DNA of 64,000 nt from Escherichia phage chee24. Location of the stretch: the sequence record NC_047885.1, one strand, 5' to 3'. A program made the translations under genes and the position numbers. How positions within the stretch are numbered: position 1 is the first letter of the stretch; the number at the start of each line of letters is the position of its first letter. The notes below the pieces were generated by a model that saw only the letters and a list, made by a program, of their open reading frames with translations, was not told the origin of the DNA and did no database searches. This document shows positions 1-64,000 of this stretch, piece by piece.

Positions 1-222
1 GTAAAACATCTTAAATATCGCTTAATCTATAACGGACGTATGGAAACTGAAGAGCTAGCTCAATTAGCTATTAACTCTAATGAGGTTATGGTGCGTGCGC
101 TGGCAATTGAAAAGTTGCGGGCTTCTTATGAAAGCCGTATTATGCGGCTGGAGGAAACCCTTTATGGACTTCTTGAATCAGAAGCTAAAAGCAACCCAGA
201 GGACAGGCCTACTAAGCAATAG
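1..222 (+). CDS. hypothetical protein, probably 3' end of a gene truncated by the window start (alternative ATG start at 40)
   Basis: Reading frame is open from position 1 with no stop before 222; no convincing RBS before the ATG at 40. Confidence 0.3.
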   Translation, partial: VKHLKYRLIYNGRMETEELAQLAINSNEVMVRALAIEKLRASYESRIMRLEETLYGLLESEAKSNPEDRPTKQ

Positions 223-276
223 AAGGTATGCATATAGGGAATAATTTTACTCCCAAAACATTATCGAAGGATTTAA

Positions 277-1116
277 GTGAGGAATTGTACAGTGCGTAGA
301 TTAATTATTATCAGTGGTGCAGGTTTGAGTGTTGAAAGTGGTGTACGAGCCTTCCGTACTGATACTGCTAGTGGTAAAGCATTGTGGGATGATTATGACT
401 TAGAAGAGGTATGTAATATTCATGCCTTTCGTGGTAACTTTTATCATAAAACCCATATGTTTTACAACAAGCGACGTGAAGAGCTAGAAACTGTTGAACC
501 TAACCTTGCGCATCTTCGTATTGGTGAGTGGTATAAGAAATATCCGGGTCAAGTAGTAAATTTGACTACTAACGTTGATGACCTTATTGAGCGTGCTGGT
601 GTTCCCCATAATGATATTCTCCACATTCATGGATACTTAAAGGAGGTTGTTGTAGCTGATAGCTATAATAGTAGCAATAAACGAGTTATTGATGTTGGGT
701 ATAGCTCTATTGACCCAGATGATTATAAATGGGTTAAACCTAATGTAATCTTCTTTGGTGAGCATGCTCCAGCGTACGCAGAAATGTACAATATTTTTGA
801 TGGTATTACTAGTCAAGATATGATCGTTGTAGTTGGTTGCTCTAACCAAGTAATTAATTTCTACTGGGAATTATTTCCTATTCTTAACCGTACTGCTGCG
901 AAACTTATGGTGGTTAACTACTACGATAGTGCCCTAGCGGCAGAACCAGGCTATCAAGGTATGACTCGTAGTGATATGTACCAGTTGGAAGATCGTGGTA
1001 TTCCTTACTGGAGTAAAGGTGCGGTAGATGCTTTCAGTGATCCTGGTTTTATTGCTCGTGTAGAAGCTCATCTAGAGGGTAGACCTTATATGCCGGGAAA
1101 ACAAATATGTCCATAG
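277..1116 (+). CDS. Sir2 (sirtuin)-family NAD-binding protein
   Basis: 279 aa with GTG start 5 nt after AAGGA. Rossmann motif GAGLSVESGVRAFR, TTNVDDL (sirtuin TQNID-like) and catalytic-type HG in LHIHGYL. No CxxC zinc-ribbon pairs, so deacetylase versus NADase cannot be decided. Confidence 0.7.
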   Translation: MRNCTVRRLIIISGAGLSVESGVRAFRTDTASGKALWDDYDLEEVCNIHAFRGNFYHKTHMFYNKRREELETVEPNLAHLRIGEWYKKYPGQVVNLTTNVDDLIERAGVPHNDILHIHGYLKEVVVADSYNSSNKRVIDVGYSSIDPDDYKWVKPNVIFFGEHAPAYAEMYNIFDGITSQDMIVVVGCSNQVINFYWELFPILNRTAAKLMVVNYYDSALAAEPGYQGMTRSDMYQLEDRGIPYWSKGAVDAFSDPGFIARVEAHLEGRPYMPGKQICP

Positions 1117-1289
1117 TTAAATCTGTATATACACATCCCGATGATATATTTGTATGGGCGGATGGTAGTTGGTGCTATCGATGTGAGCTATGGGAAATGG
1201 ACTATAAATCCGATGACTATGGTGTCATATATGTTGATACGGTTGAGTATGATACGTTCTTAGAAAGGGACAAAAATGGAAATAAGTAA
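1107..1289 (+). CDS. hypothetical small protein (60 aa)
   Basis: ATG ORF overlapping the end of the Sir2-like gene and the start of the next gene; compact phage-style packing; no recognisable motifs. Confidence 0.3.
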   Translation: MSIVKSVYTHPDDIFVWADGSWCYRCELWEMDYKSDDYGVIYVDTVEYDTFLERDKNGNK

Positions 1290-1782
1290 TACTCCAATTA
1301 TTTTTCTAGATATTGATGGGGTGCTCAACTCTAGCATCTCCCATCACCATGCACCTGATGATGAGAAGATTTTCTTCGGAAGTGACTGGGTTTTTAAGCC
1401 GCTTCTCAAGGCTTTTCAGGACTTTATTCGTCCTTCTCCAATAATGATTGTTGGGGTATCTTCATGGTTCTCTGTCAGGAATGAGATGGAGAACGTTCAG
1501 ATTATGACCGGATTAGATCTTATCGATCGTTTTCTTGGTACAACGGATTTTACTGGTGGTGGGCTATCTAGGGGTAATTCTGTTCTTCGCTTCGTTGAAA
1601 AGCATAAGCTCAAACATTGGTGTGTGCTGGATGACGCTGGTGCTATGATGTATCAGTATCCAACGGTTATAGTCAACGGTAGAACTGGAATAAATCTTCA
1701 AGATTTAAGAGCTGTTAGCTATATGTTAGAATTTAGTCCAGATCTTGAAATGTGTAAAGCCCTACAACAATTTAAGGTGTAA
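1276..1782 (+). CDS. HAD-superfamily phosphatase-like protein
   Basis: 168 aa; N-terminal FLDIDGVLN (HAD motif I, DxDGx) and C-terminal VLDDAG (motif IV-like); RBS AAGGGA upstream. Confidence 0.55.
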   Translation: MEISNTPIIFLDIDGVLNSSISHHHAPDDEKIFFGSDWVFKPLLKAFQDFIRPSPIMIVGVSSWFSVRNEMENVQIMTGLDLIDRFLGTTDFTGGGLSRGNSVLRFVEKHKLKHWCVLDDAGAMMYQYPTVIVNGRTGINLQDLRAVSYMLEFSPDLEMCKALQQFKV

Positions 1783-1784
1783 AT

Positions 1785-2213
1785 ATGTTCAATAATGTAT
1801 TTTCTAAAGAAGCTAACCCAATATTGGTTAATTTTTGGCGTACTCTTCCAGCCAATCTGTACAATGAGGCTATTAACTCCTTGAAAATATGGTGTGAGAA
1901 TAACGAAATCTCCTTTGCTTTTAAAGATGATATTGATGAGGCTCCCTGTATTGGTTTAATTGTTCAGGTAGAGGAGGGTCTTGAAGAAATTGTCGGTTGG
2001 AAAGAGTTAGATGAAATGGGCTTAGTTTTTGCGTTAAACTATAAGCTGTTTATGCCTGCTAAGCATCGCCTCGTTGTTAACTATAAAACTAGTGAATCTC
2101 CTGGTTTTCAGGTTAATGAACGTTATGGTTGGTCTTACTCACCGGAAGAAGTAAATGAGGGGATTCAGAAACTTCGACATTTCGGGTATATGATCCCAGG
2201 TTTAACTGCTTAA
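1785..2213 (+). CDS. hypothetical protein, member of a tandem paralog pair
   Basis: 142 aa; shares blocks with the next ORF (APCIG / DPCIG, MGLVFALN / MGLIVALN, GYMIPGL / GIYVPGL). Confidence 0.5.
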   Translation: MFNNVFSKEANPILVNFWRTLPANLYNEAINSLKIWCENNEISFAFKDDIDEAPCIGLIVQVEEGLEEIVGWKELDEMGLVFALNYKLFMPAKHRLVVNYKTSESPGFQVNERYGWSYSPEEVNEGIQKLRHFGYMIPGLTA

Positions 2214-2222
2214 GGAGGCAGA

Positions 2223-2615
2223 ATGGAACAAGTATATTGGCGTCAGATTGACCCTAGTTTGGTGAAACGTGCGGAGAAGCTGCTACAACGTTGGTTGGGG
2301 GTAAGACAAGTCTCCTTCACTTTTCCGGAGCAGCAAACGGATGATCCATGCATTGGCGTTTTCCTGTCTGGATATGCCGGGGAATGGGAATTGGATTGGA
2401 ATGAATTGTCTGCTATGGGCTTGATTGTTGCCCTAAACTTCTCTTTGTTCCATCCACGTGGTTTGGCCATATGTCGTGTGCCTGATGATGGTTGTTCGCC
2501 CCATCTTTTACAGGTGGAAGATGATATTTGGGAGTACACTCCAGATATTCTCACAGAAGCTAAAGAACAATTAAATCGTGTTGGGATTTATGTTCCGGGC
2601 TTAAATGATGAATGA
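2223..2615 (+). CDS. hypothetical protein, member of a tandem paralog pair
   Basis: 130 aa; strong RBS TAAGGAGG 6 nt before the ATG; paralogous to 1785..2213; followed by a terminator hairpin. Confidence 0.55.
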   Translation: MEQVYWRQIDPSLVKRAEKLLQRWLGVRQVSFTFPEQQTDDPCIGVFLSGYAGEWELDWNELSAMGLIVALNFSLFHPRGLAICRVPDDGCSPHLLQVEDDIWEYTPDILTEAKEQLNRVGIYVPGLNDE

Positions 2616-2639
2616 TTTTTATTAGCTGAACTCTGATTA

Positions 2640-2663
2640 CCGAGTCATTTTGGCTCGGTTTTA
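2640..2663 (+). terminator. rho-independent terminator
   Basis: Hairpin CCGAGTC-ATTTT-GGCTCGG followed by TTTTA, 25 nt after the stop of 2223..2615. Confidence 0.6.
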
Positions 2664-2706
2664 TCCGTACTCAAGACCAATGATAGCACCATCCGGAAAA
2701 TTTTAC

Positions 2707-2735
2707 TTGCATGATGCCCAAAATCTTGATATAAT
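2707..2735 (+). promoter_or_regulatory. sigma70-type promoter (TTGCAT-17-TATAAT, TG-extended -10)
   Basis: -35 TTGCAT about 2707-2712 and -10 TATAAT about 2730-2735 with TG two nt upstream; same downstream box (ATTTATATTGAATTGAGAG) as the other promoters here. Confidence 0.55.
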
Positions 2736-3234
2736 ATTTATATTGAATTGAGAGACATTAGTAAAAATTGATTTTGCTAATTTTTCTTGTTTACAATCCG
2801 CGATACGGAACAGTTAGGCTGCCCCATTAAGGGTTGTTTTAACTGTTACGTGTTAGTTTTTAAACAAATAGTTAATAGAATACTTAGCGATCTGCGTCCC
2901 GTAGGAACCCTGGTAAGGCCTCGAAGCAACCTAGATAGAGGTGGTTGTGAAGTGAGACGGGAGGAGTGAAAAACTCCGAGACGTGATTCTGTAAGTTATA
3001 TTGCATCTAGTATGAGCTAGTATATGAAGCATTAGGTGAGCAAATCTGGCTTAGCGGCCATCCTCAAGGATTTGTGCGGTATAGCAAAGCAGCAGCGCAG
3101 CGTGAAAGTGGAAGTTGCCACCCCACTTCAGTATTTGCGATTAATTTGTTGAGAAATTGACAGTAACAGTTGTTCTATTCTTTCTGAATAGTCCTAAAGA
3201 AAACTTATTTCATTTCCAACACAGGAGTATTGTT

Positions 3235-6024
3235 GTGTTTTCAATCCTACAAGGTCATGCAGGATTTCATCGCGATTTAGCCACAGGCAATTGGCGAGAA
3301 GTTAAAGCAGAAGATTATCTTTTTGCTAAAAGATTTTCCTCAAAGCATCCTGAAGGTAAACCAGCTTCAATGCCCTTCAAGTTTGATGTAATTGACGAAG
3401 TTGATCCTCAAACCCTAGTAGAAATGCTTCCTCTTATGAGACGTTTAACGTCTGACCCTCATATCGTTGCGGTACGAGGTCGATGTCTTGCACCTAAAAA
3501 TAATGTGCGACGTAAGAAGGGCAACTTTAATGTATCTAATCCAAGTCATATAATCGCAATGGATGTGGATGGTATTGTAGATACAGGAGGTTGTAACAAG
3601 TTTGATCTTGTTGGCATGGCGCGTCATATTATTAGGATGTTGAATAGTATTAGTGAGGATATGTTTCCTCTTGATGCAGGGTTTATTGCTCATGCATCAT
3701 CTTCGGCTGGACTAAAACCAGGTATCCGAATGCACTTAATACTAGAATCTAATGTTAAAGTTACACAGGGCCAGATCAAGTTCTTATTTACATCTATCAA
3801 CGAAAGTAGTAGACAAAAGTATGGTTTTGATATTGCCGACTTAGCTTATTACTCTTCCGTACAGCTCCACTATTTTGCAGATCCTTTATTTACTGATGGT
3901 ATAGTTGATCCGTTTAAAGCGGAGAGTGCTTCACGTCTGGTATTTGTTAAAGGCTCAAAAGTAAATTTACCTAATAATCTAGTTGACTATGAAACAACTA
4001 GAGGAGAGTTTAAAGAGGAATTCTACTCTTTACTCGATCAAATTAAAGGTAAAAAAGCTGCCTCTGATAAAGTAGAGGAAACTATCAGTGAGCTAGAAGA
4101 GGCTGATGATGGGGTATACTTACGTATTATTCCAAAGCTATATCACCGAGCGTTAGAGGATGGGGTAGATTTTGGTTGGCTAGAGAAAGAAATCCGCCCA
4201 GCTTTATCAGAATATATTGCAACTAAAGATAATAGCCGTAATATTCAGGATTATTTCAATAACGGACGGAAGCAGGCATTAAAAGCCTTTGTGAATAACT
4301 CTAAGCGTGAGATCCCTGAAGTATTAAAAGGTATCCCCCTTAAAAAGCTAGAAACTAACTCACTAGAGACCGACAACTTCTTGAAATTAAATACTGTACC
4401 ACCAGAAGGCTATATGACTTTTGTAAAAGCAAGTCTAGGTACAGGTAAAACCACGGCTGTTGTTCGTTGGCTGGATTCAGGGGTTATTAAAGGTAATTTC
4501 TTAGCAATTACCAATACTAGGGCACTAGTGTCTTCAAATGCTAAGAAATTTAGCGCAGGTCAATATGATAAATCTGTAGATATGCTCAACTTTAAACGTG
4601 GGGCTATTGATCGTATGTCCACAACCATTCACTCTTTGCATAAGTTTAAGAGTTTTATTGGTCAAATTGATGCAATCTTTATAGATGAATGTGATGCAGT
4701 AATGAATGACCTATTATTCGCCCCGGTTGTTAAGCAACGTCGCGAGTGTATTCAGGTTCTTCGAGATATTCTTGCAACTGCAAAAATAATTATATTATCT
4801 GATGGAGATATTAGTGCAGAAACAATTGAAGCATATGGTTCTTTGATTGAGTTTGATAAACCAGTTGCATTTTACAATCACCACCGTAAAATGTTATCAA
4901 AGGCTCATGCTTATGAGTTTCCTGATGAATCCAGTATTTGGGTTGCACTTCAAACATCACTAGAGATGGGTGAGAAATCTATTCTAGTATCTGATTGTGG
5001 CCCTGATGAGCTGAATGAGAAGGGTATGGCACTACGTCGTAATACTGGTGCGTTAGTTAAGGAAATCCATTCAAACTCTACCTCAGATGTGGATATTCGA
5101 CGTATTCTGGATTATACAACTAATGAGCTAATTGATCAACAAATTGATTGCTTATTATGTAGTCCATCCGTAACGAGTGGTGTTGACTTCAACTATTTTG
5201 ATAACGTATTCGTTATTACTAGAACCAGTAATCAAGCGCCAAACATGCGTTTTCAAGCAATCAGGCGCGACCGTGGTGCTCAGAACATCTATTATTTTAT
5301 TGATAAATCCACTAGTGGATTCTCCGCAGGTTCTGAACAATATAATATTGATGAAGGTTGGCTGGAGTTAGCACAGCAATTATACGCACGTCGCAGGGAG
5401 CTGGAATCTAGAAACTATACTAGTACCTTACGTTATTACTTGCTTGATCAGGGTGCAACTATTGATATTTTCAGCGAAAGCTGGGGAACTATTGAAGGTG
5501 CTGGTAAAGAGTACACAGAAGAGCGAATCAAAGCTATTCTACATTCAACCCCGGATTATTGTGCTCCACGTCATGCGGATGCGTATGAAGCTAAACTACT
5601 TCTTGTTCGCTATTATCATCTTGAGTCTATTAAAGATGTAACAGTTGAGCATGTTGAACAATATATCAAAGATAAACCGAATGATCGAGCTGCATTCTTC
5701 CATAAGATGCACGAGATGTTCTGGGAAGATATTAAGAAGTGTTCAAATATAACCATTAAACCATTCATAGAAGCTCTAAAAGGTAAGAAAAAGGACTTCT
5801 TCCTTAAAACAGGTCAGAGTGCTAACCCAAAATATGCTAGAATGTATCTTGGTATGATGGGTATCGGTAAGGATATGAACACTGAAAATATCGTAGACTG
5901 GTATAGAACCTACTGCAAAATCGAGTGTATGCCAATTCCTTATAAGTTCATGACTGATGAGGAAAAACATATGCACGATGAAGCAATGTCAGAACTAGGT
6001 GCTAGAAATGACAGTGAAGAATAA
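3235..6024 (+). CDS. replication protein: AEP primase-polymerase-like N-terminal domain fused to a P-loop helicase/ATPase (origin-binding-protein-like)
   Basis: Longest ORF begins at TTG 3157; the likelier start is GTG 3235 (AGGAG 7 nt upstream). N-terminal HIIAMDVDG (AEP DxD-like) and AHASSSAGLKPGIRMH; Walker A SLGTGKTT and Walker B IFIDECDAV mid-protein. Confidence 0.6.
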   Translation: MFSILQGHAGFHRDLATGNWREVKAEDYLFAKRFSSKHPEGKPASMPFKFDVIDEVDPQTLVEMLPLMRRLTSDPHIVAVRGRCLAPKNNVRRKKGNFNVSNPSHIIAMDVDGIVDTGGCNKFDLVGMARHIIRMLNSISEDMFPLDAGFIAHASSSAGLKPGIRMHLILESNVKVTQGQIKFLFTSINESSRQKYGFDIADLAYYSSVQLHYFADPLFTDGIVDPFKAESASRLVFVKGSKVNLPNNLVDYETTRGEFKEEFYSLLDQIKGKKAASDKVEETISELEEADDGVYLRIIPKLYHRALEDGVDFGWLEKEIRPALSEYIATKDNSRNIQDYFNNGRKQALKAFVNNSKREIPEVLKGIPLKKLETNSLETDNFLKLNTVPPEGYMTFVKASLGTGKTTAVVRWLDSGVIKGNFLAITNTRALVSSNAKKFSAGQYDKSVDMLNFKRGAIDRMSTTIHSLHKFKSFIGQIDAIFIDECDAVMNDLLFAPVVKQRRECIQVLRDILATAKIIILSDGDISAETIEAYGSLIEFDKPVAFYNHHRKMLSKAHAYEFPDESSIWVALQTSLEMGEKSILVSDCGPDELNEKGMALRRNTGALVKEIHSNSTSDVDIRRILDYTTNELIDQQIDCLLCSPSVTSGVDFNYFDNVFVITRTSNQAPNMRFQAIRRDRGAQNIYYFIDKSTSGFSAGSEQYNIDEGWLELAQQLYARRRELESRNYTSTLRYYLLDQGATIDIFSESWGTIEGAGKEYTEERIKAILHSTPDYCAPRHADAYEAKLLLVRYYHLESIKDVTVEHVEQYIKDKPNDRAAFFHKMHEMFWEDIKKCSNITIKPFIEALKGKKKDFFLKTGQSANPKYARMYLGMMGIGKDMNTENIVDWYRTYCKIECMPIPYKFMTDEEKHMHDEAMSELGARNDSEE

Positions 6025-6241
6025 AAAATGGGAAACAAGGAAGTTTCCAGTGAAAGAGCGTAAAGTTCCTGTTTATGATACTTCGGAAAAGCTATGTAGG
6101 GTGGTACCACATAGATTAGCTGGTATCCCTAACATATCCGAGTGGTTACTTAAACAACGGAGGACTAACGTATCTCTTCGCATAGGGTTTGAGTTAGATA
6201 AAGTATATGCTGAACTTTCTTCTTTGCTCAAGGAATCGTAA
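6008..6241 (+). CDS. hypothetical small basic protein
   Basis: ATG at 6008 preceded by AGGTG; overlaps the 3' end of the upstream gene; lysine/arginine-rich; ends just before the PN25-like promoter. Confidence 0.3.
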   Translation: MTVKNKKWETRKFPVKERKVPVYDTSEKLCRVVPHRLAGIPNISEWLLKQRRTNVSLRIGFELDKVYAELSSLLKES

Positions 6242-6249
6242 AAATTTAT

Positions 6250-6278
6250 TTGCTTTCAGGAAAATTTTTCTGTATAAT
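6250..6278 (+). promoter_or_regulatory. strong early promoter, T5 PN25-like
   Basis: AAAATTTATTTGCTTTCAGGAAAATTTTTCTGTATAATAGATTCATAAATTTGAGAGAGGAG: AT-rich UP, -35 TTGCTT, 17-nt spacer, TG + TATAAT; matches the PN25 promoter as I recall it. Confidence 0.75.
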
Positions 6279-6309
6279 AGATTCATAAATTTGAGAGAGG
6301 AGTTTAAAT

Positions 6310-7014
6310 ATGGCTGGTTCTCGCAGAAAGAAACATATCCATGAAATCCCTGATGAAGTCTTTAAAAAAGTTATAGAGCATCTGGAGAACGGTGGTACCA
6401 AGAAAGCAGCTTGTGAAATGCTCGGCGTATCATCCAATCCAACTATGGAAAGGATGATTGAAGAATGGCAAGATCGCCAAATTCAAGTTGCCGAGATGAA
6501 GAAAAAGAAACGTGGTACACTCATTGAAGGTATTGAGTTGGCCAACGTTATTGAACAGTATCTATCTGGCGATTCTTTTGAAGAGATTGCCGATCGTAAT
6601 TACCGCTCTGTAGCAATGGTTAAATCTGTTCTGGAACGATATGGTGCTCTACTTCGTTTGAACGATATTGTAGACCCATTGAATCCTCCAATTATCCCTG
6701 ACGATGCTGTAGCAGAAGAATTTGAAGTTGGAGAACTAGTTTGGGTTCCTGGATACCAGTGTATCGGTGAAATCAAAAAAGCAATGGATAATCCTGTTGG
6801 TTGTTATCGAGTCTGGTTACTATCGGAAGGAAAACAACAGAACGTTCATTATATGAATTACGAGCTGGCTTCTGTTAAACATCTGGAAAAGTTAGGGGTT
6901 GACGTAAAATCTCTGGGGTACAAGTGGACTCGTGAAGAAGTTATTACGTTGATTAATGAAGCTGTTAAGGCTGCCTTGAAACTTGATAAAGAAAAAGGAA
7001 AACGCCGTGAGTAG
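6310..7014 (+). CDS. putative DNA-binding early protein (HTH-like N-terminus)
   Basis: 234 aa directly downstream of the PN25-like promoter with RBS GAGGAG; N-terminal segment GGTKKAACEMLGVSSNPTMERMIEEW resembles a helix-turn-helix. Confidence 0.5.
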   Translation: MAGSRRKKHIHEIPDEVFKKVIEHLENGGTKKAACEMLGVSSNPTMERMIEEWQDRQIQVAEMKKKKRGTLIEGIELANVIEQYLSGDSFEEIADRNYRSVAMVKSVLERYGALLRLNDIVDPLNPPIIPDDAVAEEFEVGELVWVPGYQCIGEIKKAMDNPVGCYRVWLLSEGKQQNVHYMNYELASVKHLEKLGVDVKSLGYKWTREEVITLINEAVKAALKLDKEKGKRRE

Positions 7015-7258
7015 ACTAACTGATTTACTTAAAGATGGAGAAGTAAAAACTCTGTATCGTAGAAGCTGGGATAATGATAATAATGGCTTAGTGTTACTAA
7101 CTTTAGATGCTGACTCGGATGTAGCTACTCAGCATACCTGGGTAGCCGGTAACTATCCATATAGCGAGGTTGTTTCATTAACAGTATGCGAAGCTATTGC
7201 AGACGATTGGGAGGTTGCCAGCATCGAGGATATGCTCGCTGTTGGCCTGGTGGAGTAA
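7007..7258 (+). CDS. hypothetical protein
   Basis: GTG start overlapping the stop codon of 6310..7014 (translational coupling); acidic 83-aa product. Confidence 0.4.
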   Translation: MSRLTDLLKDGEVKTLYRRSWDNDNNGLVLLTLDADSDVATQHTWVAGNYPYSEVVSLTVCEAIADDWEVASIEDMLAVGLVE

Positions 7259-7275
7259 CTACTTAAAAATTTCAG

Positions 7276-7304
7276 TTGCTTAATCCTATAATTCTTGATA
7301 TAAT
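7276..7304 (+). promoter_or_regulatory. sigma70-type promoter (TTGCTT-17-TATAAT)
   Basis: TTGCTT AATCCTATAATTCTTGA TATAAT with TG-extended -10; about 55 nt upstream of the 7362 gene. Confidence 0.6.
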
Positions 7305-7361
7305 ATTCTCATAGTTTGAAAGAACTATTCTGTTTAATTCTTAATTAAGGAAATATAAAAT

Positions 7362-7772
7362 ATGACTACTCCAACTCAGTGGACTGATGAACTGTTCGAA
7401 AAAATGTCTTCCGAATACGTTGCTCGTATGGAGCAATTCCCAGAGGATGAACGTCCGGGTGTTAGCATGGAAATTGTTAGCGAAATTGCCCAGGAAAACG
7501 GTGTAACTCCGAACGGTTTTCGTATGAAGCTAACTAAAGCAGGTATGTATATCAAGAAAGCTGCTGGCTCCGCTTCTAAATCTAGCGCATCTGCTGGAGA
7601 AAAAGCTTCTGGTGGTTCTCGTACTTCCAAAGCCCAAGCTCATGCCGATCTTCGTTCAGCATTCTCTGATGCTGGCCTAGCACCAGATTTTCTGGATGAT
7701 GCAATTATCGACAAACTGACCGGTAAAGCGGCTGCCCATCTTGCAGAAGCAATCCGAGCTATCACTAAGTAA
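7362..7772 (+). CDS. hypothetical early protein, probably abundant
   Basis: 136 aa; promoter at 7276-7304 and RBS AAGGA; codon usage enriched for host-preferred codons (CTG, CGT, GCT, GGT) against an AT-rich background; Ala/Ser/Gly-rich linker. Confidence 0.55.
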   Translation: MTTPTQWTDELFEKMSSEYVARMEQFPEDERPGVSMEIVSEIAQENGVTPNGFRMKLTKAGMYIKKAAGSASKSSASAGEKASGGSRTSKAQAHADLRSAFSDAGLAPDFLDDAIIDKLTGKAAAHLAEAIRAITK

Positions 7773-7808
7773 TTTTTAGATAAATCCACCAACAAAAGGA
7801 ACACAGTT

Positions 7809-8105
7809 ATGACCAAAGCTGAAATTATCGCACAATGTGAAAAATTTGGTGAGTTTTATCTTCATTACGAGAAACTTCGTCAGAAAGGAACCACGTACCT
7901 TCAGGGTACGATGGAATTTGATCCAGCCCAAGATAAATATCTGGCTGAGCGTATTAAACGTGAACGTATTCGTAAAGCGAAAGATGATGAAATCCTTGTC
8001 TTCTCTCGTACTAATGATAGTTTCCGTTTTATTCCTGTCGAGAAAGTCCGTCGTGTGACTAGCCTCCAATCAGAGTTAGATCGTGCTTCTCCAGTAGGCC
8101 GATAA
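7809..8105 (+). CDS. hypothetical protein
   Basis: 98 aa; RBS AAGGA; followed by a rho-independent terminator at 8116-8137. Confidence 0.5.
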   Translation: MTKAEIIAQCEKFGEFYLHYEKLRQKGTTYLQGTMEFDPAQDKYLAERIKRERIRKAKDDEILVFSRTNDSFRFIPVEKVRRVTSLQSELDRASPVGR

Positions 8106-8115
8106 GAAACCAATT

Positions 8116-8137
8116 AGCCCCTATATGGGGCTTTTTG
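8116..8137 (+). terminator. rho-independent terminator
   Basis: AGCCCC-TATAT-GGGGCT followed by TTTTT, just after the stop of 7809..8105. Confidence 0.55.
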
Positions 8138-8155
8138 TGTATTTGGGATATGTAA

Positions 8156-8464
8156 ATGAGCGAACAGGTAAATCAAAACTATGAAGGACACGTTGATGAC
8201 CAGTCCATCATACTTTGGGAGAAGGAGGGAGAACAAGTAAGATTAACAGTATCTGAATTTCGTGGGAATCTATACATGGGTATTCGTTACTGGCTTCTTG
8301 ATATTAATGATGAATGGTTTCCAACGAAATCTGGCTTCTCTTTTCCTTACACCCTAGAAACAACATCACAGCTTTTCTATGCGTTTACACAGATTCTTAG
8401 CGAATCTGAGGTTTTACATGAAGTACAGAAACGAGCTGAAGAACTCAAAGCCAAGAATGCCTAG
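8156..8464 (+). CDS. hypothetical protein
   Basis: 102 aa; stop codon lies inside the terminator hairpin at 8450-8477. Confidence 0.5.
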   Translation: MSEQVNQNYEGHVDDQSIILWEKEGEQVRLTVSEFRGNLYMGIRYWLLDINDEWFPTKSGFSFPYTLETTSQLFYAFTQILSESEVLHEVQKRAEELKAKNA

Positions 8465-8477
8465 TTCTTGGCTTTTT
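8450..8477 (+). terminator. rho-independent terminator
   Basis: GCCAAGAA-TGCCTAG-TTCTTGGC followed by TTTTTCTTT; the stop codon of 8156..8464 is in the loop. Confidence 0.6.
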
Positions 8478-8491
8478 CTTTATAAATGTAT

Positions 8492-8520
8492 TTGCTTTCA
8501 ACTCAGTTTTGTTATATAAT
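8492..8520 (+). promoter_or_regulatory. sigma70-type promoter (TTGCTT-17-TATAAT)
   Basis: TTGCTT TCAACTCAGTTTTGTTA TATAAT then ATTTATATAAATTAATGAGAGG downstream box. Confidence 0.65.
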
Positions 8521-8549
8521 ATTTATATAAATTAATGAGAGGATCAATC

Positions 8550-8750
8550 ATGGCAATGACAATAACACTTCCCAAGATTCAAGCAAAACTTAATCTACTT
8601 TCCACAGCACGCATTAATTATCAAGATAGCATAGGCACAGTAAATCAAAAGGTGTACAAAGATGCGTTCCTGAAAGAATCTGCTGATTTGATGGATATGG
8701 TTACACAATATAATAAAGAACTCAAGATGGAAATCGCCGATGATGAATAA
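8550..8750 (+). CDS. hypothetical small protein
   Basis: ATG at 8550 with RBS GAGAGGA (the track ORF starts at 8535, inside the RBS); downstream of the promoter at 8492-8520; overlaps the ligase start. Confidence 0.4.
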   Translation: MAMTITLPKIQAKLNLLSTARINYQDSIGTVNQKVYKDAFLKESADLMDMVTQYNKELKMEIADDE

Positions 8751-9714
8751 TGTAAAAGGCTTTATTAAGCGTTGTCAAGAAGCATATTATCAGGGTATGT
8801 CTTTAATCTCTGATGAGGAGTATGATTGCCTGGTAAAACGCTTCCCGTTAGAAGAAGAGATCGGGCCTAAGGGTGATATTCCACATCTGTATCGTATGTA
8901 TTCTTTACAGAAAGTTTATTATAATCGTGGAGATAAACCCCCGTTTAACCCGTTAGGTCAAGTAGAAACTGATAAGTTAGATGGTTGTGCAATTTCTCTG
9001 CTATATATTAATGGCGAATTTGTTCAAGCACTAACTCGTGGTAACGGTATTCTGGGAAATGATGTCACAAGCAACGTAAGATTGCTGAACATCCCTAAAA
9101 AGATTTCCCAAAAAGTACCTACTCAAATCACTGGTGAAGTTCTAATTACAAAAGAAGTAGAAAATAAACGTAATTTTGCCTCTGGCGCTATTAACCTCAA
9201 AGATAGTGATGATTTCGTACAACGCATTGGAGAAGGCGGTTTAATCTTTGTTGCTTACGGTATCCAATGTTCTGCTGAATCTGTAGGTATTACAGAAGCA
9301 TATTTAAAAGATATGCTTTGGCTAGAGAATGAGAACTTCTTAACAGTTGTTAATGTGCGTTCCTTTTTTAAATGGATTCCGACGGACGGTAAAGTTGTTC
9401 GTATTAATGACAACAACAAATTCTTCCGTGAAGGCTGGACTAATAAATTCCCTCGTGGAGCATTCGCCATTAAAGAGGATGAAGAAGGCGAGATTACAAC
9501 TCTTACTAAAGTTGAATGGCAGGTAGGGGCTTCTGGTAAAGTAACTCCAGTCGGTTATTTTGAACCAGTAATTATTGATGATGCTACAATTGTTAAAGCG
9601 ACTCTTAATAACGTTGATTATATTAACTCTCTTGATCTAGAGATCGGTTGCCAGATTCGAGTGATTCGTGCTGGTGGTGTAATCCCGTGCATAGTAGAGC
9701 GAGTATACGATTAA
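8740..9714 (+). CDS. NAD-dependent DNA ligase, N-terminal subunit (adenylation and OB domains)
   Basis: Block KLDGCAISLLYINGEFVQALTRGNGILGNDVTSNVR aligns with the bacterial LigA KxDG adenylation motif region; OB-fold-like C-terminus (IRVIRAGGVIPCIVE). Confidence 0.85.
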   Translation: MMNNVKGFIKRCQEAYYQGMSLISDEEYDCLVKRFPLEEEIGPKGDIPHLYRMYSLQKVYYNRGDKPPFNPLGQVETDKLDGCAISLLYINGEFVQALTRGNGILGNDVTSNVRLLNIPKKISQKVPTQITGEVLITKEVENKRNFASGAINLKDSDDFVQRIGEGGLIFVAYGIQCSAESVGITEAYLKDMLWLENENFLTVVNVRSFFKWIPTDGKVVRINDNNKFFREGWTNKFPRGAFAIKEDEEGEITTLTKVEWQVGASGKVTPVGYFEPVIIDDATIVKATLNNVDYINSLDLEIGCQIRVIRAGGVIPCIVERVYD

Positions 9715-9764
9715 TACATAACCCTTTGCTACCCATCTACCATATCGGAATTATAAAGTGGTTA

Positions 9765-9793
9765 TTGACATTTCCGCCGCTTAGGTATATACT
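9765..9793 (+). promoter_or_regulatory. consensus-like sigma70 promoter (TTGACA-17-TATACT) inside the ligase inter-subunit spacer
   Basis: TTGACA TTTCCGCCGCTTAGGTA TATACT; no substantial ORF follows before the next promoter. Confidence 0.55.
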
Positions 9794-9857
9794 ATTATCA
9801 TTCAGTTGAGGGATAGAAAGTTATGGCGAGGGTAAGCAAAGTTAGTTAAAATTGTAG

Positions 9858-9886
9858 TTGCTAAATGCTTAAATACTTGCTATAAT
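9858..9886 (+). promoter_or_regulatory. sigma70-type promoter (TTGCTA-17-TATAAT) for the ligase C-terminal subunit
   Basis: TTGCTA AATGCTTAAATACTTGC TATAAT then ATTTATATAAATTGATAAGGAAG. Confidence 0.6.
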
Positions 9887-9916
9887 ATTTATATAAATTG
9901 ATAAGGAAGAAATTTG

Positions 9917-10696
9917 ATGAAAATCGAAATTCCAACACAATGTCCCTCTTGTGGTTCTAAGCTAGATCTTGTCAACGGACAATTATTCTGTCGTAATAAG
10001 TCCAACTGTCCAGCGCAATCAAGTAAGTTAATTGAGAACTTCTGTACAAAAATGAAGTTAAAGGGCTTTGGCCCAAAAACTATTGAGAAGCTGGAGCTGA
10101 CGAAGATTTCAGAACTATTTTACCTAACCGAAGAAGATTTGGTTAGAGCCGTGGGTAGCAAGGTTGCCGCTAAGTTAATTAGCGAATTAAATAATAAAGT
10201 TCGCGGAGACATTGACTTTGGTTCAGTTCTCGGTTCTTTAGGAATCCCTCTAATCGGAGAGGTTGCAGCAAAGAAATTGTCCCAAAATTGCACCAGTTTT
10301 CAAGATGTGAGAGCTGATGGCAGAGCTGGAGAAAATTATAAAGCCTGGCTAAATTCCCCACAAGGCAAGGATGTTATCGAATTACCGTGGAAATTCACAA
10401 CTGGTATTAAAGGTGCTAAAGCTGAGGTCATCATCACTGATGGTCTAGTAGCCCAACCAAACGGAATAACGGTATGTATTACCGGATCTTTGCAAGATTT
10501 TGCAAATAGAACGGATGCAACAAACTATTTAGAAGGTCTAGGATATACGGTTAAGAAATCCGTTACCAAAGACGTCAAATACCTAATCTGTGAGGATGAA
10601 TCGAAGCGTTCTTCCTCATCTTATAAGAAAGCCGAAACGAATGGGATAGAAATCCTGTCGATTAAAGAACTATTGGAGAAAAATAATAATGTCTAA
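9917..10696 (+). CDS. NAD-dependent DNA ligase, C-terminal subunit (Zn finger, HhH, BRCT)
   Basis: CPSCGSKLDLVNGQLFCRNKSNCPAQ matches the LigA Cys4 zinc finger; GFGPKTIEKL helix-hairpin-helix; BRCT-like C-terminus (ITGSL...ILSIKELLE). ATG at 9917 with RBS AAGGAAG. Confidence 0.8.
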   Translation: MKIEIPTQCPSCGSKLDLVNGQLFCRNKSNCPAQSSKLIENFCTKMKLKGFGPKTIEKLELTKISELFYLTEEDLVRAVGSKVAAKLISELNNKVRGDIDFGSVLGSLGIPLIGEVAAKKLSQNCTSFQDVRADGRAGENYKAWLNSPQGKDVIELPWKFTTGIKGAKAEVIITDGLVAQPNGITVCITGSLQDFANRTDATNYLEGLGYTVKKSVTKDVKYLICEDESKRSSSSYKKAETNGIEILSIKELLEKNNNV

Positions 10697-11456
10697 ACTG
10701 AACTGGAACGTAGAAGGTGTAACCGAGTCTCTGAAAGCAAAAGCCACTGCTCTGGGTGTTGCTGTAATCTCTCAAGAACAAGTAGCTGCTATCGCTGCTG
10801 AACTGGCTGCTGAAACTGGCAAAGACGTTACCGCTCGCTCTGTTGGCTCTAAGCTGCGTAAAGAAGGTTTCGAAGTACAGAAAGCTAACGAAGTACAGAA
10901 ATCCCCATGGACTCCTGAGCAGGAAGCTGAACTGGTTGATTTCCTGAACGCTCATGCTGGTCAGTATACTTATGCTGAAATCGCTGCTGCTGTAGCTGGT
11001 GGTCAGTTCGGTGCTAAGCAGGTACAGGGTAAAATCTTGAGTCTGGAAATGACCGCATCTGTTAAGCCGACCGAAAAAGCTGCTGCTGTTCGTTCCTTCA
11101 CTCCGGATGAAGAAACTGACTTTGTTAATCAGGTTGTTGCTGGAGCTACTATTGAAGCTATCGCTGCTCACTTCGGTCGTAATATCAAGCAGATCCGTGG
11201 TAAAGCTCTGAGTCTGCTTCGTGAAGGTCGTATCGCTGCTATGCCGGTACAGGAAACTTCAAGTGCTAAAACTCGTGAAGATCTGTTAGAAGGTCTGGAT
11301 CTGGCTAACATGACTGTTGCTGAGATCGCTGAGAAAACTGGTAAGTCTGAGCGCGGTGTTAAATCTATGCTGTCTCGTCGTGGTCTGGTTGCTAAGGACT
11401 ATGATGGTGCCGCTAAGCGTGCTAAACTGGATGCAAAAGCTGCGGCTGCTGAATAA
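10689..11456 (+). CDS. hypothetical early protein with four internal HTH-like repeats
   Basis: 255 aa; repeats of about 55 aa (AAIAAELAAETGKDVTARSVGSKLRKEG / YAEIAAAVAGGQFGAKQVQGKILSL / TIEAIAAHFGRNIKQIRGKALSLLREG / TVAEIAEKTGKSERGVKSMLSRRG); host-optimised codon usage. Confidence 0.5.
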   Translation: MSKLNWNVEGVTESLKAKATALGVAVISQEQVAAIAAELAAETGKDVTARSVGSKLRKEGFEVQKANEVQKSPWTPEQEAELVDFLNAHAGQYTYAEIAAAVAGGQFGAKQVQGKILSLEMTASVKPTEKAAAVRSFTPDEETDFVNQVVAGATIEAIAAHFGRNIKQIRGKALSLLREGRIAAMPVQETSSAKTREDLLEGLDLANMTVAEIAEKTGKSERGVKSMLSRRGLVAKDYDGAAKRAKLDAKAAAAE

Positions 11457-11475
11457 TCTGGTAAATTAAACCTAA

Positions 11476-11505
11476 GGGGAGGGGGCTATGCTCCTTCCCC
11501 TTTTT
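11476..11505 (+). terminator. rho-independent terminator
   Basis: G-rich stem GGGGAGGGGG / CTCCTTCCCC (with G-U pairs) followed by TTTTT, after the stop of 10689..11456. Confidence 0.6.
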
Positions 11506-11538
11506 GCATTTAGAAGGCACGAAAGCGTGCAAAGGAGA

Positions 11539-13011
11539 ATGACCTTGTTTAACGTGCAAGCTGTAGTGTTGAAGATGCTTCTAGCTTCCGAACAGAAGCA
11601 AATAGCATTGGAAACATTCTCAAAACTGCATAAAGATCATTTTAATGACGCTTTCTCCTCAATTTACCAAGCCGTCCAGAATTATTATAAAAAATATAAC
11701 ACAATGCCGTCCATTGACGCACTGATGCTTGAGGCTAATAGGAACGCCCGCCTTTCTCAAGCTCTAGTCGTTTTAGCTAACACTCAAATTCCAGAAGTTA
11801 GCATGGAACAGGCACTTGAAGTCCTAGAAGCCGAGTATACACAGGATTTATTCCTGAAGCTTCTAGAAACAGACGTGCTTCAAGATTTAACAATGCTGGA
11901 TCAGGGAGAAATTCTTAACCGAGTTGCCTCCCTTCACTTAAAATTAGAAGAGAAAGTAACGAATACTGGAAAAGTATTCAACGCAGATAACATGCGTATT
12001 TTCCAGAGAGAAGAAGATACCAAACTGAACTTAATCGCTCTTGGTATTTGTAATGAGTTCGACGCTCAAATTGGTTTAGCTCGCACAGAAACGTTACTGC
12101 TTGGTGGTTGGCGTGGTACTGGTAAATCCATTATCTGTTCAAACATACAGGTTCAGCAATATTTGAATGGAGATATTGCTCCATACTTCTCAATTGAGAT
12201 GAAAGAACATGAAGTATTTAGACGTAATCTAGCTATGTTAGCTGGTGTATCAGCACTAGCAATGCGTAATAATACTCTAGAAGGTGCAGCTCTGTTGAGA
12301 TTAGCCAGAACTAGAGCTAGGATGTTTAACGGTGGTGAAGAGCTTTTCGATAACTTCGTTAAACAGTACACAATGGCTAAGATGAGTGATTTCTACGATA
12401 TGGAAAGTAAGCTAATAGAAGGGTATGAATTACATACTCCTATGATTATTGTTTATGATCCTGAGCTGTCTATTACAACAGTTGACGTAGAATTAAATAA
12501 ATTAGTTGCTAGATATGGGGATAAAGTTACAGTAGCTTTACTGGACTATATTAACCAAACCCGACTTCCAGATTCTAAAACCATTGATATGTATGACTGG
12601 AAAGAACAGATGGTTGTTAGCTCGTCTTTCAAATCTATCTGCCAGAAACATAACGTGGCTGGTGTAGCTCCTTACCAGATTGATCAAGATGGTAGAACAC
12701 GTATGTCAAAGGGGATTCTTGATTCCGCAGACATGGCTGCTAATCTTAATGCTGCAAAAGCGGATAATGGTCAAGGTGCTATTATGTTTGACTTCGTTAA
12801 GACTCGTTCTTCTGATAGCGTGAAGTTTATGCCTAAAATGAACTGGGAAACCCTGCGGATGGATAACACTACCAACCTAGCAATGGAAGATATATCTCAA
12901 ATGGAAGCTGAGTTCGTTATCCCTATTGAGAAGGATAAGCCGGCTCAATCTAAACGTGCTAAGAAAGACAAAGCTGAAAATTCAACAGGTGAACAGGCCA
13001 GCGATATATGA
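11539..13011 (+). CDS. putative replicative DNA helicase (RecA-fold ATPase)
   Basis: Start moved to ATG 11539 (RBS AAAGGAG); the track start at 11488 lies inside the upstream terminator loop. P-loop GGWRGTGKS; position immediately before the primase. Confidence 0.55.
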   Translation: MTLFNVQAVVLKMLLASEQKQIALETFSKLHKDHFNDAFSSIYQAVQNYYKKYNTMPSIDALMLEANRNARLSQALVVLANTQIPEVSMEQALEVLEAEYTQDLFLKLLETDVLQDLTMLDQGEILNRVASLHLKLEEKVTNTGKVFNADNMRIFQREEDTKLNLIALGICNEFDAQIGLARTETLLLGGWRGTGKSIICSNIQVQQYLNGDIAPYFSIEMKEHEVFRRNLAMLAGVSALAMRNNTLEGAALLRLARTRARMFNGGEELFDNFVKQYTMAKMSDFYDMESKLIEGYELHTPMIIVYDPELSITTVDVELNKLVARYGDKVTVALLDYINQTRLPDSKTIDMYDWKEQMVVSSSFKSICQKHNVAGVAPYQIDQDGRTRMSKGILDSADMAANLNAAKADNGQGAIMFDFVKTRSSDSVKFMPKMNWETLRMDNTTNLAMEDISQMEAEFVIPIEKDKPAQSKRAKKDKAENSTGEQASDI

Positions 13012-13898
13012 GTAGAATAACAGAACTACTTGATCTGAAAGGCATTGAATATAAAGACACAGGTGGGGACATCCTCATCTGTTGTCTCAATCCAGATCAT
13101 GATGATAAACACCCAAGTTTGCGTATTGACCCTGAAACAGGTATTATGCACTGCTTGAGTTGTGGCTTCGGTAAAGGTATACCGAGCATTTACCATTATT
13201 TTAATGAGACTCAGTACCGACAGTCCCCAAGGCTATCGCAAGTACGTAAAAAGATTTCAGAGATTAGGAATGGATCAACGAATCTTGCAATTCCTGAATC
13301 TGCTTGCCTTTTCGAAGGTGATTTCCGAGGTATAAGTTCTAAGACCTTGAAGAAATATTTTGCTTTCCAACACCAAGCAGACTGGGAAGGCAGAATTGTA
13401 TTCCCAATCACAGATGCTGTTGGACGCAATATCCTATTTTTGGGTCGTTCTATAAACAGTTCTGCCCCTCCTAAATACTTAGTAAAACCAAAACAAGTTT
13501 CACCACCAATTTTTCCTGTACGATATAATACTCCAGTTCTTATTCTAGTTGAAGGCATCTTTGATATGCTGAACCTAGAGGATAATGGTATAGACTATAC
13601 TTCTTGCTGCTTTGGTACACATCAGTTTACTTCGGATAACATTGCAGATAAGTTCAGTCCTTATATTATTGCCGGTGTAAAAGTTGTTGTTATCTTACTA
13701 GATAATGATGCTTCTGGTAGTAAAGCTGCACAAGCATTGGCCAAGCTAATTCGTACAAAAACGCGTTTAACACCTGTAGTTGCTAACTTTCTTCTGCCTG
13801 AAGGTAAAGACCCTGGTGACTTAAATAAAGAAGAGATTGATATGTTAGCAAAACGTATTGAAATTTTAGTTGCTGAATCGCTTAAAGATTTGGTATAA
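13008..13898 (+). CDS. DnaG-type DNA primase (zinc ribbon and TOPRIM)
   Basis: CCLNPDHDDKHPSLRIDPETGIMHCLSCG zinc-binding motif; TOPRIM-like LILVEGIFDMLNL and VVILLDNDASG; ATGA overlap with the helicase stop. Confidence 0.8.
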   Translation: MSRITELLDLKGIEYKDTGGDILICCLNPDHDDKHPSLRIDPETGIMHCLSCGFGKGIPSIYHYFNETQYRQSPRLSQVRKKISEIRNGSTNLAIPESACLFEGDFRGISSKTLKKYFAFQHQADWEGRIVFPITDAVGRNILFLGRSINSSAPPKYLVKPKQVSPPIFPVRYNTPVLILVEGIFDMLNLEDNGIDYTSCCFGTHQFTSDNIADKFSPYIIAGVKVVVILLDNDASGSKAAQALAKLIRTKTRLTPVVANFLLPEGKDPGDLNKEEIDMLAKRIEILVAESLKDLV

Positions 13899-13899
13899 T
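13870..13899 (+). promoter_or_regulatory. sigma70-type promoter (TTGCTG-18-TATAAT, TG-extended) for the polymerase gene
   Basis: Located inside the 3' end of the primase gene; TGGTATAAT extended -10. Confidence 0.5.
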
Positions 13900-13960
13900 A
13901 TATTGGTAAGTTAGAGAAGAAACACTGAAGTTATACTTGCTTACCAAGAGGAGATTAAAT

Positions 13961-16528
13961 TTGAAAATCGCAGTAGTTGATAAAGCTCTAAATAATACTC
14001 GTTATGATAAACATTTCCAGCTATACGGCGAGGAAGTTGATGTATTCCATATGTGTAACGAGAAGTTATCCGGTCGTTTGCTCAAAAAGCATATTACTAT
14101 CGGGACTCCGGAAAACCCATTTGACCCGAATGATTATGATTTTGTTATACTGGTAGGTGCCGAACCTTTTCTGTACTTTGCAGGTAAGAAAGGTATTGGT
14201 GATTATACCGGTAAACGTGTAGAGTATAATGGATATGCTAACTGGATTGCGAGTATCAGCCCAGCCCAGCTACACTTTAAACCTGAAATGAAACCAGTTT
14301 TTGATGCAACAGTAGAGAATATCCACGATATTATTAATGGTCGTGAGAAGATTGCAAAAGCTGGTGATTACCGTCCTATTACTGACCCTGATGAGGCAGA
14401 AGAATATATCAAGATGGTGTATAATATGGTTATCGGACCTGTCGCATTCGACTCCGAAACCTCAGCACTATACTGTCGAGATGGTTATCTGCTTGGTGTT
14501 TCTATTTCTCACCAAGAGTATCAGGGTGTATATATCGATTCTGATTGTCTCACAGAGGTTGCAGTATACTATCTCCAGAAAATTCTGGATAGTGAAAACC
14601 ATACTATTGTTTTTCACAACTTGAAGTTTGATATGCACTTTTATAAGTACCATCTGGGACTTACTTTTGATAAAGCGCATAAAGAACGCAGGCTCCATGA
14701 TACCATGTTGCAGCACTATGTTCTAGATGAACGTCGGGGTACTCATGGCTTGAAATCTCTAGCAATGAAGTATACCGATATGGGTGACTATGACTTCGAA
14801 CTAGATAAGTTCAAAGATGATTACTGCAAAGCACATAAAATCAAGAAAGAAGATTTCACCTATGATTTAATTCCGTTTGATATTATGTGGCCTTATGCTG
14901 CGAAAGATACAGATGCTACCATACGTTTGCACAACTTCTTCTTACCAAAAATTGAGAAGAATGAAAAACTTTGCAGTCTGTACTACGATGTTTTGATGCC
15001 TGGTTGCGTATTCTTGCAACGTGTTGAGGATCGTGGAGTACCTATCTCTATTGATCGTTTGAAAGAAGCTCAGTATCAACTGACTCATAATTTGAATAAA
15101 GCCCGTGAGAAACTGTACACTTATCCAGAAGTTAAACAGCTAGAACAAGATCAGAATGAAGCATTTAACCCGAACTCTGTTAAACAACTTCGTGTTCTTC
15201 TGTTCGATTATGTTGGTTTGACTCCAACTGGTAAGTTAACAGATACTGGTGCAGATTCTACAAACGCAGAAGCTCTGAATGAACTGGCTACGCAGCATCC
15301 AATTGCTAAAACTCTACTAGAGATTCGTAAGCTTACTAAGCTAATCTCTACTTATGTTGAGAAGATTCTTCTGAGTATTGATGCAGATGGTTGCATTCGT
15401 ACTGGTTTCCATGAACATATGACTACTTCTGGTCGTCTGAGTTCTTCTGGTAAGCTGAACTTACAACAGCTACCCCGTGATGAATCTATCATTAAGGGTT
15501 GTGTAGTTGCACCACCTGGATACCGTGTAATCGCATGGGACTTAACAACTGCGGAAGTTTATTATGCTGCTGTTCTATCTGGTGATAGAAATATGCAACA
15601 AGTATTTATCAACATGAGAAATGAACCTGATAAATACCCTGACTTCCACTCTAACATCGCCCACATGGTATTTAAATTGCAATGTGAACCTCGTGATGTT
15701 AAGAAGCTGTTCCCAGCTCTACGTCAGGCAGCTAAGGCAATTACCTTTGGTATTTTGTACGGTTCTGGCCCGGCTAAAGTAGCACATTCTGTTAACGAAG
15801 CATTGCTAGAACAAGCAGCCAAAACTGGTGAACCGTTTGTTGAATGTACTGTTGCAGATGCTAAAGAGTACATTGAGACTTACTTTAGTCAATTCCCACA
15901 GCTTAAGCGTTGGATTGATAAGTGCCACGATCAGATCAAGAATCATGGGTTTATCTATAGTCACTTTGGTCGTAAACGTCGTCTGCATAATATCCATTCC
16001 GAAGACCGTGGCGTTCAGGGTGAAGAAATTCGTTCTGGATTTAACGCAATCATTCAGTCTGCTTCTTCTGATAGTCTCCTTTTAGGTGCTGTAGATGCAG
16101 ATAATGAAATCATTTCTCTTGGTTTAGCACAAGAGATGAAGATTGTTATGCTGGTTCATGACTCCGTAGTTGCTATTGTTCGTGAGGATTTGATCGACCA
16201 ATACAATGAAATTCTGATTCGTAATATTCAGAAAGACCGGGGTATCAGTATTCCTGGCTGTCCGATTGGTATTGATTCAGATTCTGAAGCTGGAGGTTCT
16301 CGTGACTATTCTTGTGGTAAGATGAAGAAACAGCACCCATCAATCGCTTGTATTGATGATGATGAATATACTCGTTACGTTAAAGAAATGCTTCTTGATT
16401 CTGAATTCGAGTATAAGAAGTTAGCAGCAATGGATAAAGAGCATCCAGACCACAGCAAGTACAAGGATGATAAGTTTATTGCTGTATGCAAAGATCTGGA
16501 TAACGTGAAAAGGATTCTCGGTGCTTAA
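13961..16528 (+). CDS. family-A DNA polymerase with 3'-5' proofreading exonuclease
   Basis: TTG start at 13961 (RBS AAGAGGAG) gives 855 aa. Exo motif FDSETSAL; pol motif B LRQAAKAITFGILYGSG; motif C LVHDS. Confidence 0.9.
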   Translation: MKIAVVDKALNNTRYDKHFQLYGEEVDVFHMCNEKLSGRLLKKHITIGTPENPFDPNDYDFVILVGAEPFLYFAGKKGIGDYTGKRVEYNGYANWIASISPAQLHFKPEMKPVFDATVENIHDIINGREKIAKAGDYRPITDPDEAEEYIKMVYNMVIGPVAFDSETSALYCRDGYLLGVSISHQEYQGVYIDSDCLTEVAVYYLQKILDSENHTIVFHNLKFDMHFYKYHLGLTFDKAHKERRLHDTMLQHYVLDERRGTHGLKSLAMKYTDMGDYDFELDKFKDDYCKAHKIKKEDFTYDLIPFDIMWPYAAKDTDATIRLHNFFLPKIEKNEKLCSLYYDVLMPGCVFLQRVEDRGVPISIDRLKEAQYQLTHNLNKAREKLYTYPEVKQLEQDQNEAFNPNSVKQLRVLLFDYVGLTPTGKLTDTGADSTNAEALNELATQHPIAKTLLEIRKLTKLISTYVEKILLSIDADGCIRTGFHEHMTTSGRLSSSGKLNLQQLPRDESIIKGCVVAPPGYRVIAWDLTTAEVYYAAVLSGDRNMQQVFINMRNEPDKYPDFHSNIAHMVFKLQCEPRDVKKLFPALRQAAKAITFGILYGSGPAKVAHSVNEALLEQAAKTGEPFVECTVADAKEYIETYFSQFPQLKRWIDKCHDQIKNHGFIYSHFGRKRRLHNIHSEDRGVQGEEIRSGFNAIIQSASSDSLLLGAVDADNEIISLGLAQEMKIVMLVHDSVVAIVREDLIDQYNEILIRNIQKDRGISIPGCPIGIDSDSEAGGSRDYSCGKMKKQHPSIACIDDDEYTRYVKEMLLDSEFEYKKLAAMDKEHPDHSKYKDDKFIAVCKDLDNVKRILGA

Positions 16529-16730
16529 TTTCAAATTGCCCGTCTATGCGTTACGGGCGTTTGTATCAATTGAGCAAGAAGGTGATTATTCCGTAATTAC
16601 AACAAGATATAATAAATATGTGCTAGATAACAGGAAGTTGCCTGGCACGTTTTCTCAGCGTAGGCTTATTCTATTTGAGAAACGGAAAGAATTACCATAC
16701 AAGCTCTATCCTATTAGGGGTAGAATATCA

Positions 16731-17018
16731 ATGTTGTCTCAATTAGTTGGGTCAAAGCGTAACCAATTTATAGATTCTGATGGAAATCTTATTAATTGGA
16801 AGAAAACTACGTTCTATGATGTTGTCACCTCTAAAGTTTTGCATTCAGCTAGAATTTATAATGGAAAATACCAATGCTATGTGGCTAAAGTTCCTTATCC
16901 ATTTGTATTATCCTATGTTCCAGCTTATATAAGCTATATTCTGGTAAATAATAGCCCTGTTATTTATCAAGTCCATCAAGAGGAGCCTGAAATTCCTAGA
17001 CTTAGAATAAAATTATGA
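16731..17018 (+). CDS. hypothetical protein
   Basis: ATG at 16731 with AGGGG upstream (the track ORF begins at 16521 right after the polymerase stop); ATGA overlap with the next gene. Confidence 0.3.
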   Translation: MLSQLVGSKRNQFIDSDGNLINWKKTTFYDVVTSKVLHSARIYNGKYQCYVAKVPYPFVLSYVPAYISYILVNNSPVIYQVHQEEPEIPRLRIKL

Positions 17019-18367
17019 AGGTTGTTATATCTAATAAAGCCTATTTCAAGCCCGATGATGAACTTTGGGATTATTGTAGTAAGCAAACCACTTATCACAT
17101 AGAGACAATGACTAGTAAATACCCTATTATGTATAAGAATAGTGGTGTTGTTGCCAAAGAGATTAAGTGGATTCCTATTACGCGTCTGGACTTACTAGAT
17201 GCTAAAGGAGTAAAATACGAATTAGTCGATAAACGCACATTAGCTCCGGTAGATATACCAAAACCTAAGTTCAAGCTGCGTGAAGAAGATCAGCTTCCAA
17301 TATATGAAGAATGCGATGATACCTGTATTATTAATGGTAAGCCTGGGTTTGGTAAAACTATCCTAGCTCTTGCACTTGCATATAAATTTGGCCAGAAAAC
17401 TTTGGTAATCTGTACGAATACATCCATTCGTGAAATGTGGGCGGCAGAAGTTCGTAAATGGTTTGGGTTTGAACCAGGCATCATAGGTTCTGGGAAATAC
17501 AATATTGATCCACCAATTGTAGTCAGTAATATTCAAACAGTGAATAAACATGCGAATAATCTTTCTAAAGTATTCGGTACTGTTATAGTTGATGAAGTTC
17601 ACCATTGTGTGGCTACAACTTTCACTAATTTCCTAGAAATATCATGTGCTCGCTATAAAATTGGACTATCCGGTACACTAAAACGAAAAGATGGTTTACA
17701 AGTTATGTTCAAAGATTTCTTTGGATATAAGATATTTAGCCCGCCGGTTAATAATACTGTTGCACCTACAATCCATAGGTACTCAGTGCCTGTTGAACTA
17801 TCGGGAAACCAAAACGTACCGTGGGCATTACGTGCTAACGATGTGTATAATCATCCTGAATATCGAGAGACTATTGTAAACCTAGCACATTTATATGTGA
17901 ATATGGGACATAAAGTACTCATTGTAAGTGATAGAACAGAGTTAATCCAAACAGTACTAGAAGCACTATCTCAGCGAGGCGTCACAACCTATGAGATTAT
18001 TGGCGCAACCCCACTTGATGATCGATTAAAAATTCAGGAAGATATAGCAAAAGGTGGGCCTTGCGTACTTGCAGCCGCTCAAAGTATCTTCTCTGAAGGT
18101 ATTTCCCTTAATGAGCTGTCTTGTTTAATAATGGGAAGTCTTATTAATAATGAATCTCTCATTGAACAGCTTGCAGGTCGTGTTCAACGTATTGTCGATG
18201 GTAAACTCGACCCTATTGTTGTAGATCTAATTATGAAAGGTGGTACTGGGCTAAGACAGGCTTCTGGACGTATGGCAGTATATCGTAACAACGGGTGGAA
18301 AACTATTACTATGACTCCGGAAAAAGCAGTTCAGTTAGCTAAAATTGCATTTGGCAACAGCTCATAA
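17015..18367 (+). CDS. SF2 (DEAD/DEAH-like) ATP-dependent helicase
   Basis: Walker A GKPGFGKT; Walker B/DExH VIVDEVHH; motif III SGT; C-terminal helicase-domain arginine finger (QLAGRVQR). Confidence 0.7.
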   Translation: MKVVISNKAYFKPDDELWDYCSKQTTYHIETMTSKYPIMYKNSGVVAKEIKWIPITRLDLLDAKGVKYELVDKRTLAPVDIPKPKFKLREEDQLPIYEECDDTCIINGKPGFGKTILALALAYKFGQKTLVICTNTSIREMWAAEVRKWFGFEPGIIGSGKYNIDPPIVVSNIQTVNKHANNLSKVFGTVIVDEVHHCVATTFTNFLEISCARYKIGLSGTLKRKDGLQVMFKDFFGYKIFSPPVNNTVAPTIHRYSVPVELSGNQNVPWALRANDVYNHPEYRETIVNLAHLYVNMGHKVLIVSDRTELIQTVLEALSQRGVTTYEIIGATPLDDRLKIQEDIAKGGPCVLAAAQSIFSEGISLNELSCLIMGSLINNESLIEQLAGRVQRIVDGKLDPIVVDLIMKGGTGLRQASGRMAVYRNNGWKTITMTPEKAVQLAKIAFGNSS

Positions 18368-18379
18368 ATGATGTATAAT
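18351..18379 (+). promoter_or_regulatory. sigma70-type promoter (TTGGCA-17-TATAAT)
   Basis: Overlaps the stop of the SF2 helicase gene; downstream box ATATACATAAATTTGAGAGAG. Confidence 0.5.
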
Positions 18380-18450
18380 ATATACATAAATTTGAGAGAG
18401 AAAGTTTAGGATTGATAAGAAAGTCCGAAGCAGAAAAATAAAAATTTTAG

Positions 18451-18480
18451 TTGCTAAATTCTCTCGAAATCTAGTATAAT
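18451..18480 (+). promoter_or_regulatory. sigma70-type promoter (TTGCTA-18-TATAAT)
   Basis: Second of two tandem promoters about 100 bp apart; downstream box ATATACATAAATTCGAGGAG. Confidence 0.6.
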
Positions 18481-18587
18481 ATATACATAAATTCGAGGAG
18501 AAAACAAAAATTAAATTCTTCGATTATGAAAAGCTATACTTACTAGCTAGAGGAAATTCCGACTTAATTATTAAGCTATTCAAAAGA

Positions 18588-18872
18588 ATGCTTACAGAGC
18601 CTGATGCTCACCAATTACTGGTCGGTTCCTCATTCATTTTGAATGAATCAACAATAGTTGATAATCCAAATAAATTGTCTAATAGACAACTGGCAGAATA
18701 TCTAGGAATTTTAAGTCTACGAAATTATGCCGAATACAAGTTTACAAACGATCCTAGTTTGGACATACAATATGTTCCAGTATGGATACCACGTTTAGTA
18801 ATCGACACTAACCCACTAATCGCAATTAACAAATCGAAATTAATCTTTAAAGAGGAAATAAAATATGGCTAA
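18588..18872 (+). CDS. hypothetical protein
   Basis: 94-aa ORF downstream of tandem promoters; weak RBS; overlaps the start of the next gene. Confidence 0.3.
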   Translation: MLTEPDAHQLLVGSSFILNESTIVDNPNKLSNRQLAEYLGILSLRNYAEYKFTNDPSLDIQYVPVWIPRLVIDTNPLIAINKSKLIFKEEIKYG

Positions 18873-19638
18873 GTCTTGGGGCGAAACTACTGGCGGTTCT
18901 AACGATAAAATCGAATTCCTGAAGTTCAACAACGGTATCACTCGTGTTCGTATCGTTTCTGGTGTTCTTCCACGTTATGTCTACTGGCTGACTAATAAAG
19001 AGGGTAGCGTAGCTCCTTTCGAATGTCTCCGTTTTAACCGCGACAAAGAGAGCTTTGTTCGTGGTAAAGCTGATCCGGTTCATGAGATGGGCTTCTTTGA
19101 GAAAGAGCTGGATAAAGATGGTAATCGCGTTCCGCTGAAACCGAAGAAAAACTATATCGCTTTTGTTATCGACCGTTCTGATAACAAACTGAAAGTAATG
19201 GAAGTCAAAGCTACTATTCTGAAAGGCATCCAGTCTATCATGAAGCAGTTGAATCTGGCAACTCCGTTTGATATTGATATTTCTATTGAGAAAAAAGGCA
19301 AAGGTTTCGATACTGAGTATGATGTACAGCAGATTGCTGCTATGCAGTTCCAGATTAAGCTGCAAGATCCTAACAGTGCAGAATCTAAGCAATATGCTGC
19401 GGATGTAGATCTGATTGGTGAAGCTATGTGTGACGAAGATGGCGACATCATTAAGTTCGAAAAAGTTCCTTCTCTGGAACAAACCTATCCGGTTCCTACC
19501 TATGAAGAGCAGAAAGAAGCAATTCAAGCCTTCATGGAAGGTCGTGAGAATAAAGATGATGATGCCAAATCTGGTAACAGCAATGCTGGTTCCCAGAAAG
19601 GTATTGACCAAGAAGCTGCAAGCGATCTGGACGATTAA
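18865..19638 (+). CDS. putative single-stranded DNA-binding protein
   Basis: 257 aa; strong RBS AAGAGGA; host-optimised codons; acidic C-terminal tail (DQEAASDLDD) typical of SSBs; sits between helicase and SbcCD-like genes. Function inferred, not proven. Confidence 0.4.
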   Translation: MAKSWGETTGGSNDKIEFLKFNNGITRVRIVSGVLPRYVYWLTNKEGSVAPFECLRFNRDKESFVRGKADPVHEMGFFEKELDKDGNRVPLKPKKNYIAFVIDRSDNKLKVMEVKATILKGIQSIMKQLNLATPFDIDISIEKKGKGFDTEYDVQQIAAMQFQIKLQDPNSAESKQYAADVDLIGEAMCDEDGDIIKFEKVPSLEQTYPVPTYEEQKEAIQAFMEGRENKDDDAKSGNSNAGSQKGIDQEAASDLDD

Positions 19639-19644
19639 TAAATA

Positions 19645-19669
19645 GAGGGGCCGAAGCCCCTTTCTTTTT
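19645..19669 (+). terminator. rho-independent terminator
   Basis: GAGGGGC-CGAA-GCCCCT followed by TTCTTTTT, right after the SSB-like gene. Confidence 0.65.
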
Positions 19670-19674
19670 AACCA

Positions 19675-20652
19675 ATGAGAATATTATTTAGTGCTGATCA
19701 TCATATCAAACTAGGACAAGATAAAGTTCCAAAGGAATGGCAGAAGCGTCGCTTCCTGATGCTAGGAGAACGGTTAAATGATATATTCCATAATCATAAC
19801 TGTGATCTTCATATTGCTGGTGGTGATATACTTGATGTTGCCGACCCGTCGTCAGAAGAAATAGAACTGCTTGAACAGTTCATGTCAAGACTTGACCATC
19901 CAGGCAAAATCTTTACTGGAAATCATGAAATGTTAACTAAAACCATTTCATGTCTGTACCATTATGCGGGAGTTATTAATAAAGTAACTAGTGGGAAGTG
20001 GGAAGTAATTACCAAACCATATCGTTCCCCTGAATTTGATATTGTTCCGTATGATGAGATTCATAAACCCAAGTGGAAACCTGCTGAATCAAAACTATGT
20101 TTCACGCATGTTCGTGGTGAAATCCCTCCACATGTAAAACCAGAAATTGATCTAACTAAGTACAACTGTTATGATACTGTAATTGCTGGTGATTTACATT
20201 CTTATACTAATAGCCAGACTATCGGGTCTACTAGACTCCTCTACCCAGGGTCTCCATTAACTACATCGTTCCATAGAGAACGTACAAAAGGTACAAATGG
20301 TTGTTTCATTGTTGATACCGATACATTAAAAGTAGAATGGATTGAACTTGGCGATCTACCTCAGTTGATTCGTAAGACAATCGAGGTTGGAGAAGAAATG
20401 GAACCGAGTGATTATGATCGTGTAGTCTACGAAGTTACTGGTGACGTTGTTCAATTAAAGTCTATCAAAGACTCTGATTTATTAGACAAGAAGATTAACC
20501 ATCGAGTTACTAAAGATGCTAAGTTAAATCTTGTTGATCTTGATATGTTGGGCGAACTTGAACTTTACTTCCATGAAGTCGAGAAGCTATCTCAAGGCGA
20601 CATTGATAGAATCTTGGCTAGAGCTGCGAAATATGTCAAAGATTATAATTAA
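19675..20652 (+). CDS. SbcD/Mre11-like nuclease (calcineurin-like metallophosphatase)
   Basis: Motifs ADHH (I), GDILD (II) and GNHE (III); paired with the downstream SbcC-like ATPase. Confidence 0.8.
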   Translation: MRILFSADHHIKLGQDKVPKEWQKRRFLMLGERLNDIFHNHNCDLHIAGGDILDVADPSSEEIELLEQFMSRLDHPGKIFTGNHEMLTKTISCLYHYAGVINKVTSGKWEVITKPYRSPEFDIVPYDEIHKPKWKPAESKLCFTHVRGEIPPHVKPEIDLTKYNCYDTVIAGDLHSYTNSQTIGSTRLLYPGSPLTTSFHRERTKGTNGCFIVDTDTLKVEWIELGDLPQLIRKTIEVGEEMEPSDYDRVVYEVTGDVVQLKSIKDSDLLDKKINHRVTKDAKLNLVDLDMLGELELYFHEVEKLSQGDIDRILARAAKYVKDYN

Positions 20653-22471
20653 GACACTAAAATTTAGTAACGTTATGTCTTACGGTAAGGACATCGTAAT
20701 TCATTTCGATAAGAATCCAGTTACTCAACTAATTGGGGGCAATGGGCTAGGGAAATCCACCATCGCTACGGTTATCGAGGAATTGTTTTATAACAAGAAC
20801 TCTCGAGGTATCAAGAAGGATGCATTATTCTCTTGGAATGCCCCTAAGAAAGAATACGATATGCACGCTTACTTTTCAAAAGATGATGATGAGTATGAGC
20901 TGCATAAAGTTGTCAAGTCAACTGCTAAAGTAACGTTGATTAAGAACGGGGAAGATATTAGCGGGCATACTGCAACCCAAACATACAAGATGATTGAAGA
21001 GATTATGGGTGGTGACTTTCAAACATTCACCAAACTGATTTATCAATCAGTGGGTTCCAACCTAGACTTTCTAAAAGCAACGGATGCAACACGTAAAGCG
21101 TTTCTTGTTAACCTGTTTAACCAGGAACAGTACAAAGAAATGTCTGAGACTATCAAAGCTGATCGTAAAGAAGTGGCAGCCACATTAAGTAATCTGCAGG
21201 GCCAAATGGCTGTAATTACGAAAATCCTTAATGGAAAGAATAATCTGGGAACTTTGCAGGAACCTGTAGAAGTACCGGAGTTTGATGAAGAGCCATTAGC
21301 ACAAGAACTTACTGAATCGAAAATTAAGGCGGCATTAGCCAAGTCTCAAGAGGCTAATATTACTAAATTGCGTAATTTGGACAAAGCTGTACAAGTTGCC
21401 GAACAATCTTTCGAGCCTTTCAAAAATTTGCCCGCGCCCACTGACCAAAACGAAGAGATCTCAAGTGTTACGCGTGACCTAACGATTGTGACCTCACGTG
21501 CGGGCGAAGTTAAGAAACGTTATCAGAAGTTCAAGCAAGAGGCTTCAAATACTGAATGCCCTACTTGTGGTACTCATCTGGATACAACTGCTGCTCAAAA
21601 AGCAATGGATATGGCTAGAATAGAATATGATCCTCTGTTCAAAGAGAAGCAATCTCTTGAAGCTAAGCTAGAACAGTTGAAGAAAGAACAACTTGAGTAC
21701 GTTGCGTATACTAGAGCAAAGGATGCTTTGGATAAAGCGGTGGTAGCTAGAGACGAGTTCAAAAATTCAATGAGTGATGCTTCTTTTGAAGAACTCAATG
21801 TGCAAATCCTACAGGTGCAAATCCGACAATTAGAACAGGCAATCGCTGATGGACGTTCTAAGGTTGCAATTGCCAAAGAGCATAATGCAAATGTCGAATT
21901 AGCTAATGCAAAATATAAAGCGAAACTAGAACAGATTGAGAAAGCTGAAGCAGAAATGTCTGAGATTACTTCCAAACTGAATGGAGTATCAGAAGCTGTA
22001 GCTGATCTTGATATTCTAATTGCTGCTTTGAAAAATCTGGTGGGATATAAATTAGAGCATAGTGTGAAAGTATTTGAAGAACTAATTAATAAATACCTTT
22101 CCATTATGACTGGAGGTAAATTCGCACTTGGATTTGAACTTGATGAAACAAAATTACAAGTAGTAATCTTCAATGATGGAAACCGTACCAGTATGGAGAA
22201 CTGCTCTACTGGTCAGCAAAGTCGAATTAATTTAGCAACATTGTTAGCGATTCGTATGCTGTTAACATCTATTAGTAAAGTTAATATTAATCTTCTATTC
22301 CTTGATGAAGTAATTAGCTTTATTGATACGAAAGGACTTGATACTCTCGTTGAACTATTAAATGAGGAAGAAAGTCTAAATTCTATCATTGTTTCTCATG
22401 GGCATACGCATCCATTAGCTCATAAGATTACTGTCAAAAAAGATGCAGAAGGATTTTCCTACTTAGAATAA
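20633..22471 (+). CDS. SbcC/Rad50-like ATPase
   Basis: ATG at 20633 overlapping the SbcD-like 3' end; Walker A GGNGLGKST; long coiled-coil middle with CPTCG zinc hook; C-terminal LLFLDEV Walker B/D-loop. Confidence 0.8.
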   Translation: MSKIIIKTLKFSNVMSYGKDIVIHFDKNPVTQLIGGNGLGKSTIATVIEELFYNKNSRGIKKDALFSWNAPKKEYDMHAYFSKDDDEYELHKVVKSTAKVTLIKNGEDISGHTATQTYKMIEEIMGGDFQTFTKLIYQSVGSNLDFLKATDATRKAFLVNLFNQEQYKEMSETIKADRKEVAATLSNLQGQMAVITKILNGKNNLGTLQEPVEVPEFDEEPLAQELTESKIKAALAKSQEANITKLRNLDKAVQVAEQSFEPFKNLPAPTDQNEEISSVTRDLTIVTSRAGEVKKRYQKFKQEASNTECPTCGTHLDTTAAQKAMDMARIEYDPLFKEKQSLEAKLEQLKKEQLEYVAYTRAKDALDKAVVARDEFKNSMSDASFEELNVQILQVQIRQLEQAIADGRSKVAIAKEHNANVELANAKYKAKLEQIEKAEAEMSEITSKLNGVSEAVADLDILIAALKNLVGYKLEHSVKVFEELINKYLSIMTGGKFALGFELDETKLQVVIFNDGNRTSMENCSTGQQSRINLATLLAIRMLLTSISKVNINLLFLDEVISFIDTKGLDTLVELLNEEESLNSIIVSHGHTHPLAHKITVKKDAEGFSYLE

Positions 22472-22474
22472 AAC

Positions 22475-22957
22475 ATGGCTGTAGATAGTAGAGAGAAAGG
22501 TAAACGTGGTGAATATCAGGTAAGAGATATTCTACGTGAGCGTACAGGTCTTGAGTGGGAACGTGTTCCTGGCTCTGGTGCTTTTGGCCAGAGCCACGGA
22601 CTGAAGGGTGACATCTACCTTCCACCACAAAGCGGACACATTAGTAAATACTGCTTCGAGGTTAAGTGGTATAAAGATGATAATATATCAAGTAATTTAT
22701 TTAATGTTGGTGAATCCACTCTAGAGAAGTGGTGGCAGCAGTGCTCACGTGAAGGCGAGCAGATGAACTCCAAGCCTGCATTAATATTCAAAAAAGACAG
22801 AGGACAGTGGTTAATAGCTTTAGATAGCTCAGACCCGATGGTTGACAACTTAATGAGTCGTACCCATATGGTGTTAAATAAGAAAGGCATGGAAATCGTA
22901 ATCGGTTTATTTGAGCCGTGGCTACATAATGCATCTGTTGAGGACTTAATTAAATAA
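22475..22957 (+). CDS. putative Hjc-like Holliday junction resolvase / PD-(D/E)xK-fold nuclease
   Basis: 160 aa; pattern KGKRGE...RVPGSG...GDIYL...FEVKW resembles the archaeal Hjc catalytic arrangement (E, D, E-x-K); located in the recombination cluster. Confidence 0.4.
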   Translation: MAVDSREKGKRGEYQVRDILRERTGLEWERVPGSGAFGQSHGLKGDIYLPPQSGHISKYCFEVKWYKDDNISSNLFNVGESTLEKWWQQCSREGEQMNSKPALIFKKDRGQWLIALDSSDPMVDNLMSRTHMVLNKKGMEIVIGLFEPWLHNASVEDLIK

Positions 22958-23832
22958 TGAGCAAATCCTGGGGAAAATTTATTGAAGAAGAGGAAGCTGA
23001 AATGGCTTCCCGTCGTAACCTAATGATTGTCGATGGAACTAACTTAGGCTTTCGCTTCAAACATAACAACAGTAAAAAACCATTTGCCTCAAGTTATGTT
23101 TCAACTATTCAATCTTTAGCAAAATCCTACTCCGCAAGAACTACGATTGTTCTAGGTGATAAGGGGAAATCTGTATTTCGTCTAGAACATCTACCAGAGT
23201 ATAAAGGTAATCGTGATGAAAAGTATGCACAACGTACAGAAGAAGAGAAAGCACTGGACGAACAGTTCTTTGAGTATTTGAAAGATGCTTTCGAGTTGTG
23301 TGAAACTACATTCCCAACTTTTACCATTCGTGGTGTAGAAGCAGATGATATGGCAGCTTATATTGTTAAGCTCATCGGGCATCTTTATGATCACGTTTGG
23401 TTGATTTCTACCGATGGTGACTGGGATACGTTATTAACGGATAAAGTTTCTCGTTTTTCTTTCACAACACGTCGTGAATACCATCTTCGTGATATGTATG
23501 AGCATCATAATGTGGATGATGTTGAGCAGTTTATCTCTCTGAAAGCAATTATGGGAGATCTAGGGGATAATATTCGTGGCGTTGAAGGTATTGGGGCAAA
23601 ACGCGGATATAATATTATTCGTGAGTTTGGTAACGTACTAGATATTATTGATCAGCTTCCCCTGCCTGGAAAACAGAAATATATACAGAATCTGAATGCA
23701 TCGGAAGAACTACTTTTCCGAAACTTGATTCTGGTTGATTTACCGACGTATTGTGTAGATGCTATTGCTGCCGCAGGGCAAGATGTATTAGATAAATTTA
23801 CAAAAGATATTTTGGAGATTGCAGGACAATGA
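22957..23832 (+). CDS. 5'-3' exonuclease / flap endonuclease
   Basis: 291 aa; N-terminal NLMIVDGTNLGFRF and acidic-residue clusters typical of FEN/5'-nuclease domains; H3TH-like GIGAKRG. Confidence 0.85.
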   Translation: MSKSWGKFIEEEEAEMASRRNLMIVDGTNLGFRFKHNNSKKPFASSYVSTIQSLAKSYSARTTIVLGDKGKSVFRLEHLPEYKGNRDEKYAQRTEEEKALDEQFFEYLKDAFELCETTFPTFTIRGVEADDMAAYIVKLIGHLYDHVWLISTDGDWDTLLTDKVSRFSFTTRREYHLRDMYEHHNVDDVEQFISLKAIMGDLGDNIRGVEGIGAKRGYNIIREFGNVLDIIDQLPLPGKQKYIQNLNASEELLFRNLILVDLPTYCVDAIAAAGQDVLDKFTKDILEIAGQ

Positions 23833-24275
23833 TTAAAATTAAATTAACTCACCCAGATTGTATGCCTAAGATTGGCTCTGAAGATGCCGCAGGTATGGAT
23901 CTGCGAGCATTCTTTGGTACTAACCCTGCCGCAGATTTACGTGCTATTGCACCAGGCAAATCCTTAATGATTGACACCGGTGTCGCGGTGGAAATTCCGC
24001 GAGGTTGGTTCGGTTTGGTAGTTCCGCGTAGTTCTTTAGGAAAGCGCCATTTGATGATTGCAAACACCGCAGGTGTGATCGACTCAGATTATCGTGGGAC
24101 TATTAAGATGAACCTGTTTAACTACGGTTCTGAAATTCAAACATTAGAAAATTTCGAGAGACTTTGTCAGCTAGTGGTACTACCACACTATTCAACTCAT
24201 CATTTTGAAATCGTTGACGAACTAGAGGAGACTGTACGTGGAGAAGGTGGATTTGGAAGCTCAGGAAGTAAATAA
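23829..24275 (+). CDS. dut: dUTP diphosphatase (dUTPase)
   Basis: All five dUTPase motifs present: AGMDLRA, GLVVPRSSLG, GVIDSDYRG, and C-terminal RGEGGFGSSG. Confidence 0.85.
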   Translation: MIKIKLTHPDCMPKIGSEDAAGMDLRAFFGTNPAADLRAIAPGKSLMIDTGVAVEIPRGWFGLVVPRSSLGKRHLMIANTAGVIDSDYRGTIKMNLFNYGSEIQTLENFERLCQLVVLPHYSTHHFEIVDELEETVRGEGGFGSSGSK

Positions 24276-24507
24276 GCATGATTATTCAGATCCTAAAATG
24301 ATAGGTAACTTTGAACATTCAAAAAACTACCACATTGCGGTTGCTGAACCTAACCTAAATAATGTAGTTCTGAAAGTAGATAATGAAGGCAATGTAATCC
24401 ATTGGAATGAAGAAGCTTTTGTTGAGCTATGTAGCAAGTCTCAAGATCCTACGCTTAGAGCTATGTTAGCAGTATTTAACTTAGGTATTATTGCTGGAAA
24501 CAGATAA
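24238..24507 (+). CDS. hypothetical protein
   Basis: 89-aa ORF overlapping the dUTPase 3' end (GTG start; internal ATG at 24298 possible); last + strand ORF before the bidirectional terminator. Confidence 0.3.
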   Translation: MEKVDLEAQEVNKHDYSDPKMIGNFEHSKNYHIAVAEPNLNNVVLKVDNEGNVIHWNEEAFVELCSKSQDPTLRAMLAVFNLGIIAGNR

Positions 24508-24514
24508 TAGTAAA

Positions 24515-24544
24515 CCCCAGTGGATTGCCCACTGGGGTTTTCTT
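24515..24544. terminator. bidirectional terminator between convergent early (+) and late (-) units
   Basis: 9-bp stem CCCCAGTGG / CCACTGGGG flanked by an A-run on one side and a T-run on the other; + genes end at 24507 and - genes end at 24545. Confidence 0.65.
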
Positions 24545-26632
24545 TTATTTATCAAGTAACTGTTTTACCAGTTTCTTAAGCTCATCAATCTCTTGTTGCT
24601 GCTTTTCAACAACTTCATTAAGCTCGTTAAAAGCATTAACTAGAAGAGCATTGACACCTGCATGGGAGACACCAAGCATACTGTCTTCTTTTTGTGGCTC
24701 AATCTTGTACACTGCTTCTGGGAGGACAGATTGCACATCTTGAGCGATAACACCAGCCTCAGTACTGTAAACAGTATCTTTTTCCTCTTTAAGAGTATTT
24801 CTCTTATAATATGTATAGCCTACTAGAGATTTAACCTTATCACGAGCATTCTCAATTTCCTTAAGATCGGCTTTCATGCGAATATCAGAACTGCTTACCC
24901 AGTTACCACCAACAGCATTACCAGCGCTATCAAAACGAAACTCAGCCCCCCTGCAATACATGTTTAACTGTGCACCGCCGGCACTCCAGCCTACTACATC
25001 CATACCGGCTAACCAGTCTACACCCCACATTACGCTTTTAAATACAGAAGATGCAGCATCCAATCCAGTATGTTCTACTAGCATTCCTGTAGGTCTTGAT
25101 CTCCAATCAGTAAATGAACCACCACTAATAGCACCGCTTATTAGTGACCCAGATTCCCCACTTGCAGCCCCCTGTACTCTAATGGCACCTCGATTAGATA
25201 TTGCATTAACTAATTGCCCCAAAGCTCCATGAGCTTGCTGCCATACACCCCAAGTACCACCCTCCATAATGCGTACGCTTACTGAACCTTTCCAAGTTCC
25301 TGTAAACATGGTGGCTCTTTGCATTCTATAGTTAGGATCTGGGTGTACTAGAGTCTCTAGGAAAAACCAAGCGTCTTCCAACCCGTTTATTTGTTGGTAT
25401 GGTCGGGTACCAACAATATTTCCTCCAGTAGGTGGAACAGTAAACCTACAAGTTACAGCAAGAGTATCAAAGTTAAATCCATTTGGGTACTTACCATCCA
25501 TAGAGGACAAGAGGTCCCACTCTGTTAATTCTAGATTTTTTCTAGCTTGGCCAGCAGAATTAGCCCCCGTACCCCCAGCTGCAATAGCCAAAGGAACCCA
25601 AGTATCAGTATCCTCTTTCCAGCTACCCCATTCCCCATTAGGCCTAGCAGTGATTCTGAATCCAGACCCTGGAGCATACATCATAGTCTCAGTAGCACTT
25701 TGTTTGAATCTGTCAATATCTAGGTTAGTTCTGGCACCATCCTTAGAATTTGCCCCCGTACCACCGTTAGAGAATTGAACAGTAGTTTGATCATTGAACT
25801 GCTCCTGCCAGCCCCTCCAGTTGCCTGTACCGTCAAGAACGTTAACCCAAGAACTACCAGACGAGCCAACCGCATGTAGTACCCCGTATTGGGCAGCACC
25901 ATTTATATCTATACCGTGGCAGTGAAAATTATATGTCCACCAACCTTCTTGCTTAGAAGGCCCGTTAACTATTAATCCACCAGATGAATAATACCCGCTT
26001 TGACCTGCAACTGCAACATGGTTTAGAACATCTTCTCCATCAGCTATTTTTTCAGCTAAGGCACCAACCGGAACATTAAGATTTTTTCTTGCTACTTTTG
26101 GAGTAGTTCCTCCAGTACCACCAAATGCAACTTTTAGTGATTGTACTACTGTCGTAGAACTGTCAATTAGACCAAAATCCCCATTATCATATATAAATAA
26201 AGAATACTTACCATTTGGAGAAGTAACAAAAGTTCCACTATCTTGCTGCCGTAGGCGTTCAACTTGTAAGGCTTTCTTAGCACCCTCTAACGTAGTAGCA
26301 CCAGTACCACCCTGAGCAATAGTAATAGCTTTAGTCAGTGCATTTAATTCTGTAATATCGTTATTAGCACCTTTAGCAGCTTTAGTACCTAAAGTAGTAT
26401 TAATACCACCTAATGCAGTATTAATATTACCAATTGATTCATTAATACTATTAATAGATGCATCAGTAGCAGCTTTATCAGTAGTATATTTAGAAATTTG
26501 TAGATATTTGGAAGTTAGTACAACAGCACCAGCCTCTCCATCGACAGAGAAAACACCAGCAACTGCAGCGTCTCTGTTAACTACTACGTAAGGCGCCATT
26601 GCGCCAGATTTAGGCATTAAATTACGTGACAT
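24545..26632 (-). CDS. tail fibre protein (LtfB-like) with C-terminal intramolecular chaperone (S74-type) domain
   Basis: 695 aa, G/S/T/N-rich; C-terminal SDIRMKADLKEIENA...GVIAQDVQ...coiled-coil tail matches auto-cleaving intramolecular chaperone domains of phage fibres. Confidence 0.75.
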   Translation of the reverse strand: MSRNLMPKSGAMAPYVVVNRDAAVAGVFSVDGEAGAVVLTSKYLQISKYTTDKAATDASINSINESIGNINTALGGINTTLGTKAAKGANNDITELNALTKAITIAQGGTGATTLEGAKKALQVERLRQQDSGTFVTSPNGKYSLFIYDNGDFGLIDSSTTVVQSLKVAFGGTGGTTPKVARKNLNVPVGALAEKIADGEDVLNHVAVAGQSGYYSSGGLIVNGPSKQEGWWTYNFHCHGIDINGAAQYGVLHAVGSSGSSWVNVLDGTGNWRGWQEQFNDQTTVQFSNGGTGANSKDGARTNLDIDRFKQSATETMMYAPGSGFRITARPNGEWGSWKEDTDTWVPLAIAAGGTGANSAGQARKNLELTEWDLLSSMDGKYPNGFNFDTLAVTCRFTVPPTGGNIVGTRPYQQINGLEDAWFFLETLVHPDPNYRMQRATMFTGTWKGSVSVRIMEGGTWGVWQQAHGALGQLVNAISNRGAIRVQGAASGESGSLISGAISGGSFTDWRSRPTGMLVEHTGLDAASSVFKSVMWGVDWLAGMDVVGWSAGGAQLNMYCRGAEFRFDSAGNAVGGNWVSSSDIRMKADLKEIENARDKVKSLVGYTYYKRNTLKEEKDTVYSTEAGVIAQDVQSVLPEAVYKIEPQKEDSMLGVSHAGVNALLVNAFNELNEVVEKQQQEIDELKKLVKQLLDK

Positions 26633-26675
26633 AGTATTTCCTTAGTAAATAGGGGAGAATTACTCCCCTATACTC

Positions 26676-29600
26676 TTACTTATTTACCAGAGTAGCCACT
26701 AGAGCTTTTAACTCTGCCAGCTCTGCCTTAACGGATTTCAGTTCTTCCTGGGACTCTTCGAACTTTAGAGATAAGTAACGAACTGCTAAAGCTGTATCAA
26801 TAGCAATTGGGTTGATATCTAAGGCTAGAGTATCATCATTGTAATCAATGATCTTACCTTCTACGTTCTCAGTTTCTTCGTCACAGCAATGATGTTCTGA
26901 AGTTTCTATGATAGGAGAACCAGGAACCAGTTTTACGTACTCAGGGTCAATTTTATAAAGATCTTGAGCAATAACACCACGGCGTACACGATTATACTTA
27001 TCTAGTTTATAGATAAATGTGGTAGGTTTAAATTGCTTTATATTCTCATAGGAGGCTAACCCATCATCATAATTAATATCTCTTTTGATATCTCTATCTG
27101 AAGAAGGGTTCATAGCAATGTCATAGTTACCTCCCCAAGGATCATTACCCCAAGTATATATGCTACCATTTGTTCTAAAGGTGAATGAACGGTGGAACTG
27201 GCCATCCCCATTTAACTTAAGAGCAGCATCAGGCCATGCAGCGTTACCATTAGAAATACATCCAAGCCCAACACGTAGTGAGTAGCCTCCTGTAGATACA
27301 GTACCACCAGAAACAAATGGAGACCAACCACCATCATTATTTATTACAGACTCTGCATGAAATGGGGCACCCATGTAATTCCACTCTAAGCCCCAAGATC
27401 CTTGGATACACTGACCACGAAAACCTCTTTGAGCAGTTATGTGCCCACCGAAAGAGTTATAGAAGTTAAACTCTTTCCAATCTGTACCACTATTATTAAC
27501 TCCAATACGGAGGCAGTCTAAGTCCGGTCCACTACCACGGATACCACCTACTTGCCAGTAACCGTTATACCAGTTACCCTGTAGTAAGTTAACCCAAGAA
27601 CCAGCACCAGGGTCATTATTAGGAGTAGGTACAACCATACTAATTTCCCTGTTGCCCCCACCTGTTTGCTGTATATAGATTTTTTCCCCGCCTTTGATCC
27701 ATCCCTGGGCTGTAACATAACCACTTGCAAGGTAGTTAACTGCATGTACATTCTGTAGCCCAGTTAAATCACCATTTTCTACAAACTGTATATAACGGTT
27801 TGCACCATTTAAAGTATTGTTAATATGAAGGGTAATTTTAGCCAAGCCTGATTGCATCTCATGATAGATTCTACCCTGAGTAATAACATTTTGATCAGAT
27901 TCCTTTAGCCTATTTAGGTTAAGGATACCACTATAGGGTATACTTTCGGGGTTAGATAGATCTACCCCAGTAAATCTAGTAGTATTATGATACCCCAATC
28001 CAAAGTTATCACGTGCAGCAACTTTATCAGTAGCTCCCGTACCTCCAGAGCCTATAGGCAACGCAGCTACCGTTTCTTCACCCCTCTTCCAGACACCCCA
28101 TGTTCCATCATTAGTTATTCTAAACTCATGAATACCAGCAGGGCTCTGGAGGGAATTGAAAGCAGCATCAGCGGGACTATCATTACAGAAAACTCCACCA
28201 ACTTCTAAAGCTTTCTTAGCGGCACCAACTGTGGTAGCTCCAGTACCGCCTTTAGCTAGACTTAAGACACCTTGAGTATCCCCATTTAAATCCGGCTTAT
28301 TAACAGTACCATAAAGAATATTAGTATGAACAGTAGGGTTTTCACCATCTAAACCACCATCATTGATTGCGGCTACAAATACTGAGGCACTACCATACGC
28401 TGGACAGATAAATGAGTTAGTATCTGCTACTCTGGAATAGAAACCTGCAGCATATGCAGGCAAGCCGTCAAATCCAGTGTCATTGCGATAATACCCAGAA
28501 CCAAAGGCTCTCATAGCCTTGAAAAATGATACTATATCAGGTTCATTTAATGCAATACCAGTACCACCTAAACCAAAAGCACCTCTTAATAAAACCTCGC
28601 CATCAGTACCATTCCAAACGTTTTTAGTTACTACATTACCTAGTGCAAGATTTCCATTCTCATCAGGTATAATAGCACCATTAACCATCGCTACGTAAGG
28701 AAGTTTAATAGCACCAGTATCATCAGCAGGACCAACCCCATTCACAGTAGTAATATAAGGGATTTGTTCTTTGATAGCACCAGCATCTTCTTCACCTTTA
28801 GTTGGTGCACGGAATGCCTGTCCTTGCATCATATCTGGTAGACGGAAGGTTGTGGAACCATCACCGGTGGAGAAGTAGAGTGTTGCACCAGCCTGCCATT
28901 GTTCTTCCGTAACAGAGGGGATTAAGCCAGCCTCAATAGCTTCCCAAGTATCTGGATAGTCTACACGAAGAACTTCACGGCCATCAGCAGGTAGAACACC
29001 AGGGTAACCAACACCTGAATCCTTGTTATAAGGGAACCAAGTAACTTCACCTAGCCATAGAGATGGGTTACCACCAGGAAGGGTGATCTGTACGTTACCT
29101 GCATCGTCTGCATGAACGTTGTTAATAGAAACTAGCTTTTGCTCTATTTCTACTAACTCTAGAACAGGAGCTTCAGCAGTACCAGCAACTTTATACCAAC
29201 CGTACTTTGAATCAGTTTGATTCCAGACTAGAACCTTTTCGTCTAGCACACGGTTTACAACATCAGCATCAGCTTCTGCTTTAGTCTTATAAACTTTGAT
29301 AAAACCAGAAATATCTACTTTATCAAGTTTACTATCAACAATCTGAGTTGCACGATCTGCCTCAGCTTTAGCACGATCTGCCTCAGTAGTAGCATCGATA
29401 GCTTTATCACCGGCTTCAGTAGCAGAACCAGCAGCATTAGTTTCAGAAATCTTAGCGTTTAGTTCTGATTGCTTTGCAGCAGCAGCATGTTCGCCAGCAG
29501 TGGTAGCAGCAGCATCAGCTCCATCTTTAGCTGTTTCAGCACCAGTCTTAGCAGCTTCTGCAGCTGTTTGAGCTTGTTGCGCAGCTGTTTTAGCTTGTTC

Positions 29601-30026
29601 TGCAAGTCTACGACTAGTTTCAGCATTTTGAGCCGCTAATTCAGCAGAATCTCTAAATCCTTTAGACTCTTCCGCCGATGTAGCAGATGCTTCAGCACTC
29701 TTTTGAGATAAACCAGCTTGTTTTTTAGCTTCGGCCGCAGATGCCGCTGATTGGGTTGCAGATGTTTCAGAAGAAGTAGCATAGATACTAGCCATGTTTT
29801 CTGAATCTTTTGCCTTATTCTCAGAATCTTTAGCAGCAATTTCAGAACCTTTTGCTGCTGCCGCAGAAGCAGCGGTGGCTTCTACAGCAGCAGTTAATTC
29901 ACCAGCAGTAATAGAACTAATAGAACTTCCTAAAACTACTGTATATTTAGGATACTTACTAGCAGTAGTTGTAGTGTCATCTATGTTCAGGATCTGCTGT
30001 ACAATAATTTTAGTTTTAAGTGCCAT
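26676..30026 (-). CDS. L-shaped tail fibre protein (LtfA-like) with C-terminal intramolecular chaperone domain
   Basis: 1116 aa; N-terminal Ala-rich coiled coil; C-terminal SDRDIKRDINY...GVIAQDLYK...coiled-coil tail. Confidence 0.75.
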   Translation of the reverse strand: MALKTKIIVQQILNIDDTTTTASKYPKYTVVLGSSISSITAGELTAAVEATAASAAAAKGSEIAAKDSENKAKDSENMASIYATSSETSATQSAASAAEAKKQAGLSQKSAEASATSAEESKGFRDSAELAAQNAETSRRLAEQAKTAAQQAQTAAEAAKTGAETAKDGADAAATTAGEHAAAAKQSELNAKISETNAAGSATEAGDKAIDATTEADRAKAEADRATQIVDSKLDKVDISGFIKVYKTKAEADADVVNRVLDEKVLVWNQTDSKYGWYKVAGTAEAPVLELVEIEQKLVSINNVHADDAGNVQITLPGGNPSLWLGEVTWFPYNKDSGVGYPGVLPADGREVLRVDYPDTWEAIEAGLIPSVTEEQWQAGATLYFSTGDGSTTFRLPDMMQGQAFRAPTKGEEDAGAIKEQIPYITTVNGVGPADDTGAIKLPYVAMVNGAIIPDENGNLALGNVVTKNVWNGTDGEVLLRGAFGLGGTGIALNEPDIVSFFKAMRAFGSGYYRNDTGFDGLPAYAAGFYSRVADTNSFICPAYGSASVFVAAINDGGLDGENPTVHTNILYGTVNKPDLNGDTQGVLSLAKGGTGATTVGAAKKALEVGGVFCNDSPADAAFNSLQSPAGIHEFRITNDGTWGVWKRGEETVAALPIGSGGTGATDKVAARDNFGLGYHNTTRFTGVDLSNPESIPYSGILNLNRLKESDQNVITQGRIYHEMQSGLAKITLHINNTLNGANRYIQFVENGDLTGLQNVHAVNYLASGYVTAQGWIKGGEKIYIQQTGGGNREISMVVPTPNNDPGAGSWVNLLQGNWYNGYWQVGGIRGSGPDLDCLRIGVNNSGTDWKEFNFYNSFGGHITAQRGFRGQCIQGSWGLEWNYMGAPFHAESVINNDGGWSPFVSGGTVSTGGYSLRVGLGCISNGNAAWPDAALKLNGDGQFHRSFTFRTNGSIYTWGNDPWGGNYDIAMNPSSDRDIKRDINYDDGLASYENIKQFKPTTFIYKLDKYNRVRRGVIAQDLYKIDPEYVKLVPGSPIIETSEHHCCDEETENVEGKIIDYNDDTLALDINPIAIDTALAVRYLSLKFEESQEELKSVKAELAELKALVATLVNK

Positions 30027-30448
30027 TATTGAGTTACCCCGTCACTTACATAAACCTTTCCTTCCATAATACGGAAAGAACTGACTTCTGAACCAATAAC
30101 ATCGCGAGTCATTAGAATATCGTAATAACCTGCGAAACGTTGTCTTGGGTTATATTTATCACGCTCTTTGGATGCCTTAATACCGATATTATTAACATCT
30201 CCAACACTAAGGCTAATAGCAGCAGCTCCTTGAGCCGCATCGATTATACGAGTTTTAAAAGTAGCTAAAGTTTCCGCATCCTCGTCAAGACTTGCTTTAA
30301 TCGTTCCACGGAGTGAATAACCTGTTAGATTAACAGGTATTTCAGAGGGAGGGTATACACTATCATCAACATCCATAAACTGCATGATAAGACCATAAGG
30401 CACTTTCTCATCAACAACAATATCAATTACTCTATTTTCTGTACTCAT
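30026..30448 (-). CDS. tail collar protein (T5 p132-like)
   Basis: 140 aa, located between the fibre and tail-tip genes; assigned by size and synteny with T5 p132. Confidence 0.45.
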
Positions 30449-30454
30449 TATTTA

Positions 30455-32527
30455 TTACCTTATATGGATATACCCACTATTTAGGTCTATCTTCATCTTG
30501 TAGTATGCCTCAGGATTCCCGGATAGCGCAGCATTTCTATCATAAATGATATTAACACCAATTTGAGACAAGAAAGCATTTCCGGCTACAATTTTATCCG
30601 CCGTCACCGTCCCATTAACAATCATGTTCCCATGAAGAACCATTGCAGGGTTAACCCACCCAGATCCATTCCATTGTCTGGTAAATGCTGATTGTGGAGA
30701 ATTACTATTAAATTCGGTTAATACATCATATCTAACAGGAGGACTACCAAAGTTATTCTGGAAGAAGGCATTAGCCTGCCCATCATCCCAGCCTCCAAGA
30801 CCAGGAATACCTAAGGAGTACATTCCAGGACCACGTTGTCCATCATGTCCTATAGTACCTTCAGTACCACTCCACTGAACTACATCAGACCAGCTAGTAC
30901 CTTCAAGAAGTTTGTTAGTAACGGGATCAAGTGTACCCGTAGTCGCATAGATATTTTGAGTCATATCTGTACGATTAGGTGGAGTTTTCGACCAACCAGG
31001 AGGCGGATAATCTTGCTCTAGTGGTTTTGCTGGAAGTGAGGTTGCTAACTTATAAACAAATACTGTCTGTTTACCTTGTAATCCAGTTCCAATATCTACG
31101 TCACCATTTGGTGTTCCAATGACTACACCACTAGAGATACGCAAAGTAGTACCATCATAACGTATCCATTGTGTAGCGTTACCAATGTCTAATTTAGCTT
31201 TGGCAGAGGTATTATCCATACCCATCCAAATACCAGAGTTATTATCCCCCCAAGATTTACCTTGAGTATAAATTGCTGGATTATCCTTACCAGATAAATT
31301 AGTCATGATAAAGTTCGCAGCATTAATATCTCTAGTAATTACTTTACCGTCAACGTTAACAACACGGTTTATAGGGTCAAAAGAAATAGGTGCTTTTCCT
31401 TCTTCATCTAGCAGACCAATGTTAATAGCACCAGTAGCTGCGTCGATTAAGAATGTCTGTCTCCAGATTTCTCCATCTTTCATACTGCCCTTAATAAAGG
31501 CGTAATTAACATCAATACCCGTCTCATTGACAAAGCTGTTGTCTAGAGGAGTATCTTCATTCAATATAAATGTTACAGGAGCTGATTCTGTTATATCTTG
31601 CTTATTTGGTCCCCAGGCAATTGATGATACCTTAAAAGTATGCTCAACTTTCCATGGGAATGATATAATTGTTGCAGCTCTAGCCGCCCCAACGTTTATC
31701 TTTTGAGCTTTAGCCCAACCAGTCTTAGCGTATTCTTCAGAGTTTATATAAGTAACCAGAAATTCACGGACATTAGCACCAGCACCACGTTCCCAGTCCC
31801 ATTCTATTCTAACATCATATCGTTCCTTACCGTCTGCGATTCGTGCAGCTTTAAAGGCAATGTTAGTAGGTGCAGTAGGCGGTACGAAATTATAAGCTAC
31901 AGTGAAAACGCTAGGATATTCATAATATCCAGATGAGTCAACTGTAACACCATCTGGCATCGTAACTTGACCAGATATTCTGATCTTATAGTCTCCAACA
32001 GGAACACCACCAAATTTGATAGTAGGTCCCAGCGCACCTATATAATACTTAACCCATTCACTTTCTTCTGATGCAGTACTTTTTAATTCAATAGTGCAGT
32101 AACTAGCTTCACCAGCAGTCTCTACAACAACTATTGGAGCACCAACACCAACATCAACGGGTTCTGATTCAGATCTTGCTGCAGTAATTATTGGCTTTTC
32201 CTTTGTTCTAAAATTAGTTTCATTAGAGAGGTTGATACCAATTTTTGCATTTAAAAGCTCTGAGTCAATAATTGAGTCATAGAAAGCCCCCTGAATCTCA
32301 TAGGAGGTAGAGGGGGTTAGATTATTAATCATTACGAAGAAAGTATCTATACCGGTGTAATCACGTCTATCTATACTTTCTCCTATTTTTAACCAAAAAG
32401 ATCTACCAATAACATCATAATCAGTATAAATGGAGTGCTGGACATAAGCCAAAGTATATCCAGTCATTATACTATTTAAGACCATTTTGGCTGGTGCATT
32501 ATTTGAAATCATTAAATGGATGCCCAC
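30455..32527 (-). CDS. tail-tip central fibre / baseplate protein (T5 pb4-like)
   Basis: 690 aa; synteny and size match T5 pb4 (about 688 aa); beta-rich G/T/N composition. Confidence 0.55.
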   Translation of the reverse strand: MGIHLMISNNAPAKMVLNSIMTGYTLAYVQHSIYTDYDVIGRSFWLKIGESIDRRDYTGIDTFFVMINNLTPSTSYEIQGAFYDSIIDSELLNAKIGINLSNETNFRTKEKPIITAARSESEPVDVGVGAPIVVVETAGEASYCTIELKSTASEESEWVKYYIGALGPTIKFGGVPVGDYKIRISGQVTMPDGVTVDSSGYYEYPSVFTVAYNFVPPTAPTNIAFKAARIADGKERYDVRIEWDWERGAGANVREFLVTYINSEEYAKTGWAKAQKINVGAARAATIISFPWKVEHTFKVSSIAWGPNKQDITESAPVTFILNEDTPLDNSFVNETGIDVNYAFIKGSMKDGEIWRQTFLIDAATGAINIGLLDEEGKAPISFDPINRVVNVDGKVITRDINAANFIMTNLSGKDNPAIYTQGKSWGDNNSGIWMGMDNTSAKAKLDIGNATQWIRYDGTTLRISSGVVIGTPNGDVDIGTGLQGKQTVFVYKLATSLPAKPLEQDYPPPGWSKTPPNRTDMTQNIYATTGTLDPVTNKLLEGTSWSDVVQWSGTEGTIGHDGQRGPGMYSLGIPGLGGWDDGQANAFFQNNFGSPPVRYDVLTEFNSNSPQSAFTRQWNGSGWVNPAMVLHGNMIVNGTVTADKIVAGNAFLSQIGVNIIYDRNAALSGNPEAYYKMKIDLNSGYIHIR

Positions 32528-35361
32528 TCCACAGACTGTTCTCCATCATCTCCTTCAGCCCTAATACGAAAATACAATTTTCTATTTATACCTAGAGCAC
32601 CACTGTTGTGGAGAGCAAAATCTGCCTTATTATATGTTAGTAAATAGTCATAAGTATACTGATTTTCAATACGTACACTTCTTAACATCCTATTTTGTGA
32701 ATCGTGTATTTCAAGGGTATAAAATATACTCTCTATTATATCTTCTTCCGGTATCCTATCCCAAGCTAGTTTTACATCTGGGCCGACAAACTCAGTTACA
32801 TCCCCAGAGGCCGTATTAGTTACTCTAAAATTAGATACTACGCTTAGGTTTTTAGCAGAGTTAAGCTCTATAGATAATGTTACTGGAGAACTTCTTCTAC
32901 CATTAATATCTACTGCCCTTATCTCAAATATAGCCAGACCTGCTGGTTCCCCAATTATTTCTTGGATCATACGTTCGTTAGGATTGGTCTCTAACTGTTG
33001 TATTATGTAAGGTTCGGCATGGCCTGAGTGCACAATAGAGTAGTAAACTACATTATTGGTTAGACTCGGAAGCCAGGATAACTCACCATTTTTACCTATA
33101 GAACCAACTAAGCCGCCGGGTGTAGGAGTATACTTAAAATCTCTAGGAGGAAGAACATTGTTACTAATATCTGGTATATCATTACCGCTATTATCAACCT
33201 GCTCAGAGTTGATGAATACATCTTCTCCATACTCCTGTAGAGTAACATTAATCTTACCCTCTCTAGAGTTTTCAACCTCATCAACTAGGAAATACTTTTT
33301 GTCCCATCCATAACGATCATATGTGAATGCAATAGCATCATTAGGCTCAATACCAATGAATTGATATGGCAATGAGAAAGAAAGTGTTCTTGAGTATCTG
33401 GATTTCTTAAGTTCTCTATCCGCAAAACTTCTTGCAGTATAGTAATTAGTAATATTAGCAAAAGATAGTTGTAATTTTTTATCCAGGTTCTTGTCCTGTT
33501 CCTTATACCTGGAGTTATAGAATGTAATGGAATTAGTTTTCCAGCTAAGGGCTGGATCTACGATAGATGCTTGAACTGAGTTGAATTTATTTCTACCAGT
33601 AGTATCAGATAGCTCCAAATCACCGTAAGTATCTAGAAAATTAATCTCTAATGGAGTATTAGAGTATTTTTCTACAGTAACCCTGTACTGGCCAGATAAG
33701 TTGTTAATAGCCCCACCGTAGGACTCTAATAAACCTTGCACATTTTTAAATACTGATTCAGATGTATCCAGAATAGTATTCATTTGTACTATTTGTCTAT
33801 TTTCTGCTAGTGGATCAGTCCACCCAACGTATCTCCAATATGGCTGCCAAGATACCTGATAGGATTCATCTATAATATCTAAAATAGCTGCTTCCTGTAT
33901 TAATTGCTGAAGGGGGAACTGATCAATGGTAATACTAGCGCCATATCTATCAGAGGTTAAGTAATCAAGTGTTTGCCAAATACCATTTAAACTAGTACTA
34001 TTAGCAGTTACTCTACCATCAGAATGATAGACTTTTACTTTTTTACCTTGAATTTCAGCACTAACTTCAGGAATCTCAGTCCTATTTTCATTAATAGTGA
34101 AGCGCACCACTGCGTATGCAGTATCTAGTAGTTTATACCTAGCATCCCAGTACTCCGGTCCATTGCCATTCATATTCTGAAGGTAGAACCCACGTTCTTT
34201 AGCTATATCTACTAGTACTTCAGAAGCCGTTTGGTCAGGTTTTCCATGATACGTCCAAATTCTTATATCACCATTACCATCATTATATTTATATTCCTGG
34301 CCATGCACAGAAGGACTACTAGAAGATATTCCTGATGCTATTCTTTGCATGGTGTCTCCGGCTACTTTTTTAACACCGAAACAGGTTCTAGCAGAGCTAT
34401 CATTAGAGTCCATACAAATCATAGGGTTATCCCCAAAGGAAAAGTCAAGAAAACCGTCTATCTCTCCTTCAGCAAAAGCATATACTACGTAAACTATATT
34501 AGGATTGTGTAATTCCGTATCCGCAAAAATAGGTATTCCCGGTACTTTCTGTACACCATAAACTACTGGTAGATACTTAGCAGCAAGGTTAAAATCTATA
34601 TCTACTTCTTTAGTAACAGTCTCATAATACTTTTTAAGACTATAACTTCTAGATAGTCCAAATAGCTTTTTCTTAGACTTTAGCTTGTATCTTTCTTCCT
34701 GTACCTGATACTTTGCTAGAATAGAGATACTTTTATTGGCATGAAAGAAACCGTAGTCTTCTTGGTACTCAAGTCTTTTAGCCCCGTTAGATGGAAGTAA
34801 TTGTCCTGCTACAACTTCAAGCCCTCTATGAGAAGCATCATCAGTAAATCTACCATTAACCCTATCAAAATCATAGAATTGGTTAGAACAATTCCAAGTA
34901 ATTGTGGAGGTTCCAACTCCCGAAGTGCTAATATTATCCTTAATACCTCCACCAGTAATTCTACCTCTAAAGTATAATAAAGGCCCATTTGTGTCTGGGT
35001 CTACAGGTAAAATAGAACCATCTTCTGTAATAATTGCTTGGTGAATTGATACTAATCTATCTAAAAAAGACACACCATTCTGCACTAATTTCAGTACTTC
35101 ATCCTGCGCTGTACCTGTAATAGTAAAAGATAGGCTGCCAATAGATAAATCTCTATTTTGTTTATGTGTGCTAATAGACTTAACTTTACCGGCCTGGTAC
35201 AAAATACCATTATATAGTACATCTCTAAAATAGTCAGTTAAGTAAATAAAAGCAGTACTAGTACCAGTAGAGCCGGGTAATTCTAGAGAAATTAGACTAG
35301 CAGTTTTTATTCTGCTATTATTTTTTAAGTAGTTTCTAGCACTATCTAATATTTTTTTCAT
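32512..35361 (-). CDS. baseplate hub protein (T5 pb3-like)
   Basis: 949 aa, same length as T5 pb3; lies between the Dit-like and pb4-like genes. Confidence 0.55.
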   Translation of the reverse strand: MKKILDSARNYLKNNSRIKTASLISLELPGSTGTSTAFIYLTDYFRDVLYNGILYQAGKVKSISTHKQNRDLSIGSLSFTITGTAQDEVLKLVQNGVSFLDRLVSIHQAIITEDGSILPVDPDTNGPLLYFRGRITGGGIKDNISTSGVGTSTITWNCSNQFYDFDRVNGRFTDDASHRGLEVVAGQLLPSNGAKRLEYQEDYGFFHANKSISILAKYQVQEERYKLKSKKKLFGLSRSYSLKKYYETVTKEVDIDFNLAAKYLPVVYGVQKVPGIPIFADTELHNPNIVYVVYAFAEGEIDGFLDFSFGDNPMICMDSNDSSARTCFGVKKVAGDTMQRIASGISSSSPSVHGQEYKYNDGNGDIRIWTYHGKPDQTASEVLVDIAKERGFYLQNMNGNGPEYWDARYKLLDTAYAVVRFTINENRTEIPEVSAEIQGKKVKVYHSDGRVTANSTSLNGIWQTLDYLTSDRYGASITIDQFPLQQLIQEAAILDIIDESYQVSWQPYWRYVGWTDPLAENRQIVQMNTILDTSESVFKNVQGLLESYGGAINNLSGQYRVTVEKYSNTPLEINFLDTYGDLELSDTTGRNKFNSVQASIVDPALSWKTNSITFYNSRYKEQDKNLDKKLQLSFANITNYYTARSFADRELKKSRYSRTLSFSLPYQFIGIEPNDAIAFTYDRYGWDKKYFLVDEVENSREGKINVTLQEYGEDVFINSEQVDNSGNDIPDISNNVLPPRDFKYTPTPGGLVGSIGKNGELSWLPSLTNNVVYYSIVHSGHAEPYIIQQLETNPNERMIQEIIGEPAGLAIFEIRAVDINGRRSSPVTLSIELNSAKNLSVVSNFRVTNTASGDVTEFVGPDVKLAWDRIPEEDIIESIFYTLEIHDSQNRMLRSVRIENQYTYDYLLTYNKADFALHNSGALGINRKLYFRIRAEGDDGEQSVEWASI

Positions 35362-35972
35362 AGACTTTCCCGTAAATTTAATGAGATGTTGGAATATGTT
35401 CCGTTATTATTTAGTGTAGATCCAAAAGCATCACCATTCATGAGTTTTGTTCTAAATAGTATTCCATTAAATACTGGCTTCTCCGCTCCAGTAGTAGTTA
35501 TAAATAAATCAGGATATAAGTTTATAGACCATGTATTACCTGATTTGTTAAATGATGTTATTTTATATACTTTTGGGTGGTTAGACAGCTTAAATAGATC
35601 CCCCGGTTTTGGAGTACCTGTAAGAAGTCCTTTTGTATCCATAGTTATATTAGAACCCTTCTGTCCAGCAGGTATATTTACTAGACTAGTATTACCTCTA
35701 ACTCTAAAAGCTTCGTATTGGGGTAATATAACATCTATATAACCACCAGTCCTTTTGTATTCTAGAATAAAAGCATCTAGAACACTATATTCATCTGGAA
35801 ATAATTCTGGATAAGAAATATTTATACCCCAGTATTGAGCAGATACCTTAACTTCGTTAACTTTACCATTTGGTAACTCATCACGAATTACTGGGTCATT
35901 ATCAATCAGGTTAACACTTTCGAATCCTAAGCCTGAAAGTTCTGGATTCGTGTATGGGTCTGGTAATCTCAT
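35358..35972 (-). CDS. distal tail protein (Dit; T5 pb9-like)
   Basis: 204 aa, immediately downstream (- strand) of the tape measure gene; RBS AAAGAGGAG. Confidence 0.5.
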   Translation of the reverse strand: MRLPDPYTNPELSGLGFESVNLIDNDPVIRDELPNGKVNEVKVSAQYWGINISYPELFPDEYSVLDAFILEYKRTGGYIDVILPQYEAFRVRGNTSLVNIPAGQKGSNITMDTKGLLTGTPKPGDLFKLSNHPKVYKITSFNKSGNTWSINLYPDLFITTTGAEKPVFNGILFRTKLMNGDAFGSTLNNNGTYSNISLNLRESL

Positions 35973-36043
35973 AGTTAATTTCTCCTCTTTAATAACAATA
36001 TTATAATAGTATTAGAAAATTTTATCAAGAAATTTTTATTTTT

Positions 36044-36074
36044 CCATAAAGAAAAGGAGGACTCAAAGTCCTCC
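36044..36074 (-). terminator. rho-independent terminator after the tape measure gene
   Basis: - strand hairpin GGAGGAC-UUUGA-GUCCUCC followed by UUUUCUUU; the RBS AAAGAGGAG and start of the Dit-like gene follow. Confidence 0.55.
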
Positions 36075-36081
36075 TCCAGTT

Positions 36082-39000
36082 TTAAGAATTTCCTAATGTT
36101 TTCAGACTAGCACCGTTCTCATTCAGAGCTAATTCTACTGCGTCTCTTAGAGCACCACTATTACTAGAAGCAAACTCTCTAAAACTTGCAGCATCCATAG
36201 CACTAATATTCAAGATGATAGGTCTTCCTGAAGTTGAGTTAGATGAGGTTTTTAGCTCATCATTAGGTGTAGCTTTCATAGGAACCATAGGGGTAACTAC
36301 TTCTGTACCATGCTCACCCATTTGATAGCTAACCCCAGGGTACATATTACCACCCTCAGCACGAGGAACGAAAGAGTTAGCACCGCCTATGCCTTTATCA
36401 CCACGGATATAAGATAATTCACCAGCATTAGCAGACATAGACACATCTATATTCTTCTGACGCTCTCCTAAGGTTAGGTAACTAGTTGTATCCGCTCCAG
36501 AATCAGCAATACTTGACATACCAGATGCAGAAGATGCTTGTGCTAATGCCAATGCACCCGCTAAACCTGCCGCAACCATTAGTGGAATAGAGAACGGATA
36601 TGGAACAGCGGTGGCTGCCTGCATTACAGCTACTGCAGTTTGGATGATAATCTGCTTCTTAGCTGCGTCTTGTTGAATCTTCAGCTTTTCAGCTTCCAAC
36701 TTCTTCAACTTAGCTTTAGATGCTTCTGATTTACCATCACGCTTCTGTTCAGCTGCAATAGCCTGATCAATTGCACTAACCTGCTGACTAGCACTATACT
36801 GAATCACAGAAGATACAGCTTGCATACCTGCTGCGATCGTGGAAGTAGTATCTAGTGATTTCATTGAGAACTGAATCATAGCATTAGTTAAATTACCCAT
36901 GCTTTGAGCCACAGCAGTTGCTTCGGAGTTTAGCTCAGATAACTTAGAGATTGCCTGATCATAAGAAGCCATTCTATTTCCCATATCAGCAAAATCTTTA
37001 TCTTCTCCAGATAGTCCAGTTGTAGGAGTGTACACAGCACCTAAAGAAGATCCAACAGAAGCTTGCATCTCCGCATTTCTCTGTGCCCTTAAACCTGCTA
37101 GTTGTGCCCTAGTTTCAGCTATCTTTTTATTATATTCTGCTTGTGCCGCAGCATTACCTAATGTTTTCTGCTTTAAGTCTTCATATAATTTTAGCTGTTC
37201 CTGTAAGCGCTCCGCATTTCCCATTAATGGTTTAGTAGTAAATTGTCTTTGCTGTTCTTCCTCTCTACCAGCAGCCATTGAAGCAATCTGATCTTGGCGG
37301 AATTTCCAGATTTCACGTTCAATTTGGGCTTGAGCACGTCTAGACTGTTCCGCCTCCTTCTGTTTATCAGCTTGTTTTGTATACCATTCGTACTTCTCTT
37401 TTTCAATGGTCAATTCAAGATTTAACTGTGCTAGACGATACTGAGTATCTGTCATAGTACGGTTATTTAAGAGAGCTATCTCACGATCTACACCCAGGAT
37501 TTTATCTGTATAATCCTTAACCTTCTTCTGGGCCTCCATACCCTGATTGGTAAGTTTAAGTTTCTCCAGCTGAATTTTTTCAATTTCTTTCTCAACAGCT
37601 TTATTTCCCTGGTTTGTTTGAAGAACACGGCGTAAAGCAGCTTCTTGCTCTTCTAACTGTTGGAGTTCTAAACGCCTACCGGCTTCCTGTGCTTTTTCTT
37701 TATCCTTAGTTTGGTTATATACATCAGCTATCTTCTGTTGAACTGCTAACTGGTTCTTAGTCTCATTACCGGTTAGTTTAACGTACTCAGATAAGGCCTG
37801 AGACGCAGTTTTCATTTCGGACAGAGTATTGTAGCCTAGGTTAAGATTTTTAACGTATTCATCAGCACTCTTACCAGTACCTAGAGATAGAGATTCTATA
37901 TTTTTTATAGCATCTGCTAAAGTAGCACTAGTTTTAGCAGCAGTATCTGTATTCTGAGCAACGTTCTGTATGTCATTAGCTAAGTCACTAGCCGTTTTCT
38001 TAGTCTGATTGTACGCTTTCTGCTGCTCAGTTAGTCCTTTTAATACAGTAGAGTTAAAATCGTATACAGCATCAGGATCAGTAGTATCTCTCTGTAGATT
38101 AATTTGCTTCTGAAACTCTGGACTAGCCTTTGCAGCAGCGGCACCAGCAGCTTGATACGCTGATTTCCAAGCATTGAGATTCTCTGTAGAATCCTCTACT
38201 TCCTTACCAAGTCTAGTTACTTGTAGACCCATAGCTGCAGTTTCTGCTACAAATTGCTTATTGGCCTCCGAAGCACCTGCTGCTGCAAGACCAACAGGAA
38301 TACCTTCACCAACTTGACGTATAGCTAATTTTGTATAGAAATCTGCTTGTTCCATTCGTTTATCAAACTCAGATTTTAGCTTATTACGCTTATCAAGAGA
38401 TTCCTTATACATATCTAGAGCTTTATTATAGCCTTCTTCAGAAGCAGCTAAACTTAAAGCAACAGCACCAACGTTGGTAGGGTCTATCTGTCTATTAGTT
38501 TTTTCTTGAGCTCTAGCTGCTTCGGCAGATATAGAAGCCTGAGATGTATAAAATACTGTGTTGATAGCGTCAATTACTGGCCCTAAATACTTAGCAGCAG
38601 CTTGTTGTATTTTTCTTAGTGCAGCATCTGCATTAGCAGCAAATTGCTCCCATGGAGTTGCACGTAGTACTTCGTCTAGGTAGCCAAACCGCTTAGTAGA
38701 TTCAGCAATTACCGCGTTAGCGTATGCTTGTTGTTTCTGGAAAGTGGTAAGACTATTAACATTATATGTTATACCTGTGTTTGCAGCATTTAACTGTTTA
38801 ACATAATCAGCGTATGCGTCATTAAGACGGATGGTGACACCAAGTTCATCCAGAAGTTCGATTTCTTGTTTAGATACACCCTTAATTACACGGTTAAGTG
38901 CATCAGTCATATCAACGCCAAGAACAGCAGCAGCACGACGAGCTACTAAACCAAATTTATTAAGTTGTTCGGCATCAAATCCATAAGCAGATGCTGAAGA

Positions 39001-39762
39001 TGCCTGTCTCATTGCTTCCTCAAAAGAAATAGCATATCCAGCAGCTTCTTGTAGTGATCTAGCAAGGGTCTGAACAGGAGTACCTGTCTGAGTACCTACT
39101 ATAACACCAAATTTTTCTAGACGATTTAGCTGATCACCTAGTTTAAGTTGTTCAAATGCTGATTGCAAAACGAAGATGTTGGAAGCAAGAGCTGCGTACA
39201 TAATAGGTAGACTACCACCGATCTTAGCCATTGCCGCAAAATCACGAGTTGCACCACGTGCTGAACCAGAAGTATTACCAATAGCTCTAGAAGCTCTACC
39301 AGCGGCACCAGCAGTATCATTAAAACCTCTAGCTGTACCGCCTAAAACTCTATTGGTGTCATACAATCTATCTTGAACTTTTTCTGTTGCAGCTGCAACA
39401 TCATTACCCATTGCTTTAACAGATCTAGAAACTCCATCGAATCCAATCTCTAGTTTATCTGTTACTTCAATAAGCTGGATAGCCAGGTAGTCTAGCTTAT
39501 CACCAATACCATCAATGGATTTAGTGATACCAGTCATACCCCTACTAGCTTGCATTTTAGTAAGACTTTTCGCTGCTCTGTCTGCTGCCCTCTCAATGGA
39601 ATAAAGAGTTCTGGGCATTTTACCTAACTGCTCATTTGTCAGTTCGGAAGCAGCAGCAGCATTTTCCAACGCATCAGATACGTTTTCAATAGACTTTGCA
39701 GTACGAGTTGCCCCCTTCTGTTTAACGTCTATTAGTAATTCTCGTATTAGCTTATCAGTCAT
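36082..39762 (-). CDS. tail tape measure protein (T5 pb2-like)
   Basis: 1226 aa; long Ala/Gln/Lys-rich coiled-coil regions; hydrophobic stretch (PFSIPLMVAAGLAGALALA) followed by a C-terminal globular domain. Confidence 0.8.
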   Translation of the reverse strand: MTDKLIRELLIDVKQKGATRTAKSIENVSDALENAAAASELTNEQLGKMPRTLYSIERAADRAAKSLTKMQASRGMTGITKSIDGIGDKLDYLAIQLIEVTDKLEIGFDGVSRSVKAMGNDVAAATEKVQDRLYDTNRVLGGTARGFNDTAGAAGRASRAIGNTSGSARGATRDFAAMAKIGGSLPIMYAALASNIFVLQSAFEQLKLGDQLNRLEKFGVIVGTQTGTPVQTLARSLQEAAGYAISFEEAMRQASSASAYGFDAEQLNKFGLVARRAAAVLGVDMTDALNRVIKGVSKQEIELLDELGVTIRLNDAYADYVKQLNAANTGITYNVNSLTTFQKQQAYANAVIAESTKRFGYLDEVLRATPWEQFAANADAALRKIQQAAAKYLGPVIDAINTVFYTSQASISAEAARAQEKTNRQIDPTNVGAVALSLAASEEGYNKALDMYKESLDKRNKLKSEFDKRMEQADFYTKLAIRQVGEGIPVGLAAAGASEANKQFVAETAAMGLQVTRLGKEVEDSTENLNAWKSAYQAAGAAAAKASPEFQKQINLQRDTTDPDAVYDFNSTVLKGLTEQQKAYNQTKKTASDLANDIQNVAQNTDTAAKTSATLADAIKNIESLSLGTGKSADEYVKNLNLGYNTLSEMKTASQALSEYVKLTGNETKNQLAVQQKIADVYNQTKDKEKAQEAGRRLELQQLEEQEAALRRVLQTNQGNKAVEKEIEKIQLEKLKLTNQGMEAQKKVKDYTDKILGVDREIALLNNRTMTDTQYRLAQLNLELTIEKEKYEWYTKQADKQKEAEQSRRAQAQIEREIWKFRQDQIASMAAGREEEQQRQFTTKPLMGNAERLQEQLKLYEDLKQKTLGNAAAQAEYNKKIAETRAQLAGLRAQRNAEMQASVGSSLGAVYTPTTGLSGEDKDFADMGNRMASYDQAISKLSELNSEATAVAQSMGNLTNAMIQFSMKSLDTTSTIAAGMQAVSSVIQYSASQQVSAIDQAIAAEQKRDGKSEASKAKLKKLEAEKLKIQQDAAKKQIIIQTAVAVMQAATAVPYPFSIPLMVAAGLAGALALAQASSASGMSSIADSGADTTSYLTLGERQKNIDVSMSANAGELSYIRGDKGIGGANSFVPRAEGGNMYPGVSYQMGEHGTEVVTPMVPMKATPNDELKTSSNSTSGRPIILNISAMDAASFREFASSNSGALRDAVELALNENGASLKTLGNS

Positions 39763-39779
39763 GTTTTATTTTTCCCAAT

Positions 39780-39810
39780 AAAAAAGGCTCTGGGCAAATC
39801 ACCCAGAGCC
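39780..39810 (-). terminator. rho-independent terminator fused to the tape measure gene start
   Basis: - strand GGCUCUGGG-loop-CCCAGAGCC followed by UUUUUUAUUGGGAAAAAUAAAAC and then the ATG of the tape measure gene. Confidence 0.6.
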
Positions 39811-39845
39811 AAGCCTCATCGTGGAACGCCCATTGGAGGAAACTT

Positions 39846-40214
39846 TTACCGTGCACGAGATCTAGCATGTGGCTTAACGTTAGGAATCCTTCCGTTTTGC
39901 GGTTTATGCTTCTCAGCACGTTTACGTGCAGCATCTACAGCTTTAGCATCAAATATATTGATAATGTGTAGAACAAATTCTTTCTCTATAGGATCAGTAA
40001 TCCCATAAATATCAAATAAAACACCTAGAGCAGCCTTATCTTTACCTATAAAGATAGGAAAGTCACCTGGTATGAAGCAGTCAATTAGACTGTTATAAAT
40101 ATTCATACTAGTAGCTACAATAGGTGGAAAGTCTTCAAGTTCAACAGGCATGGCCTTAGGATCAGGCTCTATACCCATTGATTCACAAAGTATTAAATAT
40201 TGTTGTTTAGTCAT
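39846..40214 (-). CDS. putative tail assembly chaperone
   Basis: 122 aa; located between tail tube/p140-like genes and the tape measure gene, the usual chaperone position; no motif evidence. Confidence 0.35.
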   Translation of the reverse strand: MTKQQYLILCESMGIEPDPKAMPVELEDFPPIVATSMNIYNSLIDCFIPGDFPIFIGKDKAALGVLFDIYGITDPIEKEFVLHIINIFDAKAVDAARKRAEKHKPQNGRIPNVKPHARSRAR

Positions 40215-40275
40215 TTTAGATGCTGAGCTTTTAATACACTTATCTGCAAAATCAGCAACAGCATCTAGGAGTTCT

Positions 40276-40695
40276 TTACGCTTTTGGGCTACGAAAAGTG
40301 TCTAAATGGAACACTGTTTGGTTGATCCAAGAATCAAACGCAGCAGAGTTCTGCATAAGCATTACAGCATTGTCACGACTAAATGGAACTTCAGTATCAG
40401 GATCCGCATCTGTTTCAATCAGCATCAGTTTCTCAACATCACCAACTGTTAGACCAGTCCAACCTTTAATAGCTGCATCAACAAATGCTTCAATGAACTT
40501 GTCATCATCCTGTACTTGAATTAGAGTACCATTAACCCATTCATCACGTTTAGCAGAAGAAATAACACGTTTAGAAGTAGCGCGAGACATATAATTGAGT
40601 TCTAATTTAAAGTTCGGCATACCTGGGTAGGAAAGAGTAATAGTACGGGTATCAAGAGTAATATCTTTTAAGTTAATCATTTTTAATTTCTCCAA
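40276..40695 (-). CDS. putative tail assembly protein
   Basis: 139 aa; synteny only. Confidence 0.35.
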   Translation of the reverse strand: MEKLKMINLKDITLDTRTITLSYPGMPNFKLELNYMSRATSKRVISSAKRDEWVNGTLIQVQDDDKFIEAFVDAAIKGWTGLTVGDVEKLMLIETDADPDTEVPFSRDNAVMLMQNSAAFDSWINQTVFHLDTFRSPKA

Positions 40696-41575
40696 AGAAA
40701 TCTATTCTCACTGGGTCTGAAGAAGCAGTAGGTATAATATCCCACTCAACTCTATACACATCTGAGAAATCTAGGCGTTTTGTAATACGTGCTAAAGGAA
40801 AATCTATAGAAATATTATTATTTCTTATATTTAAAGGTACATCGGTTTCTGGTTCGATATTGTAAACCATATCTCCAGCAAAACGTTTTAAGTAGTATAG
40901 AGAAATGGTTGCCGAAGCATTCATTTCATTTACATAAGCTCTTTTATTATTATAAATTTTATTTATATCAAAAACACTCTTATCTTCTCTCCAAGAGCAC
41001 TGCTGCTGGAAGGATAAAGAGGCAGAAATAAGACCAGGTAAGATACTACCATTAGTAGAAGCTATTACTGGGCTATAAGACATAACTTCACCCTGTATAA
41101 TAGAAGCTGCTTCTCTATATGTAGATACTTCGGAGAATTTCCCTGACTCAATACCAACGTTAAGAATTGGTATATTCTTATCTAAAGAAAAATCTACTGT
41201 AGATACATAACAGTTTTCAAAATATACACAGTTGTTATCTTTATTTACTATATAGATATTAAACATAATAGGTTCAATATTGTTACTATATAGTGGTAGT
41301 AAGAAAGTATTACCTTTTCTGTCAAAACCTAGCCATTCAAAAAAGTTAGCTTCAGTAAGTGTATTACTAAAATTTATTGCTAATGATATAGAAGAAGGGG
41401 TTTGAGCATTTATAATAGAGTCTGCATAGTTAGTTCTACGATGAATAGTCCTACGAAGGGTCTTAAATTCTTCGTAGGAGGTTTGTACATCATAGTTTGA
41501 TAGGGCATCAAAATGAAATGCCCTACCATCATACTCAACTATAACTTTTGACTCTCGCATTAGAGAGTAGTACAT
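40673..41575 (-). CDS. minor tail protein (T5 p140-like)
   Basis: 300 aa; directly downstream (- strand) of the tail tube gene; synteny and size. Confidence 0.4.
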   Translation of the reverse strand: MYYSLMRESKVIVEYDGRAFHFDALSNYDVQTSYEEFKTLRRTIHRRTNYADSIINAQTPSSISLAINFSNTLTEANFFEWLGFDRKGNTFLLPLYSNNIEPIMFNIYIVNKDNNCVYFENCYVSTVDFSLDKNIPILNVGIESGKFSEVSTYREAASIIQGEVMSYSPVIASTNGSILPGLISASLSFQQQCSWREDKSVFDINKIYNNKRAYVNEMNASATISLYYLKRFAGDMVYNIEPETDVPLNIRNNNISIDFPLARITKRLDFSDVYRVEWDIIPTASSDPVRIDFFGEIKND

Positions 41576-41579
41576 TTAT

Positions 41580-42986
41580 TTAACCACCAGCACTAACTGT
41601 GATAGTTTTAGTACCTTCTACACCAGAACCGTCTTTAGCTACAGCCTTCACAGTAACTGCACCAGTTTTAGAAGCATCAGCTGTTAATAACCCAGATTCT
41701 GCATCAATCGTAGCTGCGTTACCACTAGAAATAGACCAAGTTACAGCCTTATTAGTAGCTTCTGGAGGTGTTACCTCAACAGACATCTGTAAAGTATTAC
41801 TATTTGTTACAGAAACAGCCTCACCTGCCGATTTAACTGTAATGGATTTAACGGGAACTGGAGGAGTTTTAGCACCATCTCCGGTAGCAATTAGATTCGC
41901 TATTGTAGTTTTGGTATACTTGTTAGAGAAGCCTAAGTATCCTTCGTCACCAGTATCCAAATCAGTAGGAATAGCTTTAAACTCTACTGAAGTACCAAGT
42001 ACATCATCAGTCTCAATAGTAGGGATGTTAACGTGCGCCTGTTTAGCAACTAGCACAGCTGCCGGTCGCTCATCATCGTATTCACCACCCAAAATAAGTG
42101 CAATTTCAAAACGGTTAACTACCTTAAGGGTTTTGACAAGATCTTTGTATAGTTCCATAGAACCAAGAGCTTTATCGTTAAGGTATGCTGTTAGAGAACC
42201 AGTTAATTCAAATGCACCTGTAAATGAGCCGATTGGAATATTTACACGTGACATAATATTCGGGGTTAGGTACGTGATGTTGTTATTAATGGTAAAAGTA
42301 CCGCCAGTAATAGGAATATCATATGCCTTATCAGAATCCATATCCTTAATTTTTAGGATAGTTAACTTGTTCTTTATATAAGAACTCTGAATAGTCATAT
42401 AGGTTTCATCATCAATACCTAATGCATCTGGATCAAATGGTTGGCTATCTAACGGGATGAGCTGATTACCATTACCAGACCAAGTTACACGACCAATATC
42501 CTCAATATCAACGTTAACTTCTGCCTGGTTGATCTGGCAAGAGTCAATATAGCTCCATGCTTTGTCAGTAAGAATGTAGATGTGCAGCATAGCCAACTCA
42601 TGATAAGAGTTATCTTTAAAGTTAACCATGAAGTTAGCTTCATTATTATGCGCACCTGTGTCTCCCTCAAGGTTTAATGCTTTACCACTAGAAAGAGCAT
42701 GCCATAACATGTAGTCGGGAACAATCTGTTTATTAGAGGTTTTATCCTTGTATGGCAGGATATAGGTGGAGAAGCTCCACTCAGCCGCGTTTAAGGAATC
42801 GTTAAAACGTTTAGAACCACGAGTAGGACGCGGACCAGCTTCGTTAACAGTAATATCTGTTGAGTTACTGTCCTGACCCCAAGAAATATCATCCTGAACT
42901 AGAATCTCTTGCGTGTTGGTCTTATTGTGACCAGTCTTAACCGTAGACACGAAGATTCGAGTATTACGTAATAGTTGTAAAGACAT
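41580..42986 (-). CDS. tail tube protein (T5 pb6-like) with C-terminal Ig-like domain
   Basis: 468 aa; C-terminal about 90 aa resemble a bacterial Ig-like (Big_2) domain (VTVKSAGEAVSV...VTWSISSGNAATIDAESGLLTA...). Confidence 0.65.
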   Translation of the reverse strand: MSLQLLRNTRIFVSTVKTGHNKTNTQEILVQDDISWGQDSNSTDITVNEAGPRPTRGSKRFNDSLNAAEWSFSTYILPYKDKTSNKQIVPDYMLWHALSSGKALNLEGDTGAHNNEANFMVNFKDNSYHELAMLHIYILTDKAWSYIDSCQINQAEVNVDIEDIGRVTWSGNGNQLIPLDSQPFDPDALGIDDETYMTIQSSYIKNKLTILKIKDMDSDKAYDIPITGGTFTINNNITYLTPNIMSRVNIPIGSFTGAFELTGSLTAYLNDKALGSMELYKDLVKTLKVVNRFEIALILGGEYDDERPAAVLVAKQAHVNIPTIETDDVLGTSVEFKAIPTDLDTGDEGYLGFSNKYTKTTIANLIATGDGAKTPPVPVKSITVKSAGEAVSVTNSNTLQMSVEVTPPEATNKAVTWSISSGNAATIDAESGLLTADASKTGAVTVKAVAKDGSGVEGTKTITVSAGG

Positions 42987-43012
42987 TTAATTATTTTCTC
43001 CTAATCTGTAAC

Positions 43013-43498
43013 TTATCTGCGAAGTGACCTACGTGGAGGCTGATACCTCACTGTTACATTTATTTCTGCTAAACCATATGGGGCCAGTAGACCCTCATCT
43101 GTACTAACTGATGTAATGCTCATATCAGTCGCCTCACATGGGAAGGTCGATCCATTAGGTTTACTAACAGTATATTCTAAATTTCCACCTGTGTCAATAA
43201 CGGTTTTTATATCCGCTACGAGTTTTTCAAGTTGCTCTTGAATGTCTGTTTTCTCTTTATCATACACCAGGATTGGAAGTTCTAAAAACATCCACTGTTG
43301 GCCTGAAGGAAGATACTGCCCAGTTTCAGTTCCGATATGAACTGCAACATAAGGAAACTCTCGTATCTCCTCAAACTTATAAGTTTGACGTGAGACGTTT
43401 CCATACAAGTTATTAAAATATTCATCTGGTTGAGAGCCATCCATTTGTTTGGCTATTCGGTCAACCAGAGCTTGTGCTATACTTGTTCTGTGATCCAT
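43013..43498 (-). CDS. putative tail completion protein (T5 p142-like)
   Basis: 161 aa; synteny and size. Confidence 0.4.
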   Translation of the reverse strand: MDHRTSIAQALVDRIAKQMDGSQPDEYFNNLYGNVSRQTYKFEEIREFPYVAVHIGTETGQYLPSGQQWMFLELPILVYDKEKTDIQEQLEKLVADIKTVIDTGGNLEYTVSKPNGSTFPCEATDMSITSVSTDEGLLAPYGLAEINVTVRYQPPRRSLRR

Positions 43499-43501
43499 TT
43501 A

Positions 43502-44269
43502 TTAGGTTCCTTGATTAACCTTAATTTTGTATCTGGAGTGAATTAAGTCTCTTGCAGCTTTAGCTATCGCCTCTCCAATTAGTCTTTGAGGGTTTCTAGC
43601 ACCTGGGTAGGGTCGTAAGGACAATCTTCGATATGTAGATACTGCAGGATTAAATACTGAATATGGACGTACCATATAATTATATGTAACATTTAATTCA
43701 GGAGCACCTTTGCTAGTTCCAGCATCTCTAAGCATAACATCTTTAACTTTTAGAGAATTTGCAAAACGACCTGTTCTAAATTTAAGTGGAGCTCCTGCTT
43801 TTTTCATATCCTTTATTAAGTATTCTTTAGCAACCAACTCCAGAATAACCTTCATATTACTATTTGATACAAAACGACCAGAAGCACCTGTTACTGCACC
43901 AGAATATCCATCTTCTACGTCTCTAGGATCCCCAAAGTTTACTTGAACTCTCCCAGTAGAACGTTTTTTACCTACAGAGGATTTTTTACCGGCAGTTGCC
44001 TGTATGAGACTTTCTAAAGCCCCTAAATCTCCAGAAAGATCCAAGCTAGAGGATACAGCTTTTAGTATAGAAGCTGTTCTAACATTAAGGAGATCTTGGG
44101 ATACAGGTTTTGAGAACTTAAAAGATACCTGAGCAACAGTACCATCCCTAGTAGGATCTTTTAGTCCTGTTTCAACAGAATATACAACGGTATTCTTATT
44201 GTTCTCGGAACGCCCAACATTATCTAGCTGCTCCTTAATAATTTGTGTAGCTAAATCAGAAAGAGACAT
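43502..44269 (-). CDS. putative neck / tail terminator protein
   Basis: 255 aa between head and tail gene blocks; synteny only. Confidence 0.35.
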   Translation of the reverse strand: MSLSDLATQIIKEQLDNVGRSENNKNTVVYSVETGLKDPTRDGTVAQVSFKFSKPVSQDLLNVRTASILKAVSSSLDLSGDLGALESLIQATAGKKSSVGKKRSTGRVQVNFGDPRDVEDGYSGAVTGASGRFVSNSNMKVILELVAKEYLIKDMKKAGAPLKFRTGRFANSLKVKDVMLRDAGTSKGAPELNVTYNYMVRPYSVFNPAVSTYRRLSLRPYPGARNPQRLIGEAIAKAARDLIHSRYKIKVNQGT

Positions 44270-44781
44270 TATACTCTCCTGTAAACTTCAATAATAGTAC
44301 GAATATGCTCTGGAATACCAGATTTAGTATTATTAAAGGTAACTGTTTCACCACCAATTGTTTTAGCTTGGCGATAATCCTGTTTATGCCAATGATCTAC
44401 TAGCATACATGCTGCAAGTTTGAGATCTTCAGGAATTGGATTAAATCCACCTTGTGTGTATTCTACATCCATATAACCTTCTGGAGGATTAAATTTAAGA
44501 AGTATAACCCCATCAGAATACAACTTATACTGTTCGGGATCTATCTCCTTATCATTAATAGTCATTTTGGTTACTGAAGTAGCTGAGGGAGAACTTAAAA
44601 AGTATTTTTTACGAGTAGGTTTTGTATTGATTAACTGGTCTACCGCATCAGCATCATCCATACCTAAAAGGCTAGTAATCAGCGCATTGGCAGCAGTAAT
44701 CATCATCTCTACTCCAGATTCTAGTTCCGGTCGTTTTAACCCGCCGTATAATCTATAGTCTTCAGCTGTGATTATTTGCAT
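44269..44781 (-). CDS. putative head completion / head-tail adaptor protein
   Basis: 170 aa; ATG start immediately after the capsid-gene terminator; synteny only. Confidence 0.35.
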   Translation of the reverse strand: MQIITAEDYRLYGGLKRPELESGVEMMITAANALITSLLGMDDADAVDQLINTKPTRKKYFLSSPSATSVTKMTINDKEIDPEQYKLYSDGVILLKFNPPEGYMDVEYTQGGFNPIPEDLKLAACMLVDHWHKQDYRQAKTIGGETVTFNNTKSGIPEHIRTIIEVYRRV

Positions 44782-44794
44782 TTATTTTTCCCAA

Positions 44795-44826
44795 TAAAAA
44801 AAAAAAAAGGAGAGCCGAAGCTCTCC
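44795..44826 (-). terminator. strong rho-independent terminator after the major capsid gene
   Basis: - strand GGAGAGC-UUCG-GCUCUCC followed by a 14-nt U-run; same UUUUUUAUUGGGAAAAAUAAA module precedes the next ATG. Confidence 0.7.
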
Positions 44827-44847
44827 TTATCGGCTGAAAAGCCTGTA

Positions 44848-46224
44848 TTAAGATGCAGCGTAAGCACCAGATACAACGCCATTTGCAAAGTAACGTTGCA
44901 GGTTAACACGCTGAGTAACGTAGTATGCGTCACGCTGTTTACCAGCTTGGCGCTCACGTTCAACAGTAACAGCACGCTGGCGTGGCATTACGAAGTTATC
45001 TTTATAAACAATAACTGCGAACTCTGCAGAAGTAGCTTTAGCTGGGAAGTACTCAGAAACTACAACCGGCAGACCATAAATACGACCAACCTGACCCTGC
45101 AGTTTAACAGCATCATTACCAACCTGGGCAACATCCTGCCATTCTTCATCTTCCAGCAGATCGTAGTAAGCATCCATAGATACGATCAGTACCAGTTTGC
45201 TCAGCTTCAGACCATGACGACCTAGTTTACGACGCAGTTTAGAGATAGTTTTAGCAGTTACCAGTACGGAACCATCAGCTTTAGCTTCAGTAATAACTTT
45301 AGCACTATCTTCACTAGCAAGAGTCAGCAGACCTTTCGGCTTACCGGAACCATCACCAGTCATGAAGGCTTCTTCAATAGAAACAGCGTGTGCCTCAATC
45401 AGACGCTTACGAAGTAGTGGCAGCAGAGAGAAGATTGCATCTTCTTCGGTTTCATCAGTAATGAAGGACTTAGCAGCCAGTTTATAAGTACTGAAGTGGA
45501 TTTCTTTAAGAGCGCCTTTAACTTCATCACCAGTAGTTGTATCAGTACCATAAGTAGAAGCAGCAACCCAAGTAGCTTTACCGGCATCCGGTTCAACCAG
45601 CATAGTAAGAATCTTACTGGACATCGGCAGTTCTTCGAACAATGCGCCAACTACCAGCTCTTTCTGCAGGTCACGGATAATACGCTGAGAGAAAATAGTT
45701 TCATAGCTTTCACTAGAAACTTCTACAGAAGAAGACTGATTCACTGCTTTCAGGTGTCTCTGACCATGCTCGGTCTCGAATACGCCTTTTTCCATTACAT
45801 AAGATAACAGAACCAGTTTTTCAACTTCATCTTCAAAGTTTTCCTGAGTACCGTACAGTGCTTTAGCAACACTATCACCAACGAAGGAACGCCCTTCACG
45901 AGCTGTTAGCAGAGATTTGATCTCATCCTGAAGACCAACAATAGTTTCCTGTTGTTTTTCTACAGTTTGTGCAAATAGTTCTGCGCTCTTCTTAGATTTC
46001 TCATCCAGGGACTTAACCAGATCCAGAGCCTCTTCCAGACGCTTACGGTCTTCACCAACAGCTTTAGAAACCAGGTCATTCATACGAGCCAGTTCTTTTT
46101 CTTCCTGCTCTTTACGCATACGTTCAGCTTCCTGAGCTTTCTGAGCAGCGGTCAGACCTTCCAGAGATTTAGCCAGATCACCCAGACCAAGTTCTTCTTT
46201 CAGCTTATTAATATCAATAGTCAT
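44848..46224 (-). CDS. major capsid protein precursor (T5 pb8-like)
   Basis: 458 aa; N-terminal coiled-coil delta-like region; host-optimised codon usage; strong UUCG-loop terminator immediately downstream; follows the prohead protease gene. Confidence 0.75.
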   Translation of the reverse strand: MTIDINKLKEELGLGDLAKSLEGLTAAQKAQEAERMRKEQEEKELARMNDLVSKAVGEDRKRLEEALDLVKSLDEKSKKSAELFAQTVEKQQETIVGLQDEIKSLLTAREGRSFVGDSVAKALYGTQENFEDEVEKLVLLSYVMEKGVFETEHGQRHLKAVNQSSSVEVSSESYETIFSQRIIRDLQKELVVGALFEELPMSSKILTMLVEPDAGKATWVAASTYGTDTTTGDEVKGALKEIHFSTYKLAAKSFITDETEEDAIFSLLPLLRKRLIEAHAVSIEEAFMTGDGSGKPKGLLTLASEDSAKVITEAKADGSVLVTAKTISKLRRKLGRHGLKLSKLVLIVSMDAYYDLLEDEEWQDVAQVGNDAVKLQGQVGRIYGLPVVVSEYFPAKATSAEFAVIVYKDNFVMPRQRAVTVERERQAGKQRDAYYVTQRVNLQRYFANGVVSGAYAAS

Positions 46225-46241
46225 TTTTAAATAATTCTCCG

Positions 46242-46874
46242 TTATTCTTTAACGTAGCCTAAAGCTATCGCAAGTTTTTCTAGTTCAGAAAGATTACGTT
46301 CTTGAGCTGGGACAGCTTTAGAACTTATTGCAGTAAAAGATTTACGCCATTCAGTATAATCATGACCATTCATGCTCTTAGCGAGATTGAATGTTGAGTC
46401 CTGATTACAAGGTACAGAAACTACCGAGACTTCGTATAGTTCTAAATCTTTAATAATAAATATATCAGTAGCTTCATCCCACTCTGCATCTAGGCAGCGG
46501 AATCCGATACTAAAAGTTTTCAGTACACCGTTTTTAATTAGTGAAAAGATAGCCGGGTCAGAACTTTCATAGATCTCGCATTCGATTTCGAGACCCATTT
46601 CAGTAGGGTTAAGATCAATACACTTACCGATTGGACGACGATGATCGTGTCCGAAAAGAATAATCGGGTTTTTCATATAGTTAGTAAGTGCATTAGATGT
46701 TTTCCACGCAGAAGCAGGAATTACATCACCAGCGCGATCTTTACTAATTGTATTAGCGAATCCACGGATTTTTACAACGCCCTCTTTGGATTCACTATCA
46801 ATAGATTTAATATAAGCATCTAAATGAACGGGTGCTGATTTTAACTTGTTATAGTCAATAGCAGCTTGTGTCAT
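46242..46874 (-). CDS. prohead maturation protease
   Basis: 210 aa between decoration/portal and capsid genes; contains His and Ser candidates (GHDHRRP, SIGF) as in HK97-type proteases. Confidence 0.55.
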   Translation of the reverse strand: MTQAAIDYNKLKSAPVHLDAYIKSIDSESKEGVVKIRGFANTISKDRAGDVIPASAWKTSNALTNYMKNPIILFGHDHRRPIGKCIDLNPTEMGLEIECEIYESSDPAIFSLIKNGVLKTFSIGFRCLDAEWDEATDIFIIKDLELYEVSVVSVPCNQDSTFNLAKSMNGHDYTEWRKSFTAISSKAVPAQERNLSELEKLAIALGYVKE

Positions 46875-46877
46875 TTA

Positions 46878-47372
46878 TTAGCCTCCAGGAACAGTAGGAT
46901 TAACTGTCACAGCACATGCAGTAGAATCCTTACTTACTTGCTTACTATCTGTTACAGTTACTTTATAAGAACCGGCATCCTCAGCTGCTGCTGTAGGCTT
47001 AGTATAGGTAGCTCCTGAAGCATCCGGAATAGGAGAACCATCTTTAGTCCACGCATAAGTATATGGACCAGTACCACCAGCTGCAGTAACAGAAAGTGTT
47101 AATGCTGCTCCCTCTTCAACCGACATGCTAGCAGTTAAATCTTTAGAAAGAGTTAACGGTGGGGCCGGTGGAGCAGGAGGAACTGCTTTACCATAAGCCT
47201 CTACAAATTTCTTCCATACTTTACGGTTAGTATGCGCAGATGAAAGTCCTAGTTCTCTACGCAGAAAAGCATAGCTAGGAACATATTTATGTGCAGCAAC
47301 CGTAGCAAAGAAGATATGAGATTCTGGCAGTTTTTCACCAAAAATGGTCTTTAGACCATTATAATCAATCAT
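46878..47372 (-). CDS. capsid decoration protein with Ig-like domain (T5 pb10-like)
   Basis: 164 aa; proline-rich linker (PPAPPAPP) followed by an Ig-like beta domain (LTLSVTAAGGTGPYTYAWTKDGS). Confidence 0.5.
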   Translation of the reverse strand: MIDYNGLKTIFGEKLPESHIFFATVAAHKYVPSYAFLRRELGLSSAHTNRKVWKKFVEAYGKAVPPAPPAPPLTLSKDLTASMSVEEGAALTLSVTAAGGTGPYTYAWTKDGSPIPDASGATYTKPTAAAEDAGSYKVTVTDSKQVSKDSTACAVTVNPTVPGG

Positions 47373-48586
47373 TCTTTATCTCCCTCGGTGGAACCTTGAG
47401 GTCTACCACCTTCTTGACCAGATACACCTGTTGCAGAACCAGCAACGTTAGCAGGAATACGAATCCTATCCATCTGCTCATCATCTAAAGGTTCAAGGTT
47501 CAGCTCTAAACGAGCTTCGTTACCAGTCATAATACCATTATTAACCAATGAGGTTAAATGTTTAGCCTCAGCTTCTTTATCTGGTGTTAATGCAGCTACC
47601 TCCTTAGTATTAGGGGTAATCTTATAACCAAAAAAGAAAGTAAGAGAACTAGTCAGTTTGTTCAGCATAGGAATGATAGTCATATAATAGAACAATTCGA
47701 TGTTTGGTCGAATATTCGCATTATTACCACCATCAAGCAGTACTTGCGGAACTCCAAAGGCTAGACAAATAGATTTATTAAATCCTTCGATGTCTTCCTT
47801 AAAGTCTAGATCTTTAAAAGAGGATATTTGGGAGTACGGTTTAGCTTTCATACCACCATCTAGAATCAGGACAGAAGACTGACCAGTACTAGGATTATAA
47901 TCGAGTTGTAATTCTTCTTGTTTACGCTCACGCAATTTCTTGTTCAGGATTTCATCCGTCTCAAGAATAAGACCAATCACGGTTCCGTTATCGAGGAATT
48001 TCTCTTTAAAGTTAAGCATCTTAGAACGCTTCTCGAGGGAATCAATAACAGTAGCAACACGAGATTGTCCAGAAATTTGAGAATTTGTGCCACACACGTA
48101 ACTGTTATCCTTTATAAAGATAATCTCATCTACGCGATAGTCTATCTGATTATTAAATATAAATTTTTTGATAAACTTATTGGCATCTGCCTCGACCTGC
48201 ATAAGAGCAGCCGGGACATGGTAAAGCGATGTGCCATCCCAATAGATGTATGCACAACCTTCAAAAAGTAGGTCAGTGACTACAAGTCTACGGAATGTGC
48301 TTATATCCATGAATGGATTAGGTCGTACATTTAAGAGAGTGTCTAGAGTCTTTGTTTTGACGCCATTAGCGTACGTAACAATATTATATTTATCTCCGAC
48401 AGTATAAGAACACTCCGCCGCACTATCTATAACCATATTGGCAGTTCTATTGAGAATCTCAATTTTACTGTAGGCTTGTCCAGTGGTAAAAGGCTTACGG
48501 TTAGTGCGATGACTAACTGGTTCCATGTCTCTTATAATACGTTGACCCGGATTTAGCTTTTCAGTAATCCAGCTTTTAAAACCCAT
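47369..48586 (-). CDS. portal protein
   Basis: 405 aa, downstream (- strand) of terminase/HNH genes; size matches T5 portal (about 403 aa). Confidence 0.7.
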   Translation of the reverse strand: MGFKSWITEKLNPGQRIIRDMEPVSHRTNRKPFTTGQAYSKIEILNRTANMVIDSAAECSYTVGDKYNIVTYANGVKTKTLDTLLNVRPNPFMDISTFRRLVVTDLLFEGCAYIYWDGTSLYHVPAALMQVEADANKFIKKFIFNNQIDYRVDEIIFIKDNSYVCGTNSQISGQSRVATVIDSLEKRSKMLNFKEKFLDNGTVIGLILETDEILNKKLRERKQEELQLDYNPSTGQSSVLILDGGMKAKPYSQISSFKDLDFKEDIEGFNKSICLAFGVPQVLLDGGNNANIRPNIELFYYMTIIPMLNKLTSSLTFFFGYKITPNTKEVAALTPDKEAEAKHLTSLVNNGIMTGNEARLELNLEPLDDEQMDRIRIPANVAGSATGVSGQEGGRPQGSTEGDKE

Positions 48587-49023
48587 TATAAGAACCTTGC
48601 GAATCCTGATTTTGTTTCAGTCTTGACTTGTGTCTTTTCTTGAGGATTCTGTAATTTGTCTTTCTGCTTTTGAACCCATGCTTTCTGTTTATTAGCAGAA
48701 AATAAAGGAGGTTCTTTCGTGTAAACCTTATGTAATAGTTGGTGATGGTGTACACAAAGGGTAACAGTGTCTTCTACTAGCTCATGCCTATATCGATCAT
48801 AGAATGCCGTCCTATTTGAAAGGACTGTTTCTTCGTCAGTGAAATCCAATTGGAGTTCTTTAGCAAATTTTTTAACTAGTAGAGACACCGTATGGTAATG
48901 ATGAAGCTCTAATTCTTCAGCACAACCGCAGATAGCACATTGAGAGTCTTTTTTATATTGACTTTTTATTCCGTCTCTCATAAGGGATATAGCATCGCGT
49001 TTATATTTTATATTGCTTGCCAT
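48586..49023 (-). CDS. HNH endonuclease
   Basis: Start at ATG 49023 (RBS GAGGAG); the track ORF extends to 49110. HNH-type motifs CAICGC...ELELHHYH...CVHHHQLLH; adjacent to the terminase. Confidence 0.7.
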   Translation of the reverse strand: MASNIKYKRDAISLMRDGIKSQYKKDSQCAICGCAEELELHHYHTVSLLVKKFAKELQLDFTDEETVLSNRTAFYDRYRHELVEDTVTLCVHHHQLLHKVYTKEPPLFSANKQKAWVQKQKDKLQNPQEKTQVKTETKSGFARFL

Positions 49024-49137
49024 AGTGTTCTCCTCAACTGTATGAATATAGTATACATAATCGTATCGAATTTGTAAAGGGGATTTTAAAATACAGGAAT
49101 GGGATACCAACTGAGTAGTATCCCATCCTATACTTAT

Positions 49138-50454
49138 TTATTTACCACGGGAAATAGAGTAAATTCCATAGCGGAGCGCATCACAAAGGTGAGAATTAGC
49201 ATCATGACGTGGTTTTTCACGTGATAATTTCTCTTCACCTTCTTGGAAATCCCACTTATAGTTCTGCAATGCATGGATTAATGAGGAACATGAAGCATCT
49301 ACAATAATCTTGCCCTGCTGGAATAGCGCTTGCAGACATGCTAGGCCATCTAGGACAGATTTTTTAGCTGGAGCTGATGCAATTTCATGCTCGTAGGCTA
49401 AATCCTGGCGGAACTGAGCGGCGGCAGAGTCAACAAAAATACGATCAACTTTGTAACGATCTATACAATGCTGAATATAAGCAGCATGCTGGGCTGTAGT
49501 TTTTTCCGCCTGCTGGTACTCTTCTAATACATAGTAAGTATCCGTATCATAGTGATATTTAATAGTAAGAACTGCTGTAGGATCACGATAACCAACGTCA
49601 ATACCAAGCAACGTTTCGAATGCTTCATCATCTTTAAAGAAGTGACGCATACCTTTGAGGTCTTTAACATGATCTATAGCATTGAAGGTATCAAATATCT
49701 GTCCTTCAAATACAGAGAAGTCAGCCTCGTATTCTTGGCGGAAGTAGTTTTTACTAACTGTACGACGTGCTTCCTCAATATCATTCAAGTCGGCACGTGG
49801 GTTATCACGATATGTACCATGAATAGATACCCAGTTAGGCAACGTATCATCAAATCCGTAGGCGTAAAACTCTTTAAACCAGTTACCTCCACGAGGGGTA
49901 GAAATAAATAGAGCCTTAGAATTAGGTTTATCTAGAGTAGGACGCAGCTGAACCCTGAAGGCATCACCACCCACATCAGAAATTGCCGCCTCGTCAAAAA
50001 TGATAAAGTCATATGAACGTCCAACCGCGGAGTCAGCCTGAGCCGCGGAAGCTAGTTTAAATAGAGAACCATTAGCTAACTCAATCTCTTTATCTTTAGC
50101 GTTTTCACGTTCGGTTTGTAGGCCGTACTTCTTAATAAGACCACGAATCTGAGACCATCCGATATTGGCCAGTGAGTAGTTAGGGGCAACTACTAGTACC
50201 TTCACATTAGGTTCCAGCAATTTTAGGAACCCAAGTGTATACGCTATAAAAGATTTACCTACACGGCGTGATACACACGCCGTTACAAAACGATGTCTAG
50301 GGTCTTCTAGGGCATTGATAATTGCTATTTGAGGGCCATTAGGCGTGATACCCTCTTGTGCTAGTATTCCGGAAACAGGTAGACGAAAGAAACGTTTGTC
50401 TATTCCGAAATCAATAACATCTACTGTGTTAACATAGGGTCTTGACACTTCCAT
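49138..50454 (-). CDS. terminase large subunit
   Basis: 438 aa; N-terminal ATPase P-loop-like VSRRVGKSF and Walker B-like FIIFDEAA; C-terminal nuclease-like acidic residues. Confidence 0.8.
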   Translation of the reverse strand: MEVSRPYVNTVDVIDFGIDKRFFRLPVSGILAQEGITPNGPQIAIINALEDPRHRFVTACVSRRVGKSFIAYTLGFLKLLEPNVKVLVVAPNYSLANIGWSQIRGLIKKYGLQTERENAKDKEIELANGSLFKLASAAQADSAVGRSYDFIIFDEAAISDVGGDAFRVQLRPTLDKPNSKALFISTPRGGNWFKEFYAYGFDDTLPNWVSIHGTYRDNPRADLNDIEEARRTVSKNYFRQEYEADFSVFEGQIFDTFNAIDHVKDLKGMRHFFKDDEAFETLLGIDVGYRDPTAVLTIKYHYDTDTYYVLEEYQQAEKTTAQHAAYIQHCIDRYKVDRIFVDSAAAQFRQDLAYEHEIASAPAKKSVLDGLACLQALFQQGKIIVDASCSSLIHALQNYKWDFQEGEEKLSREKPRHDANSHLCDALRYGIYSISRGK

Positions 50455-50936
50455 TACTTCTTACCTCCAGTAGCTAGGGAAGTAATTAAGTCCATGTAGT
50501 TTTGATCCCCAGCTCCAGCAATAATGTTATTCTGGATATTGGTCTGATTAGCAGGAGCACGGACAGCAGCTTTAGCTTTCTCTAACTCTACCATCATCTT
50601 CATTTCTTCCATCTTCATTTTGTGAGCCTTCCAGAGAATATCCATAATATCCTGGTCAGAACCCATGCCAGTTTCTTCTAGCTCCTCTAGCTTACGCTTA
50701 ATAACTTCATCCAGAACACCAAATAAACGATCTCTATTACGGAACCCACTCTCCATAAAAATATCATTTAAGTAGTTCTTAACTTCACTACGATTCATAA
50801 TATCTCGGAAAGCAATTTCAGACATTCCAAGACTACGTGCTGCGGCAGGCACATCGCTGCCACACTGTAAATAAGCTTCAATCACATCCATCCCTTCAGG
50901 GGACATAAGATCTGGTACTAATACATCATTTGCCAT
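50454..50936 (-). CDS. terminase small subunit (putative)
   Basis: 160 aa immediately upstream of the large terminase with overlapping stop/start; HTH-like [17 protein letters not shown]. Confidence 0.5.
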
Positions 50937-50946
50937 ATTTCCTCCT

Positions 50947-52704
50947 TTAGGTAAGGCGTTGAACTGTTACTCTTAATCTAGGTAGGAAAACTGCGCTACC
51001 CAAACTCACGTGCATAACTACTCCTAACTCCACATTTCCATTTCCTAAATTTTTAATAGTGTATATAAAACTGTTTCTACTTAGAGCATTGTTAGGTGTA
51101 TATCTAAAAGCAGATGTAGTATGAAAAGGTACTAGATAGCCCACAGGTAGCGTTAAAATCTGGTGGAATATTGCATCCCCGCCGCTATAGCTATATGCTC
51201 TTCTTCCTTGCACTTGAAACACACCATTATTCCATGTATTAGCTGGAACACCCGCACAATTAAGATTACCTGATATAACTTCAGTAGTAAGAATTACTGT
51301 AGCATTTCCGCCTGGTATACCTAGCCCAATAGTTGATAAACCAACGTATCTATCACCCGTTCCTGGGTAGCTGGGAGTAATATCATCTCCCATATAAGAA
51401 CTACCTACATTTCCACCAAAAAGTCGCAGTGGAACTGCTGAGGGTCCCCAAACAACTCCATGCTCATTACCAATAGTATTATCGTTAGAGTTTACATACC
51501 ACTGTTTACCTACTCCGAATCTATAAATACTAATTTGAGATTTAGCTCCTCCATAATCTACAGGAGACCACAACCCTCCATTACTAGACCCTACAAGTTC
51601 ACATCTTGCCGTGGTATCACCAAAAACCCCGGTATACGCTGCGTTATTTCCTATATACTCCATATCAGGACGGTAACCTAGGTTACCAAAAGCATTCTGA
51701 TTTATAAATTTATATCCGGTATTAGGGAGACTCACCCCTTTAATTATGAAGTTAGAAGGCGATATAAGAATATCAGAACCAGTAAAGGGGTTGCCTGAAA
51801 TACTCATTCCACCATTAGAGTACCTTAAATTAAGAACATACCAAATAACCTTAGTAGGAGTTATATTATACCAGTCCTGTATTACCGTAGGATTGCCAGA
51901 CTGGTTGGCCAGATTAGTAGTAGATCCCCTACAAACAAATCTGTTCCCACCGTCGTGGTACATAGTATTTACATTACCTGGGAGCCCTTGCCTAACCCCA
52001 CCATATCCACGTATATTAGAATTGCAGACATAAAACCAATCATGCCCTCTATGCGCTGCTCCTAGAGGTGACATCCATCCAGGATCCCAATAGTACGGGT
52101 TATTGCCATCTATAGGTACTGTGCTACTATTAGTAGGAAAACCTAATTGTGCAAAAGCTTCTGCAACAGTAATACCTACAGGAGCTCCCGCACCGGGCCT
52201 AACTATCCCATGGTAGGTACTATGTAACGTAGTACCCCCTGTACCACTCCTAGAGATAGATTCTTCGTGCCCTAGAGAGGGATTATAATTATAAGTGCCG
52301 GATGCTAGACTATTACCAAAGGCAAATCCACTGGTTTGAGAAACACTAGCAAAAGATCTAAAGGGATCTGCTTGAGTGGCAACTATAGTTTGACCAACCT
52401 TACTCTGAGTACCATTAAGAAAAGCTCTGTGAGTGCCGTTAATTTCAATAGCAGTTAGTATAACTCTACCAGGATCATTAGATTTAATATTTACTATATC
52501 AGGAGGCATCTGACATACGAAAAACCCATTTCCGGCATCACCTAATCCTACCTCATAAGTACCATCAACTAGAACAAATGGCATATCACTATGAAAAATA
52601 CTATTGGCATTTGGACTATAGTGACGATTAATGTCACCACCAGATTCAGTATTTAAAGATAGTACGGTCTTACCATCGCTATATTTTCCAGCGAAAAAAC
52701 CCAT
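50947..52704 (-). CDS. receptor-binding tail protein (T5 pb5-like)
   Basis: 585 aa, Gly/Asn/Ser/Thr-rich beta protein; divergently adjacent to the llp-like lipoprotein gene, the conserved RBP/llp arrangement of T5-like phages. Confidence 0.55.
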
Positions 52705-52729
52705 ATAATCTCCTATTATAAAAATGTAT

Positions 52730-52758
52730 TTGCTTTCATCTCTCTATTTTGCTATAAT
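52730..52758 (+). promoter_or_regulatory. sigma70-type promoter for the llp-like gene
   Basis: TTGCTT TCATCTCTCTATTTTGC TATAAT then AGATTCATAAATTAGAAATGGAGAG; near-duplicate of the PN25-like promoter. Confidence 0.7.
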
Positions 52759-52789
52759 AGATTCATAAATTAGAAATGGAGAGATAAAT

Positions 52790-53056
52790 ATGAAAAAGTT
52801 TGTGATTGCACTAGTTGCCACAGTTATGTTATCTGGTTGTGCACCTGCCCCCAAACCATTTTGTATGGGATTTGTAAAATCTTTTGGTGGTGCGGGAGAG
52901 GAACATTACGGCCTCAAGGTTCAAAAAGTTCGTATTAAGGGAGATCGCTTTCCAGTAGTACAGCTCCGTACTAAGTTTGGGTGGTGGGATCTCAGTCAGT
53001 TTGACCTTAAATATGGTGATTGTAAATTTAAACTAGAGCAATCTAATTACCTGTAA
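52790..53056 (+). CDS. llp: Llp-like lipoprotein (candidate receptor-blocking superinfection-exclusion protein)
   Basis: 88 aa; signal peptide with lipobox MKKFVIALVATVMLSGC; strong T5-type promoter and RBS GGAGAG; adjacent to the RBP gene. Confidence 0.7.
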   Translation: MKKFVIALVATVMLSGCAPAPKPFCMGFVKSFGGAGEEHYGLKVQKVRIKGDRFPVVQLRTKFGWWDLSQFDLKYGDCKFKLEQSNYL

Positions 53057-53232
53057 TTAGTATAAAACAAAAAGACATCCAAGTAAACTAAATTTTTTAT
53101 TTCTTGGACGGTATACTGGCAGAAAACACTATATAAGAAAAGTAGAAGTCCTTCTAGGAGTTCATAGGCACGGTTGGTTGTGCACAAGTTATAGGATATT
53201 TCAAATACCACACTTATAGGAGCATGAAAGAT

Positions 53233-53361
53233 ATGTCAAACAAAAGAAAGAGCAGACGCGGAGAGGTGTACGATAGCTGGATTAATAGTTTTGGACTTGG
53301 GACTATCCTATTCTTTATTTTCGTAGGTTTTTGGTTAGCAGCTATGGCGGGGTGGATTTAA
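53233..53361 (+). CDS. small single-pass membrane protein (42 aa)
   Basis: Not in the >=60-aa ORF track. ATG at 53233 (alternative in-frame ATG at 53224) after TAGGAG; basic N-terminus then a hydrophobic helix (ILFFIFVGFWLAAMAGWI); stop overlaps the next start (TAATG). Confidence 0.4.
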   Translation: MSNKRKSRRGEVYDSWINSFGLGTILFFIFVGFWLAAMAGWI

Positions 53362-53468
53362 TGGAATGGGTAATTATTGCATTACTAGGGGTTGTGATTA
53401 TTGGGCAATGTATTTTAGATAATCACTTAGCTAGAATTGAAACTTTATTAACGGAGAAACGTAAATGA
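53361..53468 (+). CDS. small single-pass membrane protein (35 aa)
   Basis: Not in the ORF track. N-terminal hydrophobic helix MEWVIIALLGVVIIG; translationally coupled to flanking ORFs. Confidence 0.4.
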   Translation: MEWVIIALLGVVIIGQCILDNHLARIETLLTEKRK

Positions 53469-53659
53469 TGGAAGTAGTAGCTACACTAATAGTAATACTA
53501 GTCTGGGCAACTTTCATTGTTTCTTATAACGCGTATGTTCGCCTAAAAACCCTAGAGGCTCAGGTAAAACAGCAACAATTTGCTATAGAAAAAGTAGTAG
53601 AACTGCAACGTTGTGATAGTATCCGTATTCTGCAAATTGAGAGGGAGTTAGATGTTTAG
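53465..53659 (+). CDS. small membrane protein (64 aa)
   Basis: N-terminal TM helix (VVATLIVILVWATFIV) then a coiled-coil-like tail; ATGA overlap with the upstream stop. Confidence 0.45.
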   Translation: MMEVVATLIVILVWATFIVSYNAYVRLKTLEAQVKQQQFAIEKVVELQRCDSIRILQIERELDV

Positions 53660-53897
53660 TATTGTAATTGCTTTTATTATCGGGGTAATCGCGGGAGTTT
53701 TCGGGACGACTGCGGCAATCAATAAGCATCGTAAATATATTGCGGAAGTATCGCGGGAGATTGCGGAAAGGGAGCGGAAGTTTGACGAGAAACGTGAGAA
53801 GTTTGAGCGGGAGTGGTCGGATGGATCTCGGGCGTCGCGGAAGAGATTCCGTGAGTTCAGACCAGAACACAGGTTTGATGACCCTTCTATGCGCTAA
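53652..53897 (+). CDS. small membrane protein (81 aa) with charged C-terminal tail
   Basis: N-terminal TM helix (MFSIVIAFIIGVIAGVFG) then an Arg/Glu/Lys-rich segment; GC-rich codon usage unlike the early/late regions. Confidence 0.45.
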   Translation: MFSIVIAFIIGVIAGVFGTTAAINKHRKYIAEVSREIAERERKFDEKREKFEREWSDGSRASRKRFREFRPEHRFDDPSMR

Positions 53898-53954
53898 TTT
53901 GACTTTTGCCAAATTTCATAAGATTACACATGGAGGTGTGTCCAGTGGCCCTCC

Positions 53955-54000
53955 AGATGAGAATGAGTCTCATTACCGCCCGGTACTTAGCAGGCTAATA
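53955..54000. repeat. about 45-bp element (ATGAGAATGAGTCTCAT palindrome + TTAGCAGGCTAA), homologous to 63183..63235
   Basis: About 80 percent identical by eye to the element at 63183-63235, same orientation, about 9.2 kb away. Confidence 0.45.
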
Positions 54001-54048
54001 GTCACGGCATGTTATCATTACACACCGTGACTATTTCAACTTTAATTA

Positions 54049-54783
54049 TTACGCAACTTTTAATTTCTCAATATATTGTTGCGGGCTGCAACTATATTCT
54101 GCGCGTTCTTCTTCGGTCATACCTTCCCAACATAATTGCAGGCGGTCGGCTAGGAACTGATAATCATTATCATCCTCAAGAGATTCATCAATAAAGGTTT
54201 CACCTATCAATGTCACGCCGATTGATAGAATATCGTTAACGGCTTGTGCGTCCAGCGTTTTAAATCCGTATGACGCTGCCGCTGATAGCACGCCTTTATG
54301 ATCATCAATCATTGTAAAATCAGCGTTCGGATATAATTGTTTGAATAGCCCAAAATAGTAACTTTTATAAACTGCGTCTTTGCTGTGGTATATCTCGCTA
54401 ACTTTATCAGCCTCAAAATATTTGTGTAGTGTATCGCGGGAAAATACACGGATATTACTATCACCACGACCGCGCAAGCCTTGTTTGCGCAAATAATAAT
54501 AGTCCGACTTGCTCATCAGTCGAGCGGTGCAAATAATGTTTAATGTATTTGCGTCATTCATGCACTGGCGCATATATGTAACAAGGGGCAATAAAGTATC
54601 TTGCATTATTAAATCATGTTTGCAGGCTTCATTTTTATACTTATTTAAATCTAAATTGCCCTCGCTATCAAAGCAAGGCGCTACACGATGGAAAGAATTA
54701 ATGATAGTGCCGTCCAGATCCCAAATCATGACGCGGGAAATATGCGGGAAATTACGGGTAATATTCATTTTAACTTGATTCAT
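54049..54783 (-). CDS. HAD-superfamily phosphatase, candidate 5'-deoxyribonucleotidase (T5 Dmp-like)
   Basis: 244 aa; HAD motif I IWDLDGTIINS; pre-early position next to the A1-like gene. Specific substrate is inferred from T5 knowledge. Confidence 0.5.
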   Translation of the reverse strand: MNQVKMNITRNFPHISRVMIWDLDGTIINSFHRVAPCFDSEGNLDLNKYKNEACKHDLIMQDTLLPLVTYMRQCMNDANTLNIICTARLMSKSDYYYLRKQGLRGRGDSNIRVFSRDTLHKYFEADKVSEIYHSKDAVYKSYYFGLFKQLYPNADFTMIDDHKGVLSAAASYGFKTLDAQAVNDILSIGVTLIGETFIDESLEDDNDYQFLADRLQLCWEGMTEEERAEYSCSPQQYIEKLKVA

Positions 54784-54863
54784 TTTGTTACGTTCTCCAT
54801 TAAAGGGATTAGATTAATTCAGCATTACCCGCTATTTATAAGCGGGTAATAATAAATTAACTA

Positions 54864-55256
54864 TTAAAGACCATACGCCAACGCATCAGCAATAAAACTA
54901 ATATCTTCACCAGATACACCGGAACGAATCCCCGCACAAGTATATACCTTTGCGCTGGTCAATTGATCATCGAGGCAAGCGGGGCAAGGTGCGACTACTG
55001 CGAAAGCTAAACCAGATTTTACCGCGTCAATAATGATGGTTTCTTGTTTCACCGTATCAACATAAACGCCTGCGGCCTTAATGTAACTACTTGCGCGGCC
55101 TTGCGTATAGGCAAAGGTAGTAACCTGCAAAGCGTCATTGAAATCTAATAGGTCATCAATAACGTGCCCCGCCTCGACGTGGTAACGTTCGCCATTAGAA
55201 TAAACCAGAACAATTGAGGATTGAGCGCGATCGAATGGAATATTTTGCTTTTTCAT
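54864..55256 (-). CDS. hypothetical protein with a possible zinc-deaminase-like signature
   Basis: 130 aa; contains HVEAGH and APCPAC, reminiscent of the H-x-E ... PCxxC zinc ligands of cytidine/dCMP deaminases, but with atypical spacing. Confidence 0.4.
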   Translation of the reverse strand: MKKQNIPFDRAQSSIVLVYSNGERYHVEAGHVIDDLLDFNDALQVTTFAYTQGRASSYIKAAGVYVDTVKQETIIIDAVKSGLAFAVVAPCPACLDDQLTSAKVYTCAGIRSGVSGEDISFIADALAYGL

Positions 55257-55294
55257 ATTTATAAAACTCCAATTAGTTTAATAAGGGGTTTAAT

Positions 55295-55585
55295 TTACTT
55301 GATAATAATTTGCATTTGATACGGCGTTAATTCACCGTTTACGGGTAAATTATTATCGCTTAGCCACTCATAAAAAGCACCATCATCATCAAAAGGGACA
55401 ATATCGTTATCACGGGAATCGACGGAAATAATACCATCCGTATTAGTTTTGGCGGCTAGGATAGGCCCGAAGCTGTAAACTTTATCAGATTCCATTTCAT
55501 CCGGTGAAATGAATACTTTTTCGTCCAATGTTTTGGGTAATGTAACTTTCATTTTTTGACTCCTATAATAGCGGCTATATTTCAA
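55295..55585 (-). CDS. hypothetical protein
   Basis: 96-aa ORF between the A1-like gene and 54864..55256; no motifs recognised. Confidence 0.45.
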   Translation of the reverse strand: MKYSRYYRSQKMKVTLPKTLDEKVFISPDEMESDKVYSFGPILAAKTNTDGIISVDSRDNDIVPFDDDGAFYEWLSDNNLPVNGELTPYQMQIIIK

Positions 55586-55605
55586 GCCGCTAGGGTATTA
55601 ATTAT

Positions 55606-57270
55606 TTACGCGAAAAATTTACCGTTTTTAAAGTCGATCAAAGTGCGCTGACCGTTTGCATAGGTAATAACATGCGTTTGCGTCCAGCTTGACGCGCCAA
55701 CGTTGTAACCCATGTCCAGACTACCAGACACGCCAGCGGTGTATACGCCGCCGTAAATGCTGGCGGTATGAGTGTGCCCCGTGTTTAATTTGCCCAATTT
55801 CTTAAACTGTTTCGGATTGCCACGGCTCCCGTTTATGCCATTGTGACCGTGTACGCCGCATTCAATACCTGCAATCTTGAAAGATTGATCAGTGGTCAGA
55901 AAAATGGCGTTAAATTCACAACCTGCAACCTTGCGCAGCGCATAATCTAGCACGTTGAAAGTATCGTCATGATCACCGATTGCCGCGTAAATTGCAGCAT
56001 TTAGGCGGTGATATAGTTCCGCGTTTGCTGGATCGTCTTTAATGTTAGCATTACGATCATCTAACCAGCGGGATAGCGCCAGATCATGATTAGACTCAAC
56101 AATGATTGTTTGCGAAAAATCGCGCTCCATTGACTCCAGCACGCGACCGGTATCGATAAGATCATCCAGAACTTTATCACGTCCGGCGGCATACTGTTTT
56201 GCTAGGAATACACCCGAAGCGCGGTTGTGATGGTTGCGTGATGTAAAGTCGTGAACGTCATGGATAAACTGATATTTTGGTTTAAGAATATCAAGCAAGC
56301 TATTTTCGCCAGCCCATGACGCAACGGCGCAAGCGTCATCCAATTTTTCGGCGTGTACGTCGCCATATTGTAAACCTAAAACGTGCCCCGTTGTTTCATA
56401 ACATCCGGCGGGAGTGGCGCAAACATTCAGATCATAAAACACCCCGCTTTCGTCCATTGTTTCAAGCTGGCGCACAAAAAACTCACCGTCTTCGTCGAAC
56501 TCAACAATCAGCGCCCCGAAATTATGCAGTGCTTCCGCTTTCTGTCCTGCTTTCTGCTGAATGTAGTTTTTAAGCGTTGCCGTTCCGGTTGAATACATAC
56601 GGCGCACAATTTCACCTTTTAAAGCTGGAACGCTTTCGGCGGTAATTTTTGCCGCTCCAATTGCCAGACCTTCGATATTTAAAGCCGTTGCAGTTTCTGC
56701 AAATCCAGAAAGCGGATAATCTGCGGTTGGCAAAACATTAATTTCAGCCATGAAAGCAAAGCGGCGGTTATTTAAAAACACGTTTTTGCTGCAAATATAT
56801 TTATCGAACGCGGAATCATATTTGATTCCGTCGGCGCCCTCGCCATTTTGAAAACCGTTTTTATTATAAATATACTTGCTAACTAGCAAATCAGCACCAA
56901 TAAATTGGGCGTATTGTTCAAGCGAGGCTAAAAAGTTTTTATGAGGGAACGTATTATTCTGAATCGATGTAATAATAAAGCGTTTACCCTGCTTTACTTC
57001 CCATTGTTCAACCGTGCTAGAAACAATCCCCGCCGCTTCTGGGCGCTCATCGTTTTTAATGGCTTTTGCTACTTTCGCCGCTTTCGGTTTCGCTGGTTTA
57101 TTTGCTTCCAGCCAATCGCAAATTGCGGTGGAGTGTTTTGTTGTATCATAAACCGCTTTAGAAATATCGTCGCACACTTCCAGCTTAGTAGCGCGCAGGC
57201 GTTTACCGTAGAAATTGAAATCAGCGGCCATTTTCAGGATAACGGTTTGTTTTTCTGCGGAAATAACCAT
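55606..57270 (-). CDS. A1-like pre-early protein with calcineurin-like metallophosphatase motifs
   Basis: 554 aa; metallophosphoesterase motifs LQYGDVHAE, IVESNHD and GHTHTASIYGG; size and context match T5 A1 as I remember it. Confidence 0.65.
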   Translation of the reverse strand: MVISAEKQTVILKMAADFNFYGKRLRATKLEVCDDISKAVYDTTKHSTAICDWLEANKPAKPKAAKVAKAIKNDERPEAAGIVSSTVEQWEVKQGKRFIITSIQNNTFPHKNFLASLEQYAQFIGADLLVSKYIYNKNGFQNGEGADGIKYDSAFDKYICSKNVFLNNRRFAFMAEINVLPTADYPLSGFAETATALNIEGLAIGAAKITAESVPALKGEIVRRMYSTGTATLKNYIQQKAGQKAEALHNFGALIVEFDEDGEFFVRQLETMDESGVFYDLNVCATPAGCYETTGHVLGLQYGDVHAEKLDDACAVASWAGENSLLDILKPKYQFIHDVHDFTSRNHHNRASGVFLAKQYAAGRDKVLDDLIDTGRVLESMERDFSQTIIVESNHDLALSRWLDDRNANIKDDPANAELYHRLNAAIYAAIGDHDDTFNVLDYALRKVAGCEFNAIFLTTDQSFKIAGIECGVHGHNGINGSRGNPKQFKKLGKLNTGHTHTASIYGGVYTAGVSGSLDMGYNVGASSWTQTHVITYANGQRTLIDFKNGKFFA

Positions 57271-57368
57271 AATAATAAAACTCCATTAAAGGGATTAAAA
57301 AACGTTTGTTATTGGCAAATATTGCCAAATATAACGCCGCTCATTTACAGCGTTATAATTTGCAACAT

Positions 57369-57566
57369 TTAACTAATTGGCACTAGGCTAGAACTAACAC
57401 CACAAACAACGGCAGCAATAAAACAAAGTAAGCCCAAACGCTTTGCTAATTTAGATTTACGTTTAAAATAATACGAATCTAAATCATTTTGAAAATAAGC
57501 GAACAATAGGGAGGCCGCTACAATAAATAAGCCTAAAATTAGCGATTCAGTGGGAAAGAAAACCAT
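57369..57566 (-). CDS. small membrane protein (two predicted TM helices)
   Basis: Start moved to the ATG at 57566 (RBS GGAG); the track ORF extends to 57614. Hydrophobic segments LILGLFIVAASLLFAYF and LGLLCFIAAVVCGVSSSL. Confidence 0.4.
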   Translation of the reverse strand: MVFFPTESLILGLFIVAASLLFAYFQNDLDSYYFKRKSKLAKRLGLLCFIAAVVCGVSSSLVPIS

Positions 57567-57623
57567 TTTAATAACTCCAGTCAAAGGGAAATTATAGTGG
57601 GGAATATTCCCCACTAATTAAAT

Positions 57624-58031
57624 TTATTCGCCTGCGGCTTGTTTTACTTCATCGGCAACGCCTAACAGTTGCGCCACGGCGTCCAGCGTTTCTAATTTTG
57701 CGCTTTCCAGCGATGCCAGATCGTCGGCGTCTTTGATAATGCCGGAATCAATAGCATGTTTAGCGATAACGCGCACATAGTGAGCCTTACGAATTGAACT
57801 GCCGCCGCCAACTTTGCGCGGCTTATCGCTTTTCTGGTACGCTTTTGCGCTGGTCAATTTTGAGCGAACAGACACGGGAGAAGCCGCACCAACTGTTTTT
57901 GCGATCTCTTTCAGGCCGTCGCTGTTGGCGAACTCCAAGCCGTTTTCATTGATCAACTGTTGATACATGGTAACAGCCTGCTGGGTGTTTTCTTCATTCC
58001 AAGAGAATTTTGCGGTTTTAGCGTTAGTCAT
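57624..58031 (-). CDS. hypothetical pre-early protein (A2 position in T5-like phages)
   Basis: 135 aa immediately upstream (- strand) of the A1-like gene; GC-rich codon usage; identification as A2 is by synteny only. Confidence 0.45.
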   Translation of the reverse strand: MTNAKTAKFSWNEENTQQAVTMYQQLINENGLEFANSDGLKEIAKTVGAASPVSVRSKLTSAKAYQKSDKPRKVGGGSSIRKAHYVRVIAKHAIDSGIIKDADDLASLESAKLETLDAVAQLLGVADEVKQAAGE

Positions 58032-58129
58032 GATTATAACTCCTATTGATTTAATTTAAGGGATAAGATTAACATAATGTTAATCGTTATATACCCCGAA
58101 CTACTGGGGTATATAAAGTTAACACTAAA

Positions 58130-58381
58130 TTATAAAACAGCTTCCCATTTTTCGTTGCGCTGGGCAACCTTTACAACGTCGCCGGATTTAACCCGAACGC
58201 TATAAATAGTTTTCCCGTTGTTACTCCGTTCCGTTTCAGCGTATACCGCATCAATTACATCAAACGGCATAAGCGCCGCGCCTTTAATGCGTTCGGCCTT
58301 TCCGGTTAATTCGTCCGTTTTAGTAACGAAAGGAATAAAAACGGATTGACCAATTTTTGGCGCATTAGTAACGTTTTTCAT
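58130..58381 (-). CDS. hypothetical protein
   Basis: 83 aa; RBS GGAG; preceded by a 52-bp composite palindrome and followed by a GC-clamped hairpin. Confidence 0.45.
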   Translation of the reverse strand: MKNVTNAPKIGQSVFIPFVTKTDELTGKAERIKGAALMPFDVIDAVYAETERSNNGKTIYSVRVKSGDVVKVAQRNEKWEAVL

Positions 58382-58405
58382 GGTATAAACTCCAGTTTAT
58401 TCAGT

Positions 58406-58457
58406 GGATTGTTCCGCATTACCTGCTAGAAAGTAGCAGGTAATAAGCAACAATCCG
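58406..58457. promoter_or_regulatory. 52-bp composite palindrome (operator-like or 5'-UTR structure)
   Basis: GGATTGTT-CCGC-ATTACCTGCTA-GAAAG-TAGCAGGTAAT-AAGC-AACAATCC: perfect 11-bp inner arms and 8-bp outer arms, about 25 bp upstream of the start of 58130..58381. Confidence 0.55.
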
Positions 58458-58609
58458 CTCGCCATTATAATCAATTTAAAGAACTCCACTCAGGCCGCTA
58501 TATCCCAGTTAGGGGGCGGGACACATTATGGTAAGTGCCGACCGTCAAATTTTATCAAGTTATCGCTCTCATCGAACTGGGTACATCTTAAAGCCTATCG
58601 GCTAGGGTG

Positions 58610-58813
58610 TCAAACAGTTTTTTGCAGTTTTTTATGATTTTCTTTCAGGTCAATCATAATATTGCGCCAGATCATTTCCAAACCTTGCTGGCGGCCTTTC
58701 TTGTACTGCATGAATCTGAATTTTACGGATTGTTGAGCTATTGTCAACAGCTTTCTAGTATTGCCATCCAATTTTTTGGCGGGTTTACCAGTGATTAATA
58801 AAGTTTGTTTCAT
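58610..58813 (-). CDS. hypothetical small basic protein
   Basis: 67 aa, Lys-rich; start overlaps the stop of an upstream 52-codon ORF (ATGA). Confidence 0.35.
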   Translation of the reverse strand: MKQTLLITGKPAKKLDGNTRKLLTIAQQSVKFRFMQYKKGRQQGLEMIWRNIMIDLKENHKKLQKTV

Positions 58814-58968
58814 TCCACGCCCTCCAGTGCATACAGACCTTTACCATCATTACAGAATACAACCGCTTCTGAATGGTTGGCGTGATATTCGTTTGCCGCT
58901 TTTACCCATTGCTCGATCTTTTCGATCGTGTCATGGGTTGCTGGATGATCGTTATATATTGTTTGCAT
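58810..58968 (-). CDS. hypothetical small protein (52 aa)
   Basis: Not in the ORF track. ATG with AAGGA 9 nt upstream; translation MQTIYNDHPATHDTIEKIEQWVKAANEYHANHSEAVVFCNDGKGLYALEGVE; coupled to 58610..58813. Confidence 0.3.
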   Translation of the reverse strand: MQTIYNDHPATHDTIEKIEQWVKAANEYHANHSEAVVFCNDGKGLYALEGVE

Positions 58969-59763
58969 ATCTGCGATTCCTTATAATGAATAAGTTTACC
59001 GCCGATAGACTTTAAGATATACCCAATTTTTAAAGAGCGCGGCGGTAAACTTCCCGCCGTGTAGTTCGTCATTGCCGCCCTACGTGATAAATAATAGGGT
59101 ATTCCCGAAAATGGCGCAACCTTATTTTTGTAAAGAAACGTAAAGAAAGCAACACGTTCGGCGCTCACCTAAGTTTAAAGGAAACGGGCGCGCGAATACC
59201 ATAAAACCAAGCAGATAGGCAAGTAATTTTTTCATTTATATTTGCCTTGCCCTACTTGACAAAATCTAAAAAGCTCGTGGTAGCGATAAACGGCTTATCC
59301 CCTTATGATGGGATGGCTAAAAACTTCATCGCGTTCTAGGACGTTTTAGGCGCATTCTAGCCTTGTTGATAACTTATCCCCAAAAGCAAAAATGAAATTT
59401 TCCTAGTTATCCACTTGACTTTTATTTTCCAGTGGATAACTACTTATTTTATAAAATTAATTAATTGACTTTTATTTGTTAGTGTGTATCGGAAAGATAG
59501 CAGACTAATAATTGTTAGGATTATAATCATGCTGGTGGATTGTAACAGCCTGAACTATTAGCAGACTATTAATCTCGGAAAATCTCATTAGCCAACTAAC
59601 TATTTCATATTATATAATATACATATAAATTAATGAGAAATAATAATTATAAGAAATCGTAACCGATAGAAATAATAACTACAAAAATAATCACCGTTAT
59701 AATAATAACGATAAGAAACTATCGGCCTAAGTGAGAACCACTATCATTTAAGTTATTCACAAA

Positions 59764-59833
59764 GTTATCCACAGCACAAAATGATTTGACACGATAGGCG
59801 GCGATATAAGGACTTATCCACAGACTTATCCAC
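59764..59833 (+). promoter_or_regulatory. cluster of three consensus DnaA boxes (TTATCCACA)
   Basis: Perfect 9-mers at about 59764, 59813 and 59825; further near-matches TTATCCACT / AGTGGATAA as an inverted pair at about 59407 and 59431. Confidence 0.5.
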
Positions 59834-59841
59834 ATGTTATC

Positions 59842-59861
59842 CTACTGTATATTTATACAGG
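59842..59861. promoter_or_regulatory. LexA (SOS) box-like palindrome
   Basis: TACTGTATATTTATACAGGG fits CTGT-N8-ACAG with AT-rich spacer; immediately downstream of the DnaA boxes. Confidence 0.45.
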
Positions 59862-60126
59862 GTAAAAAGGTAGTGTTAACAACTGCAATCAATTTTAAGC
59901 GGCCTAAAACGCTTTCTAACGAGCAAAACGCTATAGGGTAATATTAAAGTAAAGCCTCAACGCGTCGCCCTGGTGACTTCGCCGTGTTTTGCTCTTTACT
60001 ATACCGCTGCGCGTTTAACATAAAAATAAGCGTTAGGCAAGGAAAATAAAAAGGTAAAATAATATTTGCCCCTAGAAAGAAAATACCTTTATCATTCACT
60101 CACCGATTAACGAGGGAGGCCAACAA

Positions 60127-61119
60127 ATGCGGCTATATAAACCAGATAACGCAACCGTCTTAAAAGGTGCGTTGCGTAACCTGCTGGATGGTAGCAGAAC
60201 AACCAGCATTAAACATTTTGTTTTCAATATTGAAACACTTCATCGTAATTTTCTTGATGATTACGATGCTTATAATATGAATAGTTTTCTACCGTTATAT
60301 AATCAAGGGGCAACGCTTGTTTTATATAATCAGGAATCTCACTTGCTTACTAGTCGAGGGCCAGATACTGATTTTATTATAGTGAAAGGCAGTACAGTAA
60401 AAGCCTATGATGCGGGGGCGGGCTTAGAAGTTTTCACGATAGAAAATTATGAGCCTTATGATAAGGATCTTTATGACGTAGAAAATTTTCTCGATTCATT
60501 TTGGCGTTATTTATCAATTGGGTGGAATCGATCAGATTATCACGGGTATCGTTTTGCGGCTATAATGGCTTTTGATGATAACGGTAATTTTTTGCTACCG
60601 TCGGAATTATACCCGTATGTATATAATGATTTAATAGAGGAGGCTGGTTTTACTTTCTGGAAAGATGAAGATCAGCCTATTGACAACACGGAAAAACATG
60701 CTGTAAATTCTAACACTCAAAGCGTTAACACTCAAATTACTGAAAACAAAGGAAAAAATACCATGACCAAGATCGCTAATATCGTTGCCGCCAATAAGTC
60801 TGCTGTTGTAAATGCTGCAAAACTGGAAGCGGGTAAAATTGCATTAACTCAAATCACGAAAGTAGCGGCTAAAAAAGCGCCGTTTATGATTAAAGGTTAT
60901 ATTGATACGCCGATTGGTCGGGTAGTTATTGCCAACCTGCTGAGCGTAGCGGTTGACCAGTACGCCCCAGCTAACCAGAAAGCGAAAGCGGTAGCAGGTG
61001 CAGCTATGGAAGCGGCTATGTTAGAAATGGTGCAAAGTTTTAACATCGCTGAAATGATCGATGAAATGGTGAAAGGTATTGATATTTCTACTTTTACCAC
61101 TAGCACCGAAAGCGAGTAA
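60127..61119 (+). CDS. hypothetical protein (330 aa)
   Basis: Strong RBS GAGGGAGG before the ATG; first gene of the + strand operon leaving the DnaA/LexA-box control region; Ala/Lys-rich helical C-terminal third; no motifs recognised. Confidence 0.6.
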   Translation: MRLYKPDNATVLKGALRNLLDGSRTTSIKHFVFNIETLHRNFLDDYDAYNMNSFLPLYNQGATLVLYNQESHLLTSRGPDTDFIIVKGSTVKAYDAGAGLEVFTIENYEPYDKDLYDVENFLDSFWRYLSIGWNRSDYHGYRFAAIMAFDDNGNFLLPSELYPYVYNDLIEEAGFTFWKDEDQPIDNTEKHAVNSNTQSVNTQITENKGKNTMTKIANIVAANKSAVVNAAKLEAGKIALTQITKVAAKKAPFMIKGYIDTPIGRVVIANLLSVAVDQYAPANQKAKAVAGAAMEAAMLEMVQSFNIAEMIDEMVKGIDISTFTTSTESE

Positions 61120-61128
61120 TAATATTAA

Positions 61129-61150
61129 GCGGGGATTGTTACCCCGCTTT
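61129..61150 (+). terminator. putative terminator
   Basis: GCGGGG-ATTGTTA-CCCCGC followed by TTT ACTATT; weak U-tract. Confidence 0.45.
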
Positions 61151-61183
61151 ACTATTCCCTTGTTAATTAATAGGAGGCTAATT

Positions 61184-61678
61184 ATGCCAGAAGAAAAATA
61201 TGGCTTCTCACTGGGAGAAGTGAGTACGGCTAAACATGATATGATTGTTTTAGTCGATTGCCATACCGGTTATTGCGGGGAAGGGAATACTGAGGAATAT
61301 TTTGTTCCTGCTGGTACGGATCTCGACGCTTTCGCCCATGAAATGGCTGTTGATAATGCTTCTCGTTTTGGTAGCGATGGTTACGAAGACGAAGAAACGG
61401 GCGATTGGTATGAGAATGATAATGTATATGCAAGCCTTTATCATTATCAATTAAGTAAATCCGGCACATATGTAAACGGCGGTGATCCTATTAATTCCGT
61501 CATGAAATTAATTATTAAATATGGCGGCGTCGAGATAGTCGATAACAAAGCGGTAATATATGCAAACCGATTAAAACAGCTTGTTTATATCCCTGATAGT
61601 ACCCGATGGGAGGAATATGCTGTTTTGCATGATGAATTAAAACGATGTTTCAATATTGAAACCTTACAAGTAGTTTAA
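61184..61678 (+). CDS. hypothetical acidic protein (164 aa)
   Basis: ATG at 61184 with RBS TAGGAGG (track ORF starts at 61079); followed by a rho-independent terminator. Confidence 0.55.
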   Translation: MPEEKYGFSLGEVSTAKHDMIVLVDCHTGYCGEGNTEEYFVPAGTDLDAFAHEMAVDNASRFGSDGYEDEETGDWYENDNVYASLYHYQLSKSGTYVNGGDPINSVMKLIIKYGGVEIVDNKAVIYANRLKQLVYIPDSTRWEEYAVLHDELKRCFNIETLQVV

Positions 61679-61693
61679 TGTAAAGTTTTGTAA

Positions 61694-61722
61694 AGGCCGC
61701 CTCTTATGGTGGCCTTTTTTGT
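61694..61722 (+). terminator. rho-independent terminator
   Basis: AGGCCGCC-TCTTAT-GGTGGCCT followed by TTTTTTTG. Confidence 0.6.
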
Positions 61723-61786
61723 TATAATGCCTTTACACCGTTTAAGGACGGTTGAAAATTTTCCCAAAAAATTTTGGAGGCTTATA

Positions 61787-62017
61787 ATGGTTGCTTATTC
61801 TTCTTCTGACGCTCTTTTCACTGGAAAAGGCTGGGTATCAAATCGCTGGATCATTCAAGAAATGGTGCAAGAATATGGCATTGCTAAAACTTACACTACC
61901 ATTCAGGCGCTTTATGATAATGATCAAATTGATCAGCAAACGGCGGGCTTTTTGCTGGATACCCTAAAAGCGGAACACTGCACCAAAAAACAAGCTGCAA
62001 AAATTGTTTTAATGTAA
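61787..62017 (+). CDS. hypothetical protein (76 aa)
   Basis: ATG at 61787 with RBS GGAGG (track ORF starts at 61706, inside the terminator). Confidence 0.45.
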   Translation: MVAYSSSDALFTGKGWVSNRWIIQEMVQEYGIAKTYTTIQALYDNDQIDQQTAGFLLDTLKAEHCTKKQAAKIVLM

Positions 62018-62064
62018 TTAATAAAGGGGGATACTATATCCCCCACTAACTAGAGAGAATAAAA

Positions 62065-62211
62065 ATGGTTATTTTTCGAGCTATTCTAGCAGGTATCTTG
62101 GGCGCTATTTTATCACTTTTTGCAATAGCTTTCGGCGTTCACGCGGTTATTATTGGCGCGGGGATTGCCGTTTTTTCTTATCTGCTGGGCTGCATGAATA
62201 AAGGAGAATAA
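62065..62211 (+). CDS. small membrane protein (48 aa, two hydrophobic segments)
   Basis: Not in the ORF track. Translation MVIFRAILAGILGAILSLFAIAFGVHAVIIGAGIAVFSYLLGCMNKGE; stop closely followed by the RBS of the next gene. Confidence 0.35.
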   Translation: MVIFRAILAGILGAILSLFAIAFGVHAVIIGAGIAVFSYLLGCMNKGE

Positions 62212-62213
62212 AA

Positions 62214-62426
62214 ATGATCCGCAACGTTTCCCTTGCCCGCTCCAAAGGCTTTAAGCTGGTGGACGTTAACACGTTTGAGCGGGAGGATTGTAAAATCGAA
62301 TATGTAGCACGCAACAAAAATGCCTTTCGTGTTACAGAAAAGAAATTTGACAAGCGCGGCAACGTGATCGCTGAAACGGTTAAACACTTTGCCACCTTTT
62401 ACGCTGCGTTTCGTGGGGTGTTATAA
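62214..62426 (+). CDS. hypothetical protein (70 aa)
   Basis: RBS AAAGGAG 8 nt before the ATG. Confidence 0.45.
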   Translation: MIRNVSLARSKGFKLVDVNTFEREDCKIEYVARNKNAFRVTEKKFDKRGNVIAETVKHFATFYAAFRGVL

Positions 62427-62427
62427 A

Positions 62428-62772
62428 ATGGTTATTTATGAGGGCAATCGTTTTGTTGCTAATTGCCGTCCGGCATTACTAGCAAACTATTTAAATCAGG
62501 TTTCACCTGAATATAAAGGCGTCATTAATATTTACGAGGGTAAGGCGCACTATAAAATTAATGCGGTCGTTGCCCGTGAATTAGCATTTCAATTTTTGAC
62601 CTTTGCATCTTGTGACGTTCAGGTTATGGGTGAAGCATTAATTGCAGAAAATGAAGATGATTTTATTAATATTTTCCGCAAGATATGCACCGAGCGCCTG
62701 ATCATGAAAGGCGCATATATTCAATCCACTGCGGATAGCATTGAAACAGCGTTTCGAAAGGTGGCGCAATGA
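62428..62772 (+). CDS. hypothetical protein (114 aa)
   Basis: ATG at 62428 directly after the stop of the previous gene (track ORF starts at 62389). Confidence 0.5.
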   Translation: MVIYEGNRFVANCRPALLANYLNQVSPEYKGVINIYEGKAHYKINAVVARELAFQFLTFASCDVQVMGEALIAENEDDFINIFRKICTERLIMKGAYIQSTADSIETAFRKVAQ

Positions 62773-62927
62773 AAAAGTTTTTAATAGCTGGTATGTTTCC
62801 TTTGTTGCCTTATGTAATTTGCTGGGCTTTATACGCTCATGGTGCTAGTGTTCCCGGTGTGGCCTCGTTTGGTGTATCGGCTGGTTTTCTAACCGGACTA
62901 TTGGCAAGCGTATATCTGCGCAAATAA
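62769..62927 (+). CDS. small membrane protein (52 aa)
   Basis: Not in the ORF track. ATGA overlap with the upstream stop; translation MKKFLIAGMFPLLPYVICWALYAHGASVPGVASFGVSAGFLTGLLASVYLRK. Confidence 0.35.
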   Translation: MKKFLIAGMFPLLPYVICWALYAHGASVPGVASFGVSAGFLTGLLASVYLRK

Positions 62928-62945
62928 TTAATAACGGGAGTTATT

Positions 62946-63140
62946 ATGAGCAATAAAATTGTTGTAACCAAAATCAGTACAATGGTTGACGTTTTTTATG
63001 TGCCCGATACGCCGGAAAACCGGCAAGCGGTCGAGCGTGGCGAGTATGATAAAGTGATTTATGATCACGATGGTTACTATCAACATTTGGTGGATTCCTA
63101 CGGGGAGGGGGAAAAAATCACGCATCGACTACCAGACTAG
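62946..63140 (+). CDS. hypothetical protein (64 aa)
   Basis: RBS GGGAG; last ORF before the repeat-rich non-coding region. Confidence 0.45.
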   Translation: MSNKIVVTKISTMVDVFYVPDTPENRQAVERGEYDKVIYDHDGYYQHLVDSYGEGEKITHRLPD

Positions 63141-63180
63141 TAATCACGGGGGCGCAACTACCAGGGAGTGCCCCCAATTC

Positions 63181-63205
63181 TCAAATGAGAATGATTCTCA
63201 TTTGA
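63181..63205. repeat. 25-bp near-perfect palindrome TCAAATGAGAATGATTCTCATTTGA
   Basis: 12-bp arms around one central base; arm sequence AATGAGAAT recurs in the tandem repeats at 63520-63715 and in the element at 53955-54000. Confidence 0.6.
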
Positions 63206-63397
63206 CCGCGCCCGCGATGGTTAGCCTGCTAATGATTAGGGTGTTACGTGTCGCCTTGTGTGATCGTTAGCAGGCTAACTAATTTTTAAGCCTCCTCCAA
63301 TTTTGCCCTTGTTTTAGTATCCCCATCAAAATTAAACGCGTTAGAATGCGATTCAGGACGTTTTAGGCCTATATTAGAATTATTCACTACATAGGAG

Positions 63398-63417
63398 TAC
63401 TGTATATTTATACAGTA
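63398..63417. promoter_or_regulatory. LexA (SOS) box-like palindrome
   Basis: TACTGTATATTTATACAGTA: one mismatch to the E. coli LexA consensus TACTGTATATATATACAGTA as I recall it. Confidence 0.45.
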
Positions 63418-63425
63418 GAATAACC

Positions 63426-63508
63426 TGGGGATAAGTCTGTGGATAACGCCTCAAAATGGCTAGGATTCTGTCAAGTCAAATCGTGCTGTTGATAAGTCTG
63501 TGGATAAC
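63426..63508 (-). promoter_or_regulatory. DnaA boxes in inverted orientation
   Basis: Two copies of GATAAGTCTGTGGATAAC (reverse complement contains TTATCCACA) at about 63429 and 63491; the 18-mer TTATCCACAGACTTATCC is shared with 59813-59830 in opposite orientation. Confidence 0.45.
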
Positions 63509-63519
63509 TTAAATAACAG

Positions 63520-63715
63520 TGTTTCTCACTTCCATTTTTAAATGCGAATCATTATCATTTGCATTTCACTGTCTAACTGATAATCATTTCACTTTTTAAA
63601 TGAGAATCATTTCACTTTTTGAATAGTTCTCATTCCGCTTTTTAAATGAGAATAATTATCATTCGCATTTCACTTTTTAAATGAGATTGATTCTCATTAT
63701 CATTCGCATTTAGGC
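63520..63715. repeat. tandem direct repeats (core CTTTTTAAATGAGAAT) interleaved with ATTATCATTCGCATTTCACT units
   Basis: Five core copies at about 63535, 63593, 63616 (diverged), 63639 and 63673; three copies of the second unit. Confidence 0.6.
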
Positions 63716-63740
63716 GAGCAGGGCAATTGCCCTGCGCTTT

Positions 63741-63964
63741 TGTGCAAATCCGACATTGCTCCACGGGTGTTACGTGCGGGCGTGTATGTGCGAATCCGAC
63801 AATTTTTGGTAGTGTGCGAATCCGACCCGAAAAATTTTTATAGTGTGCAAATCCGACAATGAATTTTCCCAAAAACTCCAGCAATCTCGAACTGCGTTCG
63901 AATCCTGTGGAATTAGCTAGAATATGTGCAAATCCGACATGTGTTGAGATGTGCGAATCCGACA
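63741..63964 (+). repeat. iteron-like array: six direct copies of TGTGCRAATCCGACA
   Basis: Copies at about 63741, 63787, 63813, 63844, 63925 and 63950, all in the same orientation with irregular spacing; array reaches the window end. Confidence 0.65.
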
Positions 63965-64000
63965 AGATTTTTGTGACTTCGATTGGAGGGTGTGTGATTG

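Follow-up and report, generated by a model that had tools for sequence, protein, structure and literature searches.

An accessory transcription unit of T5-like phages with a CobB-like sirtuin that has lost its zinc site, a HAD phosphatase and a pair of DUF7415 paralogs: a possible NAD-dependent RNA-end healing module

Phage neighbourhoods that combine a sirtuin with a "Swiss-army-knife" HAD have been described by computation (Iyer, Burroughs, Anantharaman and Aravind, 2022; PMC9503650, section 3.7.3). Type 3 among them, typified by Escherichia phage SP15, has the gene set considered here: a phage-clade sirtuin and a HAD_SAK-type phosphatase in a conserved neighbourhood, with no Macro partner. 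The computational proposal was that the sirtuin removes RNA 2'-phosphates in a KptA-like manner, KptA itself having an unrelated fold of the ART superfamily (PMC9503650). That account omits the 60-aa partner ORF and the DUF7415 pair. In the literature, no biochemical study of any phage sirtuin was found, nor experiments on DUF7415.

The window analysed is a stretch of 64,000 nt from Escherichia phage chee24, identical (100%) to T5-like phage pork27. Positions 277-2615 correspond to T5 genes T5.102-T5.107, which the reference record of T5 (AY543070) already lists, and the sirtuin of SP15, also T5-like, is 94.5% identical to that of chee24. The cluster is already known: annotation and RNA-repair hypothesis are both published, and for the chee24 stretch itself there is nothing beyond these.

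The transcription unit and its proteins

Positions 40-2666 hold the distal portion of an accessory transcription unit, T5.100-T5.107, that is characteristic of T5-like phages (Table 1). Directly observed were the identities of the genes, the intactness of their catalytic motifs, the structure of the operon, its conservation and the neighbourhoods of related genes. The surroundings, with nrdD upstream and the Obp gene downstream, form a nucleotide-metabolism and replication region. An initial annotation had delimited a cluster at 277-2615; its genes stand, but the unit reaches further left, taking in one more ORF with the promoter upstream of the window, and ends at a terminator that is the counterpart of one annotated after T5.107. 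The four features named there lie where they were placed, except that the sirtuin probably starts at GTG 292 rather than 277, because T5 has an ATG at the place equivalent to 292, which is also the start annotated in MF431731; the 60-aa gene behind the sirtuin had been missed. Packing is tight: the 60-aa ORF shares 10 nt with the end of the sirtuin gene and 14 nt with the beginning of the HAD gene, and gaps of 2 and 9 nt follow before the terminator. Neither an Rfam search nor a tRNA search of the gap 2616-3156 gave a match.

Table 1. Features of the distal part of the unit in the chee24 window
Feature	Position	Strand	Remarks
60-aa ORF, T5.101 homolog, phrog_5236, function unassigned	40..222	+	upstream member of the transcription unit
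Zinc-less CobB-like sirtuin, T5.102 ortholog (96% identity)	292..1116	+	PF02146; longest ORF from GTG 277; start at 292 likely
60-aa acidic protein, T5.104 ortholog, phrog_5116	1107..1289	+	
HAD_SAK_2 phosphatase, T5.105 ortholog (99% identity)	1276..1782	+	PF18143
DUF7415 paralog A, T5.106 ortholog, 142 aa, two DUF7415 repeats	1785..2213	+	PF24187, phrog_2502
DUF7415 paralog B, T5.107 ortholog, 130 aa, two DUF7415 repeats	2223..2615	+	PF24187, phrog_2502
Intrinsic terminator	about 2638..2666	+	9-bp stem ACCGAGUCA/UGGCUCGGU, then UUUUAU; closes the unit

Cluster DNA is present in 526 phage records, and ortholog dN/dS across the cluster genes is 0.02-0.25 (Nei-Gojobori), indicating purifying selection; both observations argue for real genes rather than chance ORFs. 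A value of 0.79 for the HAD of JLBYU43 was set aside as invalid, the gene being split in that phage. Early timing of the cluster is suggested by its map position only. The contents of this genomic slot differ among T5-like (Demerecviridae-like) phages.

A sirtuin-fold protein with TTNVDD and HG motifs and no zinc ribbon had been recognised in the initial annotation, and the profile searches agree. The protein matches PF02146 with 86.9 bits (cutoff 24; E 2.1e-24), residues 14-192 covering profile positions 1-178 of 180, and phrog_2162 with E 2e-120. In 279-aa numbering its motifs are GAGLS (14-18), AFR (25-27), FYNKRR (62-67), TTNVDD (97-102), HIHG (116-119) and FFGE (159-162), with GCSNQ in addition. 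The NAD-binding GAGLS and F26-R27, N99/D101 and H118-G119 align with CobB, His118 being the predicted catalytic histidine. Y63-x-x-R66 aligns with FYNARR of CobB and is kept in all aligned members of the phage clade; in class III sirtuins (SIRT5/CobB) this pair recognises succinyl- and malonyl-lysine. The conserved Gln of TQN(I/V)D, which CobB has, is absent, replaced by Thr in six of the seven aligned phage-clade members and by Ala in the Vibrio phage. Between HG and FFGE, where E. coli CobB carries its zinc cysteines, none of the 39 residues is a cysteine; the whole protein has only C4, C46, C188 and C278, and the Cys4 pattern is missing throughout the aligned clade. An extension of about 60 residues at the C-terminus is conserved only in this clade, whose sirtuin genes occur in about 1000 phage records (T5-like, rV5-like, Vibrio and jumbo phages among them). 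The PDB matches are E. coli CobB (1s5p, E 1.7e-17), Sir2Af1/2, Sir2Tm and SIRT5, and the best NCBIfam CobB-type score, 102 bits, lies below equivalog cutoffs of 221-395. A PADLOC scan of all five proteins (E<=0.1) found no defence model, the one match being a spurious type I REase at E 0.065. The likeness to defence Sir2 NADases proposed at the outset found no support: the nearest relatives are CobB/SIRT5-type deacylases, with the histidine and Y-x-x-R kept, and judged by its sequence the sirtuin is not an NAD-destroying Sir2 of the defence type.

The 60-aa protein encoded next carries a conserved motif, DDI-x-x-W-x-(D/N)G(S/T)WCY. Identities of the sirtuin and of this ORF move together between phages (96/100%, 60/55% and 51/53%), while the HAD stays at 90-99%; the two genes behave as one exchangeable allele. 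A zinc knuckle in the 60-aa protein that would replace the lost zinc module was considered and rejected: C23-x-x-C26 is present, and the second Cys varies in homologs.

The neighbouring HAD-like hydrolase, likewise recognised from the start, matches PF18143 (HAD_SAK_2) with 74.2 bits (cutoff 27.5; E 1.8e-20). All four HAD motifs, I (D12-x-D14), II (S62/S63), III (R99) and IV (D119-D120), are invariant across 14-16 homologs. Neither a single-sequence nor a profile search linked it to any entry of the PDB. The AF2 model has a HAD Rossmannoid fold of the capless type and resembles capless HADs. Capless HADs usually act on macromolecules, and small-molecule HADs usually carry caps.

The two distal proteins are paralogs, as first described: they share 31% identity across 124 aa (E 8e-21), and both match PF24187 (DUF7415) with 121.5 and 111.2 bits (cutoff 27), in two stretches per protein. 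The repeat in the N-terminal half is backed by a core HMM; each paralog is an internal repeat. Paralog B gives an AF2 model (pLDDT 91.6) with no solved structural neighbour; a BFVD search for a known fold returned only DUF7415 proteins, and a PDB profile search nothing below E 0.9. Diversifying selection had been suggested for this pair, and the data speak against it: each copy has its own ortholog in Sugarlandvirus, which makes the duplication old, and ortholog dN/dS is 0.03-0.25 (Nei-Gojobori).

Dispensability, which the initial annotation counted as evidence against its own proposal, is partly borne out: a published CRISPRi-ART knockdown screen of T5 on a lab host, an insensitive one, scored T5.102-T5.106 as 'Not Fit'. 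Only T5.107, the ortholog of paralog B, came out as 'Fit', marginally (p 0.0215).

Gene neighbourhoods of relatives

The closest sirtuin relatives outside the T5-like group (57-62% identity) lie inside operons with RNA ligase 1, cREC and kinase genes. Mydovirus K45PH128C2 (sirtuin 62% identical) has the order Rnl1, cREC_REC, AAA_33 kinase, 74-aa ORF, Sir2 and ATP-dependent DNA ligase, followed at some distance by a MazG-like gene. Vequintavirus EdH4 (57.6%) has Rnl1, cREC_REC and Sir2, with a divergent AAA_33 kinase and a calcineurin-like phosphoesterase. The idea that NMNAT and PnuC genes bracket the sirtuin of the Mydovirus in a NARP3-like way was rejected, because the annotation of the record is mis-registered and Pfam on the real ORFs gives Rnl1, cREC, kinase, Sir2 and DNA ligase.

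HAD and Sir2 are adjacent, in inverted order, in two distant T5-like contigs (HAD identity 38-41%); this survival of gene-order changes makes the initial proposal of a joint sirtuin-phosphatase chemistry of NAD or ADP-ribose a reasonable one. In an rV5-like contig no more than 5 kb separates a HAD homolog from Metallophos, Rnl1 and AAA_33 genes, and in rV5-like phages HAD homologs are directly upstream of, and co-directional with, Prs-like and Nampt (NARP2-type) genes. The T4-like Aeromonas phage Aeh1 has, on one strand, HAD_SAK_2 (p322), two genes, rnlA and DUF7415 (p318). T5-like phages are without RNA ligase 1; an Rnl1 homolog occurs in 827 phage records, and Salmonella phages account for just 14 of them, compared with about 270 Salmonella records that are T5-like.

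DUF7415 also forms fusions with thymidylate kinase and with dATP/dGTP pyrophosphohydrolase. Away from any sirtuin or ligase, it occurs in Klebsiella T4-like phages, where nrdG and nrdD flank it, in P2-like phages and in integrase-bearing elements.

Candidate functions of the unit

Our best explanation, held tentatively and at somewhat less than an even chance, is that the operon may use NAD to heal the ends of damaged RNA. We infer its substrate and chemistry as follows. The targets would most plausibly be tRNAs cut by host anticodon nucleases or other metal-independent nucleases, which would leave a 2',3'-cyclic phosphate that is then opened to a 2'- or 3'-phosphate. The capless HAD_SAK_2 would take the terminal phosphate off the polynucleotide, or would act later and dephosphorylate ADP-ribose-1''-phosphate. 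Using NAD+, the zinc-less sirtuin would attack the 2'-phosphate and yield ADP-ribose 1'',2''-cyclic phosphate and nicotinamide, just as KptA/Tpt1 does; the ribose hydroxyl would be activated by His118, which has this task in deacylation, and the Y-x-x-R pair, a carboxylate binder in class III sirtuins, would hold the phosphate. The 60-aa protein is a candidate partner of the sirtuin, since both co-vary as one allele, the DUF7415 proteins may be accessory or adaptor subunits, and a ligase of the host would do the sealing.

RNA healing is favoured because PF02146, PF18143 and PF24187 are all matched above gathering thresholds within a tight operon, because the nearest non-T5 sirtuins are embedded in RNA-healing and sealing operons, and because the HAD-Sir2 adjacency persists, HAD homologs occur near Rnl1 and Aeh1 has the order HAD, rnlA, DUF7415. 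A conditional repair role is also consistent with the screen, in which the lab host was undefended and T5.102-T5.106 scored 'Not Fit'. Several observations speak against it. No healing kinase was seen in the cluster and, with RNA ligase 1 missing as well, host enzymes would be needed to complete the pathway. In the literature no sirtuin was found to act on RNA 2'-phosphates. Sugarlandvirus and contig L021 keep Sir2 and DUF7415 without the HAD, the DUF7415 and 60-aa families are also found apart from sirtuin and ligase, and the Prs-like and Nampt neighbours of the rV5-like HADs point to NAD metabolism. The sirtuin resembles an ordinary class III deacylase, with CobB, Sir2Af and SIRT5 as best matches.

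This last resemblance leads to the main rival, a protein deacylase, which is possible and rather doubtful. The sirtuin would be an ordinary CobB-like NAD-dependent lysine deacylase (deacetylase/desuccinylase) and the HAD, 60-aa ORF and DUF7415 genes unrelated neighbours; early expression would remodel the acylation of host or phage proteins, for example enzymes of replication, transcription and nucleotide metabolism. Apart from the sequence matches in the PDB and to NCBIfam CobB-type models, such a role would suit the retained His118, N99/D101 and class III Y63-x-x-R66, the placement among nucleotide-metabolism and replication genes and the annotation in most records. However, every CobB equivalog cutoff (243-320 bits) is far above the 102 bits of this sirtuin, the clade has lost the Cys4 zinc module, which helps to form the acyl-peptide cleft, as well as the Gln of TQN(I/V)D, and E. 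coli already has CobB; the repeated linkage with Rnl1, cREC, kinase and HAD_SAK_2 in unrelated phage lineages would be left unexplained. NAD metabolism itself offers an unlikely alternative, in which the cluster manages NAD/ADP-ribose metabolites during infection, as counter-defence or as pool balancing beside the NAD-dependent DNA ligase. The substrate cleaved by the sirtuin would be NAD or a nucleotide derived from it, such as a defence signal or an ADPR conjugate, and the HAD would take the phosphate off a small phospho-ribosyl product, NMN or ADPR-phosphate for example. The NARP2-type neighbours of the rV5-like HADs, the nucleotide-enzyme fusions of DUF7415 and its position beside nrdD/nrdG would agree with this, and some T5-like phages carry an NAD-restoring NARP3 pair (PMC13464706), which implies that NAD supply is under selection in the T5-like group. 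Yet the modelled HAD is capless, a type usually directed at macromolecules, NADase-type Sir2 models are unmatched while deacylase-type residues are kept, and the real Mydovirus neighbours are Rnl1, cREC, kinase and DNA ligase.

Very improbable is a toxin-antitoxin-like pair, in which the sirtuin would be a toxic NADase or ADP-ribosyltransferase serving host shut-off or superinfection exclusion and the 60-aa protein its inhibitor. The small ORF is translationally coupled to the sirtuin, co-varies with its allele and follows it in Tequintavirus, Epseptimavirus, Sugarlandvirus, Moazamivirus 7-11 and contig L012, all as expected of such a pair. It is missing, however, beside many clade sirtuins (muut, EdH4, Mydovirus, the Vibrio phage, L021), and its family adjoins a DNA polymerase without any sirtuin in Erwinia phiEa104; defence and toxin Sir2 models are unmatched, and there is no Macro-domain partner, as also in PMC9503650.

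Carried furthest, the RNA-healing explanation becomes a bolder claim, for which we see a lesser chance. Zinc-less phage sirtuins would then be not deacylases but the first sirtuins whose substrates are the ends of nucleic acids; like KptA, they would remove RNA 2'-phosphates or else ADP-ribosylate them. Together with the 60-aa partner, a polynucleotide-directed HAD and DUF7415 as a new fold, of which T5.107 already has a fitness effect in T5, they would constitute a ligase-less tRNA-repair counter-defence.

Relation to known systems

To the published account our analysis adds that sirtuin and 60-aa ORF form one exchangeable allele, that the contents of the genomic slot vary across T5-like phages, that each DUF7415 paralog is an internal repeat of a domain fused to other enzymes elsewhere, and that rnlA is flanked by HAD and DUF7415 genes in Aeh1. 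RNA repair, if true, would mean a new chemistry for the sirtuin family and a new route of phage survival against tRNA-cleaving defences, with relevance to T5-like phages in biocontrol; deacylation, if true, would mean that phages rewrite host protein acylation. Under either reading the region is not an NAD-depleting effector of the defence type.

Defence Sir2 NADases (ThsA, DSR1/DSR2, Sir2-HerA, SPARSA) have the Sir2 Rossmann fold and the use of NAD in common with the phage sirtuin. The latter differs in that it has no PADLOC match and no sensor or partner domain, is phage-encoded and lies in a metabolic and replication region. CobB and SIRT5 are closer, with the same Rossmann NAD motifs, N-x-D, His-Gly, FGE and Y-x-x-R, but identity is about 25-30% and scores fall below equivalog cutoffs, and the phage protein has no zinc cysteines, a Thr for the Gln of TQN(I/V)D and the clade-specific C-terminal extension of about 60 residues. 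Capless HAD phosphatases (MDP-1, Scp1/FCP1, UBLCP1) are only 13-15% identical to the phage HAD; the phosphatase domain of T4 Pnkp, absent from the top 60 structural matches, serves as a functional comparison. KptA/Tpt1 is proposed as a functional analogue only: both enzymes would depend on NAD and place ADP-ribose on an anionic oxygen, after which the ribose 2''-OH would attack, and, like the phage sirtuins, KptA/Tpt1 occurs in contexts with RNA ligase and cyclic-phosphate-processing enzymes.

Organization of the locus

The cluster genes are tightly packed on the + strand (see table). Their equivalent in the T5 reference AY543070 is T5.101-T5.107, part of the unit T5.100-T5.107, which that annotation delimits by a promoter following the nrdD terminator and by a terminator that follows T5.107; since the window starts inside this unit, the unit's promoter lies outside it. 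Window 1-3200 is 100% identical to pork27 (Bacteriophage T5-like, MF431731.1, Tequintavirus chee24) and shares ~93-94% identity with many further T5-like phages; it is matched in 526 phage records.

Features of the sirtuin cluster and its downstream border
Feature	Position	Strand	Remarks
60-aa ORF	40-222	+	phrog_5236
Sirtuin	277/292-1116	+	Start likely GTG 292 (ATG in T5; 292 used in the GenBank record)
60-aa ORF	1107-1289	+	ATG overlaps sirtuin stop (ATGTCCATAG)
HAD	1276-1782	+	14-nt overlap with 60-aa ORF
Paralog A	1785-2213	+	HAD ends 2 nt before
Paralog B	2223-2615	+	Upstream GGAGG ribosome-binding site
Hairpin, 9-bp GC-rich, with U-run	~2638-2666	+	3' of paralog B; agrees with T5 terminator annotation
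Extended -10 promoter (TTGCAT, 17 nt, TATAAT)	2707-2735		Read from sequence; agrees with T5 promoter annotation

The initial annotation was correct in its observation of the cluster, whose genes are real, but overlooked the one at 1107-1289. That the ORFs are genes is judged from strong domain matches (Pfam E-values of 2e-24 for the sirtuin, PF02146; 2e-20 for the HAD, PF18143; 2e-35 and 3e-32 for the paralogs, PF24187), PHROG matches (1e-29 to 1e-120) and a dN/dS of 0.02-0.25 in all five genes (orthologs in T5, ESCO40, JLBYU43 and EH2, an invalid value from the split JLBYU43 HAD aside). The same ratios speak against the diversifying selection that had been suggested for the paralogs.

A ~540-nt non-coding gap (2616-3156) separates the terminator from the origin-binding-protein gene (ORF 3157-6024), and the promoter inside it gives a leader of >400 nt. 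The fold of region 2740-3160 is more stable than that of shuffled controls (z -2.9, 0/100 shuffles as good); the gap has no Rfam match and no tRNA, and its inverted repeats are all short. The gap may represent a structured leader or belong to a replication origin. Along the window, GC skew changes sign abruptly near 24 kb, from positive to negative, and again briefly near 52 kb, then 60 kb, presumably at coding-strand switches between transcription blocks.

Mosaicism and annotation of the cluster

Paralogs A and B are 31% identical (E 8e-21), and Klebsiella phage Sugarland has a separate ortholog for each, so the duplication occurred before Markadamsvirinae and Sugarlandvirus diverged. The sirtuin and the 60-aa ORF switch allele jointly (292-1289; 96/100%, 60/55% and 51/53% identity to T5, EH2 and JLBYU43), next to a HAD that stays at 90-99% in these phages. 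Paralog A is 98% and paralog B 71% identical in JLBYU43; in a distant T5-like contig (L012) the sirtuin reaches 68% and the HAD only 38%. These uneven identities point to frequent recombination at gene boundaries. A second small ORF follows the sirtuin in T5, EH2 and JLBYU43, the window having one only. The additional T5 ORF, T5.103, is a weak paralog of T5.104 (E 0.0035), and its 3' end matches PGKQICP at the C-terminus of the window sirtuin (1090-1116 vs. L003:2244-2429 in T5), consistent with a ~160-nt deletion or fusion relative to T5.

Public records carry several annotation errors forward. In MF431731 the HAD CDS covers just the C-terminal 98 aa (L001:7486-7782), and JLBYU43 splits the HAD gene into two CDS. 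Because phrog_18062, labelled 'Sir2', is in fact the HAD C-terminal half (E 1.9e-58), the HAD gene is named 'Sir2' in many RefSeq records. Sirtuin residues 174-221, the C-terminal Rossmann strand region, also match phrog_18062 weakly (E 3.7e-6), which may reflect generic Rossmann-like likeness or contamination of that PHROG. In OY978796 (Mydovirus K45PH128C2) the feature table does not line up with the sequence: the actual sirtuin is labelled 'NMNAT', and unrelated ORFs are labelled 'PnuC'.

Gene neighborhoods and candidate function

Sirtuin homologs occur in 1002 phage records. In T5-like genomes the sirtuin is constant in the slot flanked by PhoH/nrdD on one side and the origin-binding-protein gene on the other, and its companions differ: one or two small ORFs, HAD and two DUF7415 genes (Tequintavirus and Epseptimavirus), a small ORF and two DUF7415 genes with HAD absent (Sugarlandvirus), or one DUF7415 gene (contig L021), with the order HAD, unknown ORF, Sir2, small ORF in contigs L012 and L013. 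The closest sirtuins outside T5-like phages lie within RNA-healing/sealing operons. The Mydovirus order is Rnl1, cREC_REC, AAA_33 kinase, 74-aa ORF, Sir2 (62% identity) and ATP-dependent DNA ligase; a MazG-like gene comes farther along. Vequintavirus EdH4 has Rnl1, cREC_REC and Sir2, and genes for a kinase and a calcineurin-like phosphoesterase are transcribed divergently from these.

The Pfam title of PF18143 is 'HAD domain in Swiss Army Knife RNA repair proteins'. Motifs I-IV of the HAD (D12, D14; S62/S63; R99; D119/D120) are invariant in homologs down to 32% identity, and its AF2 model is confident (pLDDT 94.5); a search for sequence-level relatives in the PDB found none. In Aeromonas phage Aeh1, a HAD_SAK_2 homolog, rnlA (RNA ligase 1) and a 77-aa DUF7415 protein gene lie on the same strand inside a 2.6-kb stretch (L024:15958-18519), the last abutting rnlA and the first three genes upstream.

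Each paralog has two DUF7415 repeats: Pfam gives two stretches, and a core HMM from standalone members also matches the N-terminal half. An exhaustive HMM search yielded only 164 representative DUF7415 clusters. The conserved core (WnELS..GLI..IN...HP.GLA) is found as standalone proteins of 70-100 aa and in fusions to thymidylate kinase or dATP/dGTP pyrophosphohydrolase. Klebsiella T4-like phages (H147-H152) have a standalone DUF7415 gene flanked by nrdG and nrdD; further contexts are P2-like phages and integrase-bearing elements. The labels 'exonuclease' and 'tail tube protein' in some GenBank records are without support.

Both the cluster and the interpretation favored here are already in the literature. 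[quoted passage not shown] By CRISPRi-ART in T5, T5.100-T5.106 are 'Not Fit' (PMC11879866, supplementary file 16) and T5.107, the paralog B ortholog, is one of 17 'Fit' genes (fitness -2.90, p 0.0215; PMC11879866). The screen is insensitive, as the origin-binding-protein gene T5.108 is likewise 'Not Fit' (PMC11879866).

The best-supported reading, as published, is an NAD-dependent RNA-end-healing accessory module, which we adopt tentatively; it is favored by the neighborhoods, by the HAD being capless and by the similar chemistry of the sirtuin and Tpt1 reactions. Against it, T5-like phages lack Rnl1, some lineages can do without the HAD, and we know of no sirtuin with RNA-end-healing activity. 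The sirtuin moreover keeps all deacylase residues. Its retained motifs are GAGLS, F26-R27, N99, D101, H118-G119 (catalytic), FFGE and Y63-x-x-R66, the class III pair. A plain CobB-like deacylase is the nearest competitor, somewhat unlikely in our estimate. In the PDB the sirtuin is closest to E. coli CobB (1s5p), Archaeoglobus Sir2Af1/2, Thermotoga Sir2 and human SIRT5, and the top NCBIfam matches are CobB-type models, at 102 bits, far under their cutoffs (221-395).

Handling of NAD/ADPR metabolites is improbable. In rV5-like phages a HAD_SAK_2 homolog heads a co-directional run (L006:4001-7222, L011:6001-9519), adjoining genes for a Prs-like phosphoribosyl-pyrophosphate synthetase and a nicotinamide phosphoribosyltransferase (Nampt; NARP2-type NAD salvage), and Rnl1, kinase and Metallophos genes lie <=5 kb away; this association differs from the T5-like one. 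The analogy with ThsA/DSR/HerA-type NADases drawn in the initial annotation fails, as the sirtuin matches no PADLOC defence model. It is very improbable that the sirtuin is a toxin-like NADase inhibited by the small ORF.

Comparison with cellular sirtuins

A literature search found no biochemical or genetic study of phage sirtuins. The phage clade was aligned from T5, pork27, Mydovirus, 7-11, muut, Sugarland and Vibrio CZ01. In contrast to cellular sirtuins, it has no Cys4 zinc module, the 39-residue HG-FFGE segment of the window sirtuin being Cys-free; the Gln of TQN(I/V)D is replaced by Thr (Ala in the Vibrio phage), and there is a conserved C-terminal extension, GAVDAFSDPGF...VE-HLE.

Follow-up and report, generated by a model that had tools for sequence, protein, structure and literature searches.

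Introduction

The leaders of plasmid initiator genes (IncFII repA/CopT, the IncI-alpha/IncB repZ pseudoknot, and ColE2 rep) and the operators of T4 gene 32 and gene 43 place a structured 5' UTR before a replication gene, with the expected role of dosing the initiator. Both features are shared by the RNA described here, which lies before gene D2 of T5-like phages. However, those known elements are far smaller or require an antisense RNA or a leader peptide, whereas the D2 leader has no conserved peptide or detected antisense promoter and, unlike them, shows no conserved sequestration of its ribosome-binding site. At ColE1 (RNA II pre-primer), T4 oriF/oriG, and the T7 primary origin, a strong promoter likewise drives a multi-stem RNA of several hundred nucleotides at a replication-control locus, and there, as at D2, the folding of the RNA is a selected property. 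Unlike in the ColE1-type systems, the leader transcript continues into a protein gene, no promoter like that of the antisense RNA I was found, and the leader has no sequence or covariance-model similarity to them. RNAs processed by RNase III, such as the lambda N leader, the T7 early mRNA sites, the rpsO-pnp leader, and the 16S/23S stems, share with the D2 leader a long double-stranded stem flanking a structured RNA, but the domain enclosed in the latter is a conserved core of ~245 nt and not an rRNA or a simple hairpin, and cleavage is here only proposed. GOLLD, ROOL, OLE, and raiA, all of which are in Rfam, are similarly large, with many helices, conserved loops, and an association with phages, whereas the D2 leader is restricted to T5-like phages and fixed before one gene. 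Bacterial RNase P RNA is of similar size but gave no covariance-model match.

In this study, we analyzed a stretch of 64,000 nucleotides from Escherichia phage chee24 (NC_047885.1), referred to as the window, whose coordinates are used throughout.

Locus and gene D2

The segment 2500-3400 of the window was 100% identical to "Bacteriophage T5-like pork27" and its relatives, and 522 T5-like phage records were matched; judging from these matches, the window is that of a T5-like phage. A spacer (2616-3234) separates a homologue of T5p105 (2223-2615), which contains two DUF7415 domains, from gene D2, the product of which matched Pfam Herpes_ori_bp, NCBIfam CyRepA1, and PHROG 3712; Pfam and PDB sequence searches with D2 residues 1-390 gave no match. 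In T5, published work describes D2 as a bipolar helicase and proposes it as the initiator (PMC3632103). The leader is located 48.5-49.6% of the way along the genome, and the T5 origins have been reported to be "near the centre" (10.1101/866236). The signals and the gene that border the leader are as follows.

2639-2663, + strand: terminator hairpin of the upstream operon, ACCGAG..CTCGGT followed by TTTT (inverted repeat I18)
2707-2735, + strand: putative sigma-70 promoter of the T5 early type, with -35 TTGCAT at 2707-2712 and extended -10 TGaTATAAT at 2727-2735
3223-3237, + strand: ribosome-binding site and start of D2, with Shine-Dalgarno AGGAG at 3223-3227 and GTG at 3235-3237, placed by sequence, the annotation of relatives, and upstream frameshifting indels in relatives
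3235-6024, + strand: gene D2, 929 aa, an SF2 helicase annotated as a replication origin-binding protein

The ribosome-binding site that a first-pass annotation of this DNA had placed before a 929-aa replication gene lies at 3223-3227. The same annotation had left room for the use of an ORF start at 3157, and this was not borne out: TTG 3157 was excluded as the D2 start because 1-nt indels between 3157 and 3235 break the frame in close relatives (+1 in L022; -1 in L026, L027, and L035), and the records annotate GTG.

Promoter and transcript

The hairpin at 2639-2663, which is annotated in phages Lindwurm and BF23 and was absent from the output of a generic terminator scan, ends the upstream operon, and the leader is therefore a separate transcription unit. 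The strong extended -10 promoter noticed in the first-pass annotation is present in the sequence as described there and is kept in most lineages examined. The putative promoter at 2707-2735 has the features of the T5 early-type extended -10 sigma-70 class, namely, both hexamers (-10 TATAAT at 2730-2735), a 17-nt spacing, and the TG at 2727-2728 (-15/-14), and an A/T-rich stretch lies upstream. It was not listed by a generic scan because its -35 matches at only three of six positions. A putative promoter is annotated at the equivalent place in T5 (AY692264), and a TTGC..N17-19..TAnAAT promoter was observed at the equivalent site in most lineages examined (types A-F and I, as defined below, and a Serratia phage). 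Where an HNH endonuclease gene has replaced the original promoter, a strong promoter is retained, and the new junction lies exactly at the 5'-terminal hairpin H1.

Transcription is likely to start at A2742, as predicted from the promoter. The leader would then extend over about 493 nt from A2742 to GTG 3235, close to the roughly 480 nt estimated previously between promoter and gene. Between the promoter and D2 (2742-3235), a terminator scan detected nothing resembling a terminator. Because this search came up empty between the RNA and D2, the conserved RNA probably forms the 5' leader of the D2 mRNA. An earlier proposal of a small RNA was not supported as worded, because the element is ~370-430 nt in size and no terminator-like site precedes D2, whereas a processed and released RNA is possible.

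Coding potential of the spacer

The stretch had also been described as lacking a convincing ORF, with only a weak one at 2787-2969 that has no ribosome-binding site, and this assessment was confirmed. The ORF exists, with a TTG start and 60 codons, but it has no Shine-Dalgarno sequence and has acquired a stop codon in near-identical relatives (L005, L008, and L045). In T5 and L026 it is cut short at 21 codons, and other lineages each have different ORFs. When the small ORFs of the spacer were compared with PHROG families, no match was obtained. In this comparison of reading frames, the spacer was shown to encode no conserved protein. We give next to no credence to the reading that small protein(s) or a leader peptide are made from ORF 2787-2969, from ORF 3036-3152, or from an in-frame upstream D2 start at 3157. 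The ORFs do exist, and some GenBank records annotate hypothetical proteins there, but the premature stops in near-identical relatives, the absence of the ORFs in T5, the missing Shine-Dalgarno sequence before 2787, the lack of a PHROG match for any of the ORFs, and the frame broken by the indels within 3157-3235 all speak against it. Many GenBank records with small "hypothetical proteins" in the D2 spacer would be corrected by this result.

Architecture of the RNA

The structural model, given in window coordinates, was derived from folding by sequence type and cross-type comparison. Its elements are listed below in 5' to 3' order.

2749-2789, + strand: H1, 5'-terminal hairpin, GAGAGA.CAUUAGUAAAA / UUUUGCUAAU.UUUCUU
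2803-2827, + strand: M2, conserved motif, AUACGGAACAGUUAGGCUGCCCCAU
2816-2839, + strand: P2, from folding by type and cross-type comparison
2840-2884, + strand: LR, long-range helix, 5' arm, paired with 3130-3172; about 40 bp in three segments
2892-2897, + strand: Px, 5' strand, CUGCGU, paired with 3095-3100 and closing the central domain
2898-2961, + strand: P5 domain, with P5 (2898-2902/2957-2961), P5a (2909-2918), and P5b (2920-2923/2953-2956 and 2926-2931/2943-2948)
2963-2977, + strand: P6, hairpin, GGAGU-GAAAA-ACUCC, with a compensatory G-C to A-U change within type A
2995-3085, + strand: P7, 2995-3004/3076-3085, enclosing P7a (3007-3020) and the P8/HP module
3040-3075, + strand: P8 (3040-3047/3068-3075) with hairpin HP (3048-3059)
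3095-3100, + strand: Px, 3' strand, GCGCAG, paired with 2892-2897
3106-3128, + strand: P10, hairpin, AAGUGG / CCACUU, with a compensatory U-A to G-C change within type A
3130-3172, + strand: LR, long-range helix, 3' arm, paired with 2840-2884
3175-3191, + strand: Ht, hairpin, CUAUUC-UUUCU-GAAUAG, predicted in types A and B

The structured element comprises ~370-430 nt with 12 or more helices. The helix LR encloses a core of about 245 nt (about 245-290 nt, 2885-3129) that contains the invariant HP loop CUUAGCGG, and inside LR, Px, P10, and a multi-helix core (P5, P5a, P5b, P6, P7, and P8) meet at a three-way junction. H1 was predicted in every type, with stem sequences that differ between types and are invariant within types A and B, and it may have a stabilising or pausing role. 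M2 is kept in types A, B, C, E, F, and I at a constant distance from the start.

Within the core, the loop of P5b is the conserved UAGAUAGAGGU, and the shape of the P5 domain could also be read in types B and C. The stem-loop GGAGT-GAAAA-ACTCC that the first-pass annotation had seen near 2965 corresponds to P6 at 2963-2977 and co-varies, being AGAGT..ACTCT in relatives, with stems that differ in types C, E, F, and I; it is directly followed by a conserved GAGAMGUGAU (2978-2987). A helix in the topological position of P7 was found in all six types analysed, although the P7 region is the least certain part of the model, since RNAalifold run on type A by itself favours another local pairing. The HP loop CUUAGCGG at 3050-3057 is invariant; nine sequence types carry the motif, as does Aeromonas phage TS3. 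Types A, E, and F share the P10 loop AAGUUGCCACC, and T5 has AUAUGA/UCAUAU at the same place. Downstream of LR, the type C equivalent of Ht is CUAUC-CUU-GAUAG, and Ht is followed by an A-rich, weakly structured spacer; Ht was rejected as a terminator because no U-tract follows the hairpin.

Comparative evidence for the structure

Px was examined in an alignment of 19 distinct sequences made with plain MAFFT, in which its variable pairs were GC in 12 and AU in 7 sequences; CG in 14, UA in 3, and GC in 2; and GC in 11 and AU in 8. No standard pair was broken in the 19 sequences, with the sixth pair being gapped in four type B rows. For P5/P5b/P6, types A, E, F, and I were aligned with MAFFT on sequence only; 98.4% of cells were paired, both sides had changed in 12 of 18 pairs, and the covariation score was 0.635 compared with 0.262 for shuffles (none of 500 as high), slid controls being paired in 37-55%. 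The P8/HP module, in an alignment made by hand across ten types that leans towards structure, was 97.5% paired with a covariation score of 0.919, compared with 0.225 for shuffles (0 of 500). Among the 154 pairs predicted within type A, there were five compensatory double changes (two in Px and one each in P5, P6, and P10), about 12 one-sided changes, all of which were wobble-compatible, and about five breaks.

For LR, the duplex energy compared with shuffled arms gave z = -3 to -8 in six of seven types and z = -1.9 in type C. One-sided changes in LR were compatible with wobble pairing, and one of its pairs runs through the series G-C, G.U, A-U in T5/BF23. In a curated table of nine helices by six types, 727 of 729 cells were paired, compared with 35-44% when the partners were slid, a percentage that is inflated because the helices were chosen per type from predictions; the weight of this table lies in the same nested order of helices recurring with unrelated sequences.

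As for folding energy, the MFE of the + strand was 13-45 kcal/mol lower than that of the - strand in all nine representatives, with 221 G.U pairs compared with 120, and the z-score of the whole-leader MFE was -2.6. The central domain showed no extra stability over shuffled sequence (z about 0), and the case for the RNA therefore rests on comparison and not on energy.

The first-pass annotation had noted several stem-loops and a possible structured 5' leader, and had proposed an analysis of structure conservation across T5-like genomes. This comparison gave covariation far above the shuffled and slid controls, with compensatory changes and a conserved architecture across deeply diverged T5-like phages and no conserved ORF. 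Comparative analysis thus showed, at the level of sequence, that the spacer specifies on its + strand a highly structured RNA, about 430 nt long, that is conserved.

Distribution and sequence types

Loci were gathered by D2 homology from IMG/VR, metagenomes (10 loci), and GenBank phages. The leader RNA was found in at least nine Demerecviridae sequence types, always between such a promoter and D2. Type A is represented by the chee24 window and type B by T5 and BF23; type C is the group with 73% D2 identity, to which Klebsiella phages presumably belong as judged from the identity level, and type F is the group with 65% D2 identity, probably Pectobacterium My1-like phages. Types D, E, and G were also distinguished, type I is a metagenome contig, and Serratia phage Kamaji represents a further type. 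The spacer was present in 536 phage records, and D2 at 60% identity or more in about 532. Five anchors lie at a constant distance from the start in six types, namely, M2 (GAACAGU) at ~+67, the Px 5' strand at ~+145, CUUAGCGG at ~+305, the Px 3' strand at ~+350, and the P10 loop at ~+370.

When the window was compared with T5/BF23, the flanks (2600-2850 and 3163-3260) were nearly identical (90-100%), whereas the central ~310 nt were only 39-48% identical to T5, with the same length and islands of identity such as GGCTTAGCGGCC. Several conserved loops are missing from the T5 version. Divergence between the window and T5 is elevated in a single island that takes in both the RNA core and the N-terminal half of D2. 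A swappable specificity module would explain this divergent core between near-identical flanks no less well than a simple leader would. In 51 phages, an 89-nt insert follows H1; it is single-copy in each of them and was therefore rejected as a multi-copy mobile element.

Among more distant phages, the non-coding stretch before the D2 homologue is 433 nt in Serratia phage Kamaji, and Vibrio phage JSF12 has more than 1 kb of unannotated sequence there. In Aeromonas phage TS3, 1.6 kb of non-coding sequence before the D2 homologue contains CUUAGCGG twice, one copy being the loop of a clean hairpin (CCCGAAAA/UUUUUCGGG), together with an M2-like ACGGAAC..GUUAGGCUCC. A covariance model of the P5 domain (R1) recovered only types A, E, F, and I, with the type C site scoring 8.5 bits (E = 4); this search gave no significant score for types B and D or for the Vibrio, Serratia, and Aeromonas loci, the model being too narrow to prove the homology of the TS3 element. 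The homology of types B, C, and D rests on the anchor motifs, their spacing, and hand alignment. No homologues were found in 5,426 E. coli genomes and 72,556 plasmids, and among the loci collected, the leader RNA was never found away from D2.

Comparison with known RNA classes

A search of positions 2000-4000 against the families of Rfam 15, among them riboswitches, ribozymes, RNase P, tmRNA, 6S, and GOLLD/ROOL, gave no match at an E-value of 1 or below, and an Rfam search of 12 loci covering all sequence types gave only two chance matches, with 28.7 and 23.3 bits against gathering thresholds of 100 and 114. ARAGORN found no tRNA or tmRNA gene in the whole window. In the literature, nothing relevant was found on an RNA element, RNA motif, or transcriptome in T5-like phages/Demerecviridae. 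As judged by these searches, the leader RNA is a family not yet catalogued.

An attenuation-type leader would have an intrinsic terminator between its structured domain and the gene, and none was found in 2742-3235. A translational operator would show conserved pairing over the Shine-Dalgarno sequence or start, and no such pairing was found in the leader. A candidate switch pairing of 2800-2806 with 3227-3233 was rejected: it is confined to types A and B, some variants break it, and the other types pair differently or not at all. Because this pairing is not conserved outside types A and B, no simple on/off switch of translation is visible.

M2 (ACAGAACAGUCCGGCU in type C) and GGCUUAGCGGCC superficially resemble the CR-I and CR-V sequences of E. 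coli M1 RNA. A P4 pseudoknot like that of RNase P, pairing GCUGCC (2819-2824) with GGC-UU-AGC, was rejected, because the flanks of CUUAGCGG in type F co-vary as a local GAC/GUC hairpin while M2 is unchanged. A kissing interaction of the P10 loop with P5b was also rejected; the complementarity shifts register between types and is probably due to chance.

Proposed function and alternative readings

The reading that we favour, with a confidence somewhat short of even, is that the RNA is a cis-acting leader of the D2 mRNA that is processed and bound by protein and thereby doses the initiator helicase. RNase III prefers double-stranded RNA of about 20 bp or more. LR has 10 + 11 + 5 bp that are nearly continuous in the window and runs of 13-25 bp in other types; the nearly continuous stem measures 26-40 bp in every type, and such a long, nearly perfect double-stranded helix could be cut by the host RNase III. 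The cleavage would detach the structured core from the D2 message, so that the core is released or inactivated, and the cleaved message would begin near 3172 with Ht, followed by the A-rich, open ribosome-binding region. H1, at the very 5' end, might act like stabilising hairpins in a similar position. The loops CUUAGCGG, UAGAUAGAGGU, GAGAAGUGAU, and GUUGCCACC, the first of which is present in all types and the other three in most, would most readily be read as sites recognised by a protein, whether D2 itself or some other factor from phage or host, and protein binding could tie the synthesis of the initiator to its own level or to the stage of infection. Several observations stand against a cis-acting leader: the D2 start region is not consistently sequestered, the element has at least 12 helices and thus greatly exceeds known protein-binding translational operators, the central domain has no stability beyond that of shuffled sequence, and the divergence of the core from T5 suits a swappable module.

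It is possible, although rather unlikely in our estimation, that the core enclosed by LR (2885-3129) is instead cut from the primary transcript, as rRNAs are released from flanking processing stems, and acts in trans as a scaffold, decoy, or catalytic RNA, with D2 merely sharing its promoter. The large size of the element with its many helices and several invariant loops, and the very strong promoter compared with the weak GTG start of D2, would suit such a stand-alone RNA, as would the length of the closing helix, which is appropriate for excision. The core also behaves as an exchangeable cassette with boundaries inside LR, optional modules are tolerated outside the core (the 89-nt insert of the 51 phages), and the 1.6-kb non-coding region of TS3 carries two CUUAGCGG motifs. 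However, the element was never found apart from D2, the scan found no terminator of its own, it has no resemblance to a known ribozyme or ribonucleoprotein RNA, and a partner gene is not evident. We consider it unlikely that the promoter and the structured RNA activate or prime the central T5 origin beside the initiator gene, with D2 loaded there, on the model of the ColE1 RNA II pre-primer, the T4 R-loop origins oriF/oriG, and the primary origin of T7, which depends on a promoter. The position at ~49% of a genome with origins "near the centre" (10.1101/866236) is consistent with such an origin-associated transcript, as is the nature of D2, a putative initiator helicase (PMC3632103) whose helicase part has a match in a family of plasmid replication proteins; the divergence island common to the RNA core and the N-terminal half of D2 resembles the specificity modules of replicons, and the RNA is G-rich relative to C, with a GC skew of +0.35 to +0.42 at 2900-3050. 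By contrast, the clustered repeats or DnaA boxes beside an A+T-rich element that mark iteron- or DnaA-type origins were not found at the locus: there are no iterons and only short two-copy repeats, no DnaA boxes (TTWTNCACA) occur in 2600-3300, and only the promoter and the ribosome-binding spacer are A+T-rich. A scan found no antisense promoter inside the leader, and the compensatory changes reflect selection on intramolecular folding, which an R-loop primer would not obviously need over 370 nt.

An element acting as DNA, that is, a double-stranded array of sites, a cruciform origin, or a + strand single-stranded initiation signal, appears very improbable. Inverted repeats are symmetric in DNA, and folded single-stranded DNA tolerates G.T wobble, so that the strand test cannot separate RNA from + strand single-stranded DNA; nevertheless, most lineages examined have a conserved strong promoter directed into the element in one and the same orientation, 12 or more nested helices with wobble pairs would be unexpected for a double-stranded site, and repeated boxes are absent.

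T5 is a classical model phage, and to our knowledge, neither its replication origins nor the control of D2 has been defined at the sequence level. A leader RNA between an early promoter and D2 at the genome centre would provide a testable handle on both, and the short list of large structured RNA families from phages would be extended by one. More speculatively, and in our view quite unlikely to be correct as a whole, the RNA could represent a previously undescribed large phage RNA class that works with D2 at the central T5 origin as a processed cofactor, a primer, or a specificity determinant of initiation, the core of which is exchanged as a cassette and the invariant CUUAGCGG hairpin of which serves as a recognition site from Escherichia to Aeromonas phages. 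That phages otherwise nearly identical have swapped the core like a cassette suggests that its role concerns specificity or conflict.

Variation of the leader RNA among relatives

The conserved structured RNA, a leader of about 430 nt upstream of the gene for D2 (the SF2 helicase annotated as the replication origin-binding protein), was compared with loci of relatives collected by D2 homology, which showed the following features upstream of D2.

L013, about 2058-2146 (the equivalent point lies after window 2789): 89-nt insert; also in L025 and L034
L054 (Salmonella phage S132), 740-1250: HNH homing-endonuclease gene in place of the original promoter region; also in L011, L015, L016 and L049
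L043 (Aeromonas phage TS3), 1-1608, and L040 (Vibrio phage JSF12), 1-1041: in these distant Demerecviridae, the D2 homologue is preceded by a very long non-coding stretch that lacks annotation

The 89-nt insert is located directly 3' of H1, the 5'-terminal hairpin, with a duplicated TTTTTCTT on both sides, and was found alike in type A leaders, to which that of the window belongs, and in type B leaders, the type of T5 and BF23. It was present as a single copy in each of 51 T5-like phage records (DT57C, Gostya9, phiR2-01 and others), all of which leave it without annotation. The insert looks like an optional additional stem-loop module of the RNA and not a multi-copy mobile element.

The HNH insertion carries its own promoter (TTGCAA..TATAAT), which abuts the start of H1 exactly, leaving the RNA intact. 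In L028, a promoter plus H1 unit is duplicated in tandem. Furthermore, the region in Aeromonas phage TS3 contains the CUUAGCGG motif twice together with repeated GGCGGAACC elements, and it may be an enlarged or duplicated form of the RNA.

In addition, the invariant loop motif recurs in partial form, as CTTAGCG, at window 2883-2889, directly before the 5' strand of Px, the helix closing the central domain; this second copy is confined to type A.

Surroundings of the leader in the window

277-2615: upstream operon, encoding a Sir2-like protein, a HAD domain and two DUF7415 proteins
1276..1782: the HAD domain, classed as 'Swiss Army Knife RNA repair'
1785..2213 and 2223..2615: the two paralogous DUF7415 proteins
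7293-7307, 8514-8528 and 9876-9894: three more sites at which the -10 region of the leader's promoter, TTGATATAATATTTA, recurs
59753-59834 (+) and 63438-63507 (-): DnaA boxes, perfect or nearly so, in clusters, with four in 82 nt and then two more

The upstream operon, a possible RNA-repair or NAD-related module, stops at a terminator immediately before the leader. The three TTGATATAATATTTA sites are probably further early promoters of the same class as that of the leader. The DnaA box clusters probably belong to the 'injection stop signal' region, which is situated in the terminal repeat of T5-like phages (10.1101/866236).

Downstream of the leader, the DNA identity between the window phage and T5 was 74-87% in the N-terminal half of D2 (3235-4500), and 91-100% in its C-terminal half (4500-6024) and the upstream genes. 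Pfam and PDB sequence searches with D2 residues 1-390 gave no match; motifs in D2 such as HIIAMDVD and SSSAG..H are, as sequence patterns, reminiscent of primase-polymerase catalytic motifs.

What the first reader, a model, noticed from the sequence alone, without database searches (positions are those of the whole stretch)
53224..53897. Translationally coupled cluster of four tiny transmembrane proteins
Four consecutive ORFs of 42, 35, 64 and 81 aa each begin with a predicted single TM helix and are linked by TAATG/ATGA overlaps; two are below the 60-aa cutoff of the ORF track. They sit at the start of the GC-rich terminal-repeat-like block, directly after llp. Candidate roles are membrane remodelling during two-step DNA entry, superinfection exclusion or lysis timing.
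Basis: seen in the sequence. Interest (0 to 1): 0.5.

Follow-up and report, generated by a model that had tools for sequence, protein, structure and literature searches.

The report
Four tiny T5 membrane-protein genes
The four tiny overlapping genes are real, conserved inner-membrane protein genes of T5-like phages, already annotated in phage T5 as T5.159-T5.162; they are dispensable in the laboratory and their function is still unknown.

Summary
The window is the right-hand 64 kb of a T5-like coliphage (pork27/pork29, 100% identity). The four + strand ORFs exist: 53233-53361 (42 aa), 53361-53468 (35 aa), 53465-53659 (64 aa) and 53652-53897 (81 aa). They are joined by TAATG, ATGA and ATGTTTAG overlaps. 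Each has one strongly hydrophobic segment. They are the homologues of T5.159-T5.162, each annotated in the T5 reference genome as "contains single transmembrane domain", and each has its own PHROG family of unknown function.

In 25 related loci the frames are intact, dN/dS is 0.12-0.37 and the overlaps are conserved, so these are genuine genes. The cassette varies from 3 to 5 genes. It is confined to T5-like phages of enterobacteria (about 420-450 GenBank records), and an exhaustive profile search found no outside relatives.

Corrections to the finding:
- The cluster lies before the terminal repeat, not in it.
- It is not GC-rich.
- ORF1's transmembrane helix is C-terminal.

A published knock-down screen scores all four T5 genes as having no fitness effect. 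Published RNA-seq shows no transcription while only first-step DNA is inside the cell, which argues against a role in the phage's own DNA entry.

My best guess, at low confidence, is an llp-linked accessory inner-membrane complex that protects the infected cell. Verdict: already known genes, modest interest.

The parts
52730..52758 (+). Probable sigma-70 promoter of llp and, by inference, of the whole llp-ORF4 unit: TTGCTT, 17-nt spacer, TGcTATAAT (extended -10).
   Evidence: Read directly from the sequence. The T5 record annotates a promoter at the equivalent place upstream of its llp and none between llp and T5.159. The consensus scan missed it because the -35 matches only 3 of 6.
52790..53056 (+). 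llp-type lytic-conversion lipoprotein (88 aa, lipobox LSGC). This is context: it is the upstream gene on the same strand.
   Evidence: PHROG 1119 'Cor superinfection exclusion protein' at E 4.7e-25 and Pfam LPAM_1. It has no tblastn match in T5 itself, so it is a different receptor-blocking type from T5 Llp.
53057..53232 (+). Spacer between llp and ORF1. No convincing terminator or consensus promoter. AGGAG at 53218-53222 lies 10 nt before the conserved ORF1 start.
   Evidence: Fold z-score is -0.68. No + strand terminator or promoter was found here by the scan. Only the last ~50 nt are conserved across relatives that have different upstream genes.
53233..53361 (+). ORF1, 42 aa, homologue of T5.159. 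Basic N-tail (KRKSRRGE) followed by a C-terminal TM helix, with an invariant FWLAAMAGW motif. It is the most constrained member.
   Evidence: 100% amino-acid identity to T5.159. PHROG 8596 at E 3.8e-32. dN/dS 0.12. Found in 446 phage records. TM at residues 22-38, mean KD 2.29; K+R in the flanks is 2.0 on the N side and 0 on the C side.
53361..53468 (+). ORF2, 35 aa, homologue of T5.160. N-terminal TM at residues 3-19, then a short charged helix (LARIETLLTEKRK). Its start overlaps the ORF1 stop (TAATG).
   Evidence: PHROG 6369 at E 1.4e-26. dN/dS 0.21. The TAATG junction is present in 23/25 loci. A 51-aa paralogue sits beside it in some relatives.
53465..53659 (+). ORF3, 64 aa, homologue of T5.161. 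N-terminal TM at residues 4-20, then a 44-residue heptad-like helix ending in an invariant ERELDV. ATGA overlap with ORF2. This is the optional member of the cassette.
   Evidence: PHROG 5851 at E 3.5e-34. dN/dS 0.37. Absent in 7 of 25 loci. Found in 309 phage records, against 446 for ORF1. The database name 'tail assembly protein' has no evidence behind it.
53652..53897 (+). ORF4, 81 aa, homologue of T5.162. N-terminal TM with a GxxxGxxG face, then a long highly charged helix (net +5) and a variable disordered tail. 8-nt overlap ATGTTTAG with ORF3.
   Evidence: PHROG 6447 'membrane protein' at E 2.8e-46. AlphaFold2 predicts a single helix over residues 2-69 with pLDDT about 80. dN/dS 0.35. 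The tail after about residue 67 is swapped where an HNH endonuclease gene is inserted downstream. Pfam LapA_dom scores 23.7 bits, below the gathering score of 28.
53914..53932 (+). Highly conserved non-coding 19-mer, TTTCATAAGATTACACATG, between the cluster and the terminal repeat.
   Evidence: Exact match in 22 of 34 fetched loci, including divergent ones, and always after the last gene before the repeat. The T5 record places the start of the right terminal repeat 6 nt after it.
53999..54033 (+). Stable hairpin followed by a T-rich stretch. It is the likely transcription terminator of the unit, possibly shared with the convergent dmp gene. It ends exactly at the annotated start of the right terminal repeat.
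   Evidence: The fold of 53890-54060 gives -46.8 kcal/mol, z = -3.43, with three hairpins. The left end of the pork29 genome maps to window position 54033.

Best explanation
Shown:
- The region is a conserved operon-like cassette of four real genes, the homologues of T5.159-T5.162.
- The genes encode very small single-pass membrane proteins.
- Their stop and start codons overlap in a conserved way.

Inferred from anatomy:
- The cassette is transcribed after second-step DNA transfer, most likely by read-through from the sigma-70 extended -10 promoter of llp. I found no terminator and no consensus promoter between llp and ORF1. Transcription probably ends at the hairpin at 53999-54033.
- Translational coupling yields the four proteins in fixed proportions.
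- By the positive-inside rule, ORF1 is tail-anchored with its basic N-tail in the cytoplasm. ORF2-4 insert N-out/C-in, so all helical and charged segments face the cytoplasm.
- The proteins probably assemble through their TM helices (GxxxG-type faces) and coiled-coil-like segments into one hetero-oligomeric inner-membrane complex.

Inferred function, low confidence:
- This is an accessory module, not needed for growth on a naive laboratory host. It complements the receptor-specific Llp block by protecting the infected cell at the inner membrane.
- The protection could be exclusion of DNA entry by superinfecting phages whatever receptor they use, or stabilisation of the energised membrane.

The anatomical part (real, coupled, membrane-inserted, accessory) I hold at about 0.9. 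The protective or exclusion function I hold at about 0.3.
For: - Identity and prior annotation.
- Intact frames in 25 loci, dN/dS 0.12-0.37, variation concentrated at third codon positions.
- Conserved overlaps and SD-like motifs.
- Hydrophobic segments and charge asymmetry (K+R is 0 on the N side and 2.6-3.6 on the C side for ORF2-4, reversed for ORF1).
- T5's genuine i-spanin, T5.045, by contrast has a basic N-tail before its TM.
- ORF4 modelled as one long helix.
- Same strand as llp, opposite to the late morphogenesis genes; no terminator or promoter in the spacer. The T5 record annotates a promoter only upstream of llp.
- In relatives with a different upstream gene, ORF1 is simply coupled to whatever precedes it.
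- Bas33 RNA-seq at 20 min: locus-wide read density of about 2.7 reads/nt against 4.1 for llp, and zero when infection is arrested at first-step transfer (PMC13250531).
- All four T5 genes score 'Not Fit' in the CRISPRi-ART knock-down screen (PMC11879866 supplementary file 16).
- ORF1 and ORF2 are 100% identical between this phage and T5, although the receptor-binding protein and llp differ completely. The module is therefore receptor-independent.
- Retention appears near-universal. ORF1 is in 446 phage records, and about 440 records carry a dmp at 80% identity or more. This figure compares two separate counts, not a per-genome overlap.
- Gene number varies from 3 to 5 through paralogue gain and loss, which is typical of accessory loci.
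Against: - There is no experimental or homology link to any exclusion protein. PADLOC, Pfam, NCBIfam and PHROGs give nothing significant.
- The topology is predicted only from hydropathy and charge. ORF2's charge bias is weak.
- Formation of a complex is inferred from gene coupling alone.
- Co-transcription with llp is inferred. The available RNA-seq is not strand-specific, and its per-gene counts swing about 500-fold between neighbouring genes. This is probably a counting artefact for tiny overlapping genes, but I could not verify that.
- 'Not Fit' fits any accessory role equally well.
Confidence: 0.35

Rival explanations
1. Host-takeover or counter-defence factors. The small membrane proteins bind and inhibit a host inner-membrane protein, for example a membrane-acting abortive-infection effector, a protease such as FtsH, or the division machinery. 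They would not be excluding other phages.
For: The genes are accessory and dispensable on a defence-poor laboratory strain, yet they appear to be retained almost universally. The copy number is variable and ORF4 has a fast-changing tail. The predicted cytoplasm-facing charged helices could dock onto host proteins. From general knowledge, T5 is subject to membrane-damaging abortive infection in ColIb-carrying cells; this work is cited in PMC10644984.
Against: No similarity to any known anti-defence protein or defence component. No escape-mutant or interaction data turned up in the literature searches. ORF1 and ORF2 are extremely conserved, at 100% between T5 and this phage, which is unlike typical arms-race genes.
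Confidence: 0.2
2. Lysis-timing regulators: holin, antiholin or pinholin-like proteins, or modulators of the T5 holin or spanins.
For: The proteins are small, with a TM helix and a highly charged C-terminus (ORF4), and have glycine-zipper-like TM faces. ORF3 and its Sugarlandvirus positional analogue give weak hits to the N-terminal part of Rz-like spanin PHROGs, at E 0.078 and 0.014.
Against: Those hits are not significant. A profile comparison of ORF3 with T5's own i-spanin gives a probability of 0.2%. T5 already has Rz-like spanins T5.044/045 elsewhere, and its holin and endolysin are likewise reported in a separate lysis cassette (PMC4342426). There is no endolysin nearby. Knock-down of any of the four has no fitness effect. 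The predicted N-out/C-in topology is the opposite of an i-spanin's.
Confidence: 0.15
3. Morphogenesis helpers. ORF3 is named 'tail assembly protein' and ORF4 or ORF1 'tail fiber protein' in many database records.
For: Only the names propagated in UniRef and GenBank and the proximity to the receptor-binding tail protein gene.
Against: No family or structural support exists for the names. The genes are on the opposite strand to the late morphogenesis block and on the same strand as the early gene llp. They are not listed among BF23 virion proteins (PMC10644984). Knock-down has no fitness effect, whereas, as I would expect from general knowledge (not checked in this screen), true assembly genes would reduce phage fitness when knocked down. 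ORF3 is naturally absent in about 30% of relatives.
Confidence: 0.04
4. Membrane remodelling for the phage's own two-step DNA entry.
For: Proximity to the terminal repeat and a membrane location.
Against: The genes lie outside the first-step-transfer DNA, in the last segment to enter. Their Bas33 homologues are silent when infection is held at first-step transfer. From general knowledge and PMC11879866, the functions needed for second-step transfer are A1 and A2, which lie within the repeat.
Confidence: 0.02
5. Chance ORFs or decaying remnants with no function.
For: The ORFs are very short. Two of the four are not annotated in the pork27 record. One relative has a truncated ORF3, and some metagenomic variants carry frameshifts.
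Against: dN/dS is 0.12-0.37, the frames are intact and the overlaps conserved in 25 loci. Each ORF has a dedicated PHROG family with a full-length match. The genes are present in about 420-450 genomes.
Confidence: 0.02

Closest known systems
T5.159, T5.160, T5.161 and T5.162 of Escherichia phage T5 (NC_005859 / AY543070); PHROGs 8596, 6369, 5851 and 6447
   Same: These are direct homologues in the same order, with the same lengths (42/35/64/81 aa), the same overlaps and the same position between llp and the right terminal repeat. ORF1 and ORF2 are 100% identical and ORF3 and ORF4 are 86% identical. The T5 record already notes 'contains single transmembrane domain' for each.
   Different: Nothing of substance differs. 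In the pork27 record only ORF2 and ORF3 are annotated. The neighbouring receptor-binding protein and llp are of a different type from T5's.
Llp / Cor-type receptor-blocking lipoproteins (lytic conversion, superinfection exclusion)
   Same: Llp is the adjacent gene on the same strand and probably shares the transcription unit. It is an accessory function that protects the infected cell, and from Decker et al. 1994, as cited in PMC4342426, it is expressed early.
   Different: Llp is an outer-membrane lipoprotein specific for one receptor, and its type changes with the receptor-binding protein. The four small proteins have no lipobox, are predicted to sit in the inner membrane and do not change with receptor type.
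Small inner-membrane superinfection-exclusion proteins of other phages, such as T4 Imm and Sp and HK97 gp15 (recalled from general knowledge, not tested here)
   Same: Similar size class, an N-terminal hydrophobic anchor, non-essential accessory status and expression before progeny release.
   Different: No detectable sequence relationship to anything outside T5-like phages. The known examples act as single proteins, not as a coupled set of 3-5. No exclusion phenotype has been shown for this cluster.
Rz-type i-spanins
   Same: An N-terminal TM helix followed by a coiled-coil-like helix. ORF3 gives a weak hit to PHROG 214, at E 0.078.
   Different: The proteins are much shorter: 35-81 aa against 147 aa for T5's own i-spanin. 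They have no basic N-tail, so the opposite topology is predicted. There is no partner lipoprotein gene embedded or overlapping. hhalign probability is 0.2%. T5 has its spanins elsewhere.
Bacterial bitopic 'TM plus cytoplasmic charged helix' proteins: the LapA domain (PF06305), and ZapG/YhcB-like and PspB-like proteins
   Same: ORF4 has the same architecture. 23 of 26 family members give a sub-threshold LapA_dom match, best E 4.6e-05.
   Different: The score of 23.7 bits is below the curated cut-off of 28. The exhaustive profile search of 1.84 billion representatives found no bacterial relatives. The resemblance is probably compositional and architectural only.
Positional analogues in Sugarlandvirus (Klebsiella phage KpGranit, MN163280 111871-112559)
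   Same: Two + strand genes, of 74 and 153 aa, lie between the receptor-binding protein gene and the right terminal repeat. Each begins with a TM helix followed by a helical segment, and the 74-aa protein starts MEVVIGALV, like ORF2 and ORF3.
   Different: There is no significant sequence similarity and the PHROG is different (37669). There are two genes rather than four, and no ORF1-like tail-anchored member.

Membership tests
T5.159-T5.162 gene set (PHROGs 8596, 6369, 5851, 6447) | Full-length sequence similarity of each ORF to the corresponding T5 protein or PHROG profile | tested here: met
   E-values of 3.8e-32, 1.4e-26, 3.5e-34 and 2.8e-46, each covering the whole profile. Identity to the T5 proteins is 100/100/86/86%.
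T5.159-T5.162 gene set (PHROGs 8596, 6369, 5851, 6447) | Synteny: same order and strand, between llp and the right terminal repeat, with overlapping stop and start codons | tested here: met
T5.159-T5.162 gene set (PHROGs 8596, 6369, 5851, 6447) | One hydrophobic transmembrane segment per protein | tested here: met
   Mean KD of 2.29-2.79 over 17 residues. TMHMM and DeepTMHMM were not available.
Spanins (Rz-like i-spanin with an o-spanin partner) | Significant similarity to a spanin family | tested here: not met
   The best hit is PHROG 214 at E 0.078. hhalign against T5.045 gives a probability of 0.2%.
Spanins (Rz-like i-spanin with an o-spanin partner) | N-in/C-out topology with a long periplasmic coiled coil, and a cognate outer-membrane lipoprotein gene embedded, overlapping or adjacent | tested here: not met
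   ORF2-4 have no basic N-tail and their K+R residues are concentrated after the TM. None of the four has a lipobox. llp is a receptor blocker. T5 spanins are annotated at T5.044/045.
Holins / antiholins | Membership of a holin family and linkage to an endolysin gene | tested here: not met
   No holin hit in Pfam, PHROGs or NCBIfam. The neighbours are llp, pb5 and dmp.
Holins / antiholins | Lethal membrane permeabilisation on expression, and control of lysis time | not testable with these tools
   This needs induction and lysis-curve experiments. The only related data are the 'Not Fit' knock-down scores.
LapA domain (Pfam PF06305) | Score at or above the Pfam gathering threshold of 28 bits | tested here: not met
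   23.7 bits for ORF4. 23 of 26 homologues match only at sub-threshold level.
Phage superinfection-exclusion proteins acting at the inner membrane | Sequence relationship to a known exclusion or defence protein | tested here: not met
   No PADLOC hits. No PHROG with such an annotation apart from llp itself.
Phage superinfection-exclusion proteins acting at the inner membrane | Expression blocks DNA entry or plating of a challenging phage without blocking adsorption | not testable with these tools
   This needs plasmid expression and phage challenge.
Tail assembly protein (the name carried by ORF3 homologues in UniRef and GenBank) | Similarity to a characterised tail assembly or chaperone family, or a requirement for tail formation | tested here: not met
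   No such family hit. 'Not Fit' on knock-down. Absent in 7 of 25 relatives. Not reported in the BF23 virion proteome.

The most novel reading that the evidence does not exclude
The cassette encodes a previously unrecognised multi-subunit inner-membrane exclusion or protection complex common to all T5-like phages of enterobacteria. Tiny tail-anchored and N-out/C-in subunits would assemble, through translational coupling, into a complex that blocks channel formation or DNA transfer by any superinfecting siphophage whatever its outer-membrane receptor. This would be a second, receptor-independent layer of lytic conversion beside Llp. The 3-5 gene variants would tune its specificity.
Probability: 0.2. 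Interest if true: 0.55.

Novelty: already known. Interest (0 to 1): 0.25.

Why it matters
If the four proteins were shown to form a receptor-independent protection or exclusion complex, that would add a second layer to the classic Llp lytic-conversion story. It would also give function to four of the many orphan genes of a model phage, and it would bear on how T5-like phages used in biocontrol cocktails interfere with each other.

As it stands, the finding re-identifies annotated hypothetical genes. The practical value here is threefold:
- The genes are shown to be under purifying selection and apparently near-universal in the subfamily.
- Two of the four are missing from this genome's own GenBank annotation.
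- The widespread names 'tail assembly protein' and 'tail fiber protein' attached to their homologues are unsupported.

Tried and rejected
- **Remote homology.** I ran phmmer-type searches for ORF4, ORF3 and ORF1 against 5.8 billion proteins and an exhaustive profile search of the ORF4 family against 1.84 billion representatives. Only T5-like phage proteins came back. The apparent 129-aa 'distant' hit P0078 is a frameshifted ORF4.
- **Family libraries.** Pfam, NCBIfam and PADLOC gave nothing at or above threshold.
- **Paralogy of ORF3 with ORF2.** hhalign gave only 32% probability over 8 columns, so I do not claim it. The 51-aa extra gene in some relatives is a clear ORF2 paralogue.
- **Spanin idea.** Rejected.
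- **Dedicated promoter upstream of ORF1.** The consensus scan and an alignment of the spacer gave no consistent -35/-10. The conserved ~50 nt upstream of ORF1 looks like the remnant of the 3' end of an ancestral upstream gene, which is still coding in L022 and L026.
- **Terminator after llp.** None found.
- **Rfam.** No family in 52700-54200.
- **Antisense 109-aa ORF (53583-53912).** Not conserved.
- **Literature.** No main-text mention of T5.159-162 anywhere in the library, and no paper on small membrane proteins of T5-like phages. The PhageExpressionAtlas paper does not mention T5 or its relatives. The accessory-gene screen 10.1101/2023.04.06.535777 does not mention T5-like or Tequintavirus accessory genes in its main text.
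- **Per-gene TPMs from the Bas33 dataset.** I judged these unreliable for tiny overlapping genes and used only locus-level read density.
- **Structure search.** Not attempted, because a single long helix gives meaningless fold matches.
Full report
**What the window is.** A megablast of 53100-54050 gives 100% identity over its full length to five T5-like phages from meat (pork27, pork29, saus47N, saus111K, poul124; Tequintavirus chee24), and 88-94% identity to many other Tequintavirus and Epseptimavirus genomes. Coordinates match the last 64,000 bases of the 120,622-bp pork29 and saus47N records. The local gene order is:
- terminase, then the receptor-binding tail protein pb5 (50947-52704, minus strand)
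- an llp-type lipoprotein (52790-53056, plus strand)
- the four small ORFs (plus strand)
- the right terminal repeat, beginning with dmp (54049-54783, minus strand)

**Checking the observation.** The four ORFs are present:

| ORF | Coordinates | Length | Junction with the previous ORF |
|---|---|---|---|
| ORF1 | 53233-53361 | 42 aa | — |
| ORF2 | 53361-53468 | 35 aa | TAATG |
| ORF3 | 53465-53659 | 64 aa | ATGA |
| ORF4 | 53652-53897 | 81 aa | ATGTTTAG (8 nt) |

It lies 1 nt after the AGGAG and is replaced by ACG, ATA or ATT in 8 of the 25 related loci compared, so 53233 is the conserved start.

Each protein has one segment with a mean Kyte-Doolittle hydropathy of 2.3-2.8 over 17 residues. 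Only 11% of all small ATG-ORFs in the six frames of the window reach that level. In ORF2-4 the segment is at the extreme N-terminus. In ORF1 it is C-terminal (residues 22-38), after a basic tail.

Two statements in the finding are wrong.
- The cluster is not in the terminal repeat. The left genome end of pork29 maps to window position 54033, 136 nt after ORF4. By the T5 annotation the repeat would start at the equivalent of about 53935, still after ORF4.
- The cluster is not GC-rich. It is 41.5% GC, against 39.4% for the window and 40.3% for the repeat. Only ORF4 is raised (48%), because of its Arg, Glu and Gly codons.

**Are they genes?** I fetched 25 non-redundant related loci: GenBank T5 and Kenya-K38, and 23 IMG/VR genomes at 75-95% identity.
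- ORF1, ORF2 and ORF4 are present and intact in all 25. ORF3 is present in 18.
- Pooled Nei-Gojobori dN/dS is 0.12, 0.21, 0.37 and 0.35, compared with 0.18 for llp. Variable sites are concentrated at third codon positions.
- The junctions are conserved: TAATG in 23/25, ATGA in 15/18 (TAATG in the other 3), ATGTTTAG in 17/18. In the three-gene form ORF2 and ORF4 are joined by TAATG in 7/7. A GGAG- or GGTGG-type motif precedes each start.
- The 109-aa antisense ORF across ORF4 is interrupted by stops in 13 of 25 loci.

These are real, translationally linked genes.

**They are already annotated.** The T5 reference records (NC_005859, AY543070) list T5.159, T5.160, T5.161 and T5.162 at 110826-111490. 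Each ORF matches its own PHROG family end to end: 8596, 6369 and 5851 are 'unknown function', and 6447 is 'membrane protein'. In the pork27 record only ORF2 (from a GTG at 53352) and ORF3 are annotated, and ORF1 and ORF4 are missing. Many records and UniRef call the ORF3 homologue 'tail assembly protein', and some call neighbours 'tail fiber protein'. I found no evidence behind these names.

**Distribution.** tblastn against 50,697 phage records finds ORF1 in 446, ORF4 in 419 and ORF3 in 309. All are T5-like phages of Salmonella, Escherichia, Shigella, Citrobacter, Yersinia and the like. The neighbouring dmp gene is found in 907 records, including Vibrio, Klebsiella and Proteus phages. About 440 of those carry a dmp at 80% identity or more. 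The cluster therefore appears close to universal in the Markadamsvirinae-type phages and absent beyond them, although I compared counts rather than checking overlap genome by genome.

Searches of 5.8 billion proteins with ORF4, ORF3 and ORF1 return only this family. An exhaustive profile search of the ORF4 family against 1.84 billion representatives returns five proteins, all from the family itself.

Beyond the subfamily I looked at three cases:
- Klebsiella phage KpGranit (Sugarlandvirus) has, at the same position, two unrelated plus-strand genes of 74 and 153 aa. Each starts with a TM helix followed by a helical segment, so they are positional analogues.
- Vibrio phage phi 3 has no such genes there.
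- A divergent T5-like metagenomic contig keeps only an ORF1-like gene, coupled by TAGTG to an unrelated 35-aa hydrophobic ORF.

**Anatomy of the cassette.** The gene number varies.
- Fifteen of the 25 loci have four genes.
- Seven lack ORF3. These carry a 34-aa ORF2 variant ending RIERKLREYK or RGDK.
- Two, together with Bas33 and two metagenomic contigs, have an extra 51-aa gene between ORF1 and ORF2. This is a clear ORF2 paralogue (PHROG 6369, E 1.6e-16).
- One relative has a truncated ORF3.

An HNH homing-endonuclease gene is inserted directly after ORF4 in 8 of 25 loci. There it replaces the last ~14 residues of ORF4, so that tail is not critical.

ORF1 is the most constrained member, with an invariant FWLAAMAGW at the end of its TM. 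ORF4 has invariant or near-invariant G11, G15, G18 and A22 on one TM face, and a conserved charged helix running through EREWSDGSR. AlphaFold2 models ORF4 as one helix over residues 2-69 (pLDDT about 80) with a disordered tail.

**Topology (inferred).** Lys and Arg residues within 15 residues of the TM are distributed as follows:

| Protein | N side | C side |
|---|---|---|
| ORF1 | 2.0 | 0 |
| ORF2 | 0 | 3.6 |
| ORF3 | 0 | 3.3 |
| ORF4 | 0 | 2.6 |

ORF2-4 begin ME, MME and MF, with no basic residue before the helix. By the positive-inside rule (established knowledge) ORF1 is tail-anchored with a cytoplasmic N-tail, and ORF2-4 are N-out/C-in. All soluble parts would then face the cytoplasm. 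T5's genuine i-spanin, T5.045, starts MRKWFVDLVWNNK before its TM, which is the opposite arrangement.

**Expression (partly shown, partly inferred).**
- The cluster shares its strand with llp, opposite to the late morphogenesis genes.
- llp has a good extended -10 promoter: TTGCTT at 52730-35, a 17-nt spacer, and TGcTATAAT at 52750-58 (read). T5 annotates a promoter at the same place and none before T5.159, although that record does annotate promoters and terminators elsewhere.
- The 176-nt spacer has no terminator-like structure (z = -0.68) and no consensus promoter.
- In relatives with a different upstream gene, ORF1 is simply appended or coupled to it.
- Downstream, 53890-54060 folds into three hairpins (z = -3.43). 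The last, at 53999-54033, is followed by a T-rich run and is the likely terminator.

Published RNA-seq of the tequintavirus Bas33 at 20 min after infection (PMC13250531, Dataset S1) gives reads over the homologues bas33_0187-0191. The assignment was confirmed through bas33_0188 and through gene lengths and dmp adjacency. Locus-wide density is about 2.7 reads/nt, against 4.1 for llp and about 97 for the major capsid gene. Reads are essentially zero when daunorubicin arrests infection at first-step transfer.

Per-gene values swing from about 1 to about 460 TPM between neighbours. I attribute this to read assignment among tiny overlapping genes in a library that is not strand-specific, but that remains unverified. 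I conclude that the genes are transcribed only after second-step transfer, at a level similar to llp.

**Function.** The CRISPRi-ART transcriptome-wide knock-down screen of T5 (PMC11879866, supplementary file 16) scores T5.159, 160, 161 and 162 all as 'Not Fit', with mean guide fitness of -3.6 to -4.1 and KS p of 0.24-0.91. Its re-annotation lists them as unknown. They are therefore dispensable on a laboratory host, yet apparently retained throughout the subfamily and under purifying selection. That is the signature of an accessory function that matters in nature.

ORF1 and ORF2 are identical in T5 and in this phage, although the receptor-binding protein and llp are unrelated between the two. 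The function is therefore independent of the outer-membrane receptor.

- A role in the phage's own two-step DNA entry is effectively excluded by position and timing.
- A spanin role is excluded. T5 has Rz-like spanins at T5.044/045 (PMC4342426), there is no significant similarity, and the predicted topology is the opposite.
- A holin or antiholin role has no positive evidence.
- A morphogenetic role conflicts with strand, dispensability, natural loss of ORF3 and the BF23 virion proteome.

What remains is an inner-membrane accessory complex. I favour, at about 0.3, a protective or exclusion role that complements Llp at the inner membrane. Next, at about 0.2, comes inhibition of a host inner-membrane protein as counter-defence or takeover. 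Neither can be tested with sequence tools.

**Comparison with known systems.**
- The cluster is a member of the T5.159-162 gene set, with all defining features met.
- It resembles small inner-membrane exclusion proteins of other phages only in size and architecture. That comparison rests on my recall of general knowledge and shows no sequence relation.
- ORF4 resembles bacterial 'TM plus charged helix' proteins. LapA_dom scores 23.7 bits against a threshold of 28, and 23 of 26 homologues are sub-threshold. This fails the family threshold, and no bacterial relatives were found.

**Verdict.**
- Several details need correcting: the start coordinate, ORF1's topology, the third junction, the position relative to the repeat, and the GC content.
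- The function remains open.
- Novelty: already known.
- Interest: about 0.25. The main residual value is a testable hypothesis of a receptor-independent second layer of lytic conversion.

Noticed in passing
window 53914-53932, with hairpins up to 54033: A non-coding 19-mer, TTTCATAAGATTACACATG, is exactly conserved in 22 of 34 fetched loci. These include T5 and divergent Epseptimavirus-type genomes. It always follows whatever gene is last before the terminal repeat. The T5 record starts its right terminal repeat 6 nt after it. The pork29 record starts the repeat about 100 nt later, at 54033, immediately after a stable hairpin (fold z = -3.43 for 53890-54060). It is a candidate genome-end or terminase recognition signal, a terminator, or both. 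The two records disagree on where the repeat begins.
   Followed up: partly
L014, L016, L019, L020, L021, L024, L025 and L027, just after the ORF4 homologue (locus positions ~2660-3330): An HNH homing-endonuclease gene is inserted directly after, or overlapping, the 3' end of the ORF4 homologue in 8 of 25 relatives. It replaces the last ~14 residues of ORF4 with one of several alternative tails. This looks like a homing hot-spot at the edge of the terminal repeat.
   Followed up: partly
L013 2055-2210, L016 2055-2210, L028 909-1064, and Bas33 bas33_0190: Some relatives carry an extra 51-aa ORF2 paralogue (PHROG 6369) between ORF1 and ORF2. Others lack ORF3 and have a 34-aa ORF2 variant with a different C-terminus. 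The cassette therefore ranges from 3 to 5 genes.
   Followed up: yes
window 53233-53361 and 53652-53897: ORF1 and ORF4 are not annotated in the pork27 GenBank record (MF431731), which lists only ORF2 (from a GTG at 53352) and ORF3. Homologues elsewhere are widely named 'tail assembly protein' or 'tail fiber protein' with no supporting evidence.
   Followed up: yes
window 52730-52758: llp has an extended -10 promoter (TTGCTT, 17 nt, TGcTATAAT) that the consensus scan missed. The scan also reports a promoter-like site on the minus strand at 53087-53059, which would be antisense to llp.
   Followed up: no
window 50947-53056: The receptor-binding protein (585 aa) and the llp (88 aa) differ in type from those of T5: T5 pb5 is 640 aa, and the window's llp has no tblastn match in T5. 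The four small genes immediately downstream are nevertheless 86-100% identical to T5's. This implies a recombination boundary within the llp-ORF1 spacer.
   Followed up: partly
ORF4 homologues P0019, P0066, P0071 and P0022, P0068 (alignment A3): Several ORF4 homologues carry in-frame deletions of exactly seven residues, either in the charged helix (REIAERE) or in the TM helix (GVLAGVF). These are heptad-sized deletions that would preserve helical phase.
   Followed up: no
Bas33 genes bas33_0187-0191 in PMC13250531 Dataset S1: Neighbouring genes of the presumed single transcript show TPMs from about 1 to about 460. This is probably a read-assignment artefact for tiny overlapping genes, but stable processed RNA fragments are not excluded.
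   Followed up: no
L031 10144-10481 (Vibrio phage phi 3, KP280063 ~108143-108480): At the position where T5-like phages carry the small-gene cluster, this Vibrio demerecvirus has about three tandem copies of a ~115-136-nt repeat straddling the annotated start of its right terminal repeat.
   Followed up: no
L033 4001-4390: A divergent T5-like metagenomic contig keeps only an ORF1-like 40-aa gene. It is coupled by TAGTG to an unrelated 35-aa ORF with a C-terminal hydrophobic segment, followed by a short (GACAAGA)n tandem repeat and then the conserved pre-repeat element.
   Followed up: partly
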